A DNA stretch of 64,000 nt from Minisyncoccota bacterium. Lineage in GTDB: Bacteria > Patescibacteriota > Minisyncoccia > Moranbacterales > UBA2206. The stretch covers positions 54,204 through 118,203 of the forward strand of contig JARLIA010000015.1 of NCBI GenBank assembly GCA_031291955.1, written 5' to 3'. The notes beneath the pieces were generated by a model. That model was not told where the DNA came from. It was given only the letters and a program-made list of their open reading frames with translations, and searched no databases. Positions within the stretch are counted from its first letter, which is position 1, and each line of letters starts with the position of its first letter. The translations under genes were made by a program, and so were the position numbers. Positions 1 through 64,000 of the stretch are shown here, one piece after another.

Positions 1-488
1 TTCGGTTTGTATTCGTTATTGATGATGCCCTCGACGCTATGCGCCTCTCCGCCAGTGGCGTTGTACGATGAATGGATAATTATAGTATCAATCACGCGTC
101 CACTGGTTTTGGCGAATCCCCAACTAACCAAATTGTTTATGATTTTAGGCGCCCCGGCCGCGGGCGTCGAAGTAGTCGATGTTTTGACGGACGGCGCAGC
201 TTGATTTGTGCCAGAGTCGGAGGAAGCGGGAGCTGCCGGAACGGCTGACTCGCGCGCACTGGCTGTCTTCGGATTCGGCACTGCCTTTGTCGCGGAAGAA
301 TTGTCTTTCTCCTGCTTATTTAACGACGGAGCGGTTTTCTCGGACGCGCCCGCCTCACTCTGGACGACCAGCTGGTTTTTTCTGCTGCCATCCCGAAAGA
401 CAAAGAGAGCCAAAGCCAAAATACCGACCGCCGCCAGACTCAAGCCAAAAATTATCTTATTTTTCAGTGGTCTTTTCATTCGCCCCAT
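1..488 (-). CDS. Secreted/membrane-anchored hypothetical protein, 5'-partial in the window (the gene runs off the left edge). The N-terminus is MGRMKRPLKNKIIFGLSLAAVGILALALFVF.
   Basis: Manual translation of the minus strand from the ATG at 486-488 runs open to coordinate 1. The product has a basic N-terminus plus a hydrophobic helix (signal anchor), then a Ser/Ala/Pro-rich linker and a C-terminal IIIHSSYNATGGEAHS segment. The ORF track missed it because no stop lies inside the window. The plus-strand ORFs 206..493 and 208..498 are its antisense. Confidence 0.5.
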   Translation of the reverse strand, partial: MGRMKRPLKNKIIFGLSLAAVGILALALFVFRDGSRKNQLVVQSEAGASEKTAPSLNKQEKDNSSATKAVPNPKTASARESAVPAAPASSDSGTNQAAPSVKTSTTSTPAAGAPKIINNLVSWGFAKTSGRVIDTIIIHSSYNATGGEAHSVEGIINNEYKP

Positions 489-511
489 CTTAACATAAAA
501 CGAGCGGCCCA

Positions 512-700
512 TCAATCCGGCCGCTCGTTCATTTCACAATCTTCTTCATTTTTGGCGTAGACAATAGTTTCTTCCAGTTTCTTGATCTCATTTTCCAACT
601 TATCATAATCGTCCCAATCTCCAGCATTCAGGCAATCTTTCTGAAAAGCCGCGTAATATTTAAGTTTTTTTACCAGTTCGATTTTTTGCTGGACTGTCAT
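512..700 (-). CDS. Small hypothetical protein (62 aa); coding status uncertain.
   Basis: ORF with an AT-rich promoter-like region upstream (701-780). Its stop lies inside an 11-bp-stem hairpin, aacgagcggcc/ggccgctcgtt (505-545). No recognisable domain. Confidence 0.3.
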   Translation of the reverse strand: MTVQQKIELVKKLKYYAAFQKDCLNAGDWDDYDKLENEIKKLEETIVYAKNEEDCEMNERPD

Positions 701-932
701 AATTTTTGGGAAAATTAAAAAATAAAAAAATACTTTATTATGGATAATAAAATATTTTCGTCCTCCTTTTGGGCTGTTTCCGTTCTATTCGAGAGACCGC
801 ACAACCTAAGCATTATACTCTCAAAAACCCATTCTGTCAATCACAGGCCACAGCTCCAATTTCATCTTTCCGGATTTTTCCTTTATAATTAAACTACCAA
901 CAAAAAATAATTTAAGCTTAACTGATTTTTTT

Positions 933-1937
933 ATGCCAAACACACCCGCCTCGAAACAAAGAAATTACACTCAGGATTTTATCCGAGCGCTCGCCATCTT
1001 CATGGTCATCCTGCTTCACATCAGCGCCTATTTCATGGGAGACAATTGGCATCAGTTGAACGGCCAGTTCTGGTCCGGCACCATCTTCGATGCCTTCACC
1101 CGGGTGTGCGTGCCACTTTTCGTTTTAAGCAGCGGCTTTTTCCTGATTAAGGAAAACGTGGAAAAGGTCGAGGTCTTTTTCAAGAAACGCACCAACAAAC
1201 TTTTGGCACCGTTGGTTTTTTGGGGGTTGTTCTATTCGGAATATTCGCACAACTGGCACGCAACGCTTACTCAAATAAGCTGGAGTTTCCTGTCCGGCCG
1301 ACCCTACTATCATTTCTGGTTTTTGTTTATGCTCATCGGCCTCTACATGGTTACGCCTTTTATCAATGTTCTATATAACTATTACGGTCTCAAAAAAATG
1401 AACCTGCTGGGGCTTGGTCTTTTGGCCTTGGGCATGGTGGTTAATCTTTGGAGCGTTCGTTTTGGCAATCCGGCTCTTTTTGTCTTGTGGTTCATTCCCT
1501 ATCTTGGTTATTTCATCCTCGGTCACACCCTGCCCAAAATGAATTACTCCATTGGACGCGGGGTGGCGCTTACGATCTATGTTGCCGCCAGTCTCGGGCT
1601 TGTCGTGGCTGCTTACTTCGCGCTTATCAAAGCCGGCAACTCGGAATACGCTTTCGATTATCTGAGTCCGCTGGTGATCGTCGCTTCATTGGGTTTCTAT
1701 TTGTTCCTTGCCAGTTTCGAGATGAAAGAAAACTTAATCACCCGCATCGCCCCCTTCACACTCGGCATCTACCTGATCCATATTCTTTTCATGGAAAGAC
1801 TTTTCGACATAACCCACATGATTATCTTCGGCAACGGCGCCGCCGATATCCTGGCGCTTACTCTTCCCGTTTTTCTTCTCTCCTGGTTTTCCGTCTGGCT
1901 CATTTCCAAAGTGCCGGTGTTGAAACGCGTCATCTGA
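933..1937 (+). CDS. Acyltransferase family 3 (OafA/YrhL-like) integral membrane protein.
   Basis: 334 aa with about 10 predicted TM helices. The N-terminal FIRALAIFMVILLHISAY motif is typical of the Acyltransferase_3 family. Confidence 0.6.
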   Translation: MPNTPASKQRNYTQDFIRALAIFMVILLHISAYFMGDNWHQLNGQFWSGTIFDAFTRVCVPLFVLSSGFFLIKENVEKVEVFFKKRTNKLLAPLVFWGLFYSEYSHNWHATLTQISWSFLSGRPYYHFWFLFMLIGLYMVTPFINVLYNYYGLKKMNLLGLGLLALGMVVNLWSVRFGNPALFVLWFIPYLGYFILGHTLPKMNYSIGRGVALTIYVAASLGLVVAAYFALIKAGNSEYAFDYLSPLVIVASLGFYLFLASFEMKENLITRIAPFTLGIYLIHILFMERLFDITHMIIFGNGAADILALTLPVFLLSWFSVWLISKVPVLKRVI

Positions 1938-1956
1938 ATTTATTTTTCCAAAACTA

Positions 1957-1992
1957 AAAGCCGAGACAACTTTGCCTCGGCTTTTTCTTTTA
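1957..1992 (+). terminator. Rho-independent terminator after the acyltransferase gene.
   Basis: Stem aaaagccgag/ctcggctttt with a 9-nt loop, followed by TTTCTTTT. Confidence 0.6.
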
Positions 1993-2436
1993 TCTGAAGA
2001 GCATGGCAGCGATTACATAGATCACCACATAACCGCTGCACTGCCCTCCGGAATTATCCCGTCCAAAACCACAAAATTGATTTATGAATTTGGATGGAAG
2101 GGAAACGCGCTTGTGTTGAAACGAAATCATTTCCCATAAAAACCCCAAAGAACTTTCTCGAAAAACCCCGAAGGGTCCACAGGACAGCCTTTTCGTACAG
2201 AGCACTGTTTTATTCCGTTGCCTCGCCCGAGGTCGGTCGCCAGTGTTGCAGCTGTTTTTGTTTCTGCCGGTTACCTGTGAGTAGCCGTCGCAGTGGGGTT
2301 TATAGTCATGGCCCCCAACTTCGCCCATCAATTACATTGGATGATAGACTATCCAGCCAGCAATCTCCAGCCACTACGCTCCAAGCGAATTGTTTCGTGG
2401 CCGCGCCCCTTTTCTGACGTCAGGACAAGGTTAATT

Positions 2437-3213
2437 TCATCTTTTTCTCCCTACGCCAACTCCTCCACCGCCAAAAATTGTGACCACTTCTCGCCCAAGA
2501 GCATTGTGCAACTCCAAAAAATCATGACTTTTCTGCCATCCGGCTGTCGGCCCAGTGTAGGCAGTCGTTGGTAAATTCATGCCGGGTAGCAAGCTGCTGA
2601 TGTTAACCAGAAGTAGAACATCAATCGCCAAGGACTCAGAAGACCGTGGCGCAAAATCTTTCATTTCTCCTATGATGCGCTCTAAATATTTGCCATAGAA
2701 GTATGAAAGTGGAGTAACAAAGAGCATAGCCTGAAACAATTTCTTTTCCGGATACTCTTCGTCTCCGGGAATAACTCGCCCGCTTCCTGGAATAATTTTT
2801 TCCTCAATTTCCTTTAGGGAAAATGAACCGGGCAAAGTCCCAAGAGCAAAGTCCTCGAAATTTTTCGGTTCACCGACATTTATACGAAGAACCGGACAAT
2901 TGCAATTGGGAGCAATAATATTGTACGTCGCTCGTCTTTGCCATTTTTCCTCGTCACTCCCAACATCCTTTTCTTGTCGCATTAAAACAACAATAATTTT
3001 AGGACGTAGGATACGACAAAGGAAAATAACATGAAAGGGATTGTCCGGCACTGTAAATAGGATATCCATACCCTTCTCTACTTCCTCCCGATCAAACTGG
3101 CCAGTCTCCCAGTTGTCTAACATGATTGGAAGGATTTTTTCGAGAAAAAATCCGGTATCCAGCCTCCTCTGCGCCCAGATCTTATTCAGAAGGATAATTT
3201 TTTCTTCTTCCAT
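2437..3213 (-). CDS. Hypothetical protein.
   Basis: The ORF track gives 2437..3285. An internal ATG at 3211-3213 is preceded by a good SD (AAAAAGGAGCTGCTAAG ATG), so I prefer the start MEEEKIILLNK. No recognisable family. Confidence 0.45.
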   Translation of the reverse strand: MEEEKIILLNKIWAQRRLDTGFFLEKILPIMLDNWETGQFDREEVEKGMDILFTVPDNPFHVIFLCRILRPKIIVVLMRQEKDVGSDEEKWQRRATYNIIAPNCNCPVLRINVGEPKNFEDFALGTLPGSFSLKEIEEKIIPGSGRVIPGDEEYPEKKLFQAMLFVTPLSYFYGKYLERIIGEMKDFAPRSSESLAIDVLLLVNISSLLPGMNLPTTAYTGPTAGWQKSHDFLELHNALGREVVTIFGGGGVGVGRKR

Positions 3214-3767
3214 CTTAGCAGCTCCTTTTTTATAATCTTGGCTGCGGCATCGCAGCGACAAAATGACAAAATTATTTTTCATCACCTCATCGCTACTCCG
3301 CAGGTTTTTGAAAAGAACATTTCGCGTTTCTAAATTTTCATCCGAACGCTTTTCTAAAATTACTACAAAATAATAACCTTGGAAAAACGTGAGGGGGCAG
3401 ACTTGTGGTCCGACCCCTCAAAACCCGAAAGAACAGCTTCGTATTATTCTCAAAGAACTTTCCCTTTCGAGAAGAATGATGAAAAAAATTTCCAAAAAAC
3501 ATTCGGGATTCGATTACTTCATTGTTGTTAATAATCCCTTACGTTTTCTAATACTATTTCTCTCATCATTCTTCTCAAAAAACATTTTATTCACCGTAAC
3601 GCCCAATGATAGCACATTTTACTGTCCCTGTCAAAACAAATTGCATGATTTTGGCTAATATAAAGCTTTTTATATTTTAAGTTCAACTGATTAAGGCTTT
3701 ATACAAGCAAAAATATTCAAAAAACCGCCCACATCTAGCAAGTGGCTTAATTTACCTTTATTAAAAG

Positions 3768-3800
3768 CAAAAAACGAAGCCTCATTTAGCTTCGTTTTTC
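3768..3800 (-). terminator. Hairpin plus T-run downstream of the minus-strand tRNA-Pro/tRNA-Gly pair; it would act in either direction.
   Basis: Stem aaacgaagc/gcttcgttt with loop ctcattta. T-runs on both sides. Confidence 0.5.
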
Positions 3801-3803
3801 TTG

Positions 3804-3875
3804 AGCGGGTAGGGGGAATCGAACCCCCCTCCTCAGCTTGGAAGGCTGATATAATAGCCACTATACGACACCCGC
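3804..3875 (-). tRNA. tRNA-Gly(TCC).
   Basis: Reverse complement is GCGGGTG...TCAGC CTTCCAA GCTGA...GGGGGTTCGATTCCCCC TACCCGC T. Cloverleaf with a 7-bp acceptor stem, anticodon loop CTTCCAA and a TTCGATT T-loop. No encoded CCA. Confidence 0.85.
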
Positions 3876-3986
3876 CTTCGTCTCGCCAAAGCGAGACTAC
3901 GGCGGGCAAATCCCGCAAGTAGTCCGCGAAGGCGGACTTTCCTATGCAATAAAAATTTTAAATTAAAAATCTAAAATTGTCTGCTG

Positions 3987-4057
3987 TCGGGGTGCTGGGA
4001 ATTGAACCCAGTCTAAATGGTCCCAAACCATTCGTACTACCGGTATACGACACCCCG
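3987..4057 (-). tRNA. tRNA-Pro(TGG).
   Basis: Reverse complement is CGGGGTG...AATGG TTTGGGA CCATT...CTGGGTTCAATTCCCAG CACCCCG A. The spacer to tRNA-Gly carries three short GC hairpins. Confidence 0.85.
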
Positions 4058-4162
4058 TTCAATAAAATCCCGAGCGCGCCGGGATCTTATCGCTATCCTT
4101 TCAATCTTCACGCAAATGCGAAAAAAGAATAGATAGAATAAAGTTTCAAAAAAACTGTTGGA

Positions 4163-4447
4163 CTATTTGACGGCTTCTTTCAAAGCCTTACCGGCGGTAA
4201 ATTTAGGAACAGTCATAGCTGGAATGGTGATGGTCGCTTTGGTCTGCGGGTTGATGCCTTGGCGAGCTGCTCTCTTGGAAGCGCGGAAAGTGCCAAAACC
4301 GGTCAGTGTCACTTTTTCGTCATTCTTAAGCGACTTCGTGATTTCCTCTGTCATGGTGTCGATCACCAATTCAATATCTTTCTTGGAGAGATCGGTCTTT
4401 TCGGCGATCTTAGAAACCAAAGCGTCTTTGTTTACATGGGTTGTCAT
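4163..4447 (-). CDS. hup: HU family nucleoid-associated DNA-binding protein.
   Basis: MTTHVNKDALVSKIAEKTDLSKKDIELVIDTMTEEI...GFGTF...RQGINPQT is the Bac_DNA_binding signature. Start taken at the ATG at 4447; the track's upstream start is a GTG. Confidence 0.85.
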   Translation of the reverse strand: MTTHVNKDALVSKIAEKTDLSKKDIELVIDTMTEEITKSLKNDEKVTLTGFGTFRASKRAARQGINPQTKATITIPAMTVPKFTAGKALKEAVK

Positions 4448-4540
4448 AAATATCACCTGCCTTTCTAGTTAAAATATTATTGATTGCGTTTCTTATATTT
4501 TAGTTTATTGCCTTAAATTAGGCAAATTGATTATCCACAA

Positions 4541-6073
4541 TTAGCGGGCGTATTCCGTCACCCGCACTTCCCGAATGACATTCACCTTGATTTCTCCCGG
4601 GTATTTCAATTCTTTTTCTATCTTGTCAGCAATGGCCCGCGTAAGTTTCAACGCGCCCAGATCATCCACCTTGTCTGGCTTCACGAACACCCGGATCTCC
4701 CGACCGGCCTGGATAGCATAAGTTTTCTCCACTTCCGCGAATGAATTGGCCACCGCCTCCAAATCTTCCAAGCGCTTCAAATAATGCTCCAGAGTGTCCT
4801 TTCGGGCGCCCGGCCGCGAGGCTGAAATAGCATCGGCCGCCGCGATGATCATTGATTCGGGGTTCTCGAACGGATAATCCTCGTGGTGGGATTTCATGGT
4901 ATTGATGATTTCTTTCCCGGCATGGAATTTCTCCAGTATCTTGATGCCGATCTCAATGTGCGTCCCCTGCACTTCGTGATCAACCGCCTTTCCAATATCA
5001 TGCAACAGTCCAGCTTTCTTGGCCAGCGCCACATCCGCCCCTAACTCGGCCGCGAGAGCGCCTGAAAGATGCGCCACTTCCAAAGAATGCAAAAGAGCGT
5101 TTTGTCCATAACTGGTCCGATAGCGGAGACGTCCCAAAATATGGATCAGCTTCGGGTCAAGACCGGCCACGCCCACATCATAAGCGGCCGCTTCGCCGGC
5201 TTCTTTGATCTTTTTGCTGATTTCCGTTTTGGCGAAATCCACCGCTTCTTCAATCTTGGTCGGATGAATCCGTCCGTCGGCAATCAATTTTTCCAAGGCA
5301 ATCCTGGCCACCTCCCGCCGAATCGGATCAAAGCCGGAAATAACAATCGCTTCCGGCGTATCATCCACGATTATTTCAATGCCAGTCAAACGCTCCAGAG
5401 CCTTAATGTTCCGGCCTTCTCGGCCGATAATCCGTCCTTTGACTTCATCCGATGGAATGCTAACCGTACTGGTGGTTACATCGGCCGAGTGAGATCCCGC
5501 GTATTTTTGGATCGCAGCAGTCATAATATCCCGCGCCTTTTTCTCCAGCTCATCACGTCCCACCACTTCCATTTCCTTCATTTTCTTGGCCAGATAATCG
5601 CGATTTTCTTCTTCTGTCAGCTGAAGAAGAATTTTTTTAGCCTGATCTTTCCCAAGACCGGCAATCTTTTCCAACCGTTTCAATTCTTGTTTTTTGGCTT
5701 CGTCCGTTTCTTTCCGAATCCTCCTGATTTCTTCAGCTTTTTGTTCAAGGATAGTCTTAGCCCGTTCAATTTCTTCCGTTTTTTTGTCCAAATTTTCTTC
5801 CCTTTTTTCCAAGCGTTCTTCCGAGCGCATAATCTGATTTTCTCGCTCCAATTCTTTCTTTTTAGCTTCCTCCAATATGTTCACCGCCTTATTTTTGGCT
5901 TCAATGATAATTTCCTGGGACTTTTTTTCTGAATCTTCCAGAAGGCCAGAAGCCTTGCCTTCGGCGGTATGGAGTTGTTTTTTAGCGATTGTTTGCCTGA
6001 CCCAATAACCTAAAACTGATCCCGCCCCCAAGCCTAAAATGCCTACACCAAGAATAGCCAAACTCGCGTCCAT
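4541..6073 (-). CDS. rny: Ribonuclease Y.
   Basis: N-terminal TM helix, coiled-coil, KH domain (GRIIGREGRNIKALERLTGIEIIVDD) and HD domain (LLHDIGKA...H). 510 aa. Confidence 0.9.
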   Translation of the reverse strand: MDASLAILGVGILGLGAGSVLGYWVRQTIAKKQLHTAEGKASGLLEDSEKKSQEIIIEAKNKAVNILEEAKKKELERENQIMRSEERLEKREENLDKKTEEIERAKTILEQKAEEIRRIRKETDEAKKQELKRLEKIAGLGKDQAKKILLQLTEEENRDYLAKKMKEMEVVGRDELEKKARDIMTAAIQKYAGSHSADVTTSTVSIPSDEVKGRIIGREGRNIKALERLTGIEIIVDDTPEAIVISGFDPIRREVARIALEKLIADGRIHPTKIEEAVDFAKTEISKKIKEAGEAAAYDVGVAGLDPKLIHILGRLRYRTSYGQNALLHSLEVAHLSGALAAELGADVALAKKAGLLHDIGKAVDHEVQGTHIEIGIKILEKFHAGKEIINTMKSHHEDYPFENPESMIIAAADAISASRPGARKDTLEHYLKRLEDLEAVANSFAEVEKTYAIQAGREIRVFVKPDKVDDLGALKLTRAIADKIEKELKYPGEIKVNVIREVRVTEYAR

Positions 6074-6328
6074 AGTATTGTTTTCTATTCAATTGATAAA
6101 TCATGATCATGGATTAAATGGTTGTCTTCAAGTTGCCTTTCGGTCTTTGCCATATTTTTCGACACCGCTAAGACAATTAAAATTGCGTTTATCAATGGAA
6201 ATCGACTAGTTTTAAACAAATTATTATAACTTAACACATAGTAAATACTACCCGAGTGGCCGCTTTTTGTCAAAGGAATGGAAAAATGTTATTATTGACA
6301 GATAAACAGTCAAAAAAGAAAACGCCAT

Positions 6329-7933
6329 ATGCCAAATGATAAAAAAAATCAGACTCGACCAAAACCTGTCATGCTTATCATACTTGATGGCTGGGGCTTG
6401 GGTCAAAAAAATGCGGGGAATACGCTTTCCAACGCCAAGTTGCCCACTTTCGAAAAACTCGACGAATATTATCCGCACGTGGCGCTCCAGGCTTCCGGTA
6501 TTTCTGTAGGGTTGCCTTGGGGCGAACCAGGCAATTCCGAAGTCGGGCATATGACGCTCGGCGCCGGCAAGGTTATCTACCAAAACATGCCGCGCATCAC
6601 CATGGCCATTCAAAACGGCGAATTTTACAATAATGAGGTTTTTTTGAAAACAATCGAAAATGCTAAGAAACGCGACCAGGCCATCCACCTGATGGGACTG
6701 GTCGGACGAGGAGGCGTTCACTCCTCTTTGGATCATCTCTATGCTCTCCTAGAGTTGATGAGTAACCAAAAAATGCGCAAAGTTTACCTTCATGTTTTTA
6801 CGGATGGACGCGATTCCTCTCCCACTTCCGGAGCGGAAGTTTTGAAAGAGCTGCAAATCAAAATGCAAAAATTTCAAGTCGGAAAAATCGCTACGGTTTG
6901 CGGACGCTATTTCGCCATGGATCGCAATAATAACTGGGATCGGACAAAAAAAGCTTACGACGCCATAGTGCGAGGAACGGGCAATCAAATTAAAGACCCG
7001 GAAAAATATCTGCGAGATTCATACAAAAAAGAAGTTACCGATGAATACATGGAACCAGCCGTGGTCTGCGAGGGTGATGCTTCGGACAAACTGACACCAA
7101 TTGCCCAAGTTAAAGACGGCGATTCGGTCATTTTCTTCAATTACCGGGAAGATCGAGCCCGCCAACTGACAAAAGCCTTTGTCGTACCGGGATTCAACAA
7201 GTTTCCCATCGAAACATTCAAAGATCTTTTTTTCACGACCATGACTCAATATGAAGACAATCTTCCGGTTGAAGTGGCTTTCCCGCCGATCGAAATCAAG
7301 GATTGTTTGAGCAAGGTTTTGAGCGGAAGAAAACTCACCCAACTGCGCATTGCCGAAACGGAAAAATTCGCCCACGTCACCTATTTTTTCAACGGTGGAA
7401 ACGAGGAGCCATATCCGCTCGAAGATCGAGTAATCATTCCATCCAAAGACGTGGCCACTTATGACCTAGCGCCAGAAATGAGCGCTTCAGAAATAACCGA
7501 GAAGGTCCTTCAAAACATTGAGCGAAACAAATATGATTTCATCCTACTCAATTTCGCCAATGCCGATATGGTCGGTCACACCGGAAACGAAGAAGCGGCC
7601 ATAACCGCGGTGGAATTTGTAGACAGGTGCATGGAACAAATAATCAAAGCGGTCCTTTCATCCGGCGGCCAACTTCTAATTACGGCTGATCATGGCAATG
7701 TGGAAGAAATGATTGATCCGCGAACCGGCGAAAAAGACACCGAACACTCGGCTAATCCCGTGCCGCTTTGGTATGTCACGCCCAGCAACCATCGCGGAAA
7801 AGCTGGGGAAGAAATACCGGCCGAGATTGCCGGACTCTTGTCCGACATCGCCCCGACCATCTTGGACATCATGCATATCGAAAAACCGGATGACATGACC
7901 GGCGAAAGTCTGCTGCCGGTTTTGAAATCATAG
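6329..7933 (+). CDS. gpmI: 2,3-bisphosphoglycerate-independent phosphoglycerate mutase.
   Basis: MLIILDGWGLG...SEVGHMTLGAGKVIYQ...ADHGN is the iPGM metalloenzyme signature. 534 aa. Confidence 0.9.
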   Translation: MPNDKKNQTRPKPVMLIILDGWGLGQKNAGNTLSNAKLPTFEKLDEYYPHVALQASGISVGLPWGEPGNSEVGHMTLGAGKVIYQNMPRITMAIQNGEFYNNEVFLKTIENAKKRDQAIHLMGLVGRGGVHSSLDHLYALLELMSNQKMRKVYLHVFTDGRDSSPTSGAEVLKELQIKMQKFQVGKIATVCGRYFAMDRNNNWDRTKKAYDAIVRGTGNQIKDPEKYLRDSYKKEVTDEYMEPAVVCEGDASDKLTPIAQVKDGDSVIFFNYREDRARQLTKAFVVPGFNKFPIETFKDLFFTTMTQYEDNLPVEVAFPPIEIKDCLSKVLSGRKLTQLRIAETEKFAHVTYFFNGGNEEPYPLEDRVIIPSKDVATYDLAPEMSASEITEKVLQNIERNKYDFILLNFANADMVGHTGNEEAAITAVEFVDRCMEQIIKAVLSSGGQLLITADHGNVEEMIDPRTGEKDTEHSANPVPLWYVTPSNHRGKAGEEIPAEIAGLLSDIAPTILDIMHIEKPDDMTGESLLPVLKS

Positions 7934-7977
7934 CTTTCACATTCGACTCGAATCCAAAAATAAAATTCTGAAATATT

Positions 7978-8010
7978 ATAAAAGACCTTCGCTTAAAAGA
8001 AGGTCTTTTA
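7978..8010. terminator. Bidirectional rho-independent terminator between the convergent gpmI and clpP genes.
   Basis: Stem aaagaccttc/gaaggtcttt with loop gcttaaaa, flanked by A/T runs on both sides. Confidence 0.65.
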
Positions 8011-8042
8011 TATCAATCAAAGCTTCTGGGCATCAAATTGCC

Positions 8043-8636
8043 TTATTTGATGATCTTGTCCACCACTCCGTACTTTTTCGCTTCGTCGGCACTCATGAAA
8101 TAGTCGCGCTCGGCGTCTTTTTCAACTTTATCAAGCGGTTGTTCGGTGTGACGCGCCATGATCTCGTTAAGCTTATTCTTCACAACAAGGATATGCCTGG
8201 CATGGATGTCAATATCGGTCGCCTGTCCCTGCGCCCCGCCCATGACCTGATGAATCATGACCTCACCGTTGGGCAAAATCAATCTCTTCCCTTTCTTCCC
8301 AGCCGTAAGAAGGAGCGCTGCCGCCGAAGCTGCCATGCCGACACAAATGGTCGAGACGTCCGGCTTCACATATTGCATCGTATCATAAATCGCCAGCGCC
8401 GAAGTGACTTGCCCGCCAGGCGAATTGATATAGATCCGGATGTCCTCTTTGGAATTTTGCGACGTCAAAAAGAGCAACTGCGCAATCACCGCGTTAGCCA
8501 CCATGTCATCAATCGGCCCACCCAGAAAAATAATCCGGTCTTTCAGCAAACGCGAATAAATATCATAAGCCCGCTCGCCGTAACTGGTTTTTTCGATAAC
8601 GGTAGGGATGAGATATTGGTTGGTTATATTTTCCAT
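8043..8636 (-). CDS. clpP: ATP-dependent Clp protease proteolytic subunit.
   Basis: Ser-His-Asp ClpP signature: [21 protein letters not shown]...[13 protein letters not shown]...HQVMGG. Confidence 0.92.
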
Positions 8637-8648
8637 ATATTTTTACTT

Positions 8649-9932
8649 TTACAACTTCTCTAAAAATTCAAACACTTTCTCATTCTCCACGATCCCTTTG
8701 CTATAATTATACAACCGCTCCATATCAATATTCTTCTCAATATCTTTGACGTCTTTGTAATAAGTCAGGGTCTTGTTCATTTCTTCTTGCGTTTCCTCGG
8801 AGGTAGCTTCCAGCTCGTGTTCCTTGGCCACAACTTTCAACGCCATCGCGCCAATCACTCGCTTAGTTGCTTCCGGTTCCCAATCTTTTTCTAAGTCTTT
8901 TCGGTCTTTTTTGAGCTGGGACAAATACTGATCAAGTGTCATACCCATCGGCGTGAGCTGATATTCGAATTCGGCCAACATCCGTTCGGCTTCTTCGCGA
9001 ACCAAGACATCCGGCAATTCCACTTCGGCATTTTTGACCAGCGCATCCATATATTTAGCCCGTCTTTCATCCTTAATTCGGTGTTCGTTTTCATGTTCCA
9101 AGCCTTCCCGGACGCTTAATTTCAATGCTTCCAAATTCTCGAATTTTCCGAGCGAGCGGGCGAAATCATCGTCAATGGCCGGCGTCTGGCGTTCCTGCAC
9201 CAGATCCATCTTCACCTTGAACGTAGCCAGCTGACCCGCCAAGCTTTTTTCATGGTAGTCGTCCGGAAATTTCAATTCAAATTCCTTCTCATCTCCTTCG
9301 GTCATGCCAATTACGTTATCTTCAAAACCGGGAATAAAAACACCCCGTCCAAGAATCAAAGGATGTTTTTTGCTGGTCCCGTTCTCGATCGGCACGCCGT
9401 CCCGGATGACCGTAAAATCAACTTCCACACTGTCACCCTTTTGGGCAGCGCGACGGACCGCCACTAATTTAACACGACTGTTGGCCAATTTCTCCAACTC
9501 CAATTCCAAATCCTTATCTTCCGCCTTAACAGATTTTTGACTGAATTCTTCGTTGATTTTTTTGATATCCGCTAAATAAGCAACCTTGATCTTGAGTTCC
9601 GGCATCACGGAAACCGTGGCTTTGTATTTTAAGTCCTTTCCCTCTTCGGCTTCCAAAAGATCCACTTTGGGACTGCCGAGCACTTCCAAATTTTCGCCCG
9701 TCACAAAATCCACGTAACTCTTTTTGACCGCCCGTTCAGCAGCGCCATTCATGATAACATTTTTCCCAACCTTCTGTTCGACCAGATTCCGTGGCGCTTT
9801 CCCCGGCCGAAAGCCGGCGATTTTTATTTCTTTAGAAGCTTCTTCAGCGGCAGTGGTCAAATATTTCTTCCACTCGTCCCAAGAGACGGTCAACTCAAAT
9901 TCAACTTGCGATTTCGGTAATTTCTTAATCAT
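8649..9932 (-). CDS. tig: Trigger factor.
   Basis: 427 aa with the trigger-factor three-domain architecture (ribosome-binding N-domain, FKBP-like PPIase core, C-domain). Immediately upstream of clpP, as in many bacteria. Confidence 0.85.
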   Translation of the reverse strand: MIKKLPKSQVEFELTVSWDEWKKYLTTAAEEASKEIKIAGFRPGKAPRNLVEQKVGKNVIMNGAAERAVKKSYVDFVTGENLEVLGSPKVDLLEAEEGKDLKYKATVSVMPELKIKVAYLADIKKINEEFSQKSVKAEDKDLELELEKLANSRVKLVAVRRAAQKGDSVEVDFTVIRDGVPIENGTSKKHPLILGRGVFIPGFEDNVIGMTEGDEKEFELKFPDDYHEKSLAGQLATFKVKMDLVQERQTPAIDDDFARSLGKFENLEALKLSVREGLEHENEHRIKDERRAKYMDALVKNAEVELPDVLVREEAERMLAEFEYQLTPMGMTLDQYLSQLKKDRKDLEKDWEPEATKRVIGAMALKVVAKEHELEATSEETQEEMNKTLTYYKDVKDIEKNIDMERLYNYSKGIVENEKVFEFLEKL

Positions 9933-9950
9933 GAATGTATTCCTTACTAA

Positions 9951-10880
9951 TTATTTTTCCAGTTCCGCGGTCAACGGCGGGATAATTTGTTTTTTTCTGG
10001 AAACTACCCCTTCCAAAAACATAATTCCATCCGCCATTTTTCCCTTGAAAACTTTTTCGGCCAGTTTCTTTTCTTCTTCGCCAATCATATACAAGTAGCT
10101 GTTTTGCTTTATGATATCAGCTACCATAAAAAATACATAATCCAACCTATCGACTTCTTTTTTTATTTCAAGCACTTTGGCAATTTCCACCTTTTTTTCA
10201 TTGACGGTTTCCGGATTTGTCGTTTCCCAGGTTCCCACTCCGACTTTTTTTCCGCCCATTTCAAAATTTTTATAATCGAGAGTGGTAATGTCTTCAATGG
10301 AAATTCCTTCCAAACTCGATTTGGCCACAAACATTTCATCCGCAAATGAGAAGACATCGATTTTCGCGATTTCGTTAAGCTTTTCGCTTATTTCTGCATC
10401 CTCATGAGTCGCAGTCGGACTGGTCAAATTCAACGTATCCGACAAAATTCCCGCCAAAAGAAGCTTGGCGGTTTTTGCGGAAAATTCCCCGCCCTTTTCC
10501 AGAAACATTTTCGCGATTAAGGAAGCAGTCGAACCGATCGGCTCCGTCCGCAAAAAAATCGGCCTTTCGGTCTGAAGGGAAATTTTGTGATGATCGAAAA
10601 TATATTCGACCTTAGAATAATCCACCCCTTCAGCAACTTGGCTCACTTCATTATGATCAACCAAAGAAATGGCTTCGTCCTCGCTGGCAGATTCGAGATA
10701 CGGCGGAACTTCCACGCCGATATGCTCCAAAACAAATTTCGTTTCGTTATTAATTTCTCCAGCCCGATACGCTTCGGCGTCAAGACCTAAGACTTTCCTT
10801 AAATATTCCGCCGCCCCAAGCGCCGAGACAATCGAATCGGTGTCGGGATTTTTATGCCCGATGACAATTATTTTACTCAT
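9951..10880 (-). CDS. ppaC: Manganese-dependent inorganic pyrophosphatase (family II, DHH-DHHA2).
   Basis: MSKIIVIGHKNPDTDSIVSA...DHNE...DHH...SDT...VSRKKQIIPPL. Collinear with Bacillus/Streptococcus PpaC. Confidence 0.8.
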   Translation of the reverse strand: MSKIIVIGHKNPDTDSIVSALGAAEYLRKVLGLDAEAYRAGEINNETKFVLEHIGVEVPPYLESASEDEAISLVDHNEVSQVAEGVDYSKVEYIFDHHKISLQTERPIFLRTEPIGSTASLIAKMFLEKGGEFSAKTAKLLLAGILSDTLNLTSPTATHEDAEISEKLNEIAKIDVFSFADEMFVAKSSLEGISIEDITTLDYKNFEMGGKKVGVGTWETTNPETVNEKKVEIAKVLEIKKEVDRLDYVFFMVADIIKQNSYLYMIGEEEKKLAEKVFKGKMADGIMFLEGVVSRKKQIIPPLTAELEK

Positions 10881-10909
10881 AATTGCTTTTATCTGAACAA
10901 TTTAACAAT

Positions 10910-12223
10910 TTAAACATTTTCTTCCGCAGATTCTTTGGGACTTTCTACTTCAGCAGAAATTTCTTCAGAGACGGACTCTTCTTTTTCGATATTTTTTTCT
11001 TCCCCTTTATTCTCAGCCCCGTTTATGTCAATTTTCCATCCGGTGAGTTTTGCCGCCAATCTCACGTTCTGGCCGCGCTTGCCAATAGCCAGGGACAACT
11101 GGTCTTCCGGCACTATCGCCACCGCTTCTTTGGTCGCTTCATTGACATCCACCCGCAAGACTTTAGCCGGAGAAAGAGAAGCTGATATAAACTTAGAAGT
11201 ATCGTCGTTCCATTGGATAATATCGATCTTTTCTCCACCCAATTCGTCGATCACCGCTTGCACGCGGGTGCCTTTTTGCCCAACGCAAGAACCGATCGGG
11301 TCCACGCCTTCCTCGGTCGAAGACACGGCAATTTTGGTCCGCTCCCCGGCTTCCCGCGCGATTGATTTAATCTCTACTGTTCCGGCGAAAATTTCCGGCA
11401 CCTCAAGCTCGAACATCTTTTTGATCATTTCCGGATGGATTCGGGAAAGAGTGATGCCAGGCCCCTTGGTGCCGGCATCCACTTTCAAAAGATAAACTTT
11501 GAGTCTTTGTCCGACCCGGTATGACTCGCGCTCAACTTGCTCGCTCGGAAACAGCACGCCGATGGATTTGCCCAAATCGATGAAAACGTTCCGTCCCTCG
11601 ATCCTTTGCACGGTCCCATTGATGACTTCGCCTTCCCGGTTTTTGTATTCGTCGTACATTGAATCACGTTCCGCTTCCCGAATCCTTTGGATGATCACCT
11701 GCTTGGCAGTTTGAGCCGCCACCCGACCATATTCGCTTTTTTGCTCCAGTTCCATTTCAATAATATCGCCAATTTGGGCATCTTTTTTGATTTCCAGCGC
11801 ATCCTCCAAAGTCAGGTCGCGCTCTGGATTATACCGCTGCAGCTTCTCTCCCTCGGATTCTTCGGGGACATTCCCCTTATTCTGTTCCGACTCGGTTTTA
11901 TTTTCTTCTTGCTTCTTGCCTCTTTCTTCTTGCTTTTCTTCTTCCGTTTCTTCTTCCACAAATTCACGCGTCGTCTCATCCACCACTTCCTTGACCAGAT
12001 AGAATTTGGTGCCACCCGCAACCTCATCGAATTCGGCCCGGATATTCTGACCGCGCTTGCCATAGTCCTTCTTGTAAGCCGCCGCCAAAGCTGCCTCGAC
12101 TGTCTCGATCACCCTATCTTTAGAAATTCCCTTTTCTTCACAAATCTGCGTGATGGCCGATCCGAAATCTCCCATCCGCGCCGCCGCCACGTCTTCGTCC
12201 GTTTGCATTTTTTTTCTTGGCAT
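10910..12223 (-). CDS. nusA: Transcription termination/antitermination factor NusA.
   Basis: NusA N-terminal domain, S1 (GEVINGTVQRIEGRNVFIDLG) and two KH domains (AIGKRGQNVRLAAKLTGWKIDI). Contains an acidic low-complexity insert and a C-terminal Glu/Lys tail. Confidence 0.88.
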   Translation of the reverse strand: MPRKKMQTDEDVAAARMGDFGSAITQICEEKGISKDRVIETVEAALAAAYKKDYGKRGQNIRAEFDEVAGGTKFYLVKEVVDETTREFVEEETEEEKQEERGKKQEENKTESEQNKGNVPEESEGEKLQRYNPERDLTLEDALEIKKDAQIGDIIEMELEQKSEYGRVAAQTAKQVIIQRIREAERDSMYDEYKNREGEVINGTVQRIEGRNVFIDLGKSIGVLFPSEQVERESYRVGQRLKVYLLKVDAGTKGPGITLSRIHPEMIKKMFELEVPEIFAGTVEIKSIAREAGERTKIAVSSTEEGVDPIGSCVGQKGTRVQAVIDELGGEKIDIIQWNDDTSKFISASLSPAKVLRVDVNEATKEAVAIVPEDQLSLAIGKRGQNVRLAAKLTGWKIDINGAENKGEEKNIEKEESVSEEISAEVESPKESAEENV

Positions 12224-12362
12224 AATATTATGATTAGATTTATTGTTTAAATACGATTAAATTCCTTTAAAAAAAGTTCGCTTACGCGAACTTCATCTCT
12301 CAACTCTCTTATGTGTTAATACTACCAGCTAAGGCGTTTTCTGTCAAATTGCTTTCAAAATA

Positions 12363-13322
12363 TCAGTTCAATACTTTCTCCACCTTCACGTTGATCACTC
12401 CCGAGCCAATGTCGCCGATTTTGGAAAAAGCCACTTTGTCCAAATCAATGATGCGGCCGGAGCCATAGGGTCCGGAATCGTTGATTTGGACGATGATGGA
12501 TTTTCCGTTTTGCGCGTTGGTGACACGAGCATAGCCGCCGCGCGGGATAGTGAGACTGGCCGCAAACATTCCGCCCATATAAGAATACCAAGTCCCCTGG
12601 CCAGATTGGGAACTGCCGACTTTGACGTAAGTACCCTTGGTTTGGACTTGGGTCACCGGTTCTTTCACAATCGAACTGGAAAGAGCCACTTTTGAGATGA
12701 CTTTCCCGTTTTTATAGGTGACTTGATATTTCACTTCCTTAGTACCTTTTATGCCAGGCGTGGTAATGTCAACCTCTCGCCAGCCCAGCTTCGGGTCAGT
12801 TTGGTTGATTGTTTGAAATGGAATGTCTTTGTCTTCGGTTACGTTTTCTATATTTATCCGCGTAACTGTGATGGTTGCATCATCTCCGATCGGCGCGTCC
12901 AGATCCGGGTCGGTTTTATCGAGACGAAACAAAGTAACATTATTCTCAGCCAGTGCCTGACTGACTGTTTGACCGAGTGTCCAATTGGCAATTGTCTTGC
13001 CATCCACCAGAATTTTTATTTCTTTGGCCCGTCGAATATCGATATTCATATCCGGCAGAAGAGACGAATTTTTATCCGGAATAAGCTGGTCATGTTCGCC
13101 AAGCGTGAGATTTTTTTCTTTCAAAAAATCCCCTACAGTGTCGACCTGGCTAGTGGTTGAATAAATGAGACCATTGTCGTTTACGGCAATGGATTTGGAA
13201 GCATTCTCGAAACTCAAAGCAGGAGAAGGAGAATTGAAAAAGGCAAAGGCCTTATAGGCGATTAATGCCAACATGGTCGTAATAATGATTTTCGAATATT
13301 TATTTGAAATCATAATCCGCAA
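12363..13322 (-). CDS. Secreted G5-domain protein with a C-terminal RlpA-like double-psi beta-barrel (putative peptidoglycan-binding/lytic, YabE/Rpf-like architecture).
   Basis: N-terminal TM/signal region, DUF348-like segment and G5 region (VTQVQTKGT). The C-terminus GTWYSY...GGYARVTNAQNGKSIIVQINDSGPYGSGRIIDLDKVAF is a DPBB/RlpA-like fold. Confidence 0.55.
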   Translation of the reverse strand: MRIMISNKYSKIIITTMLALIAYKAFAFFNSPSPALSFENASKSIAVNDNGLIYSTTSQVDTVGDFLKEKNLTLGEHDQLIPDKNSSLLPDMNIDIRRAKEIKILVDGKTIANWTLGQTVSQALAENNVTLFRLDKTDPDLDAPIGDDATITVTRINIENVTEDKDIPFQTINQTDPKLGWREVDITTPGIKGTKEVKYQVTYKNGKVISKVALSSSIVKEPVTQVQTKGTYVKVGSSQSGQGTWYSYMGGMFAASLTIPRGGYARVTNAQNGKSIIVQINDSGPYGSGRIIDLDKVAFSKIGDIGSGVINVKVEKVLN

Positions 13323-13423
13323 TAATTTTAAATTTCCAATTTTGAATTTTGAATCAATTTTGAATGACAGAATGTTTTAAACATTCAAAATTAAGGCATT
13401 ATTTAAAAATTATAAATTCAGTT

Positions 13424-14956
13424 TCATTCAGTCTTAAACCGGTACTGGATCGCTTCGGCGATATGCGTGGACTGGATATTTTCCATTCCGGCCAGATCAG
13501 CGATGGTGCGGGCAACTTTTATTATACGATAATAAGCCCGGGCACTCAAATGCAAACTAGTAACGGCGCTTCTCATCAATTGGACGCAAGCGGCGTCGAG
13601 AGCGCAGAAATTCTTAATCTGCTCGCTTTCCATTTCGCTATTGGTGATCATCCGACCCCCGAAAAACCTTTCCTTTTGAATATCCCGGGCTTTTTCCACC
13701 CGTTCTCGGATTTTTTTTGAAGATTCGCCGGACGTGCCGCCGGCCAATTTTTCGAATTTTAAACGTGGCACTTCGACGTGAAGATCAATGCGATCCAGAA
13801 TCGGCCCGGAAATTTTGCGTTGATATTTGATGATTGAAGCCGGCGAGCAGGAACAGGCCTTCTCGGGATCAGTAGCATTGCCGCAAGGACAAGGATTCAT
13901 AGCGGCAACCAGGGTAAAACGAGCCGGAAATTCCAATGTACCCTGGGCGCGAGAAACAGTAATCATCCCATTTTCAAGCGGCTGCCTCAAATTTTCAAGC
14001 ACTGAACGCTGGAATTCCGGAAACTCATCCAGAAACAATATCCCGCGATGGCTCATGCTGATCTCTCCTGGCCGGGGAAAAGTTCCGCCGCCGACCAGCG
14101 ACACGGCGCTAGCACTGTGATGCGGAGCGCGAAATTGTCGTTGCGTAATCAGTGAAGTTTCTCTCGGTAATTGGCCGGCAATGGAAAAAATCTTGGTTAC
14201 CTCCAAGGCCTCCGGGACGGTCAGGCGCGGCAAAATAGAAACCATTGTTTTGGCGAGCAGAGTTTTCCCTGAACCGGGCGGCCCATTGAGAATGGCGTTG
14301 TGCCCGCCGGCGGCCGCGATTTCCAAAGCGCGTTTAGCGTGTTCTTGACTTTTAATATGGGCCATGTCGACTACGTGCTCTTGGTCGGAAAAAAGCTCCA
14401 CCAAGTTTATTTTCGGCGCCGGCGCTATTTTTTCTCCGCCCAAATCCAGAAGGTGTTCCAGGAGTTCTTGTAAGGTTCTCACGGGAAAAATATCTAAGCC
14501 ATCGATAACTGCGGCTTCGTTGGCATTTTCGGCCGGAACATAAAGCTCCCGGATGTTTTTTTCCTTGGCCAGAATGGCCATCGGCAAAACGCCGCGCACC
14601 GGCCGGATTTTCCCATCCAGAGACAGTTCACCCAAAAACAAACGGTTTTGAAAATCAAAATAAACCTGCTTGGTAGCGAGAAGAAAGCCGAGCGCCATCG
14701 GCAGATCATAGATCGGCCCTTCTTTTTTGAGATCGGCCGGCGCGAGATTGATCGTAACCCGGCCGGCCCGGTGGGGCGGCCTGAAACCGGAATTGCGGAT
14801 AGCCGCGCCGACCCGGTCTTTGGATTCCTTGACAGCCGCGTCTGGCAGACCCACGATATTGAAATGATGAAGACCGGCCGCCACGGTGTCGACTTCGACT
14901 TCGACTAGTTCGCTTTTCAGCCCGACAGTGGCGGCGGAGAAAACTTTGGAAGACAT
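13424..14956 (-). CDS. comM: YifB/ComM family Mg-chelatase-like AAA+ ATPase.
   Basis: Lon-like N-domain, Walker A (GPPGSGKT), Walker B and sensor motifs, and the ChlI C-terminal domain. 510 aa. Confidence 0.88.
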   Translation of the reverse strand: MSSKVFSAATVGLKSELVEVEVDTVAAGLHHFNIVGLPDAAVKESKDRVGAAIRNSGFRPPHRAGRVTINLAPADLKKEGPIYDLPMALGFLLATKQVYFDFQNRLFLGELSLDGKIRPVRGVLPMAILAKEKNIRELYVPAENANEAAVIDGLDIFPVRTLQELLEHLLDLGGEKIAPAPKINLVELFSDQEHVVDMAHIKSQEHAKRALEIAAAGGHNAILNGPPGSGKTLLAKTMVSILPRLTVPEALEVTKIFSIAGQLPRETSLITQRQFRAPHHSASAVSLVGGGTFPRPGEISMSHRGILFLDEFPEFQRSVLENLRQPLENGMITVSRAQGTLEFPARFTLVAAMNPCPCGNATDPEKACSCSPASIIKYQRKISGPILDRIDLHVEVPRLKFEKLAGGTSGESSKKIRERVEKARDIQKERFFGGRMITNSEMESEQIKNFCALDAACVQLMRSAVTSLHLSARAYYRIIKVARTIADLAGMENIQSTHIAEAIQYRFKTE

Positions 14957-15036
14957 AGATTCATGTTAGCATGTTAGCACTTTAACATTTTAACAAAAAC
15001 AAAACGAAGTTATTAAAATGTTGACATGTTAATATG

Positions 15037-15507
15037 CTAAAATTCTTTCACAATTTTCCAAATAATTAGCGCTCCTCCTATTGTGATATAAACATCGGCC
15101 AGATTAAAGACCGGCCAGACGCGCAAATTGATGTAGTCGATAACGCAACCAAAGAATATTCTATCAACAATATTGGAAATAGCGCCTGATAGGACAAGCA
15201 AAATTCCAAATCTCAATTTTTTAAGCCAGCACTGGCTTTGGATTTTATGTTTTGATATTGGAATTTGTTTCTTATTTGATGCTTGTGATTTGTGATTTCC
15301 GGCCGTGATGATAAAAGCAGCTATTCCAAAAATCACGACAGCCAAGATAAAATATGAAAGTTTAATCCCAAATGCCAGGCCGGCGTTGCAAATATAAAAT
15401 CCGCCCCTGGAGCGGATTTCGTATTTCATGAATTGATCCAGTAAGATAAGAAAAAATCCGGATACAACAAAAAAATATCGGGCTATTTTTTTTCGTAATT
15501 CATACAT
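15037..15507 (-). CDS. lspA: Lipoprotein signal peptidase II.
   Basis: FYICNAGLAFGI and NLADVYITIGGALII are LspA boxes. The ORF track extends upstream to 15636 through non-LspA sequence; I prefer the ATG at 15507 (MYELRKK). Confidence 0.75.
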   Translation of the reverse strand: MYELRKKIARYFFVVSGFFLILLDQFMKYEIRSRGGFYICNAGLAFGIKLSYFILAVVIFGIAAFIITAGNHKSQASNKKQIPISKHKIQSQCWLKKLRFGILLVLSGAISNIVDRIFFGCVIDYINLRVWPVFNLADVYITIGGALIIWKIVKEF

Positions 15508-15523
15508 TCGCAATTTGTGAAGA

Positions 15524-15880
15524 TTATTTGCAATTAATGCATGTTCTGGCTGATGGATTGGCGCGGAGGCGCTCCACCGGAATCTCACCTGCGCAGTTGG
15601 CGCACTTGCCATAGGTGCCGTTCTCCATGCGCTCAAGCGCGTCCAAAACCTCCTGAAGCTTCTTCTCCAGAGTGTTTTCTACGGAAAGATCCTGAGTGTA
15701 CTGATCCACTTCCGTAGCGTTGTCGTCCTTGTCGGTGCCGAGTTCGGAAAAAGTTGTTTCATAATCTCCTTCTTCCTTATCAACTGGACGTGCGATACGG
15801 CCAAGGTTTTTTTCCAGATCCTTCTTTTCCGCGATAAGCGCGTCTTTCAATTCATCTAAAGTTTTTTTATCCATTGCCAT
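15524..15880 (-). CDS. DksA/TraR family C4-type zinc-finger protein.
   Basis: Coiled-coil followed by CANCAGEIPVERLRANPSARTCINC, the four-Cys DksA/TraR finger. Start taken at MAMDKK (15880). Confidence 0.7.
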   Translation of the reverse strand: MAMDKKTLDELKDALIAEKKDLEKNLGRIARPVDKEEGDYETTFSELGTDKDDNATEVDQYTQDLSVENTLEKKLQEVLDALERMENGTYGKCANCAGEIPVERLRANPSARTCINCK

Positions 15881-15997
15881 ACTTTTTTGTAATTCAAAAA
15901 GCAATCCGGTGGGTTTGCTTGCGAACTTTTTAAAACTGCTAAATAACGGATTAATGTACTACAATTCTAGCAAATAAAACATTCAATGTCTAGCGAG

Positions 15998-16381
15998 TCA
16001 TAAGCTCTCAATATGTTTTATCCGGGTGATATTCTTCTCCAGATTAAGCCAAACAGAAATAGCATCGAAACGATAAGGCAAATCTTCGAGTTTTTTTAGC
16101 CGAATATAAGTTTGGGCGATTTTTTCCAGACGGCGCAGTTTCGGATAAGTGATATTTTCTTCCGGCAGAGTGTCCCCGTATCCAGCCATTTCCCGTGTCT
16201 TTACTTCTACGAAAACCAGCTCATTTTCTTTCCTGCCTCTGGCGACAATGTCAATTTCTCCCAACCGGCGTCCGGAATTATTTTGAAAATTACGGTCAAG
16301 AATGACATAGTCTTTTTCTTTCAAATATTTGACAGCCGCTTCTTCGCCGAGGTTGCCGATGGTTTTTCGGGCAATATTCAT
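15998..16381 (-). CDS. yraN: YraN family (UPF0102) endonuclease.
   Basis: GEEAAVKYLKEKDYVILDRNFQ...GEIDIVARG...LVFVEVKTR is the YraN/UPF0102 signature. 127 aa. Confidence 0.8.
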   Translation of the reverse strand: MNIARKTIGNLGEEAAVKYLKEKDYVILDRNFQNNSGRRLGEIDIVARGRKENELVFVEVKTREMAGYGDTLPEENITYPKLRRLEKIAQTYIRLKKLEDLPYRFDAISVWLNLEKNITRIKHIESL

Positions 16382-16868
16382 GGTTTAAGTATAACATGTT
16401 TTACGAAATACTAAATTAACGAAATAAAAAATATTCTTCCCGCTTTCTTTTTCGTACTTTCGCCAATTTCGTAGTTCTTAAATAACAAAAAACAGCCTCC
16501 ACGGCGTTTCTCAAAAAGTGATTTTTGGATGAAATCCGTGGGCGTCGAAGCCCGAAATAAAAATTATAGGCTGACGCCCACAGATGTTTGTCGTACTAAC
16601 ACGTGAACCGTGAATTTTATAGCCCGGGTGAGAGGCATATTCGAAATTACTTGGTCGCGTGTATTTTATGTGCGACTTTGTTGTGACGACTTATTCTGAC
16701 TTTATTCTAAGTGTCTTTTCTTCTACCGTCCTCTGGCATTACGCCTTTTGTTTTATAAAGAACTAACTTTTTATTTTTTATTTTTGTTTAAAAAGTTTTT
16801 TTATTTTTGTTTTGGGGTCCTCTGGCCAGATCAGAGGCGGCTATCGCGCGTTGGCGATAACACTTGGA

Positions 16869-16927
16869 CAGCAGAATAGTTTTCAATCGCAAATAGGGGG
16901 AAATTGCGATTGAAAACTATTCTGCCG
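16869..16927. repeat. Perfect 22-bp-stem hairpin (gcagaatagttttcaatcgcaa / ttgcgattgaaaactattctgc) with an 11-nt loop atagggggaaa. It lies inside a 770-bp noncoding region.
   Basis: Read directly from the sequence: arms at 16871-16892 and 16904-16925 are exact reverse complements. Two shorter hairpins lie immediately upstream (16815-16860). Confidence 0.6.
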
Positions 16928-17186
16928 TGTGGATTTAATTTTTAATGTTCTCACACGGTCTTTACTACTCTCCCATTATAACAAGAAAATAGGTGAAAGT
17001 CAATGCGGAATAATAAAATCAGCTTGTTTACTCGATAAATTTGATTGCGGTATCTTTTTAGTAGGGTTAGCCGCTTTCGGGTCAAATAAGAAACAAATTC
17101 ACTTCTTTCGTTCCAAATTGGAAAATGGTCGATTTTTTCTACAAGTTATCCACAGGTTATACAGAATTGTCTCGATTAGCTGTATT

Positions 17187-18236
17187 TTATTGGGAATTAG
17201 CGGCATTGTTACCAGCAGTTGGAGCAGTTTGACTATTCAACAGGTCAACAGTGGAGCGTAAAGTCAGTTCTGTTGTGCCGATAAGCCACTGATTCTGATA
17301 AATAGTATAGTCGACCGACAAGTTATCTGGAGAAATGATATTATTGTATCGGATCGGAATTCCGTTATAAGTGCTGCTTCCGAAAGACCTATTGTTTAAA
17401 GTATACGAAGAAGCCAGAAAAAGCGGCTCGATATCTTTAGGCAAATTTGATTCTTCCTGGATCAAAGCGGCCGCCAATTGAGCGTCATTTTTTTCGGCAG
17501 TAGCCAATCCAATTCGCGTCTTGCCAGCATCGTTGTACATATAAAGGGTAAAACCGGGACCCAGTTGGGCTGTAAGACTTTGCGGCAAAGTTAGTCCGAC
17601 AGCTTGCGCAAAGTCTTGGAATGAAATCGGGTTGTTCTGCGCGTCGGTCACGATAAAGGCAACCGGAGTTACGGTTTTTGTTTGGGTAACTTTACCAGCA
17701 TAATCCGCCAAGGTTTTTTTAATGGCGGAAGCATCCGGATTTTTAGTATCGATGCTCAAATAGTTGGGCTTATCAGTAGCAATGGCCGGCAAAGTCGCCG
17801 CGCCTGCGGAAGCTTCTTGATTTTGGCTCGCGGATTTTTTTGCAGACCAGGAAGGCGCCACCCGAGTTTTCCAAAAATAATATCCGCCTCCCACTGCCAA
17901 AGAAACAATGAGAACGATAACGATAACGGGGAAAATATGCTTGGATCCGGGGTTTTTTATTAAAATTTTATTTTCTATAGGCTCACTGGCTTTTTTAGCT
18001 ACACTAATTTTATTATTACTTGGAGCCTCAGTTAAAAAAGGACTGCTAGTTTTTATTTGGGGAGAGACTCGTTCAGTATTTTTGGTTTGTACGGGCTGGC
18101 TTACTACCGCAGGATTTTTTACGGCATACGCGCCAAGCGGGTTTGCCAGATCCTTTTTCATGGTATGAATGGAAAGTTTATCAATGGAAGGCACCGGTTT
18201 TTGCGGTTCAGAATTGGTTGGTTTTTTTTCAAACAT
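17187..18236 (-). CDS. Hypothetical membrane-anchored extracellular protein.
   Basis: 349 aa. N-terminal cytoplasmic stretch, one TM helix (IFPVIVIVLIVSLAVGGGYYFW), then an extracellular domain rich in A/S/T/Q. No recognisable family. Confidence 0.5.
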   Translation of the reverse strand: MFEKKPTNSEPQKPVPSIDKLSIHTMKKDLANPLGAYAVKNPAVVSQPVQTKNTERVSPQIKTSSPFLTEAPSNNKISVAKKASEPIENKILIKNPGSKHIFPVIVIVLIVSLAVGGGYYFWKTRVAPSWSAKKSASQNQEASAGAATLPAIATDKPNYLSIDTKNPDASAIKKTLADYAGKVTQTKTVTPVAFIVTDAQNNPISFQDFAQAVGLTLPQSLTAQLGPGFTLYMYNDAGKTRIGLATAEKNDAQLAAALIQEESNLPKDIEPLFLASSYTLNNRSFGSSTYNGIPIRYNNIISPDNLSVDYTIYQNQWLIGTTELTLRSTVDLLNSQTAPTAGNNAANSQ

Positions 18237-18307
18237 TTTTTTATATTAAAAATAGAAGCATCTTGTCGATGCTTCTATTTTACAACATATTTTCTTTTTT
18301 GGCTAGA

Positions 18308-20422
18308 CTAATCTATCTTGGTTGCGGCCCTAGCGGAAAGATTAATGCGTCCCTGATTGTCAATCTCTTTGACTTTAACCGGAACAACATCGCCAACTTT
18401 CAAAACATCCTCAACCCGATCGATTCTCCGGTCAGAAATCTCGCTAATATGAATCAGTCCTTCTTGCCCAGGCAGAATTTCAGCAAACGCCCCAAAGTTC
18501 ATAATGCGAGTAACGCGGGCATTAAAAATTTCACCCGGCTTCACCTCATGAGTAAGATTGTCGATCCATTTTTGGGCTTTGGCGGCGGAACCGGCGTCCG
18601 GAGAGGTGATAAAGACTGAGCCGTCATCTTCGATATCGATTTGTACTCCAGTTTCATCGATGATTTCGTTAATGATCTTGCCGCCGGTGCCGATGACTTT
18701 CCGAATCTTGTCTGGATTGATCTTCATGATAATGATACGTGGCGCATATTGGCTCATTTCGGTTCTTGGAGCTGGGATGGCATCGGTGATATGCTTCAAA
18801 ATTTCCATCCGGTTGATTTGGGATTGTTTGAGCACAGCAGTCAGCATCTCGACCGTCACGCCATCCACCTTAACGTCCATCTGAAGAGCAGTGAGACCCA
18901 GTTCGGTTCCGGCTGCCTTGAAATCCATATCGCCATAATGATCTTCCAAACCCTGGATGTCGGTTAAAACTTTGAATTTCGGATTCTCGGCGCCTTGTTC
19001 GACAATGATGCCCATGGCAATTCCAGAAACCGGGCGCTTGATCGGAACACCAGCATCCATAAGAGACAAAGTTGAACCGCAGGTGGAAGCCATGGAGGAA
19101 GAACCATTGGAAGACAGCACTTCGGAAACCAAAAGCATAGTGTAGGGAAATTCGTCTTTGGAAGGAAGAACCGGAACCAGGGCTTTTTCAGCCAAGGCGC
19201 CGTGTCCGACTTCGCGTCTTCCCGGTCCACGCATCGGACGCACTTCACCGACGGAATAAGGCGGGAAATTGTAAAGATGGATATATCTTTTTTTCATATC
19301 CACTTCCATGGTGTCGATAACTTGTTGGTCGCCAGGCGAGCCCAAAGTGGTAACAGTCAGGGCTTGTGTTTCGCCGCGAGTAAAAAGGCCGGTGCCATGG
19401 GTACGAGGCAGGATTCCAGTCAGACATTCGATATGACGCACTTCATCCAGTTTTCGGCCGTCCGGGCGCTGTTCTTTTTCAAGAATGTTCTGGTGAACAA
19501 TCTCGTCTGACACTTCCTCAAAAACAATCTCGGCAATTTCCTGAAGCTTGTTAAATTCTTCGGGAAAAGTCGTTTTGATGTATTCATCCACTTTTTCTTG
19601 GATAGTTTTGGTTTTTTCTTCGATGACTTTTTTGTCCTTATCATAAAGCGCTTCCGCCAAGCCTTCAGAGAGCAAAATTTCTTTCACCTTGGCTTCGAAT
19701 TCAGACGTTCCAGCTACCAAAGTTGGGGCGTTCTTGGCTTTTCCAACTTCTTTTTGAATTTCGGAGATAAAGTTGGCAATCTTAGAAACAGCTTCCTTTC
19801 CAAAAGCGAAGGCTTTGGCCATTTCCTCTTCCGGGACTTCCTTGGCGGCACATTCGATCATATTGATCTTGTCGGATGTACCGGAGATGACCAGATCGAG
19901 ATTGCCTTCTTCCAATTCGCCGTTGACCGGGTTCAAAATAAATTCGCCATTCACTTGCCCGACACGCACCGCCGCTACCGGTCCAGCCCAAGGAATATCA
20001 GAGATGGAAAGGGCAGTCGAAGCGGCAACGATGGATACGGTGTCCGGATCATTTTCCCCATCATAAGACAACACAGTTAAAATCACCTGAACATCGTTTC
20101 GCATCCTATGATTAAAGAGCGGACGAACCGTCCGATCGACAGCCCGACCGGAAAGAATGGCGTCGTCAGACGGACGGCCTTCGCGCTTAATGAATCTTGA
20201 ACCTTTGATTTTTCCGGCGGCGTAGTATCTTTCTTCGAAATCAACCATCAATGGGAAGTATCCGCTGACGCGCGAAGCGCCTTTTGACATAACGGCAGTG
20301 GCCAAAACGACCGTGTCGCCATATCTGGCGGTCACTGCGCCGTTGGCTTGACCCGCCAAAAGGCCGGTCTCAATCTCGAGAATTCGTCCCCCGATCTGAA
20401 GGGACCACTTTTTACGTTCCAT
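18308..20422 (-). CDS. pnp: Polyribonucleotide nucleotidyltransferase (PNPase).
   Basis: Two RNase PH domains, a KH domain and a C-terminal S1 domain. 704 aa, collinear with bacterial PNPase. Confidence 0.95.
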
Positions 20423-20627
20423 TAAACATGCTTAGCCTAAAGAGGCGGCGCAAGGAAGTAAAGTCAAAAAAGAAGCAAGAAACGTGAAGCATTTTTCTTC
20501 CTACCTCTTTTTTGAGCTTACCCGAACGGCGCCAACAAGGCCTTATTTACTTATAAAAATTACTCAATCAGTAGTACAACTCTAGCTTATTTTTCTTGTT
20601 TTGTCAACAAAAATAGATTTAAATCAA

Positions 20628-20656
20628 AAATCCCTCCTGTCAATCAGAAGGGATTT
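20628..20656 (-). terminator. Terminator hairpin after the 3D-domain protein gene.
   Basis: aaatccct/agggattt stem, followed on the minus strand by TTTTGATTT. Confidence 0.5.
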
Positions 20657-20705
20657 TTGTCTTCTATGTTATTTGTTTCCTGTTATATACTCCACGCCAT
20701 GTGAT

Positions 20706-21290
20706 TTACATAACCACCTGCGCCGTAAGCTGCCGGCGACCGAAATCAAAAGCTTGTTTTTTGGTTTTCATGTAGATGTCAAAGCGATTGCCATGGATGG
20801 CTCCACCCCGGTCTTCACAGACATAAGTGCCCATCCCTTTGATCTTCACTTTGGTACCAAAAGAGAAATTTTCCGGACAAGCGATTGTTTCATCCTCTTT
20901 CACTTTAAGACCCGAGGCCGTAATACCATCGCTTTTTCCACATTCGTCGCTGGCGGCCGTATAAGCCGAAGCGTTGATAGCGAATTCTTCTCCTGAGGAA
21001 TTCATCTTGCTGGCCGCCTCTTCAAATTCGGCCAGAGCAATGTCTCGCGGAGACCACTCCGAATCATCGGTAGTTGCCAGCGCGTAATCAGTCGCAACGG
21101 TTGGTCCCATGGCTAGCTGTCCGTTTTGGACGCCCAGGACAATGCCGTTGTTATTTGAATTATTTTGTGTTTCGAAATTTGTTTTTATTTCATTAGAATC
21201 GATTCCGGGAAGGGTATCCGCCCAAGAAACCTGCGGAGCAATCACCATAAGAACCATGGCTAAGGCCGCCGCCTTTCTAATGATACGCAT
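20706..21290 (-). CDS. Secreted 3D-domain protein (MltA/YocH-like lytic-transglycosylase-type domain).
   Basis: Signal peptide MRIIRKAAALAMVLMVIAPQVSWA. The C-terminal AYTAASDECGKSDGITASGLKVKEDETIACPENFSFGTKVKIKGMGTYVCEDRGGAIHGNRFDIY matches the 3D domain with its conserved Asp residues. Confidence 0.6.
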   Translation of the reverse strand: MRIIRKAAALAMVLMVIAPQVSWADTLPGIDSNEIKTNFETQNNSNNNGIVLGVQNGQLAMGPTVATDYALATTDDSEWSPRDIALAEFEEAASKMNSSGEEFAINASAYTAASDECGKSDGITASGLKVKEDETIACPENFSFGTKVKIKGMGTYVCEDRGGAIHGNRFDIYMKTKKQAFDFGRRQLTAQVVM

Positions 21291-21543
21291 TCACAATTTT
21301 TTCAATTGTTAATGCCCGCTTAACCGGTCTAGTCCGGAGGGACAGTCTAATCAAAAAAGCCTTGTAGGCTATTTAAATTTGACGTTTCATTGTAGCAAAG
21401 AGACTCTTAAAAGTCAACCCATATTCCATGATTTATGCTCAAATAAGCCATTTTGTTTTTAATCCCTGCCACATTCAGGCTTAAGCAAGCCACAAAATTT
21501 CTAAATTCCCCAACCTGAAAAATTGGCTTTAAAAAAAACCTTT

Positions 21544-22734
21544 TTAACCAGCATTTTTATTCAAAATCGAATTGATCACATCTTCATCGCCACAACCATA
21601 TTGATTGCTGGCCGAATAAAAACCCTTCTTCGCGCCGTAGCAGCCGCCATTGGCGCGGTTAAGAGTGGCCATCATCGGCAGCATGAAGCCCATATTCTTG
21701 GAAGTGAAATAAGTATAAAGCTTCTGGATAACCGTTGCTCTCTTATCTTTATCCATCCGAGCGAAAGAACTCATATCATCAAATTGTAATCCGCTCCAGT
21801 CAAGCGCCAGAAAAACATTTTTGGCCTTGGACGCGTACTGCTGATTCCAAAGCAACGCCCAGCAACTGGACAGCTGGCTCCAGCATGGTCCGCTCTCGAT
21901 CGTTCCAGAATCGCCGATTCCCACGCCGCCTTCGATGTAATCAAACTGCTGGAGATATTTCTCATCCGTAATGTTTCCCGTCTGAGCGCCGATCACAATC
22001 TGGACGCCTTTTTTCTTAGCGTACGCCCGGACCGTATCTAAGACTTGATGGAGTTTCGATTGGGAAAGATCCGGATTATCTTGATAGTATATTTGACCGA
22101 ACATAAAGCTCTGGATCCCCAGATCGATGCCGCGTTCCATGATATAAGTCACATAATCACGATAAGCCCGGCGATCTAGATTGGGTTTGCAAGTGTGCTC
22201 GCCCCAGGCATTGTCCGAACCATTCCGACACATGTCACGAAAATTAAACTGCTTGGAATCACCGTTCGAACCGGCATAACTATAATCAGCGCTGGTCCTA
22301 AGATCTTCAGCGATAAACATGCCATAGATAAGTCCGGGCTTATTTATCTTTTGCATAATTTGAGCTGCCTTGTTGAAATCAGGCGGACTGCCCCAAGTTT
22401 CCAGCGCCCGATGGAGATAGGTGCAATCGGACCGTTGAATCATAGCCACTTCGGCATTCGTATCCTTGCCATAGCCGGAAAGCAGGCCGTCCGCCACACA
22501 GCCTTTGTTTTTCATGGTCGCCATGGAAATCGGTCCGGTTTGGTAGTGATAAAGAGTCGGCGGCTCCGGCGGCGGCATCAGTTCATTTCCGACCGTTTTC
22601 GGCCGTTCAATCGGCAATGCCGGCACCGAAGCTTTTTCATGCTTCCAATAAATAACGCCCACGCCCAAAAGCGCCGTCAAGATAAAGATGGCCCCCAGGC
22701 TGACTTTTTGTTTCTTGTTTAATTTTATTTCCAT
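21544..22734 (-). CDS. Hypothetical membrane-anchored extracellular protein, possibly a TIM-barrel glycoside-hydrolase-like fold.
   Basis: 396 aa. N-terminal TM anchor, then a Pro-rich linker. The body has several Cys and W/Y-rich segments. The family assignment is only an impression. Confidence 0.35.
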   Translation of the reverse strand: MEIKLNKKQKVSLGAIFILTALLGVGVIYWKHEKASVPALPIERPKTVGNELMPPPEPPTLYHYQTGPISMATMKNKGCVADGLLSGYGKDTNAEVAMIQRSDCTYLHRALETWGSPPDFNKAAQIMQKINKPGLIYGMFIAEDLRTSADYSYAGSNGDSKQFNFRDMCRNGSDNAWGEHTCKPNLDRRAYRDYVTYIMERGIDLGIQSFMFGQIYYQDNPDLSQSKLHQVLDTVRAYAKKKGVQIVIGAQTGNITDEKYLQQFDYIEGGVGIGDSGTIESGPCWSQLSSCWALLWNQQYASKAKNVFLALDWSGLQFDDMSSFARMDKDKRATVIQKLYTYFTSKNMGFMLPMMATLNRANGGCYGAKKGFYSASNQYGCGDEDVINSILNKNAG

Positions 22735-22900
22735 TAAGAATAATTTACGCTTAAAGTTTGGAAGTATATTTTAAACCTATTTTAAGAATTGCTCAAGCCT
22801 CGGGAAAATTACCATTTTTTTATACCTGCCCGTTGTCACGATCTGGCCAAGAAAAAACTTCCAGTCGGGAAGTTTCATTCTTTATTACAACAATACCTCT

Positions 22901-23623
22901 TCAATACTTTCGATTTTCCTTTCGACGATAAAGCAGATCCGGATAATCTGTAATAATCCCCGCTACGTTTTTATGTTTCAAAAATCTCGCCGCTGTTTTT
23001 TGCCTGTCTACCGTCCAAACAATGACCGGCAATCCAATGCATTGTAACATCATCAGATAAAACGGCAGAATCGCCAATGTCCATTGCGGCAAGATATAAT
23101 CCGCGTCAATTTTTTTTGCCGCCCCGAAAGAAAAAAGTCCGTCCAGATACGCGCGGAATATTTTTCCCGTTTCCCCTCTTCCTCCCAACAAAAGTCCGGT
23201 TCGGATGTCAGGGAATTTCTTTTTTACAATTCGAAGAGAATTTTTTTTGAATGAAGTCATGATAAATTCCGATTTATCAAAATACCGCAAAGCCAACTCC
23301 ACCGTTTCCGTCTCGCAACCTTCTTCTTTTAATTCGATGTCCAATTTAATTTTATTTTTCAACAGCACCAATAATTCCTCGAGCTTCGGCACGCCAAATC
23401 CCAACCTCTTGGAAATATTTTTTACTTCTTCGTAACTCAACTCGCAAATTTTCTGGCCCTCGACTTTGGAATCGTGAATGACAACCAACTCCCCATCCCT
23501 TGTCCGCCGCACGTCGAACTCGACCATGTCCGCCCCCAACTCGACTGCCTTTTGAAAAGCCGCCAGCGTATTTTCTTTTTCATATCCCGACGCACCCCGA
23601 TGGGCGATGATTAATTTTTCCAT
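22901..23623 (-). CDS. ugpQ: Glycerophosphodiester phosphodiesterase.
   Basis: IAHRGASGYEKENTLAAF...GADMVEFDVRRTRDGELVVIHD is the GDPD/GP-PDE signature, followed by a C-terminal hydrophobic extension. Confidence 0.8.
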   Translation of the reverse strand: MEKLIIAHRGASGYEKENTLAAFQKAVELGADMVEFDVRRTRDGELVVIHDSKVEGQKICELSYEEVKNISKRLGFGVPKLEELLVLLKNKIKLDIELKEEGCETETVELALRYFDKSEFIMTSFKKNSLRIVKKKFPDIRTGLLLGGRGETGKIFRAYLDGLFSFGAAKKIDADYILPQWTLAILPFYLMMLQCIGLPVIVWTVDRQKTAARFLKHKNVAGIITDYPDLLYRRKENRKY

Positions 23624-23640
23624 TCCTCAACTATACCAAA

Positions 23641-23670
23641 AAAACAACCTGCGGAACAGGTTGTTTTTTC
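23641..23670. terminator. Hairpin terminator downstream of tRNA-Gly(GCC) on the minus strand.
   Basis: aacaacctg/caggttgtt stem with loop cggaa; T-run on the minus strand. Confidence 0.6.
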
Positions 23671-23674
23671 TTTG

Positions 23675-23746
23675 AGCGGGTAGCGGGAGTCGGACCCGCA
23701 TCTCTACCTTGGCAAGGTAATATAATAGCCGCTATACGATACCCGC
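23675..23746 (-). tRNA. tRNA-Gly(GCC).
   Basis: Reverse complement is GCGGGTA...TTACC TTGCCAA GGTAG...GCGGGTCCGACTCCCGC TACCCGC T. Confidence 0.85.
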
Positions 23747-23864
23747 GAATTAAAATTTTTAATTTCCAATTTTTAATTTTTAAACAATGTCCGAATTTTC
23801 AATTTTAAATTTAATCATTGAGATTTGTTTGAAAATTTAAAATTTAAAATTGAAAATTATTTTA

Positions 23865-23939
<75 letters not shown>

Positions 23940-23953
23940 CCACCCGGTCACTG

Positions 23954-24027
23954 TGGATCCTATAGGACTCGAACCTATAACCCCCTCGGTGTAAACGAGG
24001 TGCTCTAGCCGATTGAGCTAAGGATCC
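23954..24027 (-). tRNA. tRNA-Val(TAC).
   Basis: Reverse complement is GGATCCT TAGCTCAATCGGCTAGAGC A CCTCG TTTACAC CGAGG...AGGTTCGAGTCCT ATAGGATCC A. Confidence 0.88.
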
Positions 24028-24033
24028 GGTCCG

Positions 24034-24116
24034 TGCCTTCGGCGGGACTCGAACCCGCATGACCTTACGGCCCATGCACCTCAAGCATGTGCGTATACCA
24101 ATTCCGCCACGAAGGC
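24034..24116 (-). tRNA. tRNA-Leu(GAG).
   Basis: Reverse complement is GCCTTCG TGGCGGAATTGGTATACGC A CATGC TTGAGGT GCATG, a long variable arm, then GCGGGTTCGAGTCCCGC CGAAGGC A. Confidence 0.85.
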
Positions 24117-24134
24117 TTCTGATTTAAAATCAGG

Positions 24135-24560
24135 CTATTTTTTCTGAATAGTCTTTTCCTTTTTTGCTTTCACTTCTTTTACTTCTTCTTTTTTCCCCGC
24201 CGCTTTCACCTTCGACTCCTTATATTTCATGCGGCTCTGCTTAGCAGTCAGGCTCCGGACGTAATACAATTTGGCTCGCCGTACCTTAGCACTTTTGACC
24301 AGTTCGACCTTTTCCACATTCTTAGACAAGACCGGCACAATCATTTCCACGCCCACGCCATGCGTCACTTTCCGCACAGTGATGGTCAAAGAAGAGCTCT
24401 GGCCGCCTTTTACGGCAATGACCAAGCCCTCAAACATCTGCGTTCTTTCCTTGGCGCCTTCTTTGATTCTGAGATAAACTTTCACGACATCCCCAGCGCG
24501 CCACTTAGCCGCCGCCTCGCCTCGCATTTCTTTATTGAGCGCGATGATTTTCTGATTCAT
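24135..24560 (-). CDS. rplS: 50S ribosomal protein L19.
   Basis: MNQKII...RAGDVVKVYLRIKEGAKERTQMFEGLVIA...GVGVEMIVPVLS is L19, here with a Lys-rich C-terminal tail. Confidence 0.92.
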   Translation of the reverse strand: MNQKIIALNKEMRGEAAAKWRAGDVVKVYLRIKEGAKERTQMFEGLVIAVKGGQSSSLTITVRKVTHGVGVEMIVPVLSKNVEKVELVKSAKVRRAKLYYVRSLTAKQSRMKYKESKVKAAGKKEEVKEVKAKKEKTIQKK

Positions 24561-24687
24561 AGTATTCTTATTATAGCAAATTATGGTTCCAAATAAAAAA
24601 ATAGCCTTAAGTGTTCCAGGCTCCTAGTTTTTTAGCCTTTTTATACTAGCCTTTTCTTCCGTTTTCGTCAAGACTGGCCAGAATTTC

Positions 24688-26112
24688 TGTAAAGAGGAAA
24701 TAGAAATGTCCGCTTTTGCGGGAAATAGAAATGTCCGGTTTGGACATTTTTGTTAGTTGTTAGCGTATTGGTATTTTCTCCATGGATGGTTGGCGGCTGG
24801 CCTGGATGGCACGGTTTTCACCAAAACCCATGGAACATCTTTTTCGGATATCTTTTTGGGTCCGGCTGGAAGTTGTTTGTAATTCAGATATTTCCCTCTT
24901 AATTTAAAATTGATTGTGCCATCGAACCTTTCTTCAACCGTAACAACTTCTTTTCTGAACATAGCCACCGACTGAGTCTCTTCCAGTTGGTACCAGATAT
25001 TTTTGTAGCTCAGGGTGTAGTCACTTCTGATGGTGCGCTCGTAATGTCTGGAAAATATTGAGGGGAATTGGTCTTTTTCCGATTGGGCCAGTTTTTTGTG
25101 CAGGTTGGCATCTGATCTGGGAATGACACCGAACTTGGCATTGAATTTGGGAATGAATGTTTTCTCTAAAAATTCATTGGCTTTGGCTACTGTGGAAATT
25201 TTGTTCAGGCGCAATTCTTTAATGAGTCTATCCTGTAGTGTTTTGAAAAGTCTCTCCACTCGGCCTTTGGCTTGTGAGCTGTGCGCGTTGATAACTCCTA
25301 CATTCAATTGAGTCATAGCTCTTTGAAATTGCGTAAGGGTGTCCGGATTCTCCTTGGCCAGCTTGTGGTTCATGGAATAGGTCGAAAACTTGTCCACGTA
25401 GATTTCATGGGGTTTAACGCTCTTTTCAAAGTATTCCTGCCAGAAATTAAAGGTTGGTTCTACGCCCTCATGCTCATCAAATTTTATGTGGGTAATCTTA
25501 CTGGTGGCGTCATCGATCGCGGCCAGCAGGCAGCATTTTTGACCCCTGTCCTCAAACCAGTATTCATAGGAACCGTCATATTGTTCCAACTCTCCAAAGG
25601 CGGATCGCCTTTGTCGCCAAGCGCGGTATTCCTGTTTCTTTTTTCTTCTTGGTTTCCATAATTCTTCCGCAATCATAATGACGCGGATTGTTTTGGCATC
25701 TCTTTTAATCCGGTGAACTTCATCCAGTTTTTCAGCTGCGAATGTCGGCCCGAAATCCGGATAATGTTCGTGCAGCAGTTTTTTGATTTTTTCAGTTTCT
25801 TTTTCCGGCAACTTTCTTTTGCTGGGCTTGCCTCTGCCGGCATGAATCAATCCTTGTAGTCCATTTTTGGCGACTTTCTTTTTTAATCGGCGGATGTGCC
25901 TGTCTGTCAGGTTGAGCATCTCAGCTGCTTCGATTCCTTTGATTTCTTTTTTAATGGCTTTTTGGATGATGTCATAGCGGCTAGCTTCTTTTTGGCTCAT
26001 GATAATGTGCTTGTCCATTGAGTTGATATTAGTTGATTGAACTAATATCTTAACTGGTTAGGACGGACATTTCTACTTCCCGCCACTAGGACATTATCAT
26101 TTCCGTGTAACA
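24688..26112 (-). mobile_element. Insertion sequence of the ISNCY family (IS1202 group), 1425 bp, with about 50-bp imperfect terminal inverted repeats.
   Basis: Left end (from 24688) is tgtaaagaggaaatagaaatgtccgcttttgcgggaaatagaaatgtccgg. Reverse complement of the right end (to 26112) is tgttacacggaaatgataatgtcctagtggcgggaagtagaaatgtccgtcc. The element is flanked by an identical 17-bp direct repeat agactggccagaatttc (24671-24687 and 26113-26129). It carries a single transposase ORF. Confidence 0.85.
24753..26018 (-). CDS. ISNCY-family transposase (HTH plus DDE integrase core).
   Basis: The N-terminus MSQKEASRYDIIQKAIKKEIKGIEAAEMLNLTDRHIRRLKKKVAKNGLQGLIHAGRGKP is characteristic of IS1202/ISNCY transposases. 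The C-terminal part has DDE-type integrase-core features. Confidence 0.8.
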   Translation of the reverse strand: MDKHIIMSQKEASRYDIIQKAIKKEIKGIEAAEMLNLTDRHIRRLKKKVAKNGLQGLIHAGRGKPSKRKLPEKETEKIKKLLHEHYPDFGPTFAAEKLDEVHRIKRDAKTIRVIMIAEELWKPRRKKKQEYRAWRQRRSAFGELEQYDGSYEYWFEDRGQKCCLLAAIDDATSKITHIKFDEHEGVEPTFNFWQEYFEKSVKPHEIYVDKFSTYSMNHKLAKENPDTLTQFQRAMTQLNVGVINAHSSQAKGRVERLFKTLQDRLIKELRLNKISTVAKANEFLEKTFIPKFNAKFGVIPRSDANLHKKLAQSEKDQFPSIFSRHYERTIRSDYTLSYKNIWYQLEETQSVAMFRKEVVTVEERFDGTINFKLRGKYLNYKQLPAGPKKISEKDVPWVLVKTVPSRPAANHPWRKYQYANN

Positions 26113-27118
26113 GACTGGCCAGAATTTCCTGAAAATCGCGCGGCGGCTCGGTTATGAAGGCATATCTTTTGCCCTCCAGCTCGAACTCCAAGCTTTTGGC
26201 ATGCAGCATTTGCCGTGCCGCACTGCTACGCATAGCGTTGCCGGCAGACCCCTTGCTTCCTTGCTTTTTCGCTTCCTTATTTATATAGATTTTGTCTCCC
26301 ACGATCGGATGACCGACCGAAAAGAGATGCACTCGGATCTGATGCGTTCGCCCGGTCTTGGGCGAAACTTCCAACAGCGAAAAATTCTCACCAGATTTCA
26401 AAACTTTATACTCGGTCACGGCCGTCCGAACTTTGGTCTGGGTTTTTCTGCCGGCCACCACCTGTTTCCGATAACTGGACGCACGCGCCAGCGGTTTGTC
26501 AATCACCCCCGAACTTCCCGGCTTCCCCAAATTACCAAAAACAATTGCCCAATAAATTTTCTTCATCTGGCGAGTTTTAAATCTTTTCTTTAATTCCTCA
26601 AAAGTTTTCTGGTTTCTAGCCGCAACGATTATTCCGCTGGTATCCTTATCCAACCGATGCACGATCCCCGGCCGCATATTCACTTGCCCTGAGTTTGTCG
26701 AAGGGTCGCCGACATTTTTTATTTCCGGCCAGGAAGCAACAAGCGCGTTGACCAAAGTATTATTTTTTTCGTGCTGATCCGGATGAACTTGCAGTCCAGC
26801 CGGTTTGTTGACCACGATAATATTTTCATCTTGAAAAATTACTTCCAATTTTATTTCTTTATTGGAAATTATTTCTGAATTATTTTCTTCCAAATTTATT
26901 TCCAGCTCATCGTTTTCTTTTAGAGAATAGCTCGGTTTTACTGTTTTATTATTAACTAAAATATTTCCGCTTTTTATATTCCGGATGATTTGCCCGCGCG
27001 TAATTTTGTCATTAAAAAAAACTCCCTCCTTCTTGTCCGCCAAATCCTTGGCGAAGGAGGAGAGGAATTTGTCGATCCGGATTCCGGCTTTATTTTTGTC
27101 GATGATTATTTTATCCAT
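26042..27118 (-). CDS. rluD: RluA-family 23S rRNA pseudouridine synthase (RluD-like; S4 domain plus PseudoU_synth_2). Its C-terminus has been replaced by an IS-encoded tail.
   Basis: S4 motif (NDKITRGQIIRNIKSGNILVNNK) and catalytic HRLDKDTSGIIVAAR. The reading frame crosses the target duplication at 26113 and ends 22 codons inside the IS. The ancestral C-terminus (...EILASLDENGRKG stop) is still readable on the other side of the IS at about 24640-24690. Confidence 0.8.
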   Translation of the reverse strand: MDKIIIDKNKAGIRIDKFLSSFAKDLADKKEGVFFNDKITRGQIIRNIKSGNILVNNKTVKPSYSLKENDELEINLEENNSEIISNKEIKLEVIFQDENIIVVNKPAGLQVHPDQHEKNNTLVNALVASWPEIKNVGDPSTNSGQVNMRPGIVHRLDKDTSGIIVAARNQKTFEELKKRFKTRQMKKIYWAIVFGNLGKPGSSGVIDKPLARASSYRKQVVAGRKTQTKVRTAVTEYKVLKSGENFSLLEVSPKTGRTHQIRVHLFSVGHPIVGDKIYINKEAKKQGSKGSAGNAMRSSAARQMLHAKSLEFELEGKRYAFITEPPRDFQEILASLLHGNDNVLVAGSRNVRPNQLRY

Positions 27119-27119
27119 G

Positions 27120-27203
27120 TGCCGCGAGAGAGACTCGAACTCTCAAACCCTTGCGAGTACCAGCTCCTAAGGCTGGCGCGTATACCAATTCCGCCATCGC
27201 GGC
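27120..27203 (-). tRNA. tRNA-Leu(TAG).
   Basis: Reverse complement is GCCGCGA TGGCGGAATTGGTATACGC G CCAGC CTTAGGA GCTGG, a long variable arm, then GAGAGTTCGAGTCTCTC TCGCGGC A. It abuts the rluD start codon. Confidence 0.85.
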
Positions 27204-27231
27204 AAGCTTATCCCCACACCTTTTTTACGTG

Positions 27232-27315
27232 TGCCTTGGGGGAGACTCGAACTCCCAATCCCTTGCGAGAACATGCTCCTGAAGCATGCGCGTATACCAA
27301 TTCCGCCACCAAGGC
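27232..27315 (-). tRNA. tRNA-Leu(CAG).
   Basis: Reverse complement is GCCTTGG TGGCGGAATTGGTATACGC G CATGC TTCAGGA GCATG, a long variable arm, then GGGAGTTCGAGTCTCCC CCAAGGC A. Confidence 0.85.
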
Positions 27316-27364
27316 ATAACCTATCAAATTGTGAATAAAATATTCCCTAAAATCTCCAACTGCC

Positions 27365-27685
27365 CTAATCTTCCAAAATCATTCTCAGTCTTTTCACCTC
27401 TTCCGCCAACAGTCCCTCGTTTTCATATTCCCCGTGATGCCGCGTATCATTGCCATAGGTCTCTTTTTTCTGGTCCAGATGAATGTTGATGGCCATATCC
27501 GCCCCGGTAATTTTAACATACATATGAAACCTGGGATAGCCCGAAGCTGAAAACGGCCGAATAAAACTCATTTCATTCCCTTCATTCCGTTGAAAAGCAT
27601 ACCCCGCCCGACGGAGCATATTGACTGGATTTTCTTTTATACCCTTAAACTCCAGCTGCATATTTTTAAACAATTTTACTTTCAA
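27365..27685 (-). CDS. Hypothetical protein (106 aa), translationally coupled to folD.
   Basis: Its start overlaps the folD stop (ATGA). No recognisable domain. Confidence 0.4.
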   Translation of the reverse strand: MKVKLFKNMQLEFKGIKENPVNMLRRAGYAFQRNEGNEMSFIRPFSASGYPRFHMYVKITGADMAINIHLDQKKETYGNDTRHHGEYENEGLLAEEVKRLRMILED

Positions 27686-28563
27686 CTCGACAAATTCCTG
27701 GCTGCCGTAATCGTATTTTTCAACAGCATAGCGATCGTCATCGGCCCGACGCCACCCGGCACCGGAGAAATCGCACTGGCAACATTTTTCACATTTTCAA
27801 AATCCACATCCCCGACCAACTTGCCATCCGCCATCCGGTTGATTCCGACATCGATCACAGCACTTCCCGGTTGTACCATATCGGCCGAGATTAGTCCAGC
27901 TTTCCCCGTTGCCACTATGAGTATTTCCGCCCGCAAAGTTTTTTCTTTCAAATTACGCGTCCGGGAATGACAGACCGTTACAGTTGCGCCGGCATTGATG
28001 AGCAATGCCGCCAGGGGTTTCCCCACAATATTACTCCGCCCGACTATGACACAATCTTTCCCCGCCACCTCAATATTAGAGCGTTTCAAGAGTTCCAGAA
28101 TCCCGCCGGGCGTGCAGGGCAAAAATCGAGGCCCGTCCGCATCGCCACGCGAAGCGTTGCGGGCGGACTGGCCGATTAACAATCTCCCTGCGTTTTCCGG
28201 ATGGAAACAATCCACATCCTTTCGCGGATCGATCGCTTCGATGATTTTTTGCGTTTCAATATGTTTCGGCAACGGCAACTGCACCAGAATACCGTGAATA
28301 TTTTCATCATCGTTTAACCTGGAAATTAGTTCCATTAATTTCGATTGAGAAATATTTTCTGCCAATTCGTAGCTTGCTGATTTTATTCCCACTTCTTCGC
28401 AATTTCTTTTTTTATTGGCGACATAAATCCGCGAAGCCGGATCACTCCCGACTAAGACCACCGCCAGTCCCGGTGTCATTCCATTTTTTCCCATTTCCAA
28501 AATTTCCGCCTTGAGCTCAAGCTTTATTTCCTCCGCTATTTTTTTCCCATCTAAAATTTTCAC
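27682..28563 (-). CDS. folD: Bifunctional methylenetetrahydrofolate dehydrogenase / methenyltetrahydrofolate cyclohydrolase.
   Basis: KILDGKKIAEEI...YVANKKRNCEEVGI...GILVQLPLP...HSRT...DVGINR is the FolD signature. The ORF track start at 28590 is a TTG. I prefer the GTG at 28563, which gives MKILDGKK as in other FolD proteins; the start codon remains uncertain. Confidence 0.88.
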   Translation of the reverse strand: MKILDGKKIAEEIKLELKAEILEMGKNGMTPGLAVVLVGSDPASRIYVANKKRNCEEVGIKSASYELAENISQSKLMELISRLNDDENIHGILVQLPLPKHIETQKIIEAIDPRKDVDCFHPENAGRLLIGQSARNASRGDADGPRFLPCTPGGILELLKRSNIEVAGKDCVIVGRSNIVGKPLAALLINAGATVTVCHSRTRNLKEKTLRAEILIVATGKAGLISADMVQPGSAVIDVGINRMADGKLVGDVDFENVKNVASAISPVPGGVGPMTIAMLLKNTITAARNLSS

Positions 28564-28581
28564 AATAGTTTTTGTATATAC

Positions 28582-28727
28582 GCTAAGCAAGAGATATTTT
28601 TAAAAAATTCCTGTTTGAGAATACGCTTTTTCTTCAAAATTTTCCTGTGACCGCCTTTGATTGAGGGAAAATTTTGAAAAGAAAAAGCAGTGTTCGAGTT
28701 AATTTTTTAAAAATATCTCTTGCTTAG
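28582..28727. repeat. Long nested inverted repeat (about 146 bp) filling the fhs-folD spacer.
   Basis: Outer arms gctaagcaagagatatttttaaaaaatt (28582-28609) and aattttttaaaaatatctcttgcttag (28701-28727) match 27 of 28. The inner arms ttcaaaattttcc (28633-28645) and ggaaaattttgaa (28666-28678) are perfect. The gctttttctt / aagaaaaagc pair extends the stem. Confidence 0.7.
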
Positions 28728-28740
28728 ACGGCTGAACAAT

Positions 28741-30411
28741 TTAGAACAATCCGGAAATTTTCCCCTCCTCGTCCACATCAATATTCTCCGCCGCCGGCAC
28801 TTTCGGAAGACCCGGCATGGTCATGATGTCGCCGGCCAGCGCCACCACAAATCCCGCGCCGTTTGAAAGACGCAACTCAGAAATATTGAGCGTGAACTTT
28901 TTCGGCCGCCCTAAAACTTTCGGATCATCTGTCAGAGAATATTGAGTCTTAGCGATACAGACAGGCACCTTATCCAATTTTTCCTGCTCCAACTTTTCCA
29001 TCTGCTTTAGAGCTTTTCCGCTAAACACGACTTTTTCCGCGCCATAAATTTTTTGGGCGATCGTTTCAATTTTTGTTTTCAAGTGTTGAGTCTCGGAATA
29101 GAGAAACTTGAAATTGGATTTTTTCTTTTCGAGCGTTTCCAAAACTTTTTTGGCCAGCTCTTCTCCGCCCGCGCCGCCATGCGCCCAGACTTCCGAAATC
29201 TCCGCTTCCACTCCCATAGCTTTGCATTTTTCCAAAATCAATTTTATTTCCGCCCGCGTGTCGGTCGGAAAAATATTGATCGCCACCACAATCGGCACCC
29301 CAAAACGCTTGAGATTTTCAATGTGCTTTTCCAAGTTCCCGATGCCTTTTTTGAGATAAGCCGTACTCGGGATCGCCAGCGCTTCCTTGTCCACTCCACC
29401 GTTATATTTTAAAGCTCGCACCGTGGTCGTCAGTACCACCGCGTCCGGTTTCAAGTTTGCTGCCCGGCATTTGATGCCAAAAAATTTCTCCGCCCCCAGA
29501 TCCGCTCCGAAACCGGCTTCAGTAATGAAATAATCTCCCAGCTTCAAGCCGTAACGCGTCGCCAAAACACTATTGCACCCATGAGCAATGTTGGCAAACG
29601 GTCCGCCATGGATGAGGACCGGCGTGTGTTCCAATGTTTGTACTAAGTTGGGTTTTAGCGCGTCTTTCAAAACAGCCGTCATCGCCCCGGCCGCTTTCAG
29701 TTCCCGGGCATAAACCGGCTCACCTGCGAAATTATAAGCGACGATAATATTTTCCAAACGTTTTTTAAGATCAGCCAGATTTTCGGCCATACAAAGAATG
29801 GCCATCACTTCCGACGCGACCGAAATATTAAACCCGTCTTCCCGCGGCGTGCCCTGCGCTTTTCCGCCCAAGCCCGAAACAACGAACCGCAACTGCCGAT
29901 CATTGAGATCAAGACATCTCTTCCAAACAATCTGGCGCGGATCAATTCGCAGCTCGTTGCCTTGGAAAATATGATTGTCGATCAAGGCTGCCAAAAGATT
30001 GTTGGCGGTCGTCACAGCGTGGATGTCGCCGGTGAAATGTAGATTAATGTCTTCCATCGGCACAACCTGGGCATATCCCCCGCCGGCCGCCCCGCCTTTT
30101 ATCCCCATACATGGCCCGAGCGACGGCTCCCGCAGAGCCAGCAGCGTTTTTTTTCCAAGCTGATTCATCGCCATCGCGAGACCGACAGAGGTGGTCGTCT
30201 TTCCCTCCCCGGCCGGCGTTGGACTGGTGGCTGTCACTAAAATTAATTTGCCATTTTTATTATTTTTTATCCGTTCCCAGAGCGCCGGCTTAAGTTTGGC
30301 TTTATGATCACCATAAAGCTCCAACTCATTTTCCTGGACGCCGGCCTCAGCAGCGATTTCTTTTATCGGCTTCATCTCCGCCTCTTGGGCGATTTGGATG
30401 TCACTTTTCAT
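28741..30411 (-). CDS. fhs: Formate--tetrahydrofolate ligase.
   Basis: 556 aa, collinear with FTHFS, with the P-loop [16 protein letters not shown]. Confidence 0.95.
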
Positions 30412-30494
30412 AGGTTACGAAATACAAACAGAAACGAAATACGAAAATACAAACTTTCTTGTTTCGTACTTTCGTTAATTTCACAGTTCGTAAA

Positions 30495-30917
30495 TTAATT
30501 ACCAATTATTTGCAACGCGATCATTCTCGGTCGGGCATCGTCCAACTCCACCGCGAAGATCCGCTGCCACTTCCCCAACTGGAGTTTCGACTTGGCAATA
30601 TTGAGAAAAACCCCGGGCGTGAGAAACAGAGCCTTGCAATGACTGTGTCCGTTTATCGGCTCGTTGGGATTCATGTTGACCGTCCGGATAGAAAAATTGT
30701 CATGCATATACTTGGTTGTTCGTGGCGCCACTTTTTCCAAGGTCTTCTTGAGATCGCCCAAGAGCAACGGTTCAGCTTCCTGAATGATAACCGCCATGGT
30801 GGTGTGCATCGACTGGATATTGATCACCCCGTTTTTCACGCCTTTTTCTTTGATCATTTTCAATACTTTGTCGGTAATGTCGATAAAATCAAGTGTCGCG
30901 TTGGTAGTCAGCTTCAT
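30495..30917 (-). CDS. yjbQ: YjbQ family (UPF0047) protein.
   Basis: The C-terminal NGHSHCKALFLTPGVFLNIAKSKLQLGKWQRIFAVELDDARPRMIALQIIG matches YjbQ. Start taken at the ATG at 30917 (MKLTTN), which is preceded by AAGGA at about 8 nt. The ORF track offers 30938. Confidence 0.7.
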   Translation of the reverse strand: MKLTTNATLDFIDITDKVLKMIKEKGVKNGVINIQSMHTTMAVIIQEAEPLLLGDLKKTLEKVAPRTTKYMHDNFSIRTVNMNPNEPINGHSHCKALFLTPGVFLNIAKSKLQLGKWQRIFAVELDDARPRMIALQIIGN

Positions 30918-30956
30918 GACATGGTTCCTTATTTTCATACTCTGATAATTAAAAAT

Positions 30957-31601
30957 TTAAATTATCTCTTCCAAAACATTGTCTAGAATCACAATTGCTT
31001 TTTTATTTTTTCGCAAAGCCTCCACAGATTCCATAAGTCCATTCACTATAGCGATTATCTTTGGTTGCTTGGAAAGAAAAATCCGCATGGATTTGTCATC
31101 GGGTTTTCGCTCGGCGTATTTGGCAACAACGGCATACCAAAGATGAAAAGTTTCACTCGATACTCCCACGCCCGCGTCGATATAGGGCGGGTTGTTGAAA
31201 AAATTCACGATCTTTTCCCAGTTATTATATTTGTCGTAAACAAGCTCGTCTTCCAAGATCTTGGCCGGCTGGTTATAAAAATCGGTCGTATGTTTCAAAG
31301 AATAGAATTCGTGTTTATTTAAAATTTCCTCCCGCCGCATATCGCACCACAGATGAAATTTCCAGCCTGATTCGAACGATGTAAGTTTGGAAAAATCCAA
31401 ATCAAGCGGATCGAACCGCAGGTGCGTATCCCTCCTTCGGACCTCAGGGTCGATCCGCCGGATGTCCGGAAAAACACACCCGAGCAGAAACTCGTCCCGA
31501 TCCAAATTTTCGGGCGGAATGTTTTTCTCATCCTTTCCCGCAATCTCCAGCCGATCAAAATATTTTCTGGCGTAAACAATGTGCGCGATTTGTGATGCCA
31601 T
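30957..31601 (-). CDS. Hypothetical protein.
   Basis: ORF 30957..31691 trimmed to the internal ATG (MASQIAHIVYARKYF). The region upstream of that ATG looks hydrophobic and non-genic. No family recognised. Confidence 0.4.
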   Translation of the reverse strand: MASQIAHIVYARKYFDRLEIAGKDEKNIPPENLDRDEFLLGCVFPDIRRIDPEVRRRDTHLRFDPLDLDFSKLTSFESGWKFHLWCDMRREEILNKHEFYSLKHTTDFYNQPAKILEDELVYDKYNNWEKIVNFFNNPPYIDAGVGVSSETFHLWYAVVAKYAERKPDDKSMRIFLSKQPKIIAIVNGLMESVEALRKNKKAIVILDNVLEEII

Positions 31602-31678
31602 AAAAAAGTAGCATGTATCTGGTAGTAAGTATAAAGTATTTTCAAAAAAAATAAAAACCGCCGGAATAAAGGCGGTCC

Positions 31679-33142
31679 TTACTCTACCCAATATTTTTTC
31701 TTCATATATTCCTCCTCTCTCTCATTCTCTTCCTTTATCTTCTTCTTCGCGATTCCCCTGATTTCCCCGATTTCCCTTTTCTCCAACTCCGCCGCTCTTT
31801 CCAGAAGTTTTTCTTTCTCGTTTAGTTCCGAATTTTCAATCACCTCCGAAAGCAAAACGTCCAGGATCGCGCCGATCTTTGGTCCGGGCGCCAACTTCAA
31901 TTCTTTCATCAAATCATTGCCGTTTATTTTCAATTGCTTGACCGACACGGCGTCAGACGAAACTTTTTCCACCATGAATTTGAAATGGCGCAATTTATAT
32001 GGCACGGCTTTTGGCACGCCAGACCCAAGCCGATCGGCAATTCGGACGTCGATGAGATCATTGATATTTTCCAGGCCGACTTTCCGCACCACCCGCCGCA
32101 CACCAGCCTCGCCCACTTCGTCGACATTATAATAGAACATATGGTTTTTGACCAATAACACTACTCTATCAATGACTTTCCGGGAAAATTTCAAGCGCTC
32201 CAAAATCCGCTCCGCTATTTTGGCCCCGGCGTATTCGTGATTGTAAAAAGTCGCGTTCTCGCCCTCTCCCCGCTTGGTCTTCGGTTTTCCGACATCATGC
32301 AGCAGCGCCGCCAGGCGCACTTCCAGTTTATCCGACGGGCATTTTTCCAAACTCGCCACCAAGTGCTTGTAAACGGTATTGTACGGTCCATAATAATGAT
32401 GATGGCTCTGCGTGACATCCACCCCAACTTCAATTTCCGGAATGATATATTGCAAAAGTCCAGTTTCATGCAACAATTCTACCCCCTTGGCCGGCGCTGT
32501 AGACAGGATTATTTTTTCCAGCTCGTCCTTGATTCTTTCGACGGAAATATATTTCAAATTCTTGGCGTTCTTCCTAATTGCCTCTAAAGTTTTTTCTTCG
32601 ATGGAAAAATTCAATTGCACCGCAAATCTAATCGCTCTCATCATTCTAAGCGCGTCCTCGTTGAACCGATCATCTGCCTTGCCGACCGCCCGTATAATTT
32701 TATTTTTTAAATCTCCTTGTCCGGAAAAAAGATCAACAATTGCATATTCGCTCTTTTTTTGTAATTTCAACGCCAAAGAGTTTATCGTAAAATCACGCCG
32801 CGACAGATCTTCCTCCAGCGTCTTGGCAAATTTAACCTCATCCGGATGCCGCTTGTCAGTATACTTCGACTCGATCCGATAAGTCGTAATTTCCACCATA
32901 TCAATCGTCTCTTCTCCTTCTTTTATCTTAATTCCGACCGTCCCAAATTCATTCTCATAAACACTGTCCGGAAAAATATCAACTATCTCATCCGGTTTCG
33001 CCAAAGTCGCCACATCCCAATCTTTCGGTTCTTTTCCCAAAAGTAAATCCCGCACGCACCCGCCCACCACAAAAGCCTCAAAGCCGTTCGCTTCAAGTTT
33101 CAAAATCACTTCAATCACATATTGTGGGATCTTGTCTTGCAT
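31679..33142 (-). CDS. cca: CCA-adding tRNA nucleotidyltransferase with a C-terminal HD domain.
   Basis: PolyA-polymerase head domain (GGCVRDLLLGKEPKDWDVAT) plus an HD motif (LLHDVGKP). Consistent with most tRNA genes in the window lacking an encoded CCA. Confidence 0.82.
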   Translation of the reverse strand: MQDKIPQYVIEVILKLEANGFEAFVVGGCVRDLLLGKEPKDWDVATLAKPDEIVDIFPDSVYENEFGTVGIKIKEGEETIDMVEITTYRIESKYTDKRHPDEVKFAKTLEEDLSRRDFTINSLALKLQKKSEYAIVDLFSGQGDLKNKIIRAVGKADDRFNEDALRMMRAIRFAVQLNFSIEEKTLEAIRKNAKNLKYISVERIKDELEKIILSTAPAKGVELLHETGLLQYIIPEIEVGVDVTQSHHHYYGPYNTVYKHLVASLEKCPSDKLEVRLAALLHDVGKPKTKRGEGENATFYNHEYAGAKIAERILERLKFSRKVIDRVVLLVKNHMFYYNVDEVGEAGVRRVVRKVGLENINDLIDVRIADRLGSGVPKAVPYKLRHFKFMVEKVSSDAVSVKQLKINGNDLMKELKLAPGPKIGAILDVLLSEVIENSELNEKEKLLERAAELEKREIGEIRGIAKKKIKEENEREEEYMKKKYWVE

Positions 33143-33251
33143 GCTTTAACTACAATTTGGTCTAGAAATAAAAAATAAAAAGTGCCAATGCGTCTTTTTT
33201 ATTTTCCCATTCCGCGCTATAATAGATGCAAATAATTATTAGTGTCATCCT

Positions 33252-33713
33252 ATGTCCGATCAAAAATCCATCATCACTCTCTTTGAAGAGAACGAACTCA
33301 AAATCAGCCAGCTCTATGACATGTATGCCCAAGCTCTGCCGGATCACAAGGATTTCTGGGAAAAGATTTCTGAGGAAGAGATTGGTCACGCCAATGCTAT
33401 CTCCGACGCTTTCGCCGTCCTGGGGAAAAAAAATGAATATTTCGAAGAAAATAACTTCACCCGCGGTATCATAAAATACGTCAGCGATTTCGTGGAAGAA
33501 CAAATCATGGCCGCGGTCAAGAAAAAGCCCACCCATCTCGAAGCCATCAACGTCGCTCTCCGCGTCGAACAATCAATGCTCGAAAAAAAATGTTTTGAAA
33601 TTTTCATTCCGACCGACGACGCCTTGAAAGATGTCCTAAAAAGACTGAACCAAGACACCGAACGCCACGTCAATCTCTTGCGGAAAGAACTGAAAGATTG
33701 CCAGAAGAAATAA
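33252..33713 (+). CDS. Hypothetical protein, predicted all-alpha and possibly ferritin-like.
   Basis: 153 aa with EE...H motifs and a tataat box upstream. The family assignment is tentative. Confidence 0.35.
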   Translation: MSDQKSIITLFEENELKISQLYDMYAQALPDHKDFWEKISEEEIGHANAISDAFAVLGKKNEYFEENNFTRGIIKYVSDFVEEQIMAAVKKKPTHLEAINVALRVEQSMLEKKCFEIFIPTDDALKDVLKRLNQDTERHVNLLRKELKDCQKK

Positions 33714-33763
33714 ATATCCTTGTGCGCTTGGCAGGAATTTCACCCCGCACCAAAAAATATTTG

Positions 33764-33835
33764 TGTCCCCGCCAAGAATCGAACTTGGATCTAAAGCTTA
33801 GGAGTCTCTTATTCTATCCATTGAACTACGGGGAC
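33764..33835 (-). tRNA. tRNA-Arg(CCT).
   Basis: Reverse complement is GTCCCCG TAGTTCAATGGATAGAAT A AGAGA CTCCTAA GCTTT...CCAAGTTCGATTCTTGG CGGGGAC A. There is one mismatch in the anticodon stem. Confidence 0.7.
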
Positions 33836-33854
33836 AATTATGCCACTCGATTTT

Positions 33855-33923
33855 TGGTGCGGGGCGTGCCTGCGAACGCCCACCTGATAGACGGCGGCGC
33901 TCTATCCACTGAGCTACAAGCGC
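33855..33923 (-). pseudogene. Degenerate tRNA-like sequence. It has a canonical 5' half and an 8-nt anticodon loop, but no proper T-arm or acceptor 3' strand.
   Basis: Reverse complement is GCGCTTG TAGCTCAGTGGATAGAGC G CCGCC GTCTATCA GGTGG GCGTTCGCAGGCACGCCCCGCACCA. The 5' half is canonical. The anticodon stem CCGCC/GGTGG encloses 8 nt rather than 7. The 3' part cannot form a 7-nt T-loop, and nothing complements GCGCTTG. Confidence 0.4.
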
Positions 33924-33937
33924 AGGTTAATAAATTG

Positions 33938-34008
33938 TGGACCTAGGCAGAATCGAACTGCCGTCTCTACAATGCGAATGTAGCGTGCTACCACTATACC
34001 ATAGGCCC
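33938..34008 (-). tRNA. tRNA-Ala(CGC), with the G3:U70 identity pair.
   Basis: Reverse complement is GGGCCTA TGGTATAGTGGTAGCAC G CTACA TTCGCAT TGTAG...GCAGTTCGATTCTGC TAGGTCC A. Confidence 0.8.
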
Positions 34009-34066
34009 GAATAAATTTATTTTTACACTGAATGTTTACACCGAGAGAGCAAAATGAGTCGAAATG

Positions 34067-34140
34067 TGGACGATACTGGGCTCGGACCAGTGACCTCACG
34101 AATGTGAATCGTGCGCTCTAACCAACTGAGCTAATCGTCC
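34067..34140 (-). tRNA. tRNA-Val(CAC).
   Basis: Reverse complement is GGACGAT TAGCTCAGTTGGTTAGAGC G CACGA TTCACAT TCGTG AGGTC ACTGGTCCGAGCCCAGT ATCGTCC A. Confidence 0.88.
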
Positions 34141-34149
34141 GAAAAAAAG

Positions 34150-34222
34150 TGGACCCAAGGAGGTTCGAACTCCTGACCTCTTCCATGCCATGGAAGCGCT
34201 CTACCAACTGAGCTATGGGCCC
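34150..34222 (-). tRNA. tRNA-Ala(GGC), with G3:U70.
   Basis: Reverse complement is GGGCCCA TAGCTCAGTTGGTAGAGC G CTTCC ATGGCAT GGAAG AGGTC AGGAGTTCGAACCTCCT TGGGTCC A. Confidence 0.88.
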
Positions 34223-34322
34223 GCGACTGTCCGCCCTAAACTACAATCTATCATACGAGATTAAATCAAGTTAGTCAATAAAAAGAGCGGGCTCGCCAGA
34301 GATTTCTCCAGCAAGCCCGATG

Positions 34323-35432
34323 TTACTCATCTTTTGCGTCCTCGACCGCAACGTCATACTCTTCTTCAAGAGATTTCATCAACTCCCTGACCGACATAAT
34401 TCGATCCACTCGATAAGCATTCTTTCCAGCGAAGGCAAAGCCATGCTTCAATTTCCCTTTCTTTGCGTTTGCAAGCGCCATGGCAATGCAATAAGGGCTA
34501 TCCGCGCAGTTGCACGAACTTATGCAGTGATAGGGACATTTGAAGGGCTTTTTGTTTCCAGCTTGGACATTCTTTATGAAATCATTTTGTATCGCGCGCC
34601 CAGGAAGCCCGACCGGACTTTCGATAATAACCAAGTCCTCCTCTCTGGCATTTAAGTACGTTTTTTTAAATTCGATGTCCGCATCACATTCATGCGTCGC
34701 GACAAACCGTGTGCCCATCTGCACTCCCGCCGCACCCAGTTGCATTATTTCATAAATATCCGCACCAGTGTAAATTCCACCAGCCGCGATCACTGGGATT
34801 TTAACACCATTTTCACGCTCAAAAATACCTACTGCCTCAACAACTTCCGGAATTAATTTTTCGAGACGATAATTCGGATCGTCGATTTGTTCCAGAGTAA
34901 AACCCAGATGTCCGCCTGCCATCGGACCTTCAACTACAAACGCATCAGGCAGTTTTCCATATCGAGTAATCCATCTTTTGCAAATGATCCGCGCCGCTTT
35001 AGCTGAAGAAATAATAGGCACTAGTTTAGTTTTTGCGCCATTTTTTAAATACTTCGGCAGATCCATCGGAAGTCCCGCGCCAGCGAAAACAATATCCACT
35101 CCCTCTTCGATGGAAGTTTTGACCATATCAGAAAAATTGGTCAGGGCAACCATGATATTCGCACCAACAATGCCATTGGTTACTGCTTTTGCTTTTCTAA
35201 TTTCGTTGCGAAGAATTTCAATACTGGCCTCTTCATAATTTAAATCACCCGAATCGGTCTCTCGTATTAATTCAATGAGAGTCGCCAAGCCAGCAGTGGC
35301 AATTACACCAATTCCATCCTGTTCAGCCACAGCCGAAGCCAAGCCCGAAAGAGAAATTCCAATCCCCATACCACCTTGGATTATGGGCTTAGCAACCAGA
35401 TCACCGATTTTCAATTTTGGAAACGGCATCAT
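34323..35432 (-). CDS. NAD(P)H-dependent flavin oxidoreductase of the nitronate monooxygenase / FabK family.
   Basis: N-terminal IIQGGMGIGISLSGLASAVAEQDGIGVIA and a TIM-barrel FMN-binding pattern (AGGH...AAGGI). The C-terminal extension is Cys-rich. Confidence 0.7.
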   Translation of the reverse strand: MMPFPKLKIGDLVAKPIIQGGMGIGISLSGLASAVAEQDGIGVIATAGLATLIELIRETDSGDLNYEEASIEILRNEIRKAKAVTNGIVGANIMVALTNFSDMVKTSIEEGVDIVFAGAGLPMDLPKYLKNGAKTKLVPIISSAKAARIICKRWITRYGKLPDAFVVEGPMAGGHLGFTLEQIDDPNYRLEKLIPEVVEAVGIFERENGVKIPVIAAGGIYTGADIYEIMQLGAAGVQMGTRFVATHECDADIEFKKTYLNAREEDLVIIESPVGLPGRAIQNDFIKNVQAGNKKPFKCPYHCISSCNCADSPYCIAMALANAKKGKLKHGFAFAGKNAYRVDRIMSVRELMKSLEEEYDVAVEDAKDE

Positions 35433-35574
35433 TATCCCCCTTTATTTTTTTTTGCGCAAACTCGCAGATTGTTAACTACAATCAATTTTCCCCCTCGCCA
35501 TTTTCAAGAACTACCCGCATTCTAACACATCATTTGTTTTTATTCGAGCGACAAGTATAATTAAAGCAATAAAC

Positions 35575-37200
35575 ATGAAAACGATAAGAAAAATTTGGAG
35601 AAACATAAAAATCCAACCTGATACTTGGCTTTTCTGTGGTTTTTTATTAACTTTTACCTTAAGTGTCCGGAAAGTGTTTTTTTACTTTCCAAACCAAGGA
35701 ACTTTCAATGAATACACAGGCATATATTTATATACCTCGGATATCTTCCTATTTCTAGCTATTTTTAGCTACTTTACTATATTATGCAACAACAAAGAAT
35801 TTATGTCAATGTATAAGCTGTGGATAACTAAACTTATTCACAATTTATCCCTTCTAATTCCGCTTTTTATAGTTATCCTATCTTTCCTTTCAATTCTTTG
35901 GTCTCAAAACAAATCGATCGCCGAATATCAATCCATTAAGCTATTCGAATTTTATTTGCTTTATTTATACACATCTTTAAGGGTTATTCCATATTTTTTA
36001 TCTCGTAATTCAAAATTGTTCCACGTGGAACAATTTATAACTTTGATTGTCGGAATAGGTTTTATTCAAAGTATTATTGGGGTAGCCCAATTTTCCCTGC
36101 AGCATTCAATAGGATTGATTTGGCTCAAAGAAAGCATCATTTCACCCAGCATTCCAGGCGTGGCCAAAATAATCTTAGATAATCATAAAATCATCCGGGC
36201 CTATGGGTTAATGCCACACCCCAACATTCTAGGTGGGTTTCTTAGCCTTTGTATTATTTTACTTTTATATCTCACCAGAATATTCCACGGCCAAAACCAA
36301 GAACCACACAACAACACTCAAATTGTTCCACGTGGAACAATCAGTGCAAGTACCAGCAAGCCCCAAAAAAAGACTGACTATCCCTACATTTTATTAAAAA
36401 AGTCCCTCTTTAAAAATAAATGGCTTATTTACTGCATTTTTTTAGTACTTGCCCTAGGTCTATTACTCACTCTTTCTAAGTCAGCAATTCTGGGATTATT
36501 CTTAGCGCTTGTATATATCTTTATAATTGTTCCACGTGGAACAAATGCGACACTTGGGAATCAGCTGCTAATAAATTTCAAGCGACAAATATACAGCCTC
36601 AAAGAAATGTTCCACGTGGAACATTCGCGAATTTTCATAATTTCACTGGCAATTATCATTATCTCATCATTTCTAATTCTAAAACCCAGCCTGCATTCGA
36701 TATTTATACAATCGCTTGAAGAACGGGGAATTTATCTCGATATTTCATATCATGCGATCATAGCCAATCCTCTTATTGGAATTGGCGCTGGTCAATTCGT
36801 CTGGAAAATGCAGGATTTTTCCAGCATGATTCTATCATCCTGGCAATATCAGCCAGTTCACAATGTATTTCTTCTTATTTGGAGTGAATTGGGAATTGTT
36901 GGATTGGGATTATTTACTTGGTTAATTTGGACATTGTTTTATTCTTCAGAGTCACCAATTGTTCCACGTGGAACAATTGGTGAAAAAACAATTGCTACAA
37001 AAGAAAATCTAGCAGGGGATAGCATTGCTATATTAGATAATACTTTTCATGTTTTGTCAACAGAATCAATCCTGCCTTATTTTAAAGCAATCTTCCTTAG
37101 TTTTTTATTCATCATGCTTTTTGACCACTATTTTTGGGATATCCAGCAGGGAAGCTTGATGCTCTGGATGGTTATGGGAGTCATCGCTGGAATAGAATAA
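35575..37200 (+). CDS. O-antigen ligase (Wzy_C) family polytopic membrane protein carrying five in-frame palindromic repeat insertions.
   Basis: At least 10 TM helices and the Wzy_C signature IRAYGLMPHPNILGGFL. The encoded IVPRGT (three times) and FHVEQ/FHVEH (twice) peptide segments coincide exactly with the DNA palindromes. Confidence 0.65.
   Translation: MKTIRKIWRNIKIQPDTWLFCGFLLTFTLSVRKVFFYFPNQGTFNEYTGIYLYTSDIFLFLAIFSYFTILCNNKEFMSMYKLWITKLIHNLSLLIPLFIVILSFLSILWSQNKSIAEYQSIKLFEFYLLYLYTSLRVIPYFLSRNSKLFHVEQFITLIVGIGFIQSIIGVAQFSLQHSIGLIWLKESIISPSIPGVAKIILDNHKIIRAYGLMPHPNILGGFLSLCIILLLYLTRIFHGQNQEPHNNTQIVPRGTISASTSKPQKKTDYPYILLKKSLFKNKWLIYCIFLVLALGLLLTLSKSAILGLFLALVYIFIIVPRGTNATLGNQLLINFKRQIYSLKEMFHVEHSRIFIISLAIIIISSFLILKPSLHSIFIQSLEERGIYLDISYHAIIANPLIGIGAGQFVWKMQDFSSMILSSWQYQPVHNVFLLIWSELGIVGLGLFTWLIWTLFYSSESPIVPRGTIGEKTIATKENLAGDSIAILDNTFHVLSTESILPYFKAIFLSFLFIMLFDHYFWDIQQGSLMLWMVMGVIAGIE
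36013..36036. repeat. Copy 1 of the TTGTTCCACGTGGAACAA palindrome, extended to 24 bp as aaattgttccacgtggaacaattt. Encodes KLFHVEQF.
   Basis: Read directly from the sequence: a perfect self-reverse-complement. Confidence 0.9.
36322..36341. repeat. Copy 2 of the palindrome (attgttccacgtggaacaat). Encodes QIVPRGTI in a different codon phase.
   Basis: Perfect palindrome; core 18-mer at 36323-36340. Confidence 0.9.
36527..36544. repeat. Copy 3 of the palindrome (ttgttccacgtggaacaa). Encodes IVPRGT.
   Basis: Perfect 18-bp palindrome. Confidence 0.9.
36606..36625. repeat. Copy 4, the variant aATGTTCCACGTGGAACATt, 62 bp downstream of copy 3. Encodes EMFHVEHS.
   Basis: Perfect 20-bp palindrome whose core differs from the other copies at the outer two positions only. 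Confidence 0.9.
36952..36983. repeat. Copy 5, extended to a 32-bp perfect palindrome (tcaccaattgttccacgtggaacaattggtga). Encodes SPIVPRGTIGE.
   Basis: Perfect palindrome; core 18-mer at 36959-36976. Confidence 0.9.
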
Positions 37201-37269
37201 TTGCAAACCCAGAACTTAAAAACCCGGAACCTAAGTCCCGGGTTTTTGCTTTATATTCAGAATAACGCC

Positions 37270-39726
37270 TTATAAGACAGTGCTGGCCGAAACCTTATCA
37301 CCTGGCTGCGGGCGCATCACCCGAACACCTTGAGTGGCGCGACCAAGGGATGAAACACTGGAAAGGGGAATGCGAATAATCTGACCGCGCTCGGAGGTAA
37401 GGATGAGATCTGCGTCAAGAGCATCAACATTAATGATATCCGCACCAATCATTTTTCCGGTCTTAGTCGTGATTACGGCCGTTTTAATGCCGGAACCGCC
37501 GCGCTTTTGAATTTTGTAGGCCTTAAGATCCGTTCGCTTGCCGTAACCATTTTCCGTAATGACTAAGATTTGATTGCCTTTTTGATTCTTAAGGACGACA
37601 TCCATGCCGACCACTTGATCGTCCTTTCTGAGTTTGATTCCGCGCACTCCGGCCGCCGAGCGCCCCATCGGACGCACATCCGTCTCACGAAAGCGGATCG
37701 CTTGTCCACCCCAAGTGGCAATGGCTACTTCATCTGAACCGGTCGTAGCATCAACCCAGCGAAGCGCATCACCTTTTTCCAAATTGATAGCAATGAGGCC
37801 AGAACGACGGACATTTTCAAATTCATCTAGCGAAGTTTTTTTAACTGTTCCCATTTGGGTCGCCATAAAAAGATACTTGTAATTATCATCTTTGCCAAAA
37901 GCAATGATGGCGGTCACAGTCTCGTCTTGAGAGAGCGACAAGAAATTGACAACAGATTGCCCCTTAGCAATTCGTGACGATTCCGGAATCTCATAAGCCT
38001 TGGTTTGGAAAACTTTGCCCGTGTTGGTGAAAAAGAGAAGATTGTCATGAGCCATCACGCCCAAAACCTTTTGAATTTCGTCACCTTCTTTGGTAGTGGC
38101 ACCCATCACGCCCTTTCCGCCGCGTTTCTGAACGCGATAAACGGACGGGTTCATCCTTTTAATATAGCCTCCCTTGGAAATAGTGATAATGGCTTCTTCA
38201 TTGGGAATCAAGTCTTCCTGCTTAAATTCGGTAACACCGGATTTAATAATCTTGGTCTTCCGTTCGTCGCCATATTTTTCTTTGACCTTGCTGAGTTCAT
38301 CCTTCACAATCCCAAAAATTTTTGTTTCGCTTTTGAGAATGGCTTCCAATTCCGCAATGAGCCGGAGTTTTTCCTCAAGTTCGTCCTCGATCTTCTTTCT
38401 TTCAAGGCCGGCCAGAGTTTGCAGGCGCATTTCCAAAATAGCGGTCGTTTGCCGATCGGAAAGCTTGAATTTTTTCATCAAATTTTCGTGGGCGATTTCT
38501 TTGGTGGCGGATTTTTTGATCGTTTCAATGACCGCATCAATATTATCCAGGGCAATTTTGAGTCCTTCCAAGATATGCGCCCGATCCTTGGCTTTTTGCA
38601 AGTCAAATTTGGTGCGCCGCACGACCACAATTTTTCGGTGTTTCACATATTCCTCCAAAATGCTTTTCAAATTGAGGACTTGCGGCTCGATGCCATCAAC
38701 CAAGGCCAACATATTCACGCCGAAATTCTTTTGAAGGTCAGTCATGGAATAGAGCTTGTTGAGGACTTTCTGGGGATAAGCGTCCTTTTTTAGATCTACC
38801 ACAATCCGCACTCCGTCTTTATCCGACTCGTCGCGCAAGTCTCTGATGCCGACAATTTTTCCTTCTCGCACCAGATCGGCAAGCTTTTCGATAAGCGTCG
38901 CCTTATTGGTGGCATAAGTCATTTCTGTAACAATGATTTGGAAAGCGCCCGCCTTGGTTTCCACAATTTCGGCCTTTCCGCGGGTCAAAATCTTGCCACG
39001 ACCAGTACGATAGGCTTCTAAAATGTCTTTTTTATTATAAATAATTCCTCCAGTTGGAAAATCCGGGCCCTTAATGAACTCAGCCAGATCTTCCACACTG
39101 GCCTCCGGGTTATCGATCAAGTGATTGATGCCGTCCACCAGCTCGCTCAGATTGTGAGGCGGGATGTTAGTGGCCATGCCGACCGCGATGCCCATTGTTC
39201 CATTAAGAAGCAATTGAGGAAGACCAGCCGGCAAAACAGTCGGTTCTTTGTGGGCTCCGTCAAAATTAGGCACGAAATCAACCGTGTCTTTTTCGATATC
39301 AAAAAGCATTTCTTCAGCGATCGTCGAGAGTTTAGCTTCTGTATAACGATAAGCTGCCGCAGAGTCGCCGTCCATGGAGCCGAAATTTCCTTGACCCTTA
39401 ACCAAGGGATAGCGCAAAGAAAAATCTTGAGCCATTCTCACCATAGACTCGTAAACAGCACTATCTCCGTGCGGGTGATATTTTCCCAAAACTTCTCCAA
39501 CCACCGTGGCTGATTTCCGGAATTTGGCATTAGCGCGGAGACCGGTCGACCACATGGAATAGAGGATGCGGCGATGAACCGGCTTCATGCCATCCCGAAC
39601 GTCCGGAAGGGCGCGCGCCACAATGACACTCATCGCATAATCAAGATAGGACTGGGAGATTTCGGCGGTTATTTCTTTGTCTTTGATGTTCTTATTATGA
39701 TTGTCGAACAAATTTTCTTTCGGCAT
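37270..39726 (-). CDS. gyrA: DNA gyrase subunit A.
   Basis: 818 aa. Active-site region AAMRYTE-like ([11 protein letters not shown]), the GyrA box and C-terminal beta-pinwheel repeats. Confidence 0.95.
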
Positions 39727-39802
39727 AGCAAAAAATAATCAAGATACAAGAAACAGGCGTCCAAATCTCATATCTTGGCTATTGGGTTATTTTAAAAAAA
39801 TT

Positions 39803-40345
39803 TTAGTTTTGAGTTGCGTCGGTTGACGGGGATTGGTCCAGCGGATCCGTCTGGCTTTGACTTTGTGTTTGATCCGGCGTCAAATCCGGGATTGTCTGCT
39901 GATCAAGAGTTGACGATTGGTCAAGACTTGGATCTGGCAAGGTAACCTGATCATCAGAAGTCGGGTCCGGACTTGAATTTAAATCCTGACTATCTGATTG
40001 ATCCGGCGTCAAAGTTTGACCTTGATCCATAGCGGCAGGATCTGAATTTGGCAGTTGAGTTGGATCTGAGGTGTTATCCTGACTTTGCGATTGATTCTGG
40101 ATAGCACTGTTTATCTGCCCAGCCGAGCTTCCAAGCGACTGACTCTGTTGACCAAGCGCATTCAAAGCACCTTCCTGATCACTCGTAAGCTGAGGCATGC
40201 TTATTTGAGCACTTTGTTTGGCCAGAGAAACCCCCCAAATAACTATAACAAACACCATGCAGATGGCTGTCAGTCCCCACGCCCAACGCAAACGGATATG
40301 TTCCGGCTGGTGGCGAATCTCTTCAAGCTTATGTTCAATTCCCAT
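39803..40345 (-). CDS. Hypothetical membrane-anchored low-complexity (Q/S/D/T/P-rich) protein.
   Basis: One TM helix (WGLTAICMVFVIVIWGV) followed by a compositionally biased tail. Confidence 0.45.
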   Translation of the reverse strand: MGIEHKLEEIRHQPEHIRLRWAWGLTAICMVFVIVIWGVSLAKQSAQISMPQLTSDQEGALNALGQQSQSLGSSAGQINSAIQNQSQSQDNTSDPTQLPNSDPAAMDQGQTLTPDQSDSQDLNSSPDPTSDDQVTLPDPSLDQSSTLDQQTIPDLTPDQTQSQSQTDPLDQSPSTDATQN

Positions 40346-40360
40346 ATATAATTTTTGTTT

Positions 40361-41020
40361 CTATTCGATGCCCATCAAGACCGTTTCCATGTTTTTTTCT
40401 TCCAAATCTTTTTTCTTAAGAGTGATTTTTCCAACTTTTTCTTTGGGACAATTACCCATAACATCGCAGAATTTCTTTTCATCGTCAATTTCCACTTTTA
40501 AATCTTTCATCTTATAGTGCATCGGAATAATTATTTTTGGTTCAATTTTTTTGACAATCTGGGCCGCTTTTTCCCCATCAATTGTGTATTTTCCGCCCAC
40601 TGGAATCATGAGCACGTCGATGCCATTTATCATTTCCAGTTGTTTTTCCGTCGGTTCCGCTCCCAAATCGCCCATATGACAAAGACGGATATCCTCAGAC
40701 TCAAAAACAAAAACGGTATTGAGACCCCGCTCGGCGCCGCCTTTGTCGTCATGAAAGGTGCTTATCCCCATGATATTCACACCTTTTACGGAATATTCGC
40801 CGGGAATATCGATGACCGACGGTTCGCCTTTCAAAGCCGCAATATTATTGTGATCGGGATGATCATGACTCACCAAAACCAGGTCGGCGCTCCCTTGCGG
40901 GGGACGGAGACCAATCATTTTGTCGAACGGATCAAGGAAAATCGTGACATCTTCCTGCCCGCGGCCGGCGGGTTTGGTGGTGATTTTGAAGCAAGATTGA
41001 CCGTAGTATTGAATTATCAT
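40361..41020 (-). CDS. Metallo-beta-lactamase fold metal-dependent hydrolase (UPF0173-like).
   Basis: LVLVSHDHPDHNN...H...D motif pattern. 219 aa. Confidence 0.7.
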   Translation of the reverse strand: MIIQYYGQSCFKITTKPAGRGQEDVTIFLDPFDKMIGLRPPQGSADLVLVSHDHPDHNNIAALKGEPSVIDIPGEYSVKGVNIMGISTFHDDKGGAERGLNTVFVFESEDIRLCHMGDLGAEPTEKQLEMINGIDVLMIPVGGKYTIDGEKAAQIVKKIEPKIIIPMHYKMKDLKVEIDDEKKFCDVMGNCPKEKVGKITLKKKDLEEKNMETVLMGIE

Positions 41021-41121
41021 GGCTGAATGGTTAAATTGTTAGACTGCCATATTGCCAAAACCAGAGAAGCGATCTTCTTTGGCTTCTCAATCTTAGCACA
41101 GAACCGCTGGGCTATCAAGAT

Positions 41122-41150
41122 TTGACAGGATTGCAAACATAGACTACACT
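41122..41150 (+). promoter_or_regulatory. Sigma70-like promoter (TTGACA, 17-bp spacer, TACACT) upstream of rpsA.
   Basis: ttgacaggattgcaaacatagactacact. Transcription from here would run about 110 nt into the terminator at 41243-41266, which precedes the rpsA start at 41299. Confidence 0.4.
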
Positions 41151-41242
41151 TTCCATACGGTTAATTATTAAGAAAATTGAATACGGGATAGTTTAATCTC
41201 GCGAAACAGTTGGAAAACTGTGGATAAGTTCTTAATAATTCG

Positions 41243-41266
41243 CCCTTTCGGAGGGTTTTTTGTTTT
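41243..41266 (+). terminator. Intrinsic-terminator-like hairpin plus T-run 33 bp upstream of the rpsA start codon. It could be an attenuator or the end of a small RNA.
   Basis: ccctttcggaggg followed by ttttttgtttt. Confidence 0.5.
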
Positions 41267-41298
41267 ATTAATCAATATTTTAATCCATAACAATCGAT

Positions 41299-42648
41299 AT
41301 GACTGACATTTTAGACAATTTAGCCAAGGAAGTCGATAAGATTTCTGAAGATGACCGAGCCGCCATAAAAGTCGAGCCCAAAAAAGCAAAAAAAACTGAA
41401 CCAAGTATCGCAGCAGAAGAAGATAAATCCCTTATGGCCCAGCTTTTAGACCGGGGTGACTTCAATTTTCCGGAAGTGGGCGCCACCGTTGAAGGCAAAG
41501 TGATTGAGGTTTCTTCCAATGAAATATATCTGGAACTCGGTCCGTTCGGGACCGGAGTGGTTTTAGGAAAGGAAATTAAAGATGGTCTGGGTAGCGGCAA
41601 ACTCAAAATTGGGGACATTGTGACCGCCACCGTCACCGACTTGGAAAACGAAGATGGTTTCATCGAACTTTCCATCCGGGAGGCTTCATATGAAAAAGCT
41701 TGGGATGACATTGAATCCAAGCGCGACACTCAAGAGAAAGTCACAGTCAAAGTCCAATCCGCCAACAAAGGCGGATTGCTCGCCGAAGTCAACGGAATTT
41801 CCGGATTTTTGCCTGTTTCCCAATTGTCCAGCAAGAACTATCCGCGAGTGGAAGACGGAGACAAGAACAAGATCTTGAACTTGCTCAAGAAACTCATCGG
41901 CCAGGAAATGGAAGTGCGCATCATTGACGCCGACCGCGAAACGGAAAAATTGATCGTCAGCGAAAAAGCGGCCCAAAGCGAAAAGGACATGGAAGTCATT
42001 TCCAATCTGGGCGCGGGAGACGTCATCTCCGGTGAAGTTTCCGGCGTGGTGGACTTTGGAGCTTTTGTCAAATTCTCCACCAAAGACGAAAAAGGCGAGA
42101 ATGAAAGAAAACTCGAAGGTTTGGTTCACATTTCGGAGCTTGCTTGGCAACTGATCGAAGATCCGCGAACAATTGTTAAAGTCGGCGACAAAGTGGAAGC
42201 CAAGATCATAGGAATCGACGGCGACAAGATTTCTCTTTCCATCCGAGCCCTCCAGAAAGACCCTTGGAATAACATTGAAGAAAAATATAAGATCGGCGAC
42301 ACCGTGTCCGGCACCGTCAACAAACTCAATCATTTCGGCGCTTTCGTCTATCTCGACAAAGACATCCACGGCCTGGCGCATATTTCGGAAATGTCGGAAG
42401 CTTTTCCGGGCAAGAATCTGGACGAGCTGATCAAAGTCGGCGAGAAATATGACTGGAAAATCCTTTCCATTGAACCGAAAGACCACCGGATGGGCTTAGT
42501 GCTAAGCAATAAGAAATCAGAAAAGAAGACGGAGAAAAAAGCAAAGGCGGAAAAAGAAGAAAAGAAAGAAGAAAAGCCGGAGAAGGAAAAGAAAGAGAAA
42601 AAAGTTTCCAAGAAGAAAAAGGAAGAAATAAGTCAAAAATCAAAATAA
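41299..42648 (+). CDS. rpsA: 30S ribosomal protein S1 (four S1 domains plus a Lys/Glu-rich C-terminal tail).
   Basis: Repeated S1 OB-fold motifs (GATVEGKVIEV..., GDVISGEVSGVVDFGAFVKF, GDTVSGTVNKLNHFGAFVYL). Confidence 0.82.
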   Translation: MTDILDNLAKEVDKISEDDRAAIKVEPKKAKKTEPSIAAEEDKSLMAQLLDRGDFNFPEVGATVEGKVIEVSSNEIYLELGPFGTGVVLGKEIKDGLGSGKLKIGDIVTATVTDLENEDGFIELSIREASYEKAWDDIESKRDTQEKVTVKVQSANKGGLLAEVNGISGFLPVSQLSSKNYPRVEDGDKNKILNLLKKLIGQEMEVRIIDADRETEKLIVSEKAAQSEKDMEVISNLGAGDVISGEVSGVVDFGAFVKFSTKDEKGENERKLEGLVHISELAWQLIEDPRTIVKVGDKVEAKIIGIDGDKISLSIRALQKDPWNNIEEKYKIGDTVSGTVNKLNHFGAFVYLDKDIHGLAHISEMSEAFPGKNLDELIKVGEKYDWKILSIEPKDHRMGLVLSNKKSEKKTEKKAKAEKEEKKEEKPEKEKKEKKVSKKKKEEISQKSK

Positions 42649-42692
42649 CAGTGTAAAATGAAATTTTACTCGAATTTTGATTTGCCATTCCT

Positions 42693-43265
42693 ATGATAAT
42701 AACCCTCAATGGATCAGAAGGTTCCGGAAAAACTACGGTCGCAAAAAAAATTGCCAGTGAGCTTGATTACGTTCGATACACAACCGGAGAAATTTTTCGA
42801 GCCATGGCCAAAAAGAGAGGCCTCACCCTGGTGGAATATGTACAGCTTGGCGAAACAGATCCCGAGATAGACAAGGAAGTTGATGATTATGTCGTAAAGT
42901 TGTCCAAAGAACAAGATAATTTTATTTTGGACAGCCGAATGGCTTGGCATTTTATTCCGCAATCCACGAAGATATATCTGAACGTGGATGAGCGCGAAGG
43001 AGCAAAAAGGGTATTTGCAGAATTGCAAAAAGATAATTCCCGAAATGAAATGAAAAATACACCCAAGACCGTAGAAGAAGTCTTAAAAAAAATCCAAGCA
43101 AGACAAAAAACGGATGATACGCGGTATCTGCAATATTACAATGTTAATATCCGCGATAAGAAAAATTACGACTTCGTGTTGGACACGACCGAACTTTTTC
43201 CGGAAGAAGTTTTTGAAAAAGTGATGGCATTTATTAATTCGAAAATTAATGCCCAACCTAGTTAA
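42693..43265 (+). CDS. cmk: Cytidylate kinase.
   Basis: P-loop LNGSEGSGKTTVAKKIASEL with the classic rpsA-cmk linkage. Confidence 0.8.
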   Translation: MIITLNGSEGSGKTTVAKKIASELDYVRYTTGEIFRAMAKKRGLTLVEYVQLGETDPEIDKEVDDYVVKLSKEQDNFILDSRMAWHFIPQSTKIYLNVDEREGAKRVFAELQKDNSRNEMKNTPKTVEEVLKKIQARQKTDDTRYLQYYNVNIRDKKNYDFVLDTTELFPEEVFEKVMAFINSKINAQPS

Positions 43266-44205
43266 AAAAGTTCAGAACACCATCTTTCAATATAGCCTTT
43301 TGAAAAAAAGGGATAAGATTGTTTTGGCGGTTTCCGGCGGACCGGATAGTGCGGCCATGCTAGACATTTTCTCCAAATTGAAAAGAAAATATGATCTCGA
43401 GCTGATTATCGCCCATGTCAATTATGCCCTCCGTGGTAGAGATAGCGAACGGGACGAAAAATTCGTGAGGGAACTGGCGGAAAAATACGGAATGGAAACA
43501 TTTGTTTTGCGTCCCGAGTACGAAAAAAATATTTCTGAAAATTATCTGCGCGACATCCGTTACGCTTTTTTTGAAAAAATCAGAAAAGAAAACCACTTTG
43601 ATTTCATCGCCGTGGCGCATAATCGGGATGATCAAGTGGAAACGCATCTCGCACGCGTGATCCGCGGCGCTGGTCTCCAGGGACTTTCCGCCATGCGTCA
43701 TAAAAATAATTTCCTGATCCGGCCACTGCTTGACCGGCCCCGCGAAGAAATTCTGGCCTATTTGAAAGAAAATAAACTCAAATATCGTATCGACAAAACC
43801 AATCTTGAATCAAAGTTTACCCGAAACAAAATCCGCTTGAAACTTATCCCATACCTTGAAAAAAACTTTAACCCCAATATCCGGCAAACCATCTTTGATT
43901 CCACTATCTCAATTTCAGAAGATTATGATCTGCTGGCAAAAATCGCAGCTAAAGAATCCGGGAAAGCGAAAGAGTTGAAAATTTCTCATCTTCTCGCGCT
44001 TCACCCAGCCATCCAAAAACGCGTTTTGAGAAACAAGATAGCAGCGGTTAAATCCGACCTGAAAAACATTGACGCCGCTCACGTCACAGAAATCCTAAAA
44101 ATGGCCAAAAGCACGAAAGGCAAGGCCCAGGTTGTAGTATTTAAGGGATTGAAAATCAAGCGGATCGGTGATAGACTGGAAATGCCAACAGCACATAACA
44201 CGTAA
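43249..44205 (+). CDS. tilS: tRNA(Ile)-lysidine synthetase.
   Basis: PP-loop SGGPDS. Overlaps the cmk end and sits upstream of ftsH, the conserved tilS-ftsH arrangement. Confidence 0.85.
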   Translation: MPNLVKKVQNTIFQYSLLKKRDKIVLAVSGGPDSAAMLDIFSKLKRKYDLELIIAHVNYALRGRDSERDEKFVRELAEKYGMETFVLRPEYEKNISENYLRDIRYAFFEKIRKENHFDFIAVAHNRDDQVETHLARVIRGAGLQGLSAMRHKNNFLIRPLLDRPREEILAYLKENKLKYRIDKTNLESKFTRNKIRLKLIPYLEKNFNPNIRQTIFDSTISISEDYDLLAKIAAKESGKAKELKISHLLALHPAIQKRVLRNKIAAVKSDLKNIDAAHVTEILKMAKSTKGKAQVVVFKGLKIKRIGDRLEMPTAHNT

Positions 44206-44223
44206 CACATAAAGCGAAACACC

Positions 44224-46101
44224 ATGCAAAAACTATTAAAAAATATCGGCATCGTTATTGTCATCTTTCTTTTGATTTCCGGTATCGTTATCCTTTACGG
44301 CGCCCCGCAGAAAACTCCCCAGCCCGTTTCACTCACCCAATTGGCCCAGCAGGTCAACGGCGGACAGGTCAAAACTATCAATGTCAACAGCAATGAACTG
44401 GACATCACACTGACCAACGGACAAACGGAAAAGACCACCAAGGAGGACACCTCCGGCATCGTGGAGACACTCAAAAACTACGGGGTCGACAGTCAAAAGA
44501 TCCAAGCCGTGAGCATCGACATCCAGGGAGAATCCCCTTTGAATTCCTGGCTAGGAACGATCCTTACGATTTTCTTGCCCGTCATCTTGATCGGAGTGTT
44601 TATTTGGTATATGATGCGCCAAGCCCAAAGAGGAAACAGCCAGGCCCTGTCTTTTGGAACCTCGCGAGCTCGCATGATTGACCCAAAAAATAAAAGTCAG
44701 CGGATCACTTTCCGGGACGTAGCTGGTTCCAAAGAGGCCAAAGAGGAACTCAATGAAATCGTGGAGTTTTTGCGTAGTCCCAAGAAATTCTTGAGTCTGG
44801 GCGCTAAAATTCCCAAGGGAGTGCTCCTGCTTGGCTCGCCTGGCACCGGAAAAACTTTGATCTCCAAGGCCGTAGCCGGCGAAGCCAACGTGCCATTTTT
44901 CAATATCAGCGGCTCGGAATTTGTGGAGATGTTTGTCGGTGTGGGAGCCTCGCGAGTCCGCGACCTTTTCAAGCAAGCCAAGAAAAACGCGCCGGCCATC
45001 ATTTTTATCGACGAGATTGATGCCGTCGGAAGACACCGCGGCGCGGGCCTCGGCGGGGGACATGACGAACGAGAACAGACGCTGAATCAAATCCTGGTGG
45101 AAATGGACGGCTTTGACACCAACACCAATGTGATTATCATTGCCGCCACCAATCGGCCGGATGTTCTTGATCCGGCATTGCTACGGCCAGGACGCTTTGA
45201 CCGAAGAGTTGTTATGGACCTTCCGGACATTGAAGAGCGGGAATCCATCCTGAAACTCCACTCCAAAAATAAACCTTTAGCCAAAGATGCTAATTTGACC
45301 AGAATCGCCCAGCGCACCCCCGGATTTTCCGGCGCCGACCTTTCCAACCTTTTGAATGAAGCGGCAATTCTAGCCGCCCGCCGGAATAAGAAAGAGATCA
45401 ACATGGACGAATTGACCGAGTCGATTGAAAAAGTCATCCTTGGTCCGGAACGAAGAAGCCGCCGGATTGACGAAGAAGAAAAGAAAATTATTGCCTATCA
45501 CGAAGCCGGCCACGCTCTCTTGGCTTCCAGTCTTAAAAACGCCGACCCAGTCCAGAAAGTTTCCATCATCTCGCGCGGTCACGCCGGCGGATACACCTTC
45601 AGCGCACCAGAGCGGGACAAAACCCTTCATTCTAAAGACTATTTTATCGACGAATTATCTGTCCTTTTGGGCGGATATGTCAGCGAGATGCTGACTTTTG
45701 GAACCATCACCACCGGCGCTTCCAATGATTTGGACCGGGCCACCAACATTGCCCGGGGATTAGTCACTCGCTACGGCATGAGCGAACTTGGTCCGCGCAC
45801 TTTCGGCCACAAAGAAGAAATGGTGTTTTTAGGCAGAGAGATTCATGAGGAAAAAAACTATTCGGAAAAAACGGCTGAATCTATCGACAACCAAGTCTCC
45901 AAGTTTATCGATAACGCCTACAAAGTTTCCGAAAATATCCTGCGCGAAAAAAGGAATATGTTGGAAAAAATCACGGGCGTACTTTTGGAAAAAGAAACGA
46001 TTGAACAGGATGAGTACAACAAACTGCTCGGAATCGAAAAGAAAAAAGATGTTGAGGAGAAAGAATTGTCCAAACCAGCCATGGCAGAAAACCTAGCCTG
46101 A
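44224..46101 (+). CDS. ftsH: ATP-dependent zinc metalloprotease FtsH.
   Basis: Two TM helices, AAA+ Walker A (GSPGTGKT), second region of homology, and HEAGH zinc motif. Confidence 0.95.
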
Positions 46102-46191
46102 CGTTCGCAAATTACAAATCCGGCACGAATGTACAAATGAGCACATCGCGTGTTTGTTTAAGGTAATATTATTCAGTAAAAAATAAAATCA

Positions 46192-47166
46192 ATGATAAAT
46201 TATTTGTCCATTCTAAAAAAAGCTTTCACGCTGACCTGGAAAAACCGCTATCTTTGGTGGTATGGTTTTTTCATCACCCTTTCCGGAGTTGGAAGCTTCA
46301 ATTATCTTTTCAACAATAACCGGAATGGCCGCCGAGACTTGGTTCATCAGCATGCCATTGGAAATTTTATTTCCCAAAACACGCATTGGCTTGTCATCGG
46401 CGCGATAATCATCCTAATCCTTTACGCCATTTTTCTGATTTTAGGCATCATTGCTCGCGGAGCCCTCATTGATTCGCTCGGCAAGCGCCTGAAAGATGAA
46501 AACAGCACTTTCCGTTCCGGCTTCAACCGAGGACGCCGGTTTTTCGGCCGGATCGCCCTGGTTGCGATTCTCATGGATCTCTTTGCCTTGGCATCAATTA
46601 TCGTCCTGATTGCCCCGGTGGCTTTCTTATTCCTCAGTCAAGCCTACCTGGTCGGCGTTTTCATGGGAATTTTGGCTGTTATTATTCTGGTTCCCATCCT
46701 TCTTCTTGCATATTATCTCAAAACCTACGCCTACATCTACGCTGTTTTGGGAGATTTGCGTTTTTGGCCAGCCATCGAAAGAGCCTACGTGCTCCTTCAG
46801 GAAAATATTCTCGCCAGCCTCATTATGGGCCTCATTTTTATCCCCATCAGCTTGGCTTTGGCTATCGCGATTATTATGGCAGCCATTCCGATTTTCATCA
46901 TCTTCTTGGGAATAGGACTAGTGCTCTACCTGCTCTTGGGACAAATGGGAATAATAGTGACTGTAATACTTGGATTTATTTGTTTCTTTATTTTCCTATT
47001 TCTTATCCGCTCAGCCTACGAAGTCTTTGCCCAAGCCGTTTGGTTGATCTTTTTTCGCCAAATCGCCAGTCCAAAAGTCAAAGAAGCTGTCACCGAACCA
47101 GAACCGGAAATTAAGGTCGCCCCCAAAGCCATGCCGATAATCGACATAGAAAAAAGCGGGAAATAA
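46192..47166 (+). CDS. Hypothetical polytopic membrane protein.
   Basis: 324 aa with about 7 TM helices. No recognisable family. Confidence 0.5.
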   Translation: MINYLSILKKAFTLTWKNRYLWWYGFFITLSGVGSFNYLFNNNRNGRRDLVHQHAIGNFISQNTHWLVIGAIIILILYAIFLILGIIARGALIDSLGKRLKDENSTFRSGFNRGRRFFGRIALVAILMDLFALASIIVLIAPVAFLFLSQAYLVGVFMGILAVIILVPILLLAYYLKTYAYIYAVLGDLRFWPAIERAYVLLQENILASLIMGLIFIPISLALAIAIIMAAIPIFIIFLGIGLVLYLLLGQMGIIVTVILGFICFFIFLFLIRSAYEVFAQAVWLIFFRQIASPKVKEAVTEPEPEIKVAPKAMPIIDIEKSGK

Positions 47167-47253
47167 AAGACGGTAAATAGGAGATAGAAAAGTGGATAGG
47201 CTTTTTTTATTGACCAAAAAAGAATATTGCCGTAGTATCAATTATGTGATTAT

Positions 47254-47327
47254 GGTCGCTTAGCTCAGCTGGTTAGAGCGTCACATTGACATTGTGAAGG
47301 TCACTGGTCCGAGTCCAGTAGCGACCA
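47254..47327 (+). tRNA. tRNA-Val(GAC).
   Basis: GGTCGCT TAGCTCAGCTGGTTAGAGC G TCACA TTGACAT TGTGA AGGTC ACTGGTCCGAGTCCAGT AGCGACC A. Confidence 0.88.
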
Positions 47328-47387
47328 CGCGGAAAACTTTAGATTTTATTGCAAATTTTAGATTAATTTCTTCAAACAAGATTGCTT

Positions 47388-47462
47388 GGGACCATAGCTC
47401 AGTGGTAGAGCGCGCGACTCATAATCGCTTGGTCGCAGGTTCGATCCCTGCTGGTCCCACCA
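47388..47462 (+). tRNA. tRNA-Met(CAT), elongator-type or possibly lysidine-modified Ile, with encoded CCA.
   Basis: GGGACCA TAGCTCAGTGGTAGAGC G CGCGA CTCATAA TCGCT TGGTC GCAGGTTCGATCCCTGC TGGTCCC A CCA. The G1-C72 pair argues against an initiator tRNA. Confidence 0.85.
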
Positions 47463-47483
47463 AAAAGTTTTATATTTTCCCCA

Positions 47484-47517
47484 AAGTTCCCGGCTTGTCG
47501 GGAACTTTATTTTTTCC
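47484..47517. terminator. Rho-independent terminator after tRNA-Met, overlapping the xer stop region on the other strand.
   Basis: aaagttcccg/cgggaacttt 10-bp stem with loop gcttgt, then ATTTTTTCC. Confidence 0.7.
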
Positions 47518-48472
47518 GCCTCCTCGCGTGGAAGGCCTGATGGACTTCTTTCAAATGCGGATTGGTGACGTGGGTGTAAATCTGCGTGGTAGTGATGGAA
47601 GAATGACCGAGCATGGCTTGGACCGAGCGGATGTCGGCGCCGTTCATGAGGAGATCCGTCGCAAAGGAATGACGCAGGGTGTGCGGATGAACATTTTTGA
47701 CAAGACCAGCTTTAGCCGCATAATATTTCACAATTCGTTGGACGGAACGCGGCGTGAGGCGCAAATCTTCTTCTTGTGTGTTTTTATTATTAGGATTATT
47801 ATTCTTGCCCTTGAATTTTCTCAATCCTTTTGTGTCTCTCACAAAAAGTGCCGGATCAATGTCGGTCCTTTTTTTCAAATATTCTTCGAGAGCTCCAGTC
47901 GCCGTGTCTGAAATGAAGACCACCCGAACCTTGCCGCCCTTTCCTTGCACCGAAAGTTCGCCGCTTTTGAAATTCAATTTTTCCCGATTAATGCTCACCA
48001 ACTCCGAAACCCGCAGGCCCGCCGAAAAGAGAAGTTCCAAGATCGCCCGGTCGCGCCTAGACTTGAAATCCACGCCAGACGCCGCTTCCAAAATCCGCTC
48101 TATCTCAGCACTCTCTAGAAACTCAACTTCCCGCTCAGGCGCATGGCCGATTTCGATTTTTTCCGCCTGAAGAGCCTTGACGTCCCGCTTGGCCAGAAAT
48201 TTGAGAAAGCTACGGATAATGATAATATAATAATTCTGGGTAATTTTCTTGAGTTTTTCCCCTTTTTCATTTTCAAAACGATTGAGATGAAGACGAAAAT
48301 CACGAATAATCTTGTCGGTTATTTCGGTCGGATTTTCAATTTTGGCCCACACCAAAAATTTGGCCAGATGCCGATCATAGATCTCAATCGTTTTGGGGGA
48401 CCGATCTCTTTCCACTTCCAAATATTCCAGGAATTGAATTTTAAGCTCTTGGAGATTCATATTATGCGACAC
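47507..48472 (-). CDS. Tyrosine site-specific recombinase of the XerC/XerD family.
   Basis: N-terminal SAM-like domain and catalytic R...HxxR...Y (HTLRHSFATDLLMNGADIRSVQAMLGHSSITTTQIYTHV). Ends 45 bp from the tRNA-Met 3' end. Confidence 0.8.
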   Translation of the reverse strand: MSHNMNLQELKIQFLEYLEVERDRSPKTIEIYDRHLAKFLVWAKIENPTEITDKIIRDFRLHLNRFENEKGEKLKKITQNYYIIIIRSFLKFLAKRDVKALQAEKIEIGHAPEREVEFLESAEIERILEAASGVDFKSRRDRAILELLFSAGLRVSELVSINREKLNFKSGELSVQGKGGKVRVVFISDTATGALEEYLKKRTDIDPALFVRDTKGLRKFKGKNNNPNNKNTQEEDLRLTPRSVQRIVKYYAAKAGLVKNVHPHTLRHSFATDLLMNGADIRSVQAMLGHSSITTTQIYTHVTNPHLKEVHQAFHARRRKK

Positions 48473-48692
48473 TACATTCCCAGTTTACACCCACTCGCTC
48501 CATTTTCCAACCTGGGGATAACTTCTTTGACAAAAAACATGTTCTCGGATAAACTACTGGATAGATAAAAATTAGGGTTTTGGGCGGCATAGTCGTTCTG
48601 TATTATAGTCGTTTCGAAAGAGCGGATCGCCAAAACCAAAAGAAAGGTCAATCGCTATTAGTAAACTAAGACGAAGATTTCCGAAAGGTTTA

Positions 48693-49853
48693 TTGACGCG
48701 CCAGAACCTGATTGGTCCGCTTACCCGGATTTATCAAACACAAAGAAATATAGCGCGATTCATCAAGAAGCGCCGTACTGTGAAAATACTACACCTATTT
48801 CGGGGCTATTCAGCCCTTGTAGTTGTGGTATCCAGCGCGCTCTTAGTCAGCGTAACCAATTTTGCCGCCGGATTCCAGTCCGGTGGTTTTTTGTTCGGTT
48901 ATTTCGGCGTCAACGAAAGCACTGACAGTCCCCTGGCAGACAAGTTTTTCCTAAAAACCGCCGCCGAAACCGATTTGGCACTGGCGCCATTGGCAGAAGC
49001 CAAAACCGCCCCCAAGCCGGGTGCCGATAATTCACAAAGTGGCAGTAATGATTCAATGCTGCTTCAAGGACAAGCTTTGGTGGCTGGCACCAGTCCAGTC
49101 AAAAGAGATCCCGAAGAAGGCGGGGGAGTGGCCATCTACACAGTCCAATCCGGCGATACGGTCAGCCAGATTGCCGCTAATCATAACGTTACCGTCAATA
49201 CCATTCTTTGGGCCAACGACTTGGACAACGTCGATCAGATTGCTCCCGGAGACAAGATCTTTATTTTGCCGGTTTCCGGCTTGAGTTACACGGTCAAAAG
49301 CGGCGACGATATCAACAGCATTGCTAAAAAATATAACGCCGAAAAAGATAAGATTATTGCTTTCAACGATCTGCCGGCTAACGGCGAATTGACGGTCGGA
49401 CAAGATATCCTTATTCCTGGAGGCGAAAAAGAAACTCCCAAGCCAACACCGCCGACTGGATCCTTCGGAATTGCCCAGCGACAATATGAATCGTTCGGTT
49501 CTGGCAGTTCTGGCACCTTGCTTTCCGGACGGGGCGGCACCGGTCACGCCTTCCCATATGGATACTGTACTTGGTACGTTTCTCAGCGCGTCTATGTCCC
49601 ATGGAGCGGAAATGCTGGTGCCTGGCTCTATAACGCCAAGTCGGACGGGTATTCCACCGGCCGGGCTCCGCGCCCGGGCGCCATCATGGTGGCCGCCGAA
49701 TCAGCTTATGGCCACGTGGCTTACGTCGAAAAAGTCAACAGCAACGGAACATTCGTCGTTTCAGAAATGAACTACGACGCCTGGGCTAAAAAAGATTTGC
49801 GCACCGTCAGCAATTCAGACCCGTTTATCAGAGGCTTCATTTATTCCAGATAG
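48693..49853 (+). CDS. Secreted LysM (two copies) plus CHAP-domain peptidoglycan hydrolase.
   Basis: LysM repeats (YTVQSGDTVSQIAANHNVTVNTILWAN; YTVKSGDDINSIAKKYN) and a C-terminal CHAP domain (CTWYVSQR...GHVAYVE). The start is uncertain: the track start is TTG, an in-frame GTG at 48780 gives MKILHLFRGYSALVVVV..., and the signal anchor is shared by both. Confidence 0.7.
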   Translation: MTRQNLIGPLTRIYQTQRNIARFIKKRRTVKILHLFRGYSALVVVVSSALLVSVTNFAAGFQSGGFLFGYFGVNESTDSPLADKFFLKTAAETDLALAPLAEAKTAPKPGADNSQSGSNDSMLLQGQALVAGTSPVKRDPEEGGGVAIYTVQSGDTVSQIAANHNVTVNTILWANDLDNVDQIAPGDKIFILPVSGLSYTVKSGDDINSIAKKYNAEKDKIIAFNDLPANGELTVGQDILIPGGEKETPKPTPPTGSFGIAQRQYESFGSGSSGTLLSGRGGTGHAFPYGYCTWYVSQRVYVPWSGNAGAWLYNAKSDGYSTGRAPRPGAIMVAAESAYGHVAYVEKVNSNGTFVVSEMNYDAWAKKDLRTVSNSDPFIRGFIYSR

Positions 49854-49930
49854 CCTTTGTAAATTTATAAAAACCTGGTTTTATCGCCAGGTTTTTTATT
49901 TGTCAGCAGGATATTAATTTTGAATTGGAT

Positions 49931-52180
49931 CTATATTTTTCGAAGTGGCGCTATCGACACCGATAATTTCTTTAGCCCAATTTTGCCGAACGCCACAGTA
50001 ATAATATCTCCTTGGGTCGCCACTATCATTCCGTCCCCAAACTCGGGATGCCGCACCCGGTCACCATCCTTAAATCGCGTATCATGAAGCCCATATCGCG
50101 TATCGCGTATCGCGGAACCTGCGTTACGTTTCGCAATTTGCGCTCCACGCTCCACGCTAGACGTTTCGCATTCCACGCTTCGCGTTACGAGTTCTTCTGG
50201 GATATCATCGAAAAAGCGCGATGGGGGATTAATCTGGGTTGAACCAAAAATATTCCGTTCCATGGTGAAAAGCAAATAGACTTTTCGCTTGGCCCGGGTA
50301 ATGCCAACATACATCAGCCGCCGCTCTTCTTCCATCTGCTTGGGGTCAAGCATGGATCGCGAGTGCGGCATGATGCCCTCCTCAAGACCCGCGATAAAAA
50401 CGAACTGAAATTCCAAGCCCTTGGCGCTATGAAGCGTCATCATATGGACCGCCTCCGAGGCTTGATCGATGTTGTCCGTGTCGGCAATGAGCGCCACTTC
50501 TTCCAAGAATAATCGCAAGCCCTCTTCGCCTTCATATTCGTCGTATTTTTGGGCGACTGTCAAAAGTTCTTGGACATTTTCGTGCCGCGCCTGACCTTCA
50601 TCCGTTCCATCGAGCAGATATTTTTCATATCCGGACTCGGTGTATACCTTCTGAATAAAATCAGTCAGCGACAACCTCGCCTTAGCCTCTGTTATCCGAT
50701 TTATGAATTCACAAAATTTAGCTATAGCATCGAATTTTGCCTGGCGAATTTTGAATTTTGAATCAATTTCTAATTTTGAATTTTGAATGTTTAAACCACA
50801 TTCGATCAGATTTTTATTTTGGCTTCTTGAGATACCGGTCCATTTCCCCAATGTGACCTGACCGATCCCGCGCTTCGGTTCATTAATGATTCTTTCCAGT
50901 GAAACTTCGTCGTTAAAATTATTGATCAGTCGCAAATACGCGACAACATCCTTGATTTCTTTCCGTTGGTAGAATTTCAGGCCGCCAATGATCCGGTATG
51001 GCATGGACGCGCGCAGCATGGCTTCTTCGATCGAGCGCGACTGGGCGTTAGTGCGATAGAGCACAACCGTGTCGGAAAGTTTTATATTTTCTTCCCGTTT
51101 CAATCTTTCAATTTCAGAAATGATAAACTCGGCTTCATCCCGCTCATTGTCGGCTTCGTAGGAGACGATGAGGTGGCCACCCTTGTTCTCGGTCCAGACT
51201 TTTTTGTCTTTCCGGTTGACGTTTTTGGAAATAACGCCGTAGGCCGCATCCAAAATGTTCTGGGTCGAGCGATAGTTCTGTTCCAACTTCACCGCCACCG
51301 CGTCCGGATAATCTTTTTCAAAATCCAAAATGTTTTGAATGTCCGCCCCACGCCAAGAATACACCCCCTGCCAGTCATCCCCGCAGACCCAGATGTTGCG
51401 ATACTTTTGGGACAGCAATTTGACCAAAGTATATTGGGCGTGGTTGGTATCCTGGTATTCGTCCACCATGATATAGCGGAAAAGGTTCTGATATTTAGCC
51501 AGCGTCTCGGGATAGTTCTGGAAAATTTTGACCGTCAGCATCAAAATGTCGTCAAAATCGAGAGCATCCTGGTCTTTTAATCTTTTTTGATAGGCGGTAT
51601 AAATTTTAGAAACCACCTCTTCCCAAAATCCGCCGACAGTTTGAGAAAAATGCTCGGCGTCAATCAGCTCGTTCTTGGCTTTGGAAATGGCGCCGAGCAC
51701 CGCTTGCGGTTTAAACTGGTCGAGATTTATTTCCATCTCCTTCATCGTTTTTTTCATGAGCAACAACTGATCCTGGCTATCATAGATATTGAACGAACTT
51801 TTGTAGCCGGCCTTTTCTATTTCCCGCCGCAAAATCTTCACGCAAATTGAATGGAACGTACCAATCGTTGGCAGATTATATCGATTACTCCCTCGCCCGT
51901 ACTCGGGAGAGGGCGCGTTGTCCGCACGGCTCAACAATTTAGTAATCCGCTCTTTCATTTCCGAAGCGGCTTTGTTTGTGAAGGTGACTGCCAAGATATT
52001 CATTGGCCGGACTTTTTTGTCCAAAATCAAATAAGCCACCCGGTGGGTCAGTGCCCGCGTTTTCCCCGATCCCGCTCCCGCAATCACCAAAACCGGCCCT
52101 TCGGTCGTTTCGACGGCTTTCCTTTGCGGGAGATTAAGTTTTTCCAAAATATTTTTCACAACTATGTCATTGTAGCACAA
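49931..52180 (-). CDS. pcrA: ATP-dependent DNA helicase PcrA/UvrD.
   Basis: Walker A AGAGSGKTRALTHRVAYL, helicase motifs I-VI and the UvrD C-terminal domain. It contains two in-frame repetitive DNA segments (50085-50200 and 50737-50810). Confidence 0.92.
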   Translation of the reverse strand: MCYNDIVVKNILEKLNLPQRKAVETTEGPVLVIAGAGSGKTRALTHRVAYLILDKKVRPMNILAVTFTNKAASEMKERITKLLSRADNAPSPEYGRGSNRYNLPTIGTFHSICVKILRREIEKAGYKSSFNIYDSQDQLLLMKKTMKEMEINLDQFKPQAVLGAISKAKNELIDAEHFSQTVGGFWEEVVSKIYTAYQKRLKDQDALDFDDILMLTVKIFQNYPETLAKYQNLFRYIMVDEYQDTNHAQYTLVKLLSQKYRNIWVCGDDWQGVYSWRGADIQNILDFEKDYPDAVAVKLEQNYRSTQNILDAAYGVISKNVNRKDKKVWTENKGGHLIVSYEADNERDEAEFIISEIERLKREENIKLSDTVVLYRTNAQSRSIEEAMLRASMPYRIIGGLKFYQRKEIKDVVAYLRLINNFNDEVSLERIINEPKRGIGQVTLGKWTGISRSQNKNLIECGLNIQNSKLEIDSKFKIRQAKFDAIAKFCEFINRITEAKARLSLTDFIQKVYTESGYEKYLLDGTDEGQARHENVQELLTVAQKYDEYEGEEGLRLFLEEVALIADTDNIDQASEAVHMMTLHSAKGLEFQFVFIAGLEEGIMPHSRSMLDPKQMEEERRLMYVGITRAKRKVYLLFTMERNIFGSTQINPPSRFFDDIPEELVTRSVECETSSVERGAQIAKRNAGSAIRDTRYGLHDTRFKDGDRVRHPEFGDGMIVATQGDIITVAFGKIGLKKLSVSIAPLRKI

Positions 52181-52208
52181 GAGTTTTGTTTAGACATTCT
52201 TGTTGCGC

Positions 52209-52237
52209 TTGACAAAATATACGTTTCCATATATTAT
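52209..52237 (+). promoter_or_regulatory. Sigma70-type promoter for the abiE operon: TTGACA, 17-bp spacer, TATTAT.
   Basis: cttgacaaaatatacgtttccatatattat lies 27 bp upstream of the abiEi start. Confidence 0.6.
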
Positions 52238-52263
52238 TATATATATTAATATAAGTAAATGAT

Positions 52264-52869
52264 ATGAAATTCTTCGAATTTGAGAAAAAAATGCTTAAAT
52301 ATCCGATTTTTACCTCAAAAGAAGTCCGAAATATTTTTTTTAATGAACCCGCCATTCTCGTTCAAATTGCTTTTTGGTCCAAAAAAGGTTACCTTAAAAA
52401 AATCAAAAAAGGACTCTATGCCATGGCCAACACTCAAAATAATATCAACCCGATGGAGCTGGCGGAGAAAATTTACGCGCCGTCTTATTTGAGTTTGGAA
52501 TTCATGTTGCATCATTATGGAATAATTCCGGATGTTCCAGGCACTTTCACCTCGGTAACCTCTCGAAAAACCATGTTTTACAAAACAGATTTCGGAAATT
52601 TTTCTTATCAAAAAATCAAACCGGAATTTTTTTTCGGCTACATCAGACAAGACAACGCCGGCATGGCCGCGCCGGAAAAAGCTCTTTTTGATTATCTTTA
52701 TCTAAATAAAAAAAAATTTGAGGCTGAAGAAAATTTTTGGCGGGAAATGAGAATCGATGAAGATTTTAAATTTGACCGAAAAAAAATCGAGGCGTACAAG
52801 AAAATTTTTAATGATAAAAAAATAAATAATTTAATCGATAGCCTTTTGGCTTATCAAAAAAATGCTTGA
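52264..52869 (+). CDS. abiEi: AbiEi-family antitoxin (type IV toxin-antitoxin / abortive infection), winged-helix transcriptional regulator.
   Basis: 201 aa. N-terminal wHTH-like region and an 8-bp overlap with the downstream DUF1814 nucleotidyltransferase gene, the typical abiEi-abiEii organisation. Confidence 0.65.
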   Translation: MKFFEFEKKMLKYPIFTSKEVRNIFFNEPAILVQIAFWSKKGYLKKIKKGLYAMANTQNNINPMELAEKIYAPSYLSLEFMLHHYGIIPDVPGTFTSVTSRKTMFYKTDFGNFSYQKIKPEFFFGYIRQDNAGMAAPEKALFDYLYLNKKKFEAEENFWREMRIDEDFKFDRKKIEAYKKIFNDKKINNLIDSLLAYQKNA

Positions 52870-53686
52870 TAAAAATTTTTTGGATGATTACGTCAAAAAA
52901 AATGCCATTCCTCCCAATACGCGCCGCTATCTGGCGGAATATTTGCAGTCGGAAATCCTGTCCATTCTTTATGATTCGAAATACGGCCGGCACCTGTCTT
53001 TTTTGGGCGGCACCAGCCTTCGTTTTGTTTATAAAATAGAACGTTTTTCCGAAGACTTGGATTTTGATCTGGTTAAGACCGGCCTTGATTATGCGAAGTT
53101 GGCCAAATATTTGGAAAAACAATTGAACGAACGGGGATTTCTGGCGGAAACACGCGTGAAAAAAACGGAAAATATTTTTATTATCTTCGTAAAATTTTCC
53201 GAGATCATGAAACAGATGGGAGTTTCCGAGTTTGCCAATCAAAAAATAAAAATTAAATTCGAAGTCGACCCGTCTCCCTATAAAAGTCTTGAGTATGAAA
53301 CAAAATTAGTTTCGGCCTACGGAAAAACTTTTAATGTTATCATCAACACTTTGCCGACGCTTTTCGCCCAGAAAATTTTGGCTTTGAAATTGCGTCCCTA
53401 CCAAAAAGGCCGCGATTTCTATGATCTGGTCTGGTTTTTGGCGCAAAAAAACGTCGAGCCGAATTACGCGATCTTGAAAGAAAAAGGAATCAAAGTGAAA
53501 AACCGGGAAGAGTTGATCTTGGAACTTGAAAAAATCATTTCTAAACTTGACCTGAAGCTGGCCGCCGCGGACGTGCGCCGATTTCTTTTCTATCCCGATC
53601 AAGCTCGATGGATTTTGGATCTCCCAAAATATTTGGACGGGTTTTCAAAAGAGTCAGGGCTTACGCGTTTGCCTCAAAAATACTGA
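52862..53686 (+). CDS. abiEii: AbiEii/AbiGii-family nucleotidyltransferase toxin (DUF1814).
   Basis: RHLSFLGGTSLRFVY...RFSEDLDFD is the AbiEii nucleotidyltransferase motif. 274 aa. Confidence 0.72.
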   Translation: MLDKNFLDDYVKKNAIPPNTRRYLAEYLQSEILSILYDSKYGRHLSFLGGTSLRFVYKIERFSEDLDFDLVKTGLDYAKLAKYLEKQLNERGFLAETRVKKTENIFIIFVKFSEIMKQMGVSEFANQKIKIKFEVDPSPYKSLEYETKLVSAYGKTFNVIINTLPTLFAQKILALKLRPYQKGRDFYDLVWFLAQKNVEPNYAILKEKGIKVKNREELILELEKIISKLDLKLAAADVRRFLFYPDQARWILDLPKYLDGFSKESGLTRLPQKY

Positions 53687-54020
53687 ACATGGCTGAATCT
53701 TGCTATGTGATTGAGACGTTAAATTCGTCAGGACTTGCTCAAACAAACATAGAGGAATTATTGGCATCTCGAGAATCGGCTTATCTCATCCGTTTTTAAT
53801 GTATTATTCTCCTAAATCAAAGCCCTACCTTAATCTTGAAAGGCAGGAGGATAGGTGGCACAACACGGAGCAAAGATTGATTCTTTGCAAGTACCTGTAG
53901 TTCTTTTACCACTGGGTTCAGGCGGGTTCGCATACACTGCGCGGCTCGCCTTTTTTATTTCTACAAAAATACGAAAATTAACGGTCTGAAAGTTTTTTGC
54001 TATAGTTTTGTCATAATGAT

Positions 54021-54239
54021 ATGCGCAAAATTAGTCTAAAAAGCGTGGTTTGGAAGGAAGAGAGACATTACGTCGCCCAGTGTTTAAACGTGGATGTTTC
54101 CAGTTTTGGGAAAACCAAAAAAGAAGCACTGACGGCTTTGGATGAAGCACTGGAATTGTATTTCGAAGATAAAAAAGTTCCGAAAGCCGCGAAAATTGAA
54201 AGGCCGGAACTGGTCAATCTATCCATCTGCCATGCCTAA
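54021..54239 (+). CDS. hicB: HicB-family antitoxin (UPF0150).
   Basis: 72 aa; HYVAQCLNVDVSSFGKTKKEALTALDEALELYFED matches the HicB N-terminal RNase-H-like fold. Confidence 0.7.
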   Translation: MRKISLKSVVWKEERHYVAQCLNVDVSSFGKTKKEALTALDEALELYFEDKKVPKAAKIERPELVNLSICHA

Positions 54240-54451
54240 ACTATATTCCTCTTCTGAAATTATAAAAGTCCTGCAAAATCGGGGCTTTTATTTATATTTC
54301 CCAAAAGGGTAGCCACGCCAAATTCAGAAAAACCGGCAACTCGACGCTGACTGTCATTGTTCCGGCCGGCAGAAAAGAGATTCCCCTTGGAACTTTTCGA
54401 TCGATCCTGCGCCAGACCAGTCTAACGCTGGAGGAGTTTGAGAAAAAATGA
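54232..54451 (+). pseudogene. hicA: hicA toxin gene disrupted by a +1 frameshift in a G-run.
   Basis: Frame 1 reads MPKLYSSSEIIKVLQNRGFYLYFPKG then a stop. The next frame continues GSHAKFRKTGNSTLTVIVPAGRKEIPLGTFRSILRQTSLTLEEFEKK then a stop, which is the HicA core (GSH..F...T..VP.H..EI..GTL.SIL.Q). Deleting one G in aaaaggg restores a single about-72-aa HicA ORF. Confidence 0.7.
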
Positions 54452-54499
54452 ATCCTGCCTTATCTCCCTGGACAAAAAACCTTTTGTGTTATATCGTTA

Positions 54500-54577
54500 A
54501 TCCATAACCAACCTTACCTAGCCGACGCCGGTTTTACCCGGGGGATTCCCGCAACGGGCGTCTGGCCGAAAAAAACT
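54500..54577 (+). promoter_or_regulatory. Structured rpsO 5' leader, a candidate S15 autoregulatory element.
   Basis: Stems gacgcc/ggcgtc and cccggg/cccg...gg sit within 60 nt of the rpsO start, where S15 operators sit in other bacteria. Confidence 0.4.
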
Positions 54578-54847
54578 ATGGCTCTCAACGCCAAGCAAAA
54601 AGCCAAGATCACCAAAGACGTGGTCCGGCACGAGAAAGACACCGGTTCGCCGGAATATCAAGTCGCGCTTTTCACCGAGCGGATCAAGAAATTGACGGCG
54701 CATCTCAAAAAGAACGCCAAGGATTTCCACTCCCGCCGCGGACTCTTAAAAATGGTTTCCAAGCGAAAGAAGCTAATGGATTATCTCAAAAAAACGAACG
54801 AAAAAGCGTATAAAGCACTGATTAAGAAGCTTGGCTTAAAGGGCTAA
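54578..54847 (+). CDS. rpsO: 30S ribosomal protein S15.
   Basis: [11 protein letters not shown]...[55 protein letters not shown] matches S15. 89 aa. Confidence 0.93.
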
Positions 54848-54855
54848 ATCAACTT

Positions 54856-55353
54856 ATGTCTATTTACAAAGAACAACGCGTCGGCGTCGTGGTTGATATT
54901 CAGAACCTCTATTATTCCGCCAAGGTCCTCCACAGCAAAAAGGCCAACTTCGGCGCGGTCCTGAAAGAAGCAGTCGGCGACCGGAAGCTCATCCGCGCTA
55001 TCGCCTACGGCATCAAAACCGTCGAAGGACAGGAAGAGAAATTTTTTGAGGCACTCGAGAAGGTCGGCTACGAAGTCAAGACCAAAGATCTTCAAATTTT
55101 CCCCGGTGGCGCCAAAAAAGGCGATTGGGATGTGGGCATCGCGGTCGACGCCATCAAGATGTCTAAAAGCTTGGACGCCATTGTTTTGGTTTCTGGAGAC
55201 GGCGATTATATTCCGTTGGTCAAATATATCCAATCTACCACCGGCTGCCGGGTGGAAGGAGCGGCCTTCCTGGAATCAACCAGCAACAAACTGATCGAGG
55301 AGCTGGACGACTTCATCAACTTGAGCGGGAATAAGAAAAAATTTCTAATCTAG
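54856..55353 (+). CDS. NYN-domain (LabA/DUF88-like) protein.
   Basis: VGVVVDIQNLYYS...AIVLVSGDGDYIPLV is the NYN/PIN-like nuclease-fold signature. Confidence 0.68.
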   Translation: MSIYKEQRVGVVVDIQNLYYSAKVLHSKKANFGAVLKEAVGDRKLIRAIAYGIKTVEGQEEKFFEALEKVGYEVKTKDLQIFPGGAKKGDWDVGIAVDAIKMSKSLDAIVLVSGDGDYIPLVKYIQSTTGCRVEGAAFLESTSNKLIEELDDFINLSGNKKKFLI

Positions 55354-55448
55354 GTTTCTCAGATAGCAAAACCGGAACAACTAAGGTTCCGGTTTTTTGT
55401 TGACTAAGCGAGAGCGCTTTGATAGTATTAGATATAGATTTTTTATTT

Positions 55449-55519
55449 GGTCCGATGGCCGAGCAGTTAGGCAAAGGTCTGCAAAACCTTCTACAGCGGT
55501 GCGACTCCGCTTCGGACCT
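55449..55519 (+). tRNA. tRNA-Cys(GCA).
   Basis: GGTCCGA TGGCCGAGCAGTTAGGC A AAGGT CTGCAAA ACCTT CTACA GCGGTGCGACTCCGC TCGGACC T. Confidence 0.8.
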
Positions 55520-55523
55520 CAAA

Positions 55524-55607
55524 ATCAGACTTCGGGCGAGTGGTGAAATTGGTATACACGCTAGACTTAAAATCTGGTGGCCGAAAAGCCTTGCGGGTTC
55601 GAGTCCC
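55524..55607 (+). tRNA. tRNA-Leu(TAA).
   Basis: GGGCGAG TGGTGAAATTGGTATACAC G CTAGA CTTAAAA TCTGG, a long variable arm, then GCGGGTTCGAGTCCCGC CTCGCCC A. Confidence 0.85.
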
Positions 55608-55611
55608 GCCT

Positions 55612-55645
55612 CGCCCACAGCAAAAAATCGCTTCGGAGGCGATTT
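55612..55645. terminator. Terminator hairpin after the tRNA-Cys/tRNA-Leu pair; it overlaps the udg stop on the opposite strand.
   Basis: aaatcgc/gcgattt stem with loop ttcggag, then TATTTTTC. Confidence 0.6.
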
Positions 55646-56232
55646 TATTTTTCTTCTTGAATTTTCTTGATAATTTTTGGAATGCGTTTGAAGTCTTGGA
55701 TGAGGAGCTCGCGCATTGAGCCGTTGTAGAGCGCGGCGGCAGGATGATACAAAGTATAAAAAACTTGTTTACCGATGCCCTTGATCTCTCTCCGCATGGC
55801 TTTTCCGTGCACTTGGGAGATTTTTTGATTGGGTAGAAATCTTTCCATGGAATGCCGGCCGAGAGTGACGATCAGTTTCGGTTGGATAATTTTTATCTGT
55901 TCCAGCAGCCATGGCCAACAAGCGGCAGCTTCTTCGGGAAGAGGATCGCGATTGCCCGGCGGGCGGCATTTAACGACGTTGGCAATGTAGACGTCTTCCC
56001 GTTTAAGTTTAATGGCCTCTAGCATCTCGTCGAGAAACTTCCCGGCTGCGCCGACAAACGGCCGACCCAGCTCATCCTCCTTTTGTCCCGGTCCTTCGCC
56101 GATAAACATAACCTCAGCTTCGGCGCTGCCTTCGCCCGGCACAACATTCTTGCAACCAGAGCGGAGGGCGCATTGGGAGCAGGCGGACATTTTTTTATTC
56201 AGTTCGTCAAGGAGAAATTGTTTGGATGACAT
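55645..56232 (-). CDS. udg: Uracil-DNA glycosylase, family 4.
   Basis: Cys cluster CSQCALRSGCKNVVPGEG, GEGPG motif and a C-terminal HPAAALY box. Confidence 0.85.
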   Translation of the reverse strand: MSSKQFLLDELNKKMSACSQCALRSGCKNVVPGEGSAEAEVMFIGEGPGQKEDELGRPFVGAAGKFLDEMLEAIKLKREDVYIANVVKCRPPGNRDPLPEEAAACWPWLLEQIKIIQPKLIVTLGRHSMERFLPNQKISQVHGKAMRREIKGIGKQVFYTLYHPAAALYNGSMRELLIQDFKRIPKIIKKIQEEK

Positions 56233-56246
56233 ATGAATAAAATTTT

Positions 56247-56750
56247 TTATTTCAAATCATGCACCCGCACCAGGCTAAATTTATCATTTCCCGTGTTCCA
56301 GACCGCAAACGTCGGCAAATAGATCTCGCCGGCTACGTTGCCCGGGTTTAACACCTTGCAATTGCCAACCATTTCTTCCCAAGGTTTGTGAGTGTGGCCA
56401 TAAAAAACGAAATCGTATTTTTCAGTGAGAGCCAAATGTTTCGCGTCTTCCGGAAAGTGGACGAAAGAGATCCTTTTTCCGCCAAGAATTGTTTCGCCGA
56501 AATCTTTATATAAAATGGCATTTTTATAAACATCTGCAAATTTGAAATCGCGCAACTGGTCGTTGTCCATATTGCCGAAAGTATAGTGGATATGGCCGGC
56601 GAAATTATCAGTGAGATATTCCAGAGTTTCGGCTGAAGCCAGGTCACCGCAACAGATGACAGTTTCAATTTCTTTTTCCGCGCAATAACGCAGAACCTTT
56701 TCGAGGTTAGTGGTGTTATTGTGGATGTCGGAAATGATAGCTACAAGCAT
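56247..56750 (-). CDS. YfcE-like metallophosphoesterase.
   Basis: ISDIHNN...GDL...GNMD...GHTH are the calcineurin-like MPP motifs. 167 aa. Confidence 0.78.
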   Translation of the reverse strand: MLVAIISDIHNNTTNLEKVLRYCAEKEIETVICCGDLASAETLEYLTDNFAGHIHYTFGNMDNDQLRDFKFADVYKNAILYKDFGETILGGKRISFVHFPEDAKHLALTEKYDFVFYGHTHKPWEEMVGNCKVLNPGNVAGEIYLPTFAVWNTGNDKFSLVRVHDLK

Positions 56751-56754
56751 AATT

Positions 56755-57576
56755 TTAACCGCGTAACTTTTTTAGTAATGAGATATCCTCCTTCACCTTA
56801 TCATGCTCTGTCTCCAGAATCATATCGATGTCATTCTTTTCGGCGAAAGCCACGATGTTTTTGAAAGCAGGAAGATCGATCTGACCTTCGCCGATGTGGG
56901 CATGGCGGTCGCGGCGAGAATTAAATTCGGTTTGAGAATCATTGGCGTGGAACAGTTTTATTTTATCAATGCCTAGTTCTTTGTCTATCCGGGAAATAGT
57001 CTTATCAAAATCGCGCCAGTCATAGCCGGAAGCAAAACTGTGCTGCGTATCCAGACACACGCCGGCAATCGCCGAAGAATTTACGCCTTTAATAATTTCC
57101 GCAAGTTCGGCGAGATTAGCGCCGATAATAGCTCCCGCGCCGGCGCTGTTTTCTAAAAGTAATTTGGTTTCTCCTTTGTATCCATCTAAACATTTCTTGA
57201 GCATCTCGATAGTTTTTTCGCGCGCTTCTTTTTCGCCCAAATCTTTGGCGGTGCCAAGATGAGTCATGACAAATTTAGCGCCGATAAGATTTCCTCGTTC
57301 CAGTTCGTCGCGGACAACAGAGACTGAGCCATAGCGAATCCGGTTATTGCTTGAAGCGAAATTGATGTAATACGGAGTATGAATATATGTATCGCGAATC
57401 ACATAACGCGCAACGTGAAACGCAAATTCTTTAATAATTTCCGGTGTGAATTCTGGCGCTTTTCCACCTTGCGGGGAGCGGGTGAAGATCTGCATCGTCT
57501 CGCAACCTAAATCCGCCGCTCTTTCGGGAGCATTGAAGATTCCGCCGGCGATGGAAACGTGAGCACCTATATTCAT
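56755..57576 (-). CDS. nfo: Endonuclease IV (AP endonuclease, xylose-isomerase-like TIM barrel).
   Basis: MNIGAHVSIAGG...QIFTRSPQGG...HANDS... is the Nfo signature. Confidence 0.85.
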   Translation of the reverse strand: MNIGAHVSIAGGIFNAPERAADLGCETMQIFTRSPQGGKAPEFTPEIIKEFAFHVARYVIRDTYIHTPYYINFASSNNRIRYGSVSVVRDELERGNLIGAKFVMTHLGTAKDLGEKEAREKTIEMLKKCLDGYKGETKLLLENSAGAGAIIGANLAELAEIIKGVNSSAIAGVCLDTQHSFASGYDWRDFDKTISRIDKELGIDKIKLFHANDSQTEFNSRRDRHAHIGEGQIDLPAFKNIVAFAEKNDIDMILETEHDKVKEDISLLKKLRG

Positions 57577-57761
57577 AGTAGCAAAGTTATTTTACTGGGA
57601 CACTTTTATTTTAACACATAATGCCTATCAATAAGTCAATTACTCAAATTTCTAATTTCTAATTTTCAATTTCTAAACAATTTTCAATGATTGAATTATC
57701 AAACCAGTTTTTAATTGAAAAATTAAAAATTGTTTGAAAATTGCAAATTGAAAATTGAAAA

Positions 57762-58721
57762 TTATTCCACCTTCCATCCATCTTCCGTTTCAACTATCTT
57801 GCCCTTGATTTCAAATCCGCTGGCCAGCTTATGGCCGCCGCCGCCGAAAAGGGCAGCAATTTTTGAAACATCCGCGCCTTTATATTCCTCACTCCGAAGA
57901 CTCCCTTTGATGACACCGCCTTCCCGTTCGGACAATATTAAGGAAAATTTGGTGCCTGGGACGGTATTCAGGATTCCAGCCACCTGAGAAATGTCATCGG
58001 TCCCGGCATCGCACTCATCCAGTTCTTGCTGAGTGAGAACGGAAACAATCATGCCGTTTTCCGGATTTATCTTGGCTTTTTCAAAGGCTTTTCCCCAAAG
58101 TTTCAGGGTGGAAATTTTTTTATTAGTAAAAGTCATTTCCACGATTTTGGCCAGCGGAGCGCCCAGTTTCATGAGCTGTGAGGCAATTTCCATTACGCGC
58201 GGCGTGGTATTGGAATGCTGGAACATGCCGGTGTCGCCCATGATACCGAGCATAAGATAGGTGGCCATCTGGCGATTGAGTGGAATCTTTTGGCTTTCGA
58301 AAAAATTGAAAACAATTTCGCAGACCGAAGAGAAGGCCGGGTCGATAATGTTGATGTCGCCAGTCAGCGTGATGTCCGGATGATGGTCAAGGATGGCAAT
58401 GACCGGCTTCTCGCCAAACTGGTCTTTGATTTTGTGAAAACCGCGTTCGACAGAGTCGGCGGCGATAACCAGATCATATTTAGCCAGATCAAGATGGGCC
58501 GGATATTCGAAATGATTCTGCGACAAGGGCAAAAGATATTCAGGAAAGGGATCAAGACACGCTACATCCGCGTTTTTCCCGATATTTTTGATATATTCAT
58601 GGAGCGCCAAAACAGATCCGGTGGTGTCAGAATCGGGACGCGAGTGAGCGAAAAGAAGAATATTTTCGGAATTTAAGATGGCGTAATTTAGAGTGTGAAA
58701 CTCTTTGGCGAAGTTTGTCAT
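57762..58721 (-). CDS. nrnA: DHH/DHHA1 bifunctional oligoribonuclease / pAp phosphatase (NrnA-like).
   Basis: HSRPDSDTTGS, DHH and GGGGH motifs. 319 aa. Confidence 0.8.
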   Translation of the reverse strand: MTNFAKEFHTLNYAILNSENILLFAHSRPDSDTTGSVLALHEYIKNIGKNADVACLDPFPEYLLPLSQNHFEYPAHLDLAKYDLVIAADSVERGFHKIKDQFGEKPVIAILDHHPDITLTGDINIIDPAFSSVCEIVFNFFESQKIPLNRQMATYLMLGIMGDTGMFQHSNTTPRVMEIASQLMKLGAPLAKIVEMTFTNKKISTLKLWGKAFEKAKINPENGMIVSVLTQQELDECDAGTDDISQVAGILNTVPGTKFSLILSEREGGVIKGSLRSEEYKGADVSKIAALFGGGGHKLASGFEIKGKIVETEDGWKVE

Positions 58722-58749
58722 AATACCGATTCGAATCTACGAATGCCGG

Positions 58750-59079
58750 TTATAGTTCTTTTAGCAGTTTTTCAATTTCGTCGGCTTTCGATTCGGTGAG
58801 ATCAACTTTGAATTCAACGCGCGGAAGCGGTTTCATGTGGAGTTTTCGATTCAGTTCTCCCTGTATTTTATACAATTCGCGAGTCAAAGTCTTCAGAGCA
58901 TAACTAATCTCTTTTTCCGGAAAAATACTGACGAATATTCGAGTATAGCGGAGGTCGGCCGTAGTGTCAACCTTGGAGATCGTAACAAAAACCCCTTCTT
59001 TCAGAGAGAGGTCTTTGAGGATAATTTCACCGATATTCTGCTTTATGAGTTCGTTGATTTTTTCGATACGTAATGACAT
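58750..59079 (-). CDS. rbfA: Ribosome-binding factor A.
   Basis: RIEKINELIKQNIGEIIL...VTISKVDTTADLRYTRIFVS...RVEFKVD is RbfA. Downstream of infB as usual. Confidence 0.88.
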   Translation of the reverse strand: MSLRIEKINELIKQNIGEIILKDLSLKEGVFVTISKVDTTADLRYTRIFVSIFPEKEISYALKTLTRELYKIQGELNRKLHMKPLPRVEFKVDLTESKADEIEKLLKEL

Positions 59080-59095
59080 GAAGAATTTTAAATTT

Positions 59096-60874
59096 TTACA
59101 AAGCTCTTTTTTTTACTTCTTCCTTATAGCTCAACAGCACATCACCGACTTTGATTTTCGTTTCACCCAAGAAAGTTACGCCGCATTCTTTTCCGCTGAC
59201 ACACTCATCCACATTGACTTTGTTTTCTTGAAGATTTGAGAGTTTTCCTTTGCCAATCACATTGTCATTCCGAGTCACTTCAATGAGCGATCCATTAGCC
59301 ATCTTACCGGAAGAGATCTTTCCTCCGATAATCATATCGCCGTGCCCGGTTTTGAAAATAGCCAACACTTGAAGTTTTCCAAAGTCAGTCCGCTCGACAA
59401 TGGGCGGCAACATGGCAACTAACTTGTTTTTAATGTCTTCTACCAGTTCGTAAATGACCTTATAATTCTTAATCTCTACATTTGAGGCTTCGGCCATCCG
59501 TTTGGCAACCGGCGTAGTGTCGACATTAAAACCATAGACAATCGCCTTGGCGCTGGCGGCTAACCGCACGTCCGATTCGGTAATATTGCCCACGCCGATG
59601 CCGATGTAATCAAGAGCCACTTCATCAGACTTGATTTCGCCTAAAATCTGCTGAATTGCCTCCAAAGAACCTTGCACGTCCGATTTGAGAAGAATGTTGA
59701 ACCTCTGAATTTTCTCATCAGCGATGGTTTTCATGAGAGTCTTGGCGCTTAGGGCTTCGTGCTCGAGGGTTTTCTGAAGACGCCCGGTGTGCATTCGGGA
59801 ATGGGCACCCGTTTTTTCCACCACCATTTGCAAAATATCATTTGAATTGGGCGCGGTTGAGAGGCCAATGATGCTGACCGGGGCTGATGGTCCGGCTTCA
59901 TTCATGCGTTGGCCCTTGAAATCTTCGATGCGACGCACCCGACCCACAGCCGAACCAGCCACGATATCCTGGCCTTCTTTGAGCGTTCCGGTCTTGACCA
60001 GGACGGTCGCTACCGGGCCTTTTTGCGGATCAAGATGGGACTCCAAAACGATACCCAGCGGTTCTCTTTTATAATTAGCCTTGAAATCTTCCACCTCCGC
60101 AACGAGCAAAATATTATCCAGCAGATCATCGATCCCGATATTTTGCTTGGCGCTAATCTTGGAAACCAAAACCTGTCCACCCCATTCTTCCAAGAGAATT
60201 CCATGATCAGCCAGTTCTTGTTTGACTCTCTGCGGGTTGGCTTCCGGTTTATCGATTTTATTAATGGCTACGACAGTTGGAATTTTTTTAGCCAGAAGAT
60301 ATTCAATCACTTCTTTGGTCTGGGGCCGCACGCCGTCATCGGCTGCTACCACTAAAACAGCGATATCGGCAATGGAGACGCCGCGTTCCCGCATAGCGCT
60401 GAAGGCTTCGTGACCGGGAGTGTCGACAAAAGTGATCAGTTGGCCCTTTTTCTTGACTTGATAGGCACTGATGTGCTGAGTGATTCCACCCGACTCCTTG
60501 GCGGCGACGTTAGCCTTCCGGATAGTATCCAAAAGCGTCGTTTTGCCATGGTCGACATGGCCCAGAATGGTAACGATCGGTGGGCGGCTTTTCAAATTTT
60601 CACCGGATTCCTTTTCTTTCTTTATGATCTCGTTCAATTTCTCAATGGTCATTTCGGTCCCAGTATCAACAGCCTCTTCAGAAACTTCATAACCCAGATC
60701 GGAGGCGATAATGGAGGCGGTCTCAAAATCAATCCGCTCATTAATGGTGGCCAGAATACCGTTTTTCATGAGTTCCGTGATTACCACGTTTATCGGCAAG
60801 CTCAAAATCTCGCTGAATTTTTTTACAGTAATGGATCTTGGCAGAGATATTTTTTTGGCGATAGTATCTGGCAT
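59096..60874 (-). CDS. infB: Translation initiation factor IF-2 (short form).
   Basis: GTP-binding domain ([21 protein letters not shown]) and IF-2 domains II-IV. 592 aa. Confidence 0.95.
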
Positions 60875-60908
60875 AATATATTTTCTAAGGTTCTTTAGAA
60901 TATTTAAG

Positions 60909-61424
60909 TTATTTAAGTTTCTTATCCTGGCTTATCGCCATTTCAATCGCCTTCTTCTCCTCCTCCGTCAATGGATGCTTTTCCGATTGACCGGCTGTAA
61001 TAAATTTGGCGTAAACGCGAGCGCCTTCCCGGGTATAGAGCGAGCTCAAAGTGAGACCGTTGCTCTTGCCATCCAAGAGGGCAATGGCAAAGCTCTGGTC
61101 GCCGCCAACATCCTTGAAAGGATTAAAGCGCACAAAGCCCATTTTGTGAAAACCGCGACTTGCCAGACGATTGATCTGATTCGAGATATTATACAACTCC
61201 TGGATATCTTTGTCCAGCGTTTTCAACGCTTGGACATGGGCAAGAAGCAAGTCCTCGACATTGGCGACTTTCCGGCCGGAAAAAAGCTCGGCATTCCTTT
61301 TTTTGAATTTTTGAAGTTGAACTTGCTGAACGCCGTTCCAAACAATCAGAAAAACAAGCAAAAGAAGAAATGCTCCAAAAATATAGGACAAATTGTTTTG
61401 TAAAATGTTTCCCAAACTAGCCAT
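60909..61424 (-). CDS. DUF4446-family protein.
   Basis: N-terminal TM helix plus FVRFNPFKDVGGDQSFAIALLD...LSSLYTREGARVYAKFI, which I recognise as the DUF4446 pattern. Confidence 0.5.
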   Translation of the reverse strand: MASLGNILQNNLSYIFGAFLLLLVFLIVWNGVQQVQLQKFKKRNAELFSGRKVANVEDLLLAHVQALKTLDKDIQELYNISNQINRLASRGFHKMGFVRFNPFKDVGGDQSFAIALLDGKSNGLTLSSLYTREGARVYAKFITAGQSEKHPLTEEEKKAIEMAISQDKKLK

Positions 61425-61569
61425 AAAATTTCCCGCAATCGTTCCGGTTGCTTATCCCAGGCTAGCATCTAATGGGCTTTGTGTAAAGTTTTAATGCGAC
61501 AAAATGTCGCCTTCGCGAACATTCGACGGACTGTGTCACGCCGAAGGTTCGCTACTGCGAACCGAAGGC

Positions 61570-61656
61570 GGAAGCGGAGGGATTCGAACCCCCGGTACCC
61601 TTTCGGATACAGCAGTTTTCGAAACTGCCCCATTCGACCACTCTGGCACGCTTCCG
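61570..61656 (-). tRNA. tRNA-Ser(CGA).
   Basis: Reverse complement is GGAAGCG TGCCAGAGTGGTCGAATGG G GCAGT TTCGAAA ACTGC, a long variable arm TGTATCCGAAAGGGTACC, then GGGGGTTCGAATCCCTC CGCTTCC G. Confidence 0.85.
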
Positions 61657-61751
61657 TGTCACACTAGTTTAATTTAAAATAAATATCGGAATAAATCAAA
61701 CGCCTTTCCGATTTGAGCTTGAATTGAACACCGTAATCGGATAGTATAAGG

Positions 61752-63476
61752 ATGTCAGGCCTAAACATTTTTCACATCCGGATGAGAAAAAAAATTCTTG
61801 AATTTGCAAGATTAAATCCCGGATTCTTGTTTCTGGCGGCCTATGGTATTTTTTCAGCGTTCTATAAGACCGCCGGCAGCTTTGCAACAGACGAAGCAAT
61901 CTACGGACAAGTGGCCCGAGAAAGCCTTCTGAGCCATTCTTTTTTGATTCTCCATTGGCAAGGACTATTGTGGTTTGAAAAACCGCCTCTTTTCATTTGG
62001 CTCACCGCCCTTGCTTTCAAATTGTTTGGATTTTCAGAAGCGGCGGCCCGCGTTTTCCCTGGACTTTTTTCCCTGGCCTCGACAGCAATTTTATATTTCC
62101 TGGCTAGAGACATTTTCAAAAGCAAAATGGCCGGATTTTTCTCCGGCTTTATTTTTTTGACCATCCCGCTTATTCATCTATATTCCCGTTCCGCCATGAT
62201 GGATATTCCGGTTGGGACCTTTGATATTCTGACAGTCTGGGGGATTTGGAAAATTTTTCACGGAGAAACTAAATGGTGGCTAACTGTCGGTCTCTCCTTG
62301 GGACTCTCAGTTATGACCAAAAGCGTGGTCGGTTTTTTGCCACTGGCGCTTTTTCCTCTCATGAGCATTGTTTTAAAAAAATATAATATATATGAAGAGC
62401 GTTATTTCTGGAAAGGACTCGGCGTCTTTTTTTTAATCAGTCTTCCTTGGCACGCGTACATGACCTGGCGATATGGCCAGACTTTTTGGGACATATATCT
62501 CGGTTTCCATGTCTTTTCCCGATTTTTTCGGCCCATTCTGCCTCATCCCTGGCAGAACAACAGTCCCTGGGCCTACTTTACACTGCTTGAAGAACGAAGC
62601 GGGCTCTGGATCTGGGTATTTTTAATTCTAACTTCAGCCTTGTTGGGAATTTTTTTTATTTCAATTCGAAATAAAAAATTTAATCCGGAAAATGTCATCA
62701 GCCAGGAATTCATTTCTTGGGCCAAAGAAAACAAAAAAGGCTGGTTCTTCTTATATGGCTGGCTATTGATTGTCTTTTTGCCATTTTTACTGGCGGAAAC
62801 CAAACTGCCGAATTATATGGTGCTGGTTTATTATCCGCTGTCGATTTTGACCGGAGGATTTCTGGCTTACCTTTTCAAGCGGAGCAAACCAATCTCGCTT
62901 TTTCTTTTGGCGGCTGGCTCCCTTCTGAATTTCCTGCCGGAACTCCGTCTACGCACGTCGGATTTTGGAGAAGCGCACATTTTTTTCCCGGAATCGCTGA
63001 TTCACTTTCTCCACTTTGGCAACTTGGGATCAGAAGCGGCACTTGCGGCAGAAATAGCGGCACTGCTGGTGTTTTTCCGTCATTATCGCTCCCGGAAAAA
63101 CTATCTGAAAAACGCGGCTCTGGCGGCAATTATCGGCATGAATTTGCTTGTTCCCTTCAGCCCTCTCCGGAATGAATTTATCAAAAAGCTCGCCGGCGAT
63201 ATCAATGGCTACACCCAAAACCGGCCCATTGTTCTTTATATCATCGCCCAGTCCGACTATTACGCTTTCAATTGCGTCAGTCCGTTTTATTTGCCCCCGG
63301 GGTCGCGCGTGAAAAACGTCAATGAACAATCCGCCGAAATCATTCCCAAACAATCCGCTGACAGAAACAGCTTTTGCTTTTTTGAAAAAAATTTTTTGGG
63401 AAAAAACATCGCGGAGCAATCTCTGAAGCGATATCAATATGGCGCTCTGGTCGGTTGCCGCGCAAAAAACTTCTGA
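61752..63476 (+). CDS. Family 39/83 glycosyltransferase (ArnT / PMT_2-like dolichyl- or undecaprenyl-phosphate sugar transferase).
   Basis: About 12 TM helices, N-terminal DE motif region (ATDEAIYGQVARE) and typical PMT_2 loop patterns. 574 aa. Confidence 0.7.
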   Translation: MSGLNIFHIRMRKKILEFARLNPGFLFLAAYGIFSAFYKTAGSFATDEAIYGQVARESLLSHSFLILHWQGLLWFEKPPLFIWLTALAFKLFGFSEAAARVFPGLFSLASTAILYFLARDIFKSKMAGFFSGFIFLTIPLIHLYSRSAMMDIPVGTFDILTVWGIWKIFHGETKWWLTVGLSLGLSVMTKSVVGFLPLALFPLMSIVLKKYNIYEERYFWKGLGVFFLISLPWHAYMTWRYGQTFWDIYLGFHVFSRFFRPILPHPWQNNSPWAYFTLLEERSGLWIWVFLILTSALLGIFFISIRNKKFNPENVISQEFISWAKENKKGWFFLYGWLLIVFLPFLLAETKLPNYMVLVYYPLSILTGGFLAYLFKRSKPISLFLLAAGSLLNFLPELRLRTSDFGEAHIFFPESLIHFLHFGNLGSEAALAAEIAALLVFFRHYRSRKNYLKNAALAAIIGMNLLVPFSPLRNEFIKKLAGDINGYTQNRPIVLYIIAQSDYYAFNCVSPFYLPPGSRVKNVNEQSAEIIPKQSADRNSFCFFEKNFLGKNIAEQSLKRYQYGALVGCRAKNF

Positions 63477-63541
63477 AGCATATTGTTTGATTTTTGTTTT
63501 TGTTGTAAAATCAAAGCAAGCGATATCATCAAGAAAACAAA

Positions 63542-64000
63542 ATGAAAATGGAATCTTCAAATAAAACCGGAGTCTACGAAGCAAGGTTTATAAATCCGGA
63601 TTCTTTAATCGCCGAGCTGGGCATCGCCAAAGGCATGAAGGTGGCACATTTCGGTTGCAGCACCGGCCATTTCACTTTTGCCGCCGCCCGAGCAGTCGGC
63701 GAAAACGGGGAAGTGGAAGCTTTTGACGTGTTAGAGCAAAAAATTGATCTGGTCCGCGGACAAGCCAGAATCTTTGGACTGAATAATGTTATCGCGCGTC
63801 TGGCCAACTTGGAGGAACGCGATGGGTCGAAGCTTGCCGCCGAAAGCATGGATTGGGTTTTGATGATCAACATTCTTTATCAGAACGACAAGAAAAGCCG
63901 GATCATCGGAGAAGCCAAAAGAATTTTGAAACCGGACGGACATATCTTATTAGTAGAATGGGGCGCCGGCGATCTTTTGCTCGGACCGGAAAAAAACTCC
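63542..64000 (+). CDS. Class I SAM-dependent methyltransferase, 3'-partial (continues past the window end).
   Basis: Manual translation MKMESSNKTGVYEARFINPDSLIAELGIAKGMKVAHFGCSTGHFTFAAA...ILLVEWG. The xFGCGxG-like motif is the SAM-binding motif I. No stop occurs before position 64000. Confidence 0.6.
   Translation, partial: MKMESSNKTGVYEARFINPDSLIAELGIAKGMKVAHFGCSTGHFTFAAARAVGENGEVEAFDVLEQKIDLVRGQARIFGLNNVIARLANLEERDGSKLAAESMDWVLMINILYQNDKKSRIIGEAKRILKPDGHILLVEWGAGDLLLGPEKNS

What the first reader, a model, noticed from the sequence alone, without database searches (positions are those of the whole stretch)
24671..26129. ISNCY (IS1202-group) element with a 17-bp target duplication inserted into the last codons of rluD.
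A 1425-bp IS is bounded by an identical 17-bp direct repeat agactggccagaatttc. Its about 50-bp terminal inverted repeats contain an internal iterated motif gaaatagaaatgtccg.

The duplicated target is coding sequence of the pseudouridine synthase gene (QEILASL). The rluD frame now reads through the right-hand duplication into the IS, gaining 22 foreign codons. The ancestral C-terminal codons (…DENGRKG stop) are stranded on the far side of the IS.

This is a recent, still-intact insertion with a visible before/after of the target gene. It also shows the long direct repeats reported for the IS1202 group.
Basis: partly seen in the sequence, partly recalled or inferred. Interest (0 to 1): 0.6.

Follow-up and report, generated by a model that had tools for sequence, protein, structure and literature searches.

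The report
Promoter-hunting IS1202-family insertion sequence
It is an intact jumping gene of the IS1202 family that clipped the last codons of a pseudouridine synthase gene, and its position, exactly 16 bp upstream of a promoter-like TTGACG box, follows a promoter-targeting rule for this branch of the family that I did not find described in the papers searched.

Summary
A 1,425-bp IS (24688-26112, TGT...ACA tips, 421-aa DDE transposase) is flanked by an identical 16/17-bp duplication. It replaces the last 7 codons of an RluA-family (rluD-like) gene with 22 IS-encoded codons. A related genome has the uninterrupted site with one copy of the target, and homologues end in ...ILASLDENGRKG.

The element belongs to the IS1202 family, ISTde1 subgroup. 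Its closest named relative is ISUba1.

The new point is the choice of site. The duplication abuts a promoter-like element, TTGACG-17 nt-TAGTAT, upstream of rplS.
- In 65 independent insertions of related IS from metagenomes, 41 have TTGACA (at most 1 mismatch) 15-17 bp beyond the same end. Of these, 39 have a -10 box in register.
- In the published insertion tables for the ISTde1 and IS1202 subgroups, a -10 box sits in register with the duplication edge, on the opposite (IRL) side, in 27/36 rows and 28/32 scripted rows (32/37 with five read by eye).
- Both papers on the family report no target for these subgroups.

So long-duplication IS1202-family elements appear to integrate immediately upstream of sigma-70-type promoters. 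Whether RNA polymerase or the DNA sequence is the landmark is unresolved. "Recent" insertion is not demonstrated.

The parts
24688..26112 (-). Complete insertion sequence, 1,425 bp, 5'-TGT...ACA-3'; IS1202 family, ISTde1 subgroup; transposase on the minus strand
   Evidence: The ends were fixed by comparison with about 90 related copies. An empty site is seen in L003.
26089..26112 (-). IRL, the terminal inverted repeat next to the transposase start (TGTTACACGGAAATGATAATGTCC)
   Evidence: It matches IRR at 17/24. The 50-nt end matches ISUba1 IRL at 43/50.
26064..26080 (-). Second, internal copy of the inner IR motif at the left end (GGAAGTAGAAATGTCCG); presumed extra transposase-binding site
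   Evidence: Harmer 2023 (PMC10132070) describes the same layout for ISAjo2.
26025..26049 (-). Leader stem-loop (10-bp stem) between the binding sites and the tnp ATG; the new rluD stop codon (26042-26044) lies inside it
   Evidence: The fold z-score is below -2 in 26 of 27 related leaders, and the arms differ in sequence but stay complementary. Its function is inferred: it may shield tnp translation from read-through transcripts.
24753..26018 (-). Transposase ORF, 421 aa; DDE triad D148/D209/E255, extra D169/D170, Q262
   Evidence: The AlphaFold model (pLDDT 71) matches IstA, TnsB and MuA.
24724..24754 (-). Palindrome AAATGTCC-N5-GGACATTT overlapping the tnp stop codon and the inner right binding site
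   Evidence: (I11). It is conserved in L004-L008. Its function is unknown.
24721..24737 (+). Second, internal copy of the inner IR motif at the right end
24688..24711 (+). IRR, the terminal inverted repeat far from the transposase start (TGTAAAGAGGAAATAGAAATGTCC); its tip read outward is TTTACA
26113..26128 (-). Target-site duplication, copy on the rluD side (GAAATTCTGGCCAGTC; encodes EILAS-)
24672..24687 (-). Target-site duplication, copy on the promoter side
24666..24671 (-). -35-like hexamer TTGACG directly abutting the duplication; the inferred target landmark
   Evidence: The arrangement IRR-N15-17-TTGACA is seen in 41 of 65 related insertions.
24643..24648 (-). -10-like hexamer TAGTAT, 17 nt after the -35-like hexamer; overlaps the native rluD stop codon TAG (24648..24646)
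   Evidence: The region is identical in L003. Promoter activity is inferred, not shown.
26042..27118 (-). RluA-family (rluD-like) pseudouridine synthase ORF, now 358 aa; the last 22 codons plus the stop (26042-26110) are IS sequence
24646..24687 (-). Stranded native 3' end of rluD (EILASLDENGRKG*)
   Evidence: Homologues P0122 and P0123 end the same way.
24135..24560 (-). rplS (ribosomal protein L19), the gene downstream of the targeted promoter-like element
   Evidence: The same gene order is found in L003.

Best explanation
SHOWN.
- The feature is a single, structurally intact IS of the IS1202 family, ISTde1 subgroup, in a Candidatus Pacebacteria (CPR) genome.
- Its transposase belongs to the MuA/TnsB/IstA structural class of DDE enzymes, but no target-selecting ATPase gene accompanies it.
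- Integration made staggered cuts 16 (or 17) bp apart, which were repaired into the duplication.
- The site was not random. One edge of the duplication abuts TTGACG, which is followed at 17 nt by TAGTAT. This promoter-like element lies upstream of rplS inside the last codons of rluD.
- Relatives of this IS are found in the same arrangement again and again, in one orientation: IRR, then 15-17 bp, then TTGACA, then 16-18 nt, then TAnnnT.
- The published insertion lists of the ISTde1 subgroup (15-18 bp duplications) and the IS1202 subgroup (24-29 bp) show the same on the IRL side.
- The loss of 7 rluD codons is therefore a by-product of integration just upstream of a promoter whose -35 box lies in the upstream gene's tail. 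The core promoter, together with its native 16 bp of upstream sequence, stays attached to rplS.

INFERRED.
- One transposon end attacks the phosphodiester at the upstream edge of the -35 hexamer. The other attacks about 1.5 helical turns further upstream (about 2.5 turns in the IS1202 subgroup).
- The landmark is most likely a promoter occupied by RNA polymerase holoenzyme (sigma region 4 on the -35 box) rather than the hexamer alone, by analogy with the short-duplication subgroup that sits 5 bp from XerC/D-bound dif sites. I put this sub-step at about 0.5.
- The biological logic is a safe haven: the element inserts next to genes without inactivating them or their promoters. That would be valuable in small, gene-dense genomes.
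For: Identity of the element.

True insertion: the empty site in L003 and the C-termini of homologues.

Targeting rule in my own data, from 65 unique right flanks that are not themselves IS sequence:
- 28 have exact TTGACA and 13 have one mismatch, at offset 15 (25 flanks), 16 (15) or 17 (1) from IRR.
- In the first tally of 68 flanks, exact TTGACA occurs at most once at any other offset from IRR, and left flanks show no enrichment.
- 39 of those 41 have TAnnnT 16-18 nt later, 24 with a TG extension. The background at shifted registers is 52/325.
- 12 of 24 flanks with a poor hexamer still have the -10 in register.
- 23 of 35 long flanks have a co-directional ORF starting 45-260 nt after the IS end.

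Targeting rule in published data (Siguier et al. 2022, Table S1; scored):
- ISTde1 sheet: -10 in register on the IRL side in 27/36 rows, against 6/36 on the other side. At least three of those six rows (ISUba1, ISSmsp1, ISPlba6) show the IRR-side arrangement seen here.
- IS1202 sheet: 28/32 scripted rows against 5/32 on the other side. Counting five further ISSeq2 rows read by eye gives 32/37. All three IS1202 copies from S. pneumoniae obey the rule.

Prior reports: both family papers state that no target was found for these subgroups. Five further full-text searches found no report.

For RNA polymerase as the landmark:
- The -10 stays in register even where the hexamer is poor (TCTTTT, TTTCTA, AGGATT, TGTTTA).
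- Many targeted promoters precede tRNA or ribosomal-protein genes.
- The transposase fold class normally relies on a partner protein for target choice.
Against: - Promoter activity of TTGACG-17-TAGTAT in this organism is not shown. A second, extended -10 (TGCTATAAT) lies just before the rplS ATG, so the targeted element may not be the main rplS promoter.
- About a third of the related insertions lack a good hexamer, and about a fifth lack both boxes.
- The orientation differs between this clade (IRR side) and most published members (IRL side). I cannot explain this.
- Metagenome contigs are often chimeric at multicopy IS, so only one-sided flanks could be used for most sites.
- The published rows were transcribed by hand.
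- Against RNA polymerase as landmark: the hexamer is much closer to consensus than in ordinary promoters. The IRR tip itself reads TTGACA or TTTACA. One published ISLaac1 copy sits at a TTGACA inside a coding region with no -10.
- The literature available to me is limited to open-access text. ISfinder and TnPedia could not be consulted.
Confidence: 0.8

Rival explanations
1. Same element and same targeting rule, but the transposase reads the DNA itself. A domain that normally holds the IS tip (IRR tip = TTGACA/TTTACA, i.e. 5'-TGTCAA read inward) also captures a matching hexamer in the target and places the cut at its edge. The -10 boxes are there only because genomic TTGACA hexamers that tolerate an insertion are mostly real promoters.
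For: - Exact TTGACA occurs in 28/65 sites and a near-consensus hexamer in 41/65, much closer to consensus than typical promoters.
- IRR tips across the family read TGTCAA.
- IS-N15-IS junctions occur where the next 'target' is an IRL tip, TGTGAAAA.
- An ISLaac1 copy sits at TTGACA inside a CDS without a -10.
Against: - The -10 is in register in 12/24 poor-hexamer sites, against a 16% background, and in published rows with hexamers such as TCTTTT, TTTCTA, AGGATT and TGTTTA.
- Among the published hexamers with two or three mismatches, most keep TTG and vary in the ACA half, as in sigma-70 recognition (my knowledge), whereas the invariant part of the IS tip is TGT (= ACA).
Confidence: 0.35
2. Untargeted insertion. 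The IS landed by chance in the dispensable tail of rluD, and promoter-adjacent copies are simply the ones that survive selection.
For: - The RluD C-terminal tail is variable among homologues, so the site is tolerant.
- Harmer 2023 and Siguier 2022 found no target for long-duplication members.
Against: - Selection cannot produce a single-base register between the duplication edge and the hexamer, nor a fixed orientation.
- At most one exact hexamer occurs at any other single offset.
- The same register is seen in two independent data sets and in two subgroups with different duplication lengths.
Confidence: 0.04
3. The 17-bp repeat is a pre-existing duplication or an assembly artefact, and the element is not a simple insertion.
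For: None found.
Against: - L003 has a single-copy target in the uninterrupted rluD-rplS junction.
- Identical junctions occur in two further independent assemblies.
- Related IS copies have their own 14-16 bp duplications at other sites.
Confidence: 0.01

Closest known systems
ISUba1 and the ISTde1 subgroup of the IS1202 family (Siguier et al. 2022 bioRxiv 10.1101/2022.12.17.520857; Harmer et al. 2023 PMC10132070)
   Same: - Size, a single 400-500 aa transposase, and TGT...ACA tips.
- Bipartite ends and a 15-17 bp duplication.
- DDE signature with the extra DD and Q at E+7.
- IRs 43/50 and 37/50 identical to ISUba1, which is also from a CPR bacterium and is also followed by N15-TTGACA-17-TAGAGT.
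   Different: - It is a distinct element. The closest transposases in public data are 92% identical or less, apart from the same locus in two other assemblies.
- The subgroup-typical 5-10 aa insertion between the second D and E is only 1-3 aa here.
- This clade faces the promoter with IRR. Most listed subgroup members face it with IRL.
ISAba32/ISAjo2 subgroup of the IS1202 family (dif/pdif hunters)
   Same: - Same family, fold and end architecture.
- Orientation-specific insertion at a fixed distance from a short landmark, with the duplication exactly filling the gap between the IS end and the landmark.
- No accessory targeting gene.
   Different: - The landmark there is the XerC arm of a dif-like site, with a 5-bp duplication, always on the IRL side.
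- Here the landmark is a -35/-10 promoter element, with a 16-bp duplication, on the IRR side.
- Transposase identity is only 34-40%.
Tn7 (TnsB with TnsD at attTn7), phage Mu (MuA/MuB), IS21 (IstA/IstB)
   Same: - The transposase fold class: two N-terminal HTH domains, an RNase H core and a beta-barrel.
- TGT/ACA tips and multiple binding sites per end.
- For Tn7, the safe-haven logic of inserting beside rather than inside an essential gene.
   Different: - Those systems select targets through an AAA+ partner (TnsC, MuB, IstB) and, for Tn7, a dedicated DNA-binding protein. This IS encodes only the transposase.
- Their duplications are 5 bp, or 4-8 bp for IS21 (figures from my own knowledge, not checked here).
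Ty3 and Ty1 retrotransposons of yeast (integration directed to Pol III promoters by the transcription machinery)
   Same: The concept only: integration at a fixed short distance from a transcription-initiation landmark, which spares coding sequence.
   Different: - Those are eukaryotic retroelements tethered to TFIIIB or Pol III subunits, and the tethering is experimentally established.
- Here a tether to bacterial RNA polymerase is only an inference.
- This comparison rests on my own knowledge, not on a tool result.

Membership tests
IS1202 family | Element of 1.3-2.0 kb with one transposase ORF of about 394-507 aa | tested here: met
   1,425 bp and 421 aa.
IS1202 family | Outer ends 5'-TGT...ACA-3' with imperfect 24-26 bp terminal inverted repeats | tested here: met
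   TGTAAA at 24688 and GTAACA ending at 26112; 17/24 identical.
IS1202 family | [quoted passage not shown] | tested here: met
   GGAA(A/G)TAGAAATGTCC at 24696-24711 and 24721-24736; at 26065-26080 and (3 mismatches) 26089-26104; spacer 8-9 bp.
IS1202 family | [quoted passage not shown] | tested here: met
   D148, D169, D170, D209, E255 and Q262 are invariant in an alignment with ISKpn21, ISEsa1, an Acinetobacter plasmid ISNCY-family transposase and a Microvirga transposase.
IS1202 family | Transposase sequence related to named members (25-56% identity in Harmer 2023) | tested here: met
   34-40% identity to those members. tblastn E-values of 1e-58 to 1e-74 to plasmid copies annotated IS1202-like/ISNCY. 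NF033594 scores 390 bits against a cutoff of 250.
IS1202 family | TnsB/MuA-like architecture: N-terminal HTH domains, RNase H core, beta-barrel | tested here: met
   The model has pLDDT 71. Foldseek gives IstA, TnsB and MuA at E = 1e-9 to 7e-4. Pfam shows sub-threshold HTH_32/29/28 and rve matches. TM-scores are low (about 0.3) because domain orientations differ.
ISTde1 subgroup | Target-site duplication of 15-17 bp | tested here: met
   16 bp plus one ambiguous base. Relatives have 14-16 bp.
ISTde1 subgroup | Insertion of 5-10 aa between the second D and E (present in 43 of 67 members) | tested here: inconclusive
   Only 1-3 residues longer than the four short-duplication references in that interval. 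No ISTde1-group protein sequence was available for direct alignment.
ISTde1 subgroup | Ends resemble those of listed subgroup members | tested here: met
   IRL 43/50 and IRR 37/50 identical to ISUba1 as printed in Siguier Table S1.
ISAba32/ISAjo2 subgroup (dif hunters) | 5-6 bp duplication, with IRL 5 bp from a XerC/D site | tested here: not met
   The duplication is 16 bp, and the flank on the IRL side is rluD coding sequence. No dif-like site was searched for explicitly.
RluD (23S rRNA pseudouridine 1911/1915/1917 synthase) | Score above the NCBIfam equivalog cutoff | tested here: not met
   NF008385 scores 172.7 bits against a cutoff of 351. The RluA subfamily model TIGR00005 scores 244 bits against 192.7, so the gene is safely an RluA-family synthase with an S4 domain. 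'rluD' is a plausible but unproven name.
Sigma-70-type promoter (the proposed target) | -35 and -10 hexamers with 16-18 bp spacing that drive transcription | tested here: inconclusive
   TTGACG-17-TAGTAT matches 9 of 12 consensus positions. The region is identical in L003 although RluD is only 73% identical. Transcription cannot be tested with these tools.
Copy-out-paste-in IS (circular intermediate) | IRR-spacer-IRL junctions with a spacer of duplication length | tested here: inconclusive
   A related IS assembles as a circle of IS + 15 bp (L047). Three further IRR-N15/16-IRL junctions were seen. Tandem genomic copies would look the same.

The most novel reading that the evidence does not exclude
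The long-duplication branches of the IS1202 family (ISTde1 and IS1202 subgroups, widespread from CPR bacteria to Streptococcus pneumoniae) are promoter hunters. They use promoter-bound RNA polymerase holoenzyme, or sigma region 4 on the -35 box, as their integration landmark. One end attacks at the upstream edge of the -35 hexamer and the other attacks 1.5 or 2.5 helical turns further upstream. The unusually long duplication is then the preserved UP-element region. To my knowledge this would be the first bacterial transposable element shown to be tethered to the transcription-initiation machinery.
Probability: 0.4. Interest if true: 0.85.

Novelty: new member of a known kind. Interest (0 to 1): 0.6.

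Why it matters
As an object, this is one more IS1202-family insertion, and that part is ordinary. Following it up gives a sequence-level answer to a question both recent papers on the family left open: what do the members with 15-29 bp duplications target?

If the rule holds, it has several consequences:
- It explains the odd, quantised duplication lengths of the family (5, about 16, about 27 bp).
- It shows a way for an IS to persist in tiny, gene-dense genomes without killing genes.
- It turns IS flanks into free promoter annotations for uncultivated bacteria.
- It predicts regulatory effects, because everything upstream of about position -52 (or about -63) is separated from the core promoter.
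- It offers a single-protein system for inserting DNA just upstream of promoters.
- It is directly testable with cultivable hosts that carry active family members, for example IS1202 in S. pneumoniae and ISLaac1 in Lactobacillus acetotolerans.

Tried and rejected
- Search for other copies of the IS in the window: none. Only the four end motifs match.
- Search for an empty-site allele of the same species. The protein database holds only the 358-aa fused RluD at 100% identity, in a cluster of one member, and no 343-aa form. The exact transposase occurs only at this same locus in two other assemblies. So 'recent or polymorphic' could not be supported.
- tblastn against plasmids: thousands of hits. 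The one examined for ends (Microvirga, H1/L109) has a 6-bp duplication, so it belongs to the short-duplication subgroup and says nothing about this question.
- PDB search by sequence: nothing meaningful. A fold search was needed instead.
- Rfam scan of the rluD-rplS spacer for an L19 leader or other RNA: only chance-level hits.
- RNAalifold on a MAFFT alignment of the tnp leaders returned no structure, because loop indels put the arms out of register. Folding each leader on its own showed the hairpin.
- Considered that TTGACA might be part of the IS. Rejected, because the hexamer is present at the empty site and lies outside the duplication.
- Considered a junction promoter in the IS circle (IRR tip -35 plus GATAAT in IRL). 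With a 15-bp spacer the boxes are 29 nt apart, so this is not supported.
- Considered a hybrid promoter at the rluD/IRL junction (TGGCCA-17-GATAAT). It is only a weak consensus match and was not pursued.
- Checked tRNA genes downstream of flanks lacking an ORF: none found there.
Full report
**1. The observation**

The 17-nt repeat AGACTGGCCAGAATTTC is present, identical, at 24671-24687 and 26112-26128. Between the copies lies an element whose ends read TGTAAAGAGG... (from 24688) and ...CCGTGTAACA (to 26112).

All relatives examined later begin with TGT and end with ACA. On that basis the element is 24688-26112 (1,425 bp). The duplication is 16 bp (GAAATTCTGGCCAGTC on the minus strand) with a 17th base that cannot be assigned.

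The two terminal 24-mers match at 17/24. [quoted passage not shown] This is the layout Harmer et al. described for ISAjo2 (PMC10132070).

One ORF of 421 aa fills the element (24753-26018, minus strand).

**2. It is a true insertion into the end of an RluA-family gene**

- The ORF 26042-27118 (minus) has S4 and PseudoU_synth_2 domains. It passes the RluA-subfamily model but not the RluD equivalog cutoff.
- It now ends ...QEILASL + 22 IS-encoded residues, with its stop inside the IS leader.
- On the other side of the IS the frame continues EILASLDENGRKG*.
- The two closest homologues end ...ILASLDENGRKG and ...ILASLDENERKG.
- In the contig that encodes the first of them, rluD and rplS are adjacent. 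The junction carries a single copy of the target (one mismatch), and its sequence bridges both window flanks base for base.
- The same insertion, identical over 1.6 kb, is present in two other assemblies. The fused protein is in NCBI as a Candidatus Pacebacteria MAG protein.
- No uninterrupted allele of this species was found, so 'recent' is not demonstrated.

**3. Family**

- The transposase scores 390 bits on NCBIfam NF033594 (ISNCY family; cutoff 250) and far below cutoff on the IS481, IS21 and IS630 models.
- It was aligned with ISKpn21, ISEsa1, an Acinetobacter plasmid ISNCY-family transposase and a Microvirga transposase, all fetched from plasmids. It is 34-40% identical to them and shares D148, D169/D170, D209, E255 and Q262. 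These are the extra DD pair and the Q at E+7 that both family papers give as the IS1202-family signature.
- An AlphaFold model (pLDDT 71) finds IstA, TnsB and MuA as best structural matches.
- The 16/17-bp duplication places it in the ISTde1 subgroup.
- Its ends are 43/50 and 37/50 identical to those printed for ISUba1, a Candidatus Uhrbacteria member of that subgroup.
- The subgroup's 5-10 aa insertion between the second D and E is not evident here: only 1-3 aa.

**4. Why the IS is at this site: my own data**

To define the ends I collected relatives: 15 loci from species-representative genomes, almost all Patescibacteria MAGs; 10 places carrying one 81%-identical transposase; and 80 metagenome loci.

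Many metagenome contigs are chimeric across the multicopy IS, so matched duplications are seen only in some. They are 14-16 bp. The flank beyond IRR, however, is strikingly uniform: 15-17 variable bases followed by TTGACA.

After removing duplicates and flanks that are themselves IS ends, 65 flanks remain:
- 28 have exact TTGACA and 13 have one mismatch, starting 15 (25 flanks), 16 (15) or 17 (1) bases from the IS.
- In the first tally of 68 flanks, exact TTGACA occurs at most once at any other offset, and the flank beyond IRL shows no enrichment.
- 39 of the 41 have TAnnnT 16-18 nt after the hexamer, 24 of them preceded by TG. The background for that test at shifted registers is 52/325.
- Of the 24 flanks with a poor hexamer, 12 still have the -10 box in register.
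- 23 of 35 long flanks carry a co-directional ORF starting 45-260 nt downstream.

The window obeys the rule: IRR, then 16 bp, then TTGACG (24671..24666), then 17 nt, then TAGTAT (24648..24643). The promoter scan had listed this site independently.

The hexamer lies in the Leu-Asp codons of the native rluD tail, and the -10 overlaps the native stop codon. This stretch is identical in L003 although the two RluD proteins are only 73% identical.

**5. The same rule in published data**

Siguier et al. deposited flanks for 229 insertions. I read the ISTde1 and IS1202 sheets, transcribed the rows that have a duplication, and scored them by script.

| Sheet | Duplication | Rows | Hexamer within 1 mismatch of TTGACA, IRL side | -10 in register, IRL side | -10 in register, IRR side |
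|---|---|---|---|---|---|
| ISTde1 | 15-18 bp | 36 | 15 | 27 | 6 |
| IS1202 | 24-29 bp | 32 | 16 | 28 (mostly TATAAT) | 5 |

- Scoring reads outward from the duplication edge. On the IRL side this is the reverse complement of the left flank.
- At least three of the six ISTde1 rows scoring on the IRR side (ISUba1, ISSmsp1, ISPlba6) show the arrangement seen here, and ISNitsp1 is similar.
- The three S. pneumoniae IS1202 copies obey the rule. Of five further ISSeq2 rows read by eye, four also obey it, giving 32/37 for the sheet.
- Many of these promoters directly precede tRNA genes.
- One published element, ISLaac1, has copies with 17-bp and with 28-bp duplications.
- The Vibrio ISVbsp4 clade does not fit the rule.

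[quoted passage not shown] Siguier et al. report targeting only for the 5-bp subgroup. Five further full-text searches found no report of promoter targeting by these or other IS. ISfinder and TnPedia could not be consulted.

**6. Mechanism**

Shown:
- An orientation-specific, single-base-register association between the duplication edge and a -35/-10 pair.
- It holds in two independent data sets and in two subgroups whose duplications differ by about 11 bp.

It follows from standard DDE chemistry (my inference) that one transposon 3' end attacks at the upstream edge of the hexamer and the other attacks 15-17 or 24-29 bp further upstream on the other strand. Repair then leaves the native upstream sequence on the promoter side. 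The core promoter and its UP-element region stay intact.

Selection alone cannot give this register, so target choice must be mechanistic.

Two landmarks are possible.
- I favour promoter-bound RNA polymerase or sigma, at about 0.5. The -10 stays in register when the hexamer is degenerate. Strong promoters (tRNA, ribosomal protein) are frequent targets. The sister subgroup sits at protein-bound dif sites. This fold class otherwise uses protein partners for target choice.
- Direct read-out of TTGACA, perhaps by the domain that holds the TTGACA-like IRR tip, is the main rival, at about 0.35. The hexamer is unusually close to consensus, and one published insertion has a hexamer but no -10.

I cannot explain why this clade presents IRR to the promoter while most published members present IRL.

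**7. Consequences in the window**

- RluD keeps its S4 and catalytic domains. Only a tail that varies among homologues is exchanged, so loss of function is not expected (inference).
- rluD, tnp and rplS are co-directional. rluD translation now ends 23 nt before the tnp ATG, inside a leader stem-loop (26025-26049).
- That stem-loop is structurally conserved in 26 of 27 relatives with different arm sequences. It may limit transposase expression from read-through transcripts (inference).
- Whether TTGACG-17-TAGTAT is the working rplS promoter is unknown. An extended -10, TGCTATAAT, also lies just before the ATG.

**8. Verdict**

The finding as written is correct and, taken alone, ordinary: a new member of a known IS family, in a phylum where that family is already recorded (ISUba1). 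Its value lies in what the site reveals. The long-duplication IS1202-family elements appear to be promoter hunters. That rule is visible in already published tables but was not reported in the literature I could search. I rate the rule as about 0.9 likely to be real, and its being unpublished as about 0.65.

Noticed in passing
L047 1-1588; L088 about 2321; L100 about 2321; L102 about 71; L027 about 1893: A related IS assembles as a circular contig: a 127-nt terminal overlap gives a unit of 1,461 bp, which is IS 1,446 bp plus a 15-bp spacer. Three other contigs carry IRR-N15/16-IRL junctions and one carries a 0-bp junction. These could be circular transposition intermediates with a spacer of duplication length, or tandem genomic copies.
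   Followed up: partly
window 26025-26049 (minus strand): A two-tier stem-loop lies immediately upstream of the transposase start codon. It is conserved as a structure: 26 of 27 relatives have z below -2 (mean -4.6), with arm sequences that differ but stay complementary. The fused rluD stop codon lies inside it.
   Followed up: partly
window 24724-24754: The palindrome AAATGTCC-N5-GGACATTT overlaps the transposase stop codon and the inner right-end binding site. It is conserved in several relatives. It could be a third, inverted binding site or a terminator-like hairpin.
   Followed up: no
L019 1240-1500, L021, L025: One relative (P0016, 81% identical) sits 63 bp downstream of cas2. Its IRR flank reads N15-TTTACA-16-TAATAT, which is probably the CRISPR leader promoter, so the IS is wedged between the cas operon and the array.
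   Followed up: no
Published table (Siguier 2022, Table S1): ISVbsp4 rows: The three Vibrio ISVbsp4 insertions lack the -35/-10 pattern. They share GGGGCA(A/C) 12-13 nt before the 16-17 bp duplication. This clade may use a different landmark.
   Followed up: no
Published table (Siguier 2022, Table S1): ISLaac1 rows: The same IS has one copy with a 17-bp duplication (at a TTGACA inside a coding region, with no -10) and one with a 28-bp duplication (with a TG-extended TATAAT in register). This suggests the distal cut can shift by one helical turn.
   Followed up: partly
window 27118-27203: The rluD start codon (27118) directly abuts the 3' end of tRNA-Leu(tag) (27119-27203), with a second tRNA-Leu just upstream. 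The gene seems to be transcribed with the tRNAs.
   Followed up: no
window 24135-24560 and 23750-23860: L19 (rplS) carries a roughly 25-residue lysine-rich C-terminal extension beyond the Pfam domain. The spacer between tRNA-Gly and tRNA-Phe is made of AT-rich short repeats (AATTTTTAATTT...).
   Followed up: no
window 26093-26121 (minus strand): The promoter scan lists a junction site with TGGCCA (in the duplication) as -35 and GATAAT (in IRL, part of the conserved ATGATAATGTCC motif) as -10, 17 nt apart. It is a weak match that could drive tnp from the flank.
   Followed up: no

Follow-up and report, generated by a model that had tools for sequence, protein, structure and literature searches.

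In enterobacteria, the REP/BIME and ERIC elements act as mRNA stability barriers and bring about differential expression of adjacent cistrons, for example of malE-malF. The Correia elements (CREE/NEMIS) of Neisseria also act at the level of the transcript: CREE repeats present in mRNA fold into a hairpin, and binding or cleavage of this by RNase III alters the expression of neighbouring genes (PMC2649163). Inverted repeats may also be products of replication; template switching creates perfect stems (PMC8794818) and expands inverted repeats (PMC13100816).

The palindrome considered here fills most of the spacer between fhs and folD in a 64-kb stretch of DNA (referred to below as the window) from uncultivated bacteria, probably Patescibacteria, of a group that is poorly studied and poor in Shine-Dalgarno sequences. 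It is like the Correia elements in its length (~100-155 bp in the latter), its long terminal inverted repeats (~26 bp) and its intergenic, transcribed position (PMC2649163). Unlike CREE, which form a conserved family of 100-250 copies per genome and insert at TA, the palindrome occurs once in all data, has no sequence relationship to them, and is made in part from ancestral flank. With REP/BIME and ERIC it shares the character of an imperfect palindrome within an operon; those elements, however, are multi-copy and belong to unrelated taxa, REP being shorter and ERIC conserved in sequence, whereas no family is detectable here. The folate-gene context and the location in the 5′ region of a folate gene recall the THF and THF-II riboswitches, from which the palindrome differs in the lack of a covariance-model match, the lack of conservation and the architecture of a rod-like hairpin.

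The locus also resembles template-switch, or quasi-palindrome, mutations (Ripley-type model; Mönttinen & Löytynoja 2022, PMC8794818), in that adjacent sequence appears to have been copied as its reverse complement in one lineage. As in the inverted-repeat expansion described in PMC13100816, a shorter repeat would have become a longer, perfect one, with a stem that was perfect at once. Documented template switches, in contrast, mostly involve from a few to ~20 nt within existing sequence, while here the switch would have taken place on top of a 117-nt insertion. Our main reading, to which we assign a probability of about 60%, is that the palindrome is a young, lineage-specific DNA insertion whose repeat was then extended by template switching, and that it is no conserved regulatory element. 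If so, it offers a natural snapshot of the birth of a hairpin, in which a long, perfect RNA hairpin would have appeared within an operon in one or a few steps.

The fhs-folD spacer and its palindrome

The features of the locus, from the upstream to the downstream member of the gene pair, are as follows.

28741..30411, minus strand: fhs, formate-tetrahydrofolate ligase, 556 aa, upstream member of the pair; full-length match to Pfam FTHFS (E = 5.4e-270)
28564..28740, minus strand: fhs-folD spacer, 177 nt, 29.9% GC against ~45% GC for the genome
28701..28727, minus strand: fhs-proximal outer arm (5′ in the mRNA), 27 nt, CTAAGCAAGAGATATTTTTAAAAAATT, 100% complementary to 28583-28609
28714..28727, minus strand: X, CTAAGCAAGAGATA, which makes up the outer 14 nt of the fhs-proximal arm; ancestral spacer sequence
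28597..28713, minus strand: core, 117 nt, AT-rich and quasi-palindromic, with its own 13-nt terminal inverted repeats TTTTTAAAAAATT / AATTTTTTAAAAA; absent from all relatives
28625..28688, minus strand: inner hairpin, with a stem of 21 bp (28625-28645 / 28666-28688) that includes a 2-nt bulge, and a 20-nt apical loop (28646-28665)
28610..28624, minus strand: 3′ side of the internal loop, 15 nt; its 12-nt partner is 28689-28700, the two sides being asymmetric and only partly complementary
28583..28609, minus strand: folD-proximal outer arm, 27 nt, which includes X′ (TATCTCTTGCTTAG) as its outer 14 nt (28583-28596)
28575..28582, minus strand: junction CGTATATA between X′ and the conserved leader; relatives have a single G in its place
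28564..28574, minus strand: conserved leader CAAAAACTATT, directly 5′ of the folD GTG, with no Shine-Dalgarno sequence; unpaired beside the hairpin
27682..28563, minus strand: folD, 293 aa, GTG start, downstream member of the pair; matches to Pfam THF_DHG_CYH and THF_DHG_CYH_C

Both genes lie on the minus strand, and the transcript is therefore the reverse complement of the window. Read 5′ to 3′ on the transcript, the spacer is TAA attgttcagccgt CTAAGCAAGAGATATTTTTAAAAAATT aactcgaacact GCTTTTTCTTTTCAAAATTTTCC ctcaatcaaaggcggtcaca GGAAAATTTTGAAGAAAAAGC gtattctcaaacagg AATTTTTTAAAAATATCTCTTGCTTAG cgtatatacaaaaactatt GTG. The folD product in the NCBI annotation is the identical 293 aa, and KILDGKK is the FolD N-terminus, which can be aligned with the relatives. 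A consensus scan found neither a sigma-70-like promoter nor an intrinsic terminator within the spacer; this is consistent with co-transcription of fhs and folD, which it does not prove. The ORFs that overlap the spacer are chance ORFs of 24-48 aa, together with a TTG upstream extension of folD.

The palindrome is real and far beyond chance. Its arm never occurred twice in 100 shuffles of the window, and the minimum free energy (MFE) of its RNA is -59.2 kcal/mol compared with -22.5 +/- 3.5 for shuffles (z = -10.4); the corresponding value for the DNA fold is z = -11. The outer stem has pair probabilities of ~1.0 in a 377-nt context. The whole palindrome measures 145 bp, with its outer arms 91 nt apart, and the perfection of these arms contrasts with the imperfect middle formed by the internal loop. 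In the mRNA, the hairpin would begin 13 nt past the fhs stop, and its last base lies 19 nt short of the folD GTG. The interval of the original prediction, 28564-28740, coincides exactly with the spacer defined by the gene coordinates. The nested palindrome described there stands, as does its perfect 13-bp inner pair, which we locate at 28633-28645 / 28666-28678 as part of the 21-bp inner stem, and the stable mRNA hairpin that it placed before folD is borne out by the MFE of about -59 kcal/mol. Smaller corrections concern the total length, given as ~146 bp and found to be 145 bp, and the arms, described as 28 bp with 27/28 matching; these consist of 27 bp without a mismatch, followed by a 1-nt bulge and two more pairs.

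Relatives and the ancestral half of the stem

An identical spacer in the same orientation is found in four assemblies: the window, L001 (Logan SRR23300979), L002 (GCA_031291895.1) and L120 (Logan SRR23300977). Since these carriers are 100% identical over 2-8 kb, they are silent on selective constraint. The FolD relatives are MAG proteins, one of which (60% identity) is labelled 'Patescibacteria group'. The nearest other lineages have much shorter spacers.

L003, L122 and L123: FolD 82% identical; spacer 40 nt, no palindrome
L004: FolD 78% identical; spacer 28 nt, no palindrome
L010: FolD 72% identical; spacer about 25 nt, no palindrome
L011: FolD 67% identical; spacer about 45 nt, no palindrome

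In the comparison of spacer lengths envisaged in the original prediction, the palindrome is absent from L003, L122, L123, L004, L010 and L011. Synteny is kept in the relatives, in the order cca, hypothetical gene, (yjbQ), fhs, folD, 98-aa ORF, rluD-like gene and rplS, and their spacers fold no better than shuffles. A long-range pairing between the fhs stop and the folD start, considered as a form of conserved coupling, does appear in the MFE folds of the relatives but was rejected, as its z values against shuffles range from -0.7 to +1.0.

More distant loci with fhs directly upstream of folD, which come from a metagenome background at 50-58% identity and were used for spacer lengths only, have spacers of 15-51 nt, with the exception of L051. 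In the distant organism represented by this locus, the fhs-folD spacer (L051 3751-3998) is 246 nt long, unrelated in sequence, and folds at -89 kcal/mol compared with -64 +/- 5 for shuffles. A gap of 184 nt separates fhs (1060-2730) from folD (2915-3754) in P0007 (67% FolD identity; JGI 3300075153, a 4,807-bp contig); in its nearest relative, P0008, the contigs begin 8-20 nt upstream of folD, which makes the spacer comparison uninformative. The presence of fhs itself is variable: L118 (2551-3864) has yjbQ followed directly by folD, without fhs, and in the P0010 lineage (L106-L115) folD is found in a wholly different context.

The branching order of the closest lineages is indicated by an insertion within folD.

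28129..28164, minus strand: in-frame insertion in folD, 36 nt, GC-rich, GCCCGCAACGCTTCGCGTGGCGATGCGGACGGGCCT, encoding ARNASRGDADGP (residues 134-145, 12 aa)

This 12-aa insertion, the ends of which are the short inverted repeats GCCCG / CGGGC in the DNA, is common to the window and L003/L122 only and is absent from all other relatives. The two are therefore sister lineages, which gives the tree ((window, L003/L122), L004), with L010 and L011 further out. It should be noted that 25 nt are missing from the 5′ coding region of folD in L003 (~1490-1500), with the result that the frame is shifted and the gene is called from an internal ATG. The same region is intact in L122 (5010-5040) and L123 (275-305), which represent the same species in other samples, so that judging from these sequences the loss in L003 may be either a population variant or an assembly error.

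The relatives make it possible to distinguish directly which half of the outer stem is ancestral and which is the copy. In palindrome-free L003, L122 and L123, X is present at the same position (fhs stop to CAAAAACTATTGTG) and in the same orientation as in the window. Thus, the spacer of L122 reads TAA attgtttgactag CTAAGCAAGAGATA tgcaaaaactatt GTG, and that of the window TAA attgttcagccgt CTAAGCAAGAGATA (117 nt) TATCTCTTGCTTAG cgtatata caaaaactatt GTG. A degenerate X, CTAGCAGATGTG / cgtCTAGCAGATGTGcaaaaactattGTG, is found in the spacer of L004. On the folD side, X′ (28583-28596) matches the reverse complement of X (28714-28727) at every base, and none of L003, L122, L123, L004, L010 and L011 has a counterpart of X′. 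These alignments show that X is ancestral, and because X occurs in relatives that have no palindrome, the folD-proximal copy X′ is the new inverted duplicate. Compared with L122, the window is longer by a net 137 nt, added right after X and consisting of the 117-nt core, X′ and then CGTATATA, which replaces a single G. Given the tree above, parsimony favours one gain, on the branch leading to the window; loss of the palindrome in the sister lineage would be a less likely course of events.

The age of the insertion can be judged from the neighbouring coding sequence. At four-fold degenerate sites, the window and L122 are only 54-62% identical (~40-45% diverged), yet all 27/27 arm pairs are perfect; the outer stem is therefore either much younger than the split of the two lineages or actively homogenised. 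We infer from this contrast that the insertion event is young, its time being poorly bounded, as even the nearest relative is far removed at neutral sites. X lies within a stretch around the folD start in which conservation is raised: identity peaks there in all three pairwise comparisons, and the leader CAAAAACTATT is identical in L003, L004, L122 and L123. The location of X within this block explains its 15/15 identity without recourse to a transposon end. No Shine-Dalgarno sequence precedes folD in any of the three closest lineages.

Origin of the palindrome and rival explanations

The history that we propose starts from an ancestral spacer of ~40 nt, composed of the stop codon, 13 nt, CTAAGCAAGAGATA (X), TGCAAAAACTATT and GTG. 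A 117-nt AT-rich quasi-palindrome with 13-nt terminal inverted repeats would have entered directly after X. The nascent strand would then have folded back on this existing inverted repeat and copied onward, producing X′; with this template switch, an inverted repeat of 13 bp would have grown to 27 perfect base pairs. In total, ~137 nt (the core, X′ and 8 junction bases) would have been added in the window lineage. The template-switch step itself we infer from X′, which is an exact reverse complement of the nearby ancestral X: an inverted copy of a pre-existing flank is the signature of such an event, and it points to extension of the repeat by replication template switching. A single four-point event on the ancestral spacer does not account for the whole change. 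Neither the ancestral spacer nor its flanks offer a template for the 117-nt core and CGTATATA, and a separate insertion, hence at least two events, is therefore needed. Read-through into the left flank (…CTTAG-ACGG…), which would be expected of a template switch, is not seen at this junction, where X′ is followed by CGTATATA. As to the source of the core, we considered local duplication of the fhs 3′ end or the folD 5′ end and rejected it, the best local alignments reaching z <= 2.4 against shuffles; no significant similarity to the core was found in the rest of the window, the fetched loci or any collection searched.

The palindrome may instead be a MITE copy with 27-bp terminal inverted repeats that was mobilised in trans by a transposase, in the manner of Correia, ERIC and RUP elements. 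We regard this as unlikely but far from negligible. A length of 145 bp, long perfect terminal repeats, AT-richness and an intergenic position within an operon are all typical of MITEs, as is a non-coding sequence below ~300 bp (the ORFs of 24-48 aa being due to chance). A 3-bp direct repeat, CGT, flanks the palindrome, possibly by chance. The lineage does take up mobile DNA, given that an insertion sequence (IS) absent from the relatives lies 2.5 kb away.

About 24689-26111, minus strand: insertion sequence with an ORF (24753-26018) for a 421-aa transposase with an HTH domain; inverted repeats 24718-24737 / 26064-26083

This IS occupies the interval between the rluD-like gene and rplS, and the orthologous site in L003, L004 and L122 is without it. 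Its transposase is apparently single-copy in the data reached, in which only the same locus from another run was found. The arms of the palindrome, however, are unrelated to the ends of this element, the only IS in the window, which are GCGGGAAATAGAAATGTCCG.

The presence of X in the relatives weighs against the mobile-element account. The outer 14 nt of one arm are pre-existing spacer, so a simple transposon insertion is insufficient; the 'empty' site of the relatives already contains the outer 14-15 nt, and CGT is the only direct repeat at the flanks of the palindrome. A proponent may answer that an older copy was deleted and left these 14-15 nt behind. For Correia elements, fragments have in fact been documented at orthologous sites that are otherwise empty (PMC2649163). 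The window minus 145 bp and L003 minus 8 nt also leave two 32-nt spacers that can be aligned without gaps at 72% identity. The mobile-element account meets a difficulty of timing. Had the element inserted before the window/L003 split, its 54 arm bases would have remained unchanged while neutral sites diverged by about 40-45%; had it inserted after the split, the 15/15 match to X in L003, L122 and L123 would be left unexplained.

Within the data covered, copy number also speaks against a mobile family. No second copy or fragment of the arm exists within the 64-kb window, and none was found in the public collections searched; the palindrome is single-copy in all data reachable, which for the source genome means ~64 kb only. 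In the GTDB representative genomes, a collection that evidently does not contain the source genome, the arm gave 5 single chance 19-mers in unrelated phyla, and a 23-mer of the arm had no match in the JGI metagenomes. Fourteen IMG/VR matches to the arm were discarded, all of them being inside phage genes that encode EARDIFN/K and lacking a partner arm; the inner stem had no match in IMG/VR, and blastn searches of plasmid and phage collections returned none. The label 'MITE-like' that was offered as one candidate for this element thus remains unproven, with no second copy in 64 kb or the collections and with X, its outer 14 nt, predating the insertion. Should further copies be present in the full genome, a MITE family would be defined in this bacterial group.

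Regulatory explanations fare worse. A riboswitch or attenuator controlling folD, that is, a cis-regulatory RNA for folate one-carbon genes, would suit the 5′ region of folD, the folate operon and the very stable predicted structure, and we nevertheless hold it to be most improbable. A gathering-threshold Rfam scan of the whole window passed only tRNAs. When 401 nt around the spacer (28450-28850) were scanned at E <= 10, THF, THF-II and other cis-regulatory families were missing from the 25 matches; these were to generic plant and animal miRNA-precursor models, at 12-35 bits compared with gathering scores of 50-230, and were dismissed as reflecting hairpin shape only. The structure is absent from every relative examined, leaving neither conservation nor covariation. 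It forms an almost perfect rod, in which there is neither a multi-helix junction nor a ligand pocket, and it has no terminator U-tract and does not sequester the folD start codon or its leader. Instead of the GC-rich stem and U-tract of an intrinsic terminator, the stem is followed by CGUAUAUACAAAAAC. The THF-type alternative of the original prediction finds no support in these scans, in agreement with its first preference for a novelty at the DNA level over a riboswitch, no Rfam family coming near threshold. Its further suggestion of a regulatory role falls by its own terms: it held that a palindrome that is unique and absent in close relatives would favour a recent insertion, and this is what we find.

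A control site acting at the DNA level, be it a protein-binding operator, a cruciform or an inverton whose 27-bp repeats are recombined by an invertase, we deem highly improbable. Perfect inverted repeats do enclose 91 bp, and bending or strand opening would be made easier by the A/T tracts. The adjacent genes, however, include neither a regulator nor an invertase, and the operator also proposed in the original prediction goes unsupported, there being no neighbouring regulator and the 91-bp spacing of the arms being atypical. Inversion of the enclosed segment, which is quasi-palindromic, would change little; all four assemblies have one orientation and none has the inverted core, there is no sigma-70-like promoter inside the palindrome, and the element is not conserved in relatives. 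At the level of these assemblies, the both-orientation state, nearby invertase and internal promoter of an inverton are thus lacking.

Some amplification and assembly methods are known to produce palindromic chimeras, and the palindrome might be a chimeric inverted duplication of this kind. We consider the chance of this vanishingly small. The same sequence is present in two NCBI MAG assemblies and in the Logan assemblies of SRR23300977 and SRR23300979, and identity across four assemblies from different pipelines rules out an assembly artefact. Moreover, the palindrome is nested, imperfect and made of non-genic sequence, not a perfect inverted duplicate of flanking genes. In sum of the evidence on its distribution, the palindrome is private to one strain-level lineage; it is no riboswitch and no conserved operator, and it is not demonstrably a MITE. 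A palindrome located before a folate gene is, in this case, neither a riboswitch nor a conserved regulator, and it should not be annotated as such.

Predicted effects on the mRNA, and other repeats in the window

By the insertion proposed here, the fhs-folD mRNA would gain a self-contained, rod-like hairpin of about -59 kcal/mol. Modelling predicts that it is neutral for folD initiation. The mean unpaired probability of positions -18..+12 is 0.56 in the window with the insertion and 0.51 when the insertion is removed in silico, compared with 0.53 in L122 and 0.43 in L004. Masking of the folD start, by which the original prediction would have coupled or decoupled folD translation from fhs, is not to be expected of a hairpin that ends 19 nt upstream of the GTG and leaves accessibility at 0.56 vs 0.51. 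In the absence of a U-tract, the hairpin should not terminate transcription either.

If the hairpin has any effect, by analogy with known elements this would likeliest concern the fate of the mRNA, that is, its processing or stability. RNase III-type cleavage calls for at least ~20 bp of uninterrupted double-stranded RNA, and the predicted stems of 27 bp (perfect) and 21 bp, with a pair probability of ~1, provide it. Judged by its form, the hairpin may be an RNase III substrate or an exonuclease barrier like Correia and REP hairpins, and as such it could allow the fhs and folD segments to differ in stability. That it is neutral and tolerated is no less likely.

A Shine-Dalgarno-like motif precedes only 7/46 predicted gene starts in the whole window; the upstream regions are A/T-rich instead. 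This suggests Shine-Dalgarno-independent initiation in this organism, which probably depends on an unstructured, A-rich leader. A conceivable, if very doubtful, role for the hairpin is that it has been retained as a ribosome shunt, by means of which ribosomes terminating at the fhs stop reach the Shine-Dalgarno-less folD start. The stem would bring stop (13 nt) and start (19 nt) to an effective distance of 32 nt, about the ancestral spacing. Such a shunt, if true, would be a bacterial counterpart of the shunting of ribosomes across a stable stem, and the locus would be a natural case, with a date, in which template switching gave rise to a structured RNA domain.

Other AT-rich inverted repeats are found in the window between same-strand genes or tRNAs, at 57647-57763, 14963-15043, 13338-13408, 16868-16928, 3465-3580 and 23794-23858. 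Among them are arms of 52 nt that are 79% complementary and two pairs of 25-nt arms, one at 96% and the other, with a 66-nt loop, at 88%. None of these repeats is related to the fhs-folD palindrome in sequence, and this genome may have a general tendency towards long hairpins between genes. The stretches 53687-54855, 16382-17186 and 3286-3803 (1169, 805 and 518 nt) contain no ORF of >= 90 aa and no gathering-threshold Rfam match, and they have strongly negative folding energies; they could be small genes, pseudogenes or undescribed RNAs.

A palindrome of another type, TTGTTCCACGTGGAACAA, occurs in five copies (one with 2 mismatches) within 1 kb (36016-36976). The sites, at 36016, 36323, 36527, 36607 and 36959, fall in different reading frames of an ORF for a Wzy_C-like membrane protein (35575-37200), which adjoins gyrA (37270-39726). 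The core of the motif, TGTTCCACGTGGAACA, is identical to chromosomal ParB-binding parS sites, and from its sequence the array looks like a dense, origin-proximal parS cluster within a coding gene.

Follow-up and report, generated by a model that had tools for sequence, protein, structure and literature searches.

Predicted parS sites arrayed in-frame inside a conserved O-antigen-ligase-like gene of Moranbacteria and related Parcubacteria

Why would the gene of a polytopic membrane protein carry five copies of one perfect palindrome, each of them translated as part of the protein? The question is raised by an O-antigen-ligase-like (Wzy_C / WaaL-fold) ORF of 541 aa located at 35575..37200 on the + strand of the 64-kb stretch of DNA analysed here (the window). 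The preliminary description of this locus favoured a selfish element spreading through coding sequence in the manner of the Rickettsia palindromic elements (RPEs), and listed a site for a DNA-binding protein among its alternatives. We judge the latter to be the best reading. The five palindromes are very probably chromosomal parS sites, predicted from their sequence and arrayed in-frame within a single conserved gene, which in Moranbacteria and related Parcubacteria (CPR/Patescibacteria) encodes a WaaL/Wzy_C-like protein of 12 helices.

A scan of the window for the 16-mer TGTTCCACGTGGAACA returned five perfect copies, at 36017..36032, 36324..36339, 36528..36543, 36608..36623 and 36960..36975 (parS-1 to parS-5, none assigned to a strand), all of them inside the gene and within 1 kb. 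As 18-bp palindromes with a CACGTG core they read TTGTTCCACGTGGAACAA at 36016, 36323, 36527 and 36959 and ATGTTCCACGTGGAACAT at 36607, just as first described. Five 18-bp matches compare with a chance expectation of 0.01, and none of 100 shuffles reached that number. The other 62 kb of the window held no credible further copy of the 16-mer, even at three mismatches, and the bare CACGTG was not enriched outside the gene. The perfect palindrome extends to 24 bp around parS-1 (36013-36036), 20 bp around parS-2 (36322-36341), 18 bp around parS-3 (36527-36544), 20 bp around parS-4 (36606-36625, with A..T flanks) and, as the longest, 32 bp around parS-5 (36952-36983, TCACCAATTGTTCCACGTGGAACAATTGGTGA). 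The gap between the third and fourth copies is 62 nt. We could also reproduce the observations that the copies occupy two codon phases, with parS-1 and parS-4 encoding LFHVEQ/MFHVEH and the other three IVPRGT, and that the palindrome is free of stop codons in every frame.

The host protein is predicted to belong to the Wzy_C / WaaL O-antigen-ligase superfamily by its domain, its modelled fold and its conserved Arg/His residues. It matches Pfam Wzy_C (PF04932) with an E-value of 1.8e-13 (51 bits, against a cut-off of 31.7), and its AlphaFold2 model (pLDDT 84.7, pTM 0.87) has WaaL 7tpg as the only significant PDB fold match in Foldseek (probability 1.00, TM 0.60 on the target). The palindromes leave the ORF intact and are read through in-frame, and the catalytic-type residues R208, H215, R384 and H429 are invariant among 120 homologues. 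The GC content of the gene is 34.6%, as against 44.7% for the window. Its synteny is partly conserved: the convergent neighbour is gyrA (37270..39726, - strand), a GyrA match lies downstream in 45 of 80 related loci at a median offset of about 2 kb, and a CCA-adding enzyme lies upstream in 53 of the 80.

In the WaaL-like model, all five parS-encoded peptides fall at helix ends or in low-pLDDT loops. LFHVEQ of parS-1 (aa 148-153) is in a loop directly before the helix that starts at 151, IVPRGT of parS-2 (aa 250-255) in the disordered loop 242-269, IVPRGT of parS-3 (aa 318-323) at the end of helix 302-321, MFHVEH of parS-4 (aa 345-350) between helices 325-345 and 348-369, and IVPRGT of parS-5 (aa 462-467) in the disordered loop 456-495. 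Since these places are on the predicted cytoplasmic face, the protein would be expected to tolerate the sites. The earlier proposal that each copy adds a short insert to the protein is only partly right: each site shares its position and frame with 19-53 of the 120 aligned homologues, which makes the sites old, shared features and not insertions particular to this genome. A further, decayed copy is probably represented by 36733..36759 (no strand assigned), which encodes YLDISYHAI at the alignment column of reference position 390. At this position 75 of the 120 homologues keep a parS-type peptide, YLNV[PS]R[GE]T, and the 16-mer scan found no parS left there in the window sequence.

Base for base, the 16-mer equals the experimentally defined parS published for P. 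aeruginosa and P. putida, and a single base separates it from the B. subtilis site TGTTCCACGTGAAACA and from the M. xanthus site TGTTCCACGTGGAACG. The five TGTTCCACGTGGAACA sites all agree with the chromosomal parS consensus, the 16-bp inverted repeat tGTTNCACGTGNAACa. As a positive control, we took 120 unrelated metagenome contigs chosen for two exact copies of the 16-mer 18-45 nt apart; 51 of them, on contigs that are often short, also encode ParA and/or ParB. We found no prior description of parS in CPR, Patescibacteria, Moranbacteria or O-antigen-ligase genes in the literature.

We then compared the window with 80 GTDB species-level loci from Moranbacteria/Parcubacteria MAGs, which had been found with peptide patterns unrelated to parS. 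Among 619 sites, 14 core bases were 100% invariant and the core varied only at positions 5 (C/T) and 12 (G/A), which are the known degenerate positions of parS. Conservation is limited to about 22 bp, and beyond this the information content is at background. The C/G variant TGTTCCACGTGGAACA accounts for 560 of the 619 sites. It is the sole parS variant that is free of stop codons in all frames; the canonical half-site (...GTGAAACA) gives TGA in one of them.

The sites are used in all three reading frames (270, 197 and 152 of the 619). Out of 560 VPRGT/FHVE/CSTWN peptides, 543 (97%) are spelled with the exact parS bases, which places the constraint on the DNA; the 17 others include single-base decays (CATGTG, CACATG) and the permitted T half-site variant. 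Gene-typical codon usage predicts the corresponding codon path for VPRGT at only ~1%. Congruently with the first description, the peptides are thus the by-product of an element that is maintained at the DNA level. The same data make it extremely unlikely that the palindromes act in the RNA, as mRNA hairpins, or in the protein, as VPRGT/FHVEQ motifs. Perfect palindromes would indeed form hairpins in the mRNA, but there is no covariation and the core bases are invariant rather than just paired; the peptides do recur among homologues, but one DNA word yields three different peptides, nearly always by a single codon path.

Outside the window, the sites proved to be a property of this one gene. In the 80 species loci, whose flanks add up to 1.19 Mb, 612 of 614 sites were within the orthologous gene, and the two outlying ones were both <250 bp beyond the end of the match. 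Every locus has at least one site and the number per gene ranges from 1 to 18; in loci L001-L004, for example, all sites are in-gene (5/5, 12/12, 12/12 and 7/7). An index-free HMMER search found parS peptides in 111 of 114 additional family representatives, and a homologue search starting from the distant member L177 led again only to the same Moranbacteria family. We considered that a word-index bias in the first homologue search had inflated the frequency of the motif and rejected it, as the motif-independent GTDB scan and the index-free search agree. An assembly artefact is also unlikely because the pattern recurs in independent assemblies.

These results speak against the selfish reading, according to which an RPE-like or MITE-like palindromic mini-element inserts in-frame and multiplies in coding sequence. 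The preliminary description had itself named absence of the 18-mer elsewhere as part of what would refute a mobile element, and our scan found 0 copies in the rest of the window. The copies stay in one gene, with just the two exceptions in the flanks of the relatives, and the conserved unit is merely ~22 bp over 619 copies, short of the RPE scale of about 100 bp or more. Its sequence is the parS consensus down to the variable positions, and for many sites dozens of homologues share both the alignment column and the frame. The differences in copy number between species, 1 to 18, and the in-frame cassettes of 59-114 nt that are repeated in relatives would fit a mini-element, but repeats of ≥40 nt are absent from the gene in the window. 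We therefore regard such an element as highly improbable.

Multiplication within the gene, another part of the earlier proposal, is nevertheless real in relatives, where several loops have received in-frame copies of multi-site cassettes. They measure 59-114 nt, contain 2-3 palindromes and are repeated 3-6 times with 83-98% identity in different loops, as genome-specific duplications. The densest arrays reach 18 copies in about 1.7 kb, spaced 37-49 bp apart. The identical 16-22-bp repeats appear to mediate this duplication and turnover of cassettes within the gene. As the host gene is also envelope-related, the palindromes could be taken for hot spots of recombination or phase variation, serving to diversify loops in an enzyme of surface polysaccharides. 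We consider this very unlikely: the varied loops are predicted, from the model and WaaL topology, to be cytoplasmic and not surface-exposed, there are no simple-sequence tracts, and the sequence is invariant in 80 species, which diversification does not need. Recombination is better read as a side effect of many identical parS sites. Clustering of multiple copies is itself characteristic of chromosomal parS, and it was seen in the window and in the 80 species loci alike.

If the sites are parS, a ParB protein should bind them. Neither parA nor parB was found among the about 50 ORFs of the 64-kb window with Pfam and NCBIfam. A tblastn search with Spo0J and Soj found no ParB/ParA in the window, nor in the 10 kb on either side of the gene in 84 related loci; over that distance the negative is real, as the same queries detected ParA/ParB in 51 of the 120 control contigs. 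No ParB was seen beyond the window on the short Logan contigs matched by its end genes. In a published survey of CPR (Meheust et al. 2019, PMC6744442, Suppl. Data 1), 1717 genomes have a member of the ParB family (PF02195/K03497), a number comparable to the about 1985-2000 reached by near-universal families; for ParA it is only 617. By extrapolation from these CPR-wide statistics, the Moranbacteria lineage would have a ParB.

The lack of ParB near the sites, in the window and within ±10 kb in the 84 loci, and their confinement to one gene, as for a gene-specific operator, could also be explained if the palindromes were operators for another protein, such as an envelope-gene regulator or a restriction-modification or defence protein that recognizes a CACGTG-centred palindrome. 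This is unlikely too. All 16 of 16 positions match parS and variation is restricted to the two degenerate ones, which convergence would hardly produce, and the same 16-mer pairs with parAB in unrelated contigs. Moreover, up to 18 intragenic sites in all frames would be an unusual design for gene regulation, CACGTG alone is unremarkable elsewhere in the window, and ParB is widespread in CPR (PMC6744442).

As parS, the palindromes would nucleate ParB, a protein of chromosome partition and condensin loading. At every 16-mer, ParB dimers would load in the form of CTP-dependent clamps, spread into the nearby DNA and organise or segregate the chromosome. The route is probably SMC loading, because ParA is depleted in CPR.

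The gene also contains predicted binding sites for the replication initiator DnaA. A perfect DnaA box, TGTGGATAA (the reverse complement of TTATCCACA), is located at 35819..35827 on the - strand, where the gene encodes LWIT (aa 82-85), and boxes with one mismatch are at 35834-35842 and 35965-35973. The 80 species show a ~67-fold enrichment of perfect DnaA boxes at +200-300 nt of the gene, in a conserved hot spot (+200..+400) where they occur in both orientations and several frames; no enrichment was detected upstream of the gene. In loci such as L177 and L200, a cassette of parS, DnaA box and parS is present three times. Chromosomal parS sites typically lie in the part of the chromosome near the origin. 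Signals for an oriC inside the window were unconvincing. The gene carries three boxes, one perfect and two with one mismatch, and the strand-switch intergenic region at 41.1 kb a single box; the window contains neither dnaA nor an oriC-type cluster of DnaA boxes, and its GC skew has no turning point, which suggests that the whole window is on one replichore. In only 1 of 84 loci does dnaA adjoin the gene (L015, 1.7 kb upstream).

A more speculative idea takes up the joint embedding and joint duplication of parS sites and DnaA boxes, as in the L177 and L200 cassettes. Beyond tolerating the sites, the gene might serve, in a lineage poor in ParA, as a platform dedicated to chromosome maintenance, either by tethering a ParB-bound centromere to the membrane through coupled transcription, translation and insertion, or by coupling envelope synthesis to replication and segregation. 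We regard this as a doubtful, though conceivable, extension of the parS assignment.

The predicted sites would provide a sequence-defined candidate centromere for a large uncultivated CPR lineage, and as a marker they could help to locate, in fragmented MAGs, the segregation locus and perhaps also the region of the origin. They would also represent a case of overlapping codes, in which a DNA-binding site, read in all three frames, imposes VPRGT, FHVEQ/H and CSTWN peptides on loops of a conserved enzyme, and in which the overlap with coding selects the sole stop-free parS variant. For annotation, the result calls for caution, as neither the motifs nor the repeat cassettes of such O-antigen-ligase-like proteins are features of the protein. 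It further raises the question of how a single stretch of 1.6 kb accommodates ParB loading, DnaA binding and membrane-protein expression in organisms largely without ParA.

The locus can be compared with four known systems. The host protein resembles WaaL and other Wzy_C enzymes in its domain match, its 7tpg-like fold, its ~12 helices and its invariant Arg/His residues; unlike them, it has loops expanded by parS-encoded peptides, and its identity to WaaL is only 11%. With RPEs the array shares a DNA-level palindrome that is read in-frame as an extra peptide in a conserved protein, and a copy number that varies among relatives. RPEs are about 100-150 bp long and occur dispersed, both between genes and in many genes that are unrelated to one another, whereas here ~22 bp are conserved, a single gene has all the copies and their sequence is that of a known protein-binding site.

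The likeness to the parS arrays of chromosomal ParABS systems lies in the (near-)identical 16-bp palindrome, the multiple clustered copies and the degenerate positions 5 and 12. High copy number has a precedent in M. xanthus, which has 22 parS sites. Individual parS sites in coding DNA are known; Lin and Grossman are said to have placed one in B. subtilis, in 1998, inside the spo0J coding sequence. In contrast to these arrays, all the parS sites of the window and of the ±10 kb around the related loci are in one conserved gene unrelated to partition; translation runs through them in each of the three frames, and they have been conserved with the gene across at least 80 species. Other differences are that parAB is not adjacent, that the stop-free C/G variant is almost exclusive and that DnaA boxes are embedded alongside.

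Further parallels are the arrays adjoining dnaA/oriC in other small low-GC genomes, L171 and L163. In L171, which represents a related lineage, dnaA is followed by an AT-rich DnaA-box region and then by five non-coding parS sites with the same AAAATGTT...AACAATT flanks as in the family; its DnaA is 59% identical to that of L015. The L171 and L163 arrays have the same 16-mer with the same A/T-rich flanks, in 5-7 copies tens of bp apart, and DnaA boxes nearby. They are intergenic, whereas the Moranbacteria array lies inside an ORF and constrains the sequence of the protein.

Scanning the window confirmed five perfect palindromes inside a single O-antigen-ligase-like gene, as the preliminary description had proposed. 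Four copies read TTGTTCCACGTGGAACAA (starts 36016, 36323, 36527 and 36959) and one reads ATGTTCCACGTGGAACAT (start 36607), against 0.01 copies expected by chance in the 64 kb, and the 16-mer core TGTTCCACGTGGAACA is common to all five. Including their flanks, the palindromes measure 24, 20, 18, 20 and 32 bp in positional order, and 5/5 lie in the 541-aa ORF at 35575-37200(+), which has a GC content of 34.6% compared with 44.7% for the window. The use of two codon phases (LFHVEQ/MFHVEH in one, IVPRGT in the other) and the lack of stop codons in any frame of the palindrome were also as described. No further credible copy of TGTTCCACGTGGAACA was found in the 64 kb, even at three mismatches, and CACGTG on its own shows no enrichment outside the gene.

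Judging from its sequence, we consider it highly probable that TGTTCCACGTGGAACA is a chromosomal parS site, the centromere bound by the partition protein ParB, and this replaces the selfish element resembling Rickettsia palindromic elements (RPEs) that had been the leading interpretation. The literature gives the same 16-mer for parS in Pseudomonas aeruginosa and P. putida, and a single base separates it from the site of B. subtilis (TGTTCCACGTGAAACA) and likewise from the consensus of M. xanthus (TGTTCCACGTGGAACG). As an independent check, we collected public metagenome contigs in which two exact TGTTCCACGTGGAACA copies lie 18-45 nt apart; ParA and/or ParB is encoded on 51 of the 120 contigs with such pairs, many of them just 1-5 kb long. 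The word therefore adjoins partition genes in nature, and the same result validated our Spo0J/Soj (ParB/ParA) queries as working. No ParB or ParA gene was found in the 64-kb window, nor within ±10 kb of the gene at 84 loci.

Next, we determined how far the sites extend among relatives. The 120 top-scoring homologues of the host protein come from MAGs and carry the labels Moranbacteria, Pacebacteria, Parcubacteria or Patescibacteria, and the three possible palindrome translations are present in 118 of them (VPRGT 243 times, FHVE 189 and CSTWN 127), together with VSRET and FHVK, which translate the T/A variant. Because this search worked through a word index, which might bias it towards proteins with the motif, we controlled it with 80 species-level GTDB loci fetched by the motif-unrelated patterns YGL[FM]PHPN, FDHY[LFI]WDI and FNEY... 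Of the 614 copies of GTTNCACGTGNAAC at these loci, 612 are within the orthologous gene, which sums to 144 kb, and the other two are in the 1.19 Mb of flanks, both at one locus and less than 250 bp from the match end. Every one of the 80 loci carries 1-18 copies, and the T...A completing the 16-mer is present at 611 of the 614 sites. At the four loci from the exact-protein look-up (L001-L004), the in-gene sites were 5/5, 12/12, 12/12 and 7/7. When 1.84 billion representatives were searched with HMMER, which needs no index, 289 family clusters were found at E<=1e-30, and among the best 150 the parS peptides are found in 111 of 114 new representatives, with up to 18 per protein. With 612 sites in the orthologous gene and 2 in 1.19 Mb of flanks, a selfish RPE-like spread through coding sequence is not supported. 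Two contigs of the MAG UBA2206 (L009 and L027) each carry a Wzy_C gene with six parS sites, a pair that may reflect a genuine duplication, a mixture of strains or an error of binning.

The sequence patterns indicate a constraint on the DNA itself, rather than on the protein or the RNA. Across 619 sites, a sequence logo displays 14 invariant bases and two variable positions (C/T and G/A), the latter being the known degenerate positions of parS, with A/T-rich flanks (AAW...WTT) and information ending beyond about 22 bp. The same sites are read in all three frames (270, 197 and 152). In the genes of relatives, exact parS bases spell 543 of the 560 VPRGT, FHVE and CSTWN peptides, the expectation for VPRGT under gene-typical codon usage being about 1%; among the 17 exceptions are decays by a single base (e.g. 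CATGTG) and the half-site variant with T, which parS permits. A palindrome could also act as an RNA hairpin, but here the bases are invariant, without covariation, which argues against such a function. In one frame the canonical half-site (...GTGAAACA) reads TGA, but no frame of the C/G variant contains a stop, a property that plausibly accounts for the dominance of the perfect C/G palindrome (560 of 619 sites).

The host protein is a Wzy_C protein by Pfam, and AlphaFold2 models it with confidence (pLDDT 84.7, pTM 0.87), with the O-antigen ligase WaaL (7tpg) as the single significant match among solved structures. In an alignment of 120 sequences, the sites fall into hot spots that many homologues use in the same frame, located after window residues ~82-91, 138-150, 237-267, 317-351, 390 and 455-463. 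Each copy had been described as adding a short hydrophilic insert; however, the alignment columns of the five window sites are common to 19, 47, 41, 53 and 44 of the 120 homologues, a distribution indicating that these sites are old and shared, and are not insertions specific to one lineage. In the model, the sites map to the ends of helices or to loops of low confidence (143-150, 242-269, 322-347 and 456-495). From hydropathy with the positive-inside rule, and from the WaaL topology, we infer that the parS-bearing loops face the cytoplasm. One hot spot, read as YLNV[PS]R[GE]T, follows the invariant R384 and the nearly invariant Y387 within the conserved catalytic-side region, and 75 of 120 homologues retain it. 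The canonical T/A variant of parS is common at this position, where the window has a decayed remnant of the site, YLDISYHAI, at 36733-36759.

The dominant parS spacings in relatives are 37, 41 and 49 bp. Three loci (L077, L071 and L057) contain cassettes of 59-114 nt with two or three parS sites, repeated 3-6 times in different loops with 83-98% identity. What stands of the in-frame proliferation suggested earlier is this duplication of multi-parS cassettes within the gene; it is an intragenic array duplication, not selfish spread, and it probably arises by recombination between identical sites. The window gene has single sites only and no repeat of at least 40 nt.

Synteny around the gene is partly conserved: CCA-adding enzyme(-), Wzy_C(+), gyrA(-), a small ORF and a metallo-beta-lactamase-fold gene(-), then S1(+), cmk, tilS and ftsH. 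Where neighbours differ, the parS sites still travel with the host gene. Neither an oriC nor a GC-skew turning point was found in the window. At 41020-41299 the gene orientation flips from - to +, a divergent junction also present in the relatives L001-L004, and the one perfect DnaA box of this stretch is at 41219, with a hairpin followed by a T-run preceding the S1-domain gene at ~41243-41262; the stretch is unconvincing as an oriC. Two genes in the window look mobile or defence-related, and no others were seen: an AbiEii-type toxin gene (type IV toxin-antitoxin nucleotidyltransferase, 52862-53686) and a 421-aa ORF with HTH_32, HTH_29 and HTH_28 (24753-26018), which we read as transposase-like.

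At one of the 84 loci, L015, dnaA adjoins the host gene, 1.7 kb upstream. A DnaA 59% identical to it is encoded on contig Ga0265295_1006645 from a related lineage (L171, 13300-13872), where the classical order is found: dnaA is followed by an AT-rich stretch containing DnaA boxes and then by five non-coding parS sites with the same flanks, in a roughly 185-bp tandem duplication; the contig stops within this array. An unrelated, very low-GC genome (27%; L163, contig OIZT01000012.1, 2419-3199) has a dense intergenic array of seven parS sites in a 1.3 kb non-coding gap between two ORFs.

DnaA boxes also occur within the host gene. Across 81 loci, 26 perfect boxes (TTATCCACA/TGTGGATAA) fall in the +200..+299 nt bin of the gene (8.1 kb), an enrichment of about 67-fold over the background of 0.048 per kb. 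In L005-L084 the hot spot covers +200..+400 nt, the region of the first cytoplasmic loop, and the boxes point either way and use several frames, giving LWIT, IHR/K, LST and VDN. In the window, a perfect box lies at 35819-35827 and one-mismatch boxes at 35834-35842 and 35965-35973. In the Wzy_C genes of L177 (2802-4271) and L200 (10993-12462), a cassette of parS, ~57 nt, DnaA box, ~53 nt and parS forms three in-frame repeats, and these loci have no DnaA boxes outside the repeated cassettes.

ParB (PF02195, K03497) is reported in 1717 CPR genomes vs 947 non-CPR bacteria and classed as 'equally distributed', as is GyrB (1985 vs 1057), with ParA (K03496; 617 vs 1160) and SMC (1016 vs 813) 'depleted' and the 12-TM Wzy_C family (1657 vs 122) 'enriched' (Meheust et al. 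2019, PMC6744442, Supplementary Data 1). From these CPR-wide counts a cognate ParB is therefore expected, and very likely exists, in the organisms studied here, many of which probably run ParB-parS without ParA. Our data demonstrate the sequence identity of the 16-mer with published parS, its exclusivity to one gene within the window and ±10 kb of the related loci, and its conservation as DNA. As for mechanism, ParB dimers would nucleate at each 16-mer and then close as CTP-dependent clamps that spread over the surrounding DNA; closely spaced sites would raise the loading rate, and the resulting complex would organise and segregate the chromosome, most likely via SMC loading. On the simplest reading, binding sites in a compact genome would be safe in this gene, whose polytopic product would be weakly expressed and would tolerate them in its cytoplasmic loops. 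We consider it unlikely that the gene and its sites are functionally coupled, for example through co-translational insertion acting as a membrane tether or through cross-talk with DnaA.

Finally, we compared the array with known systems. parS sites, parS clusters and single intragenic parS sites are well known. In the literature we found no earlier description of the combination seen here: a parS array of up to 18 sites, without sites elsewhere within ±10 kb, in all three frames of one conserved gene unrelated to partition, across a candidate phylum-level lineage, with parS shaping the loops of the protein and DnaA boxes alongside. The CPR-wide enrichment of the 12-TM Wzy_C family and the commonness of ParB raise the question of whether parS lies within Wzy_C genes beyond Moranbacteria. 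The comparison with RPEs fails on two of the features that define those elements, their dispersal and their length.
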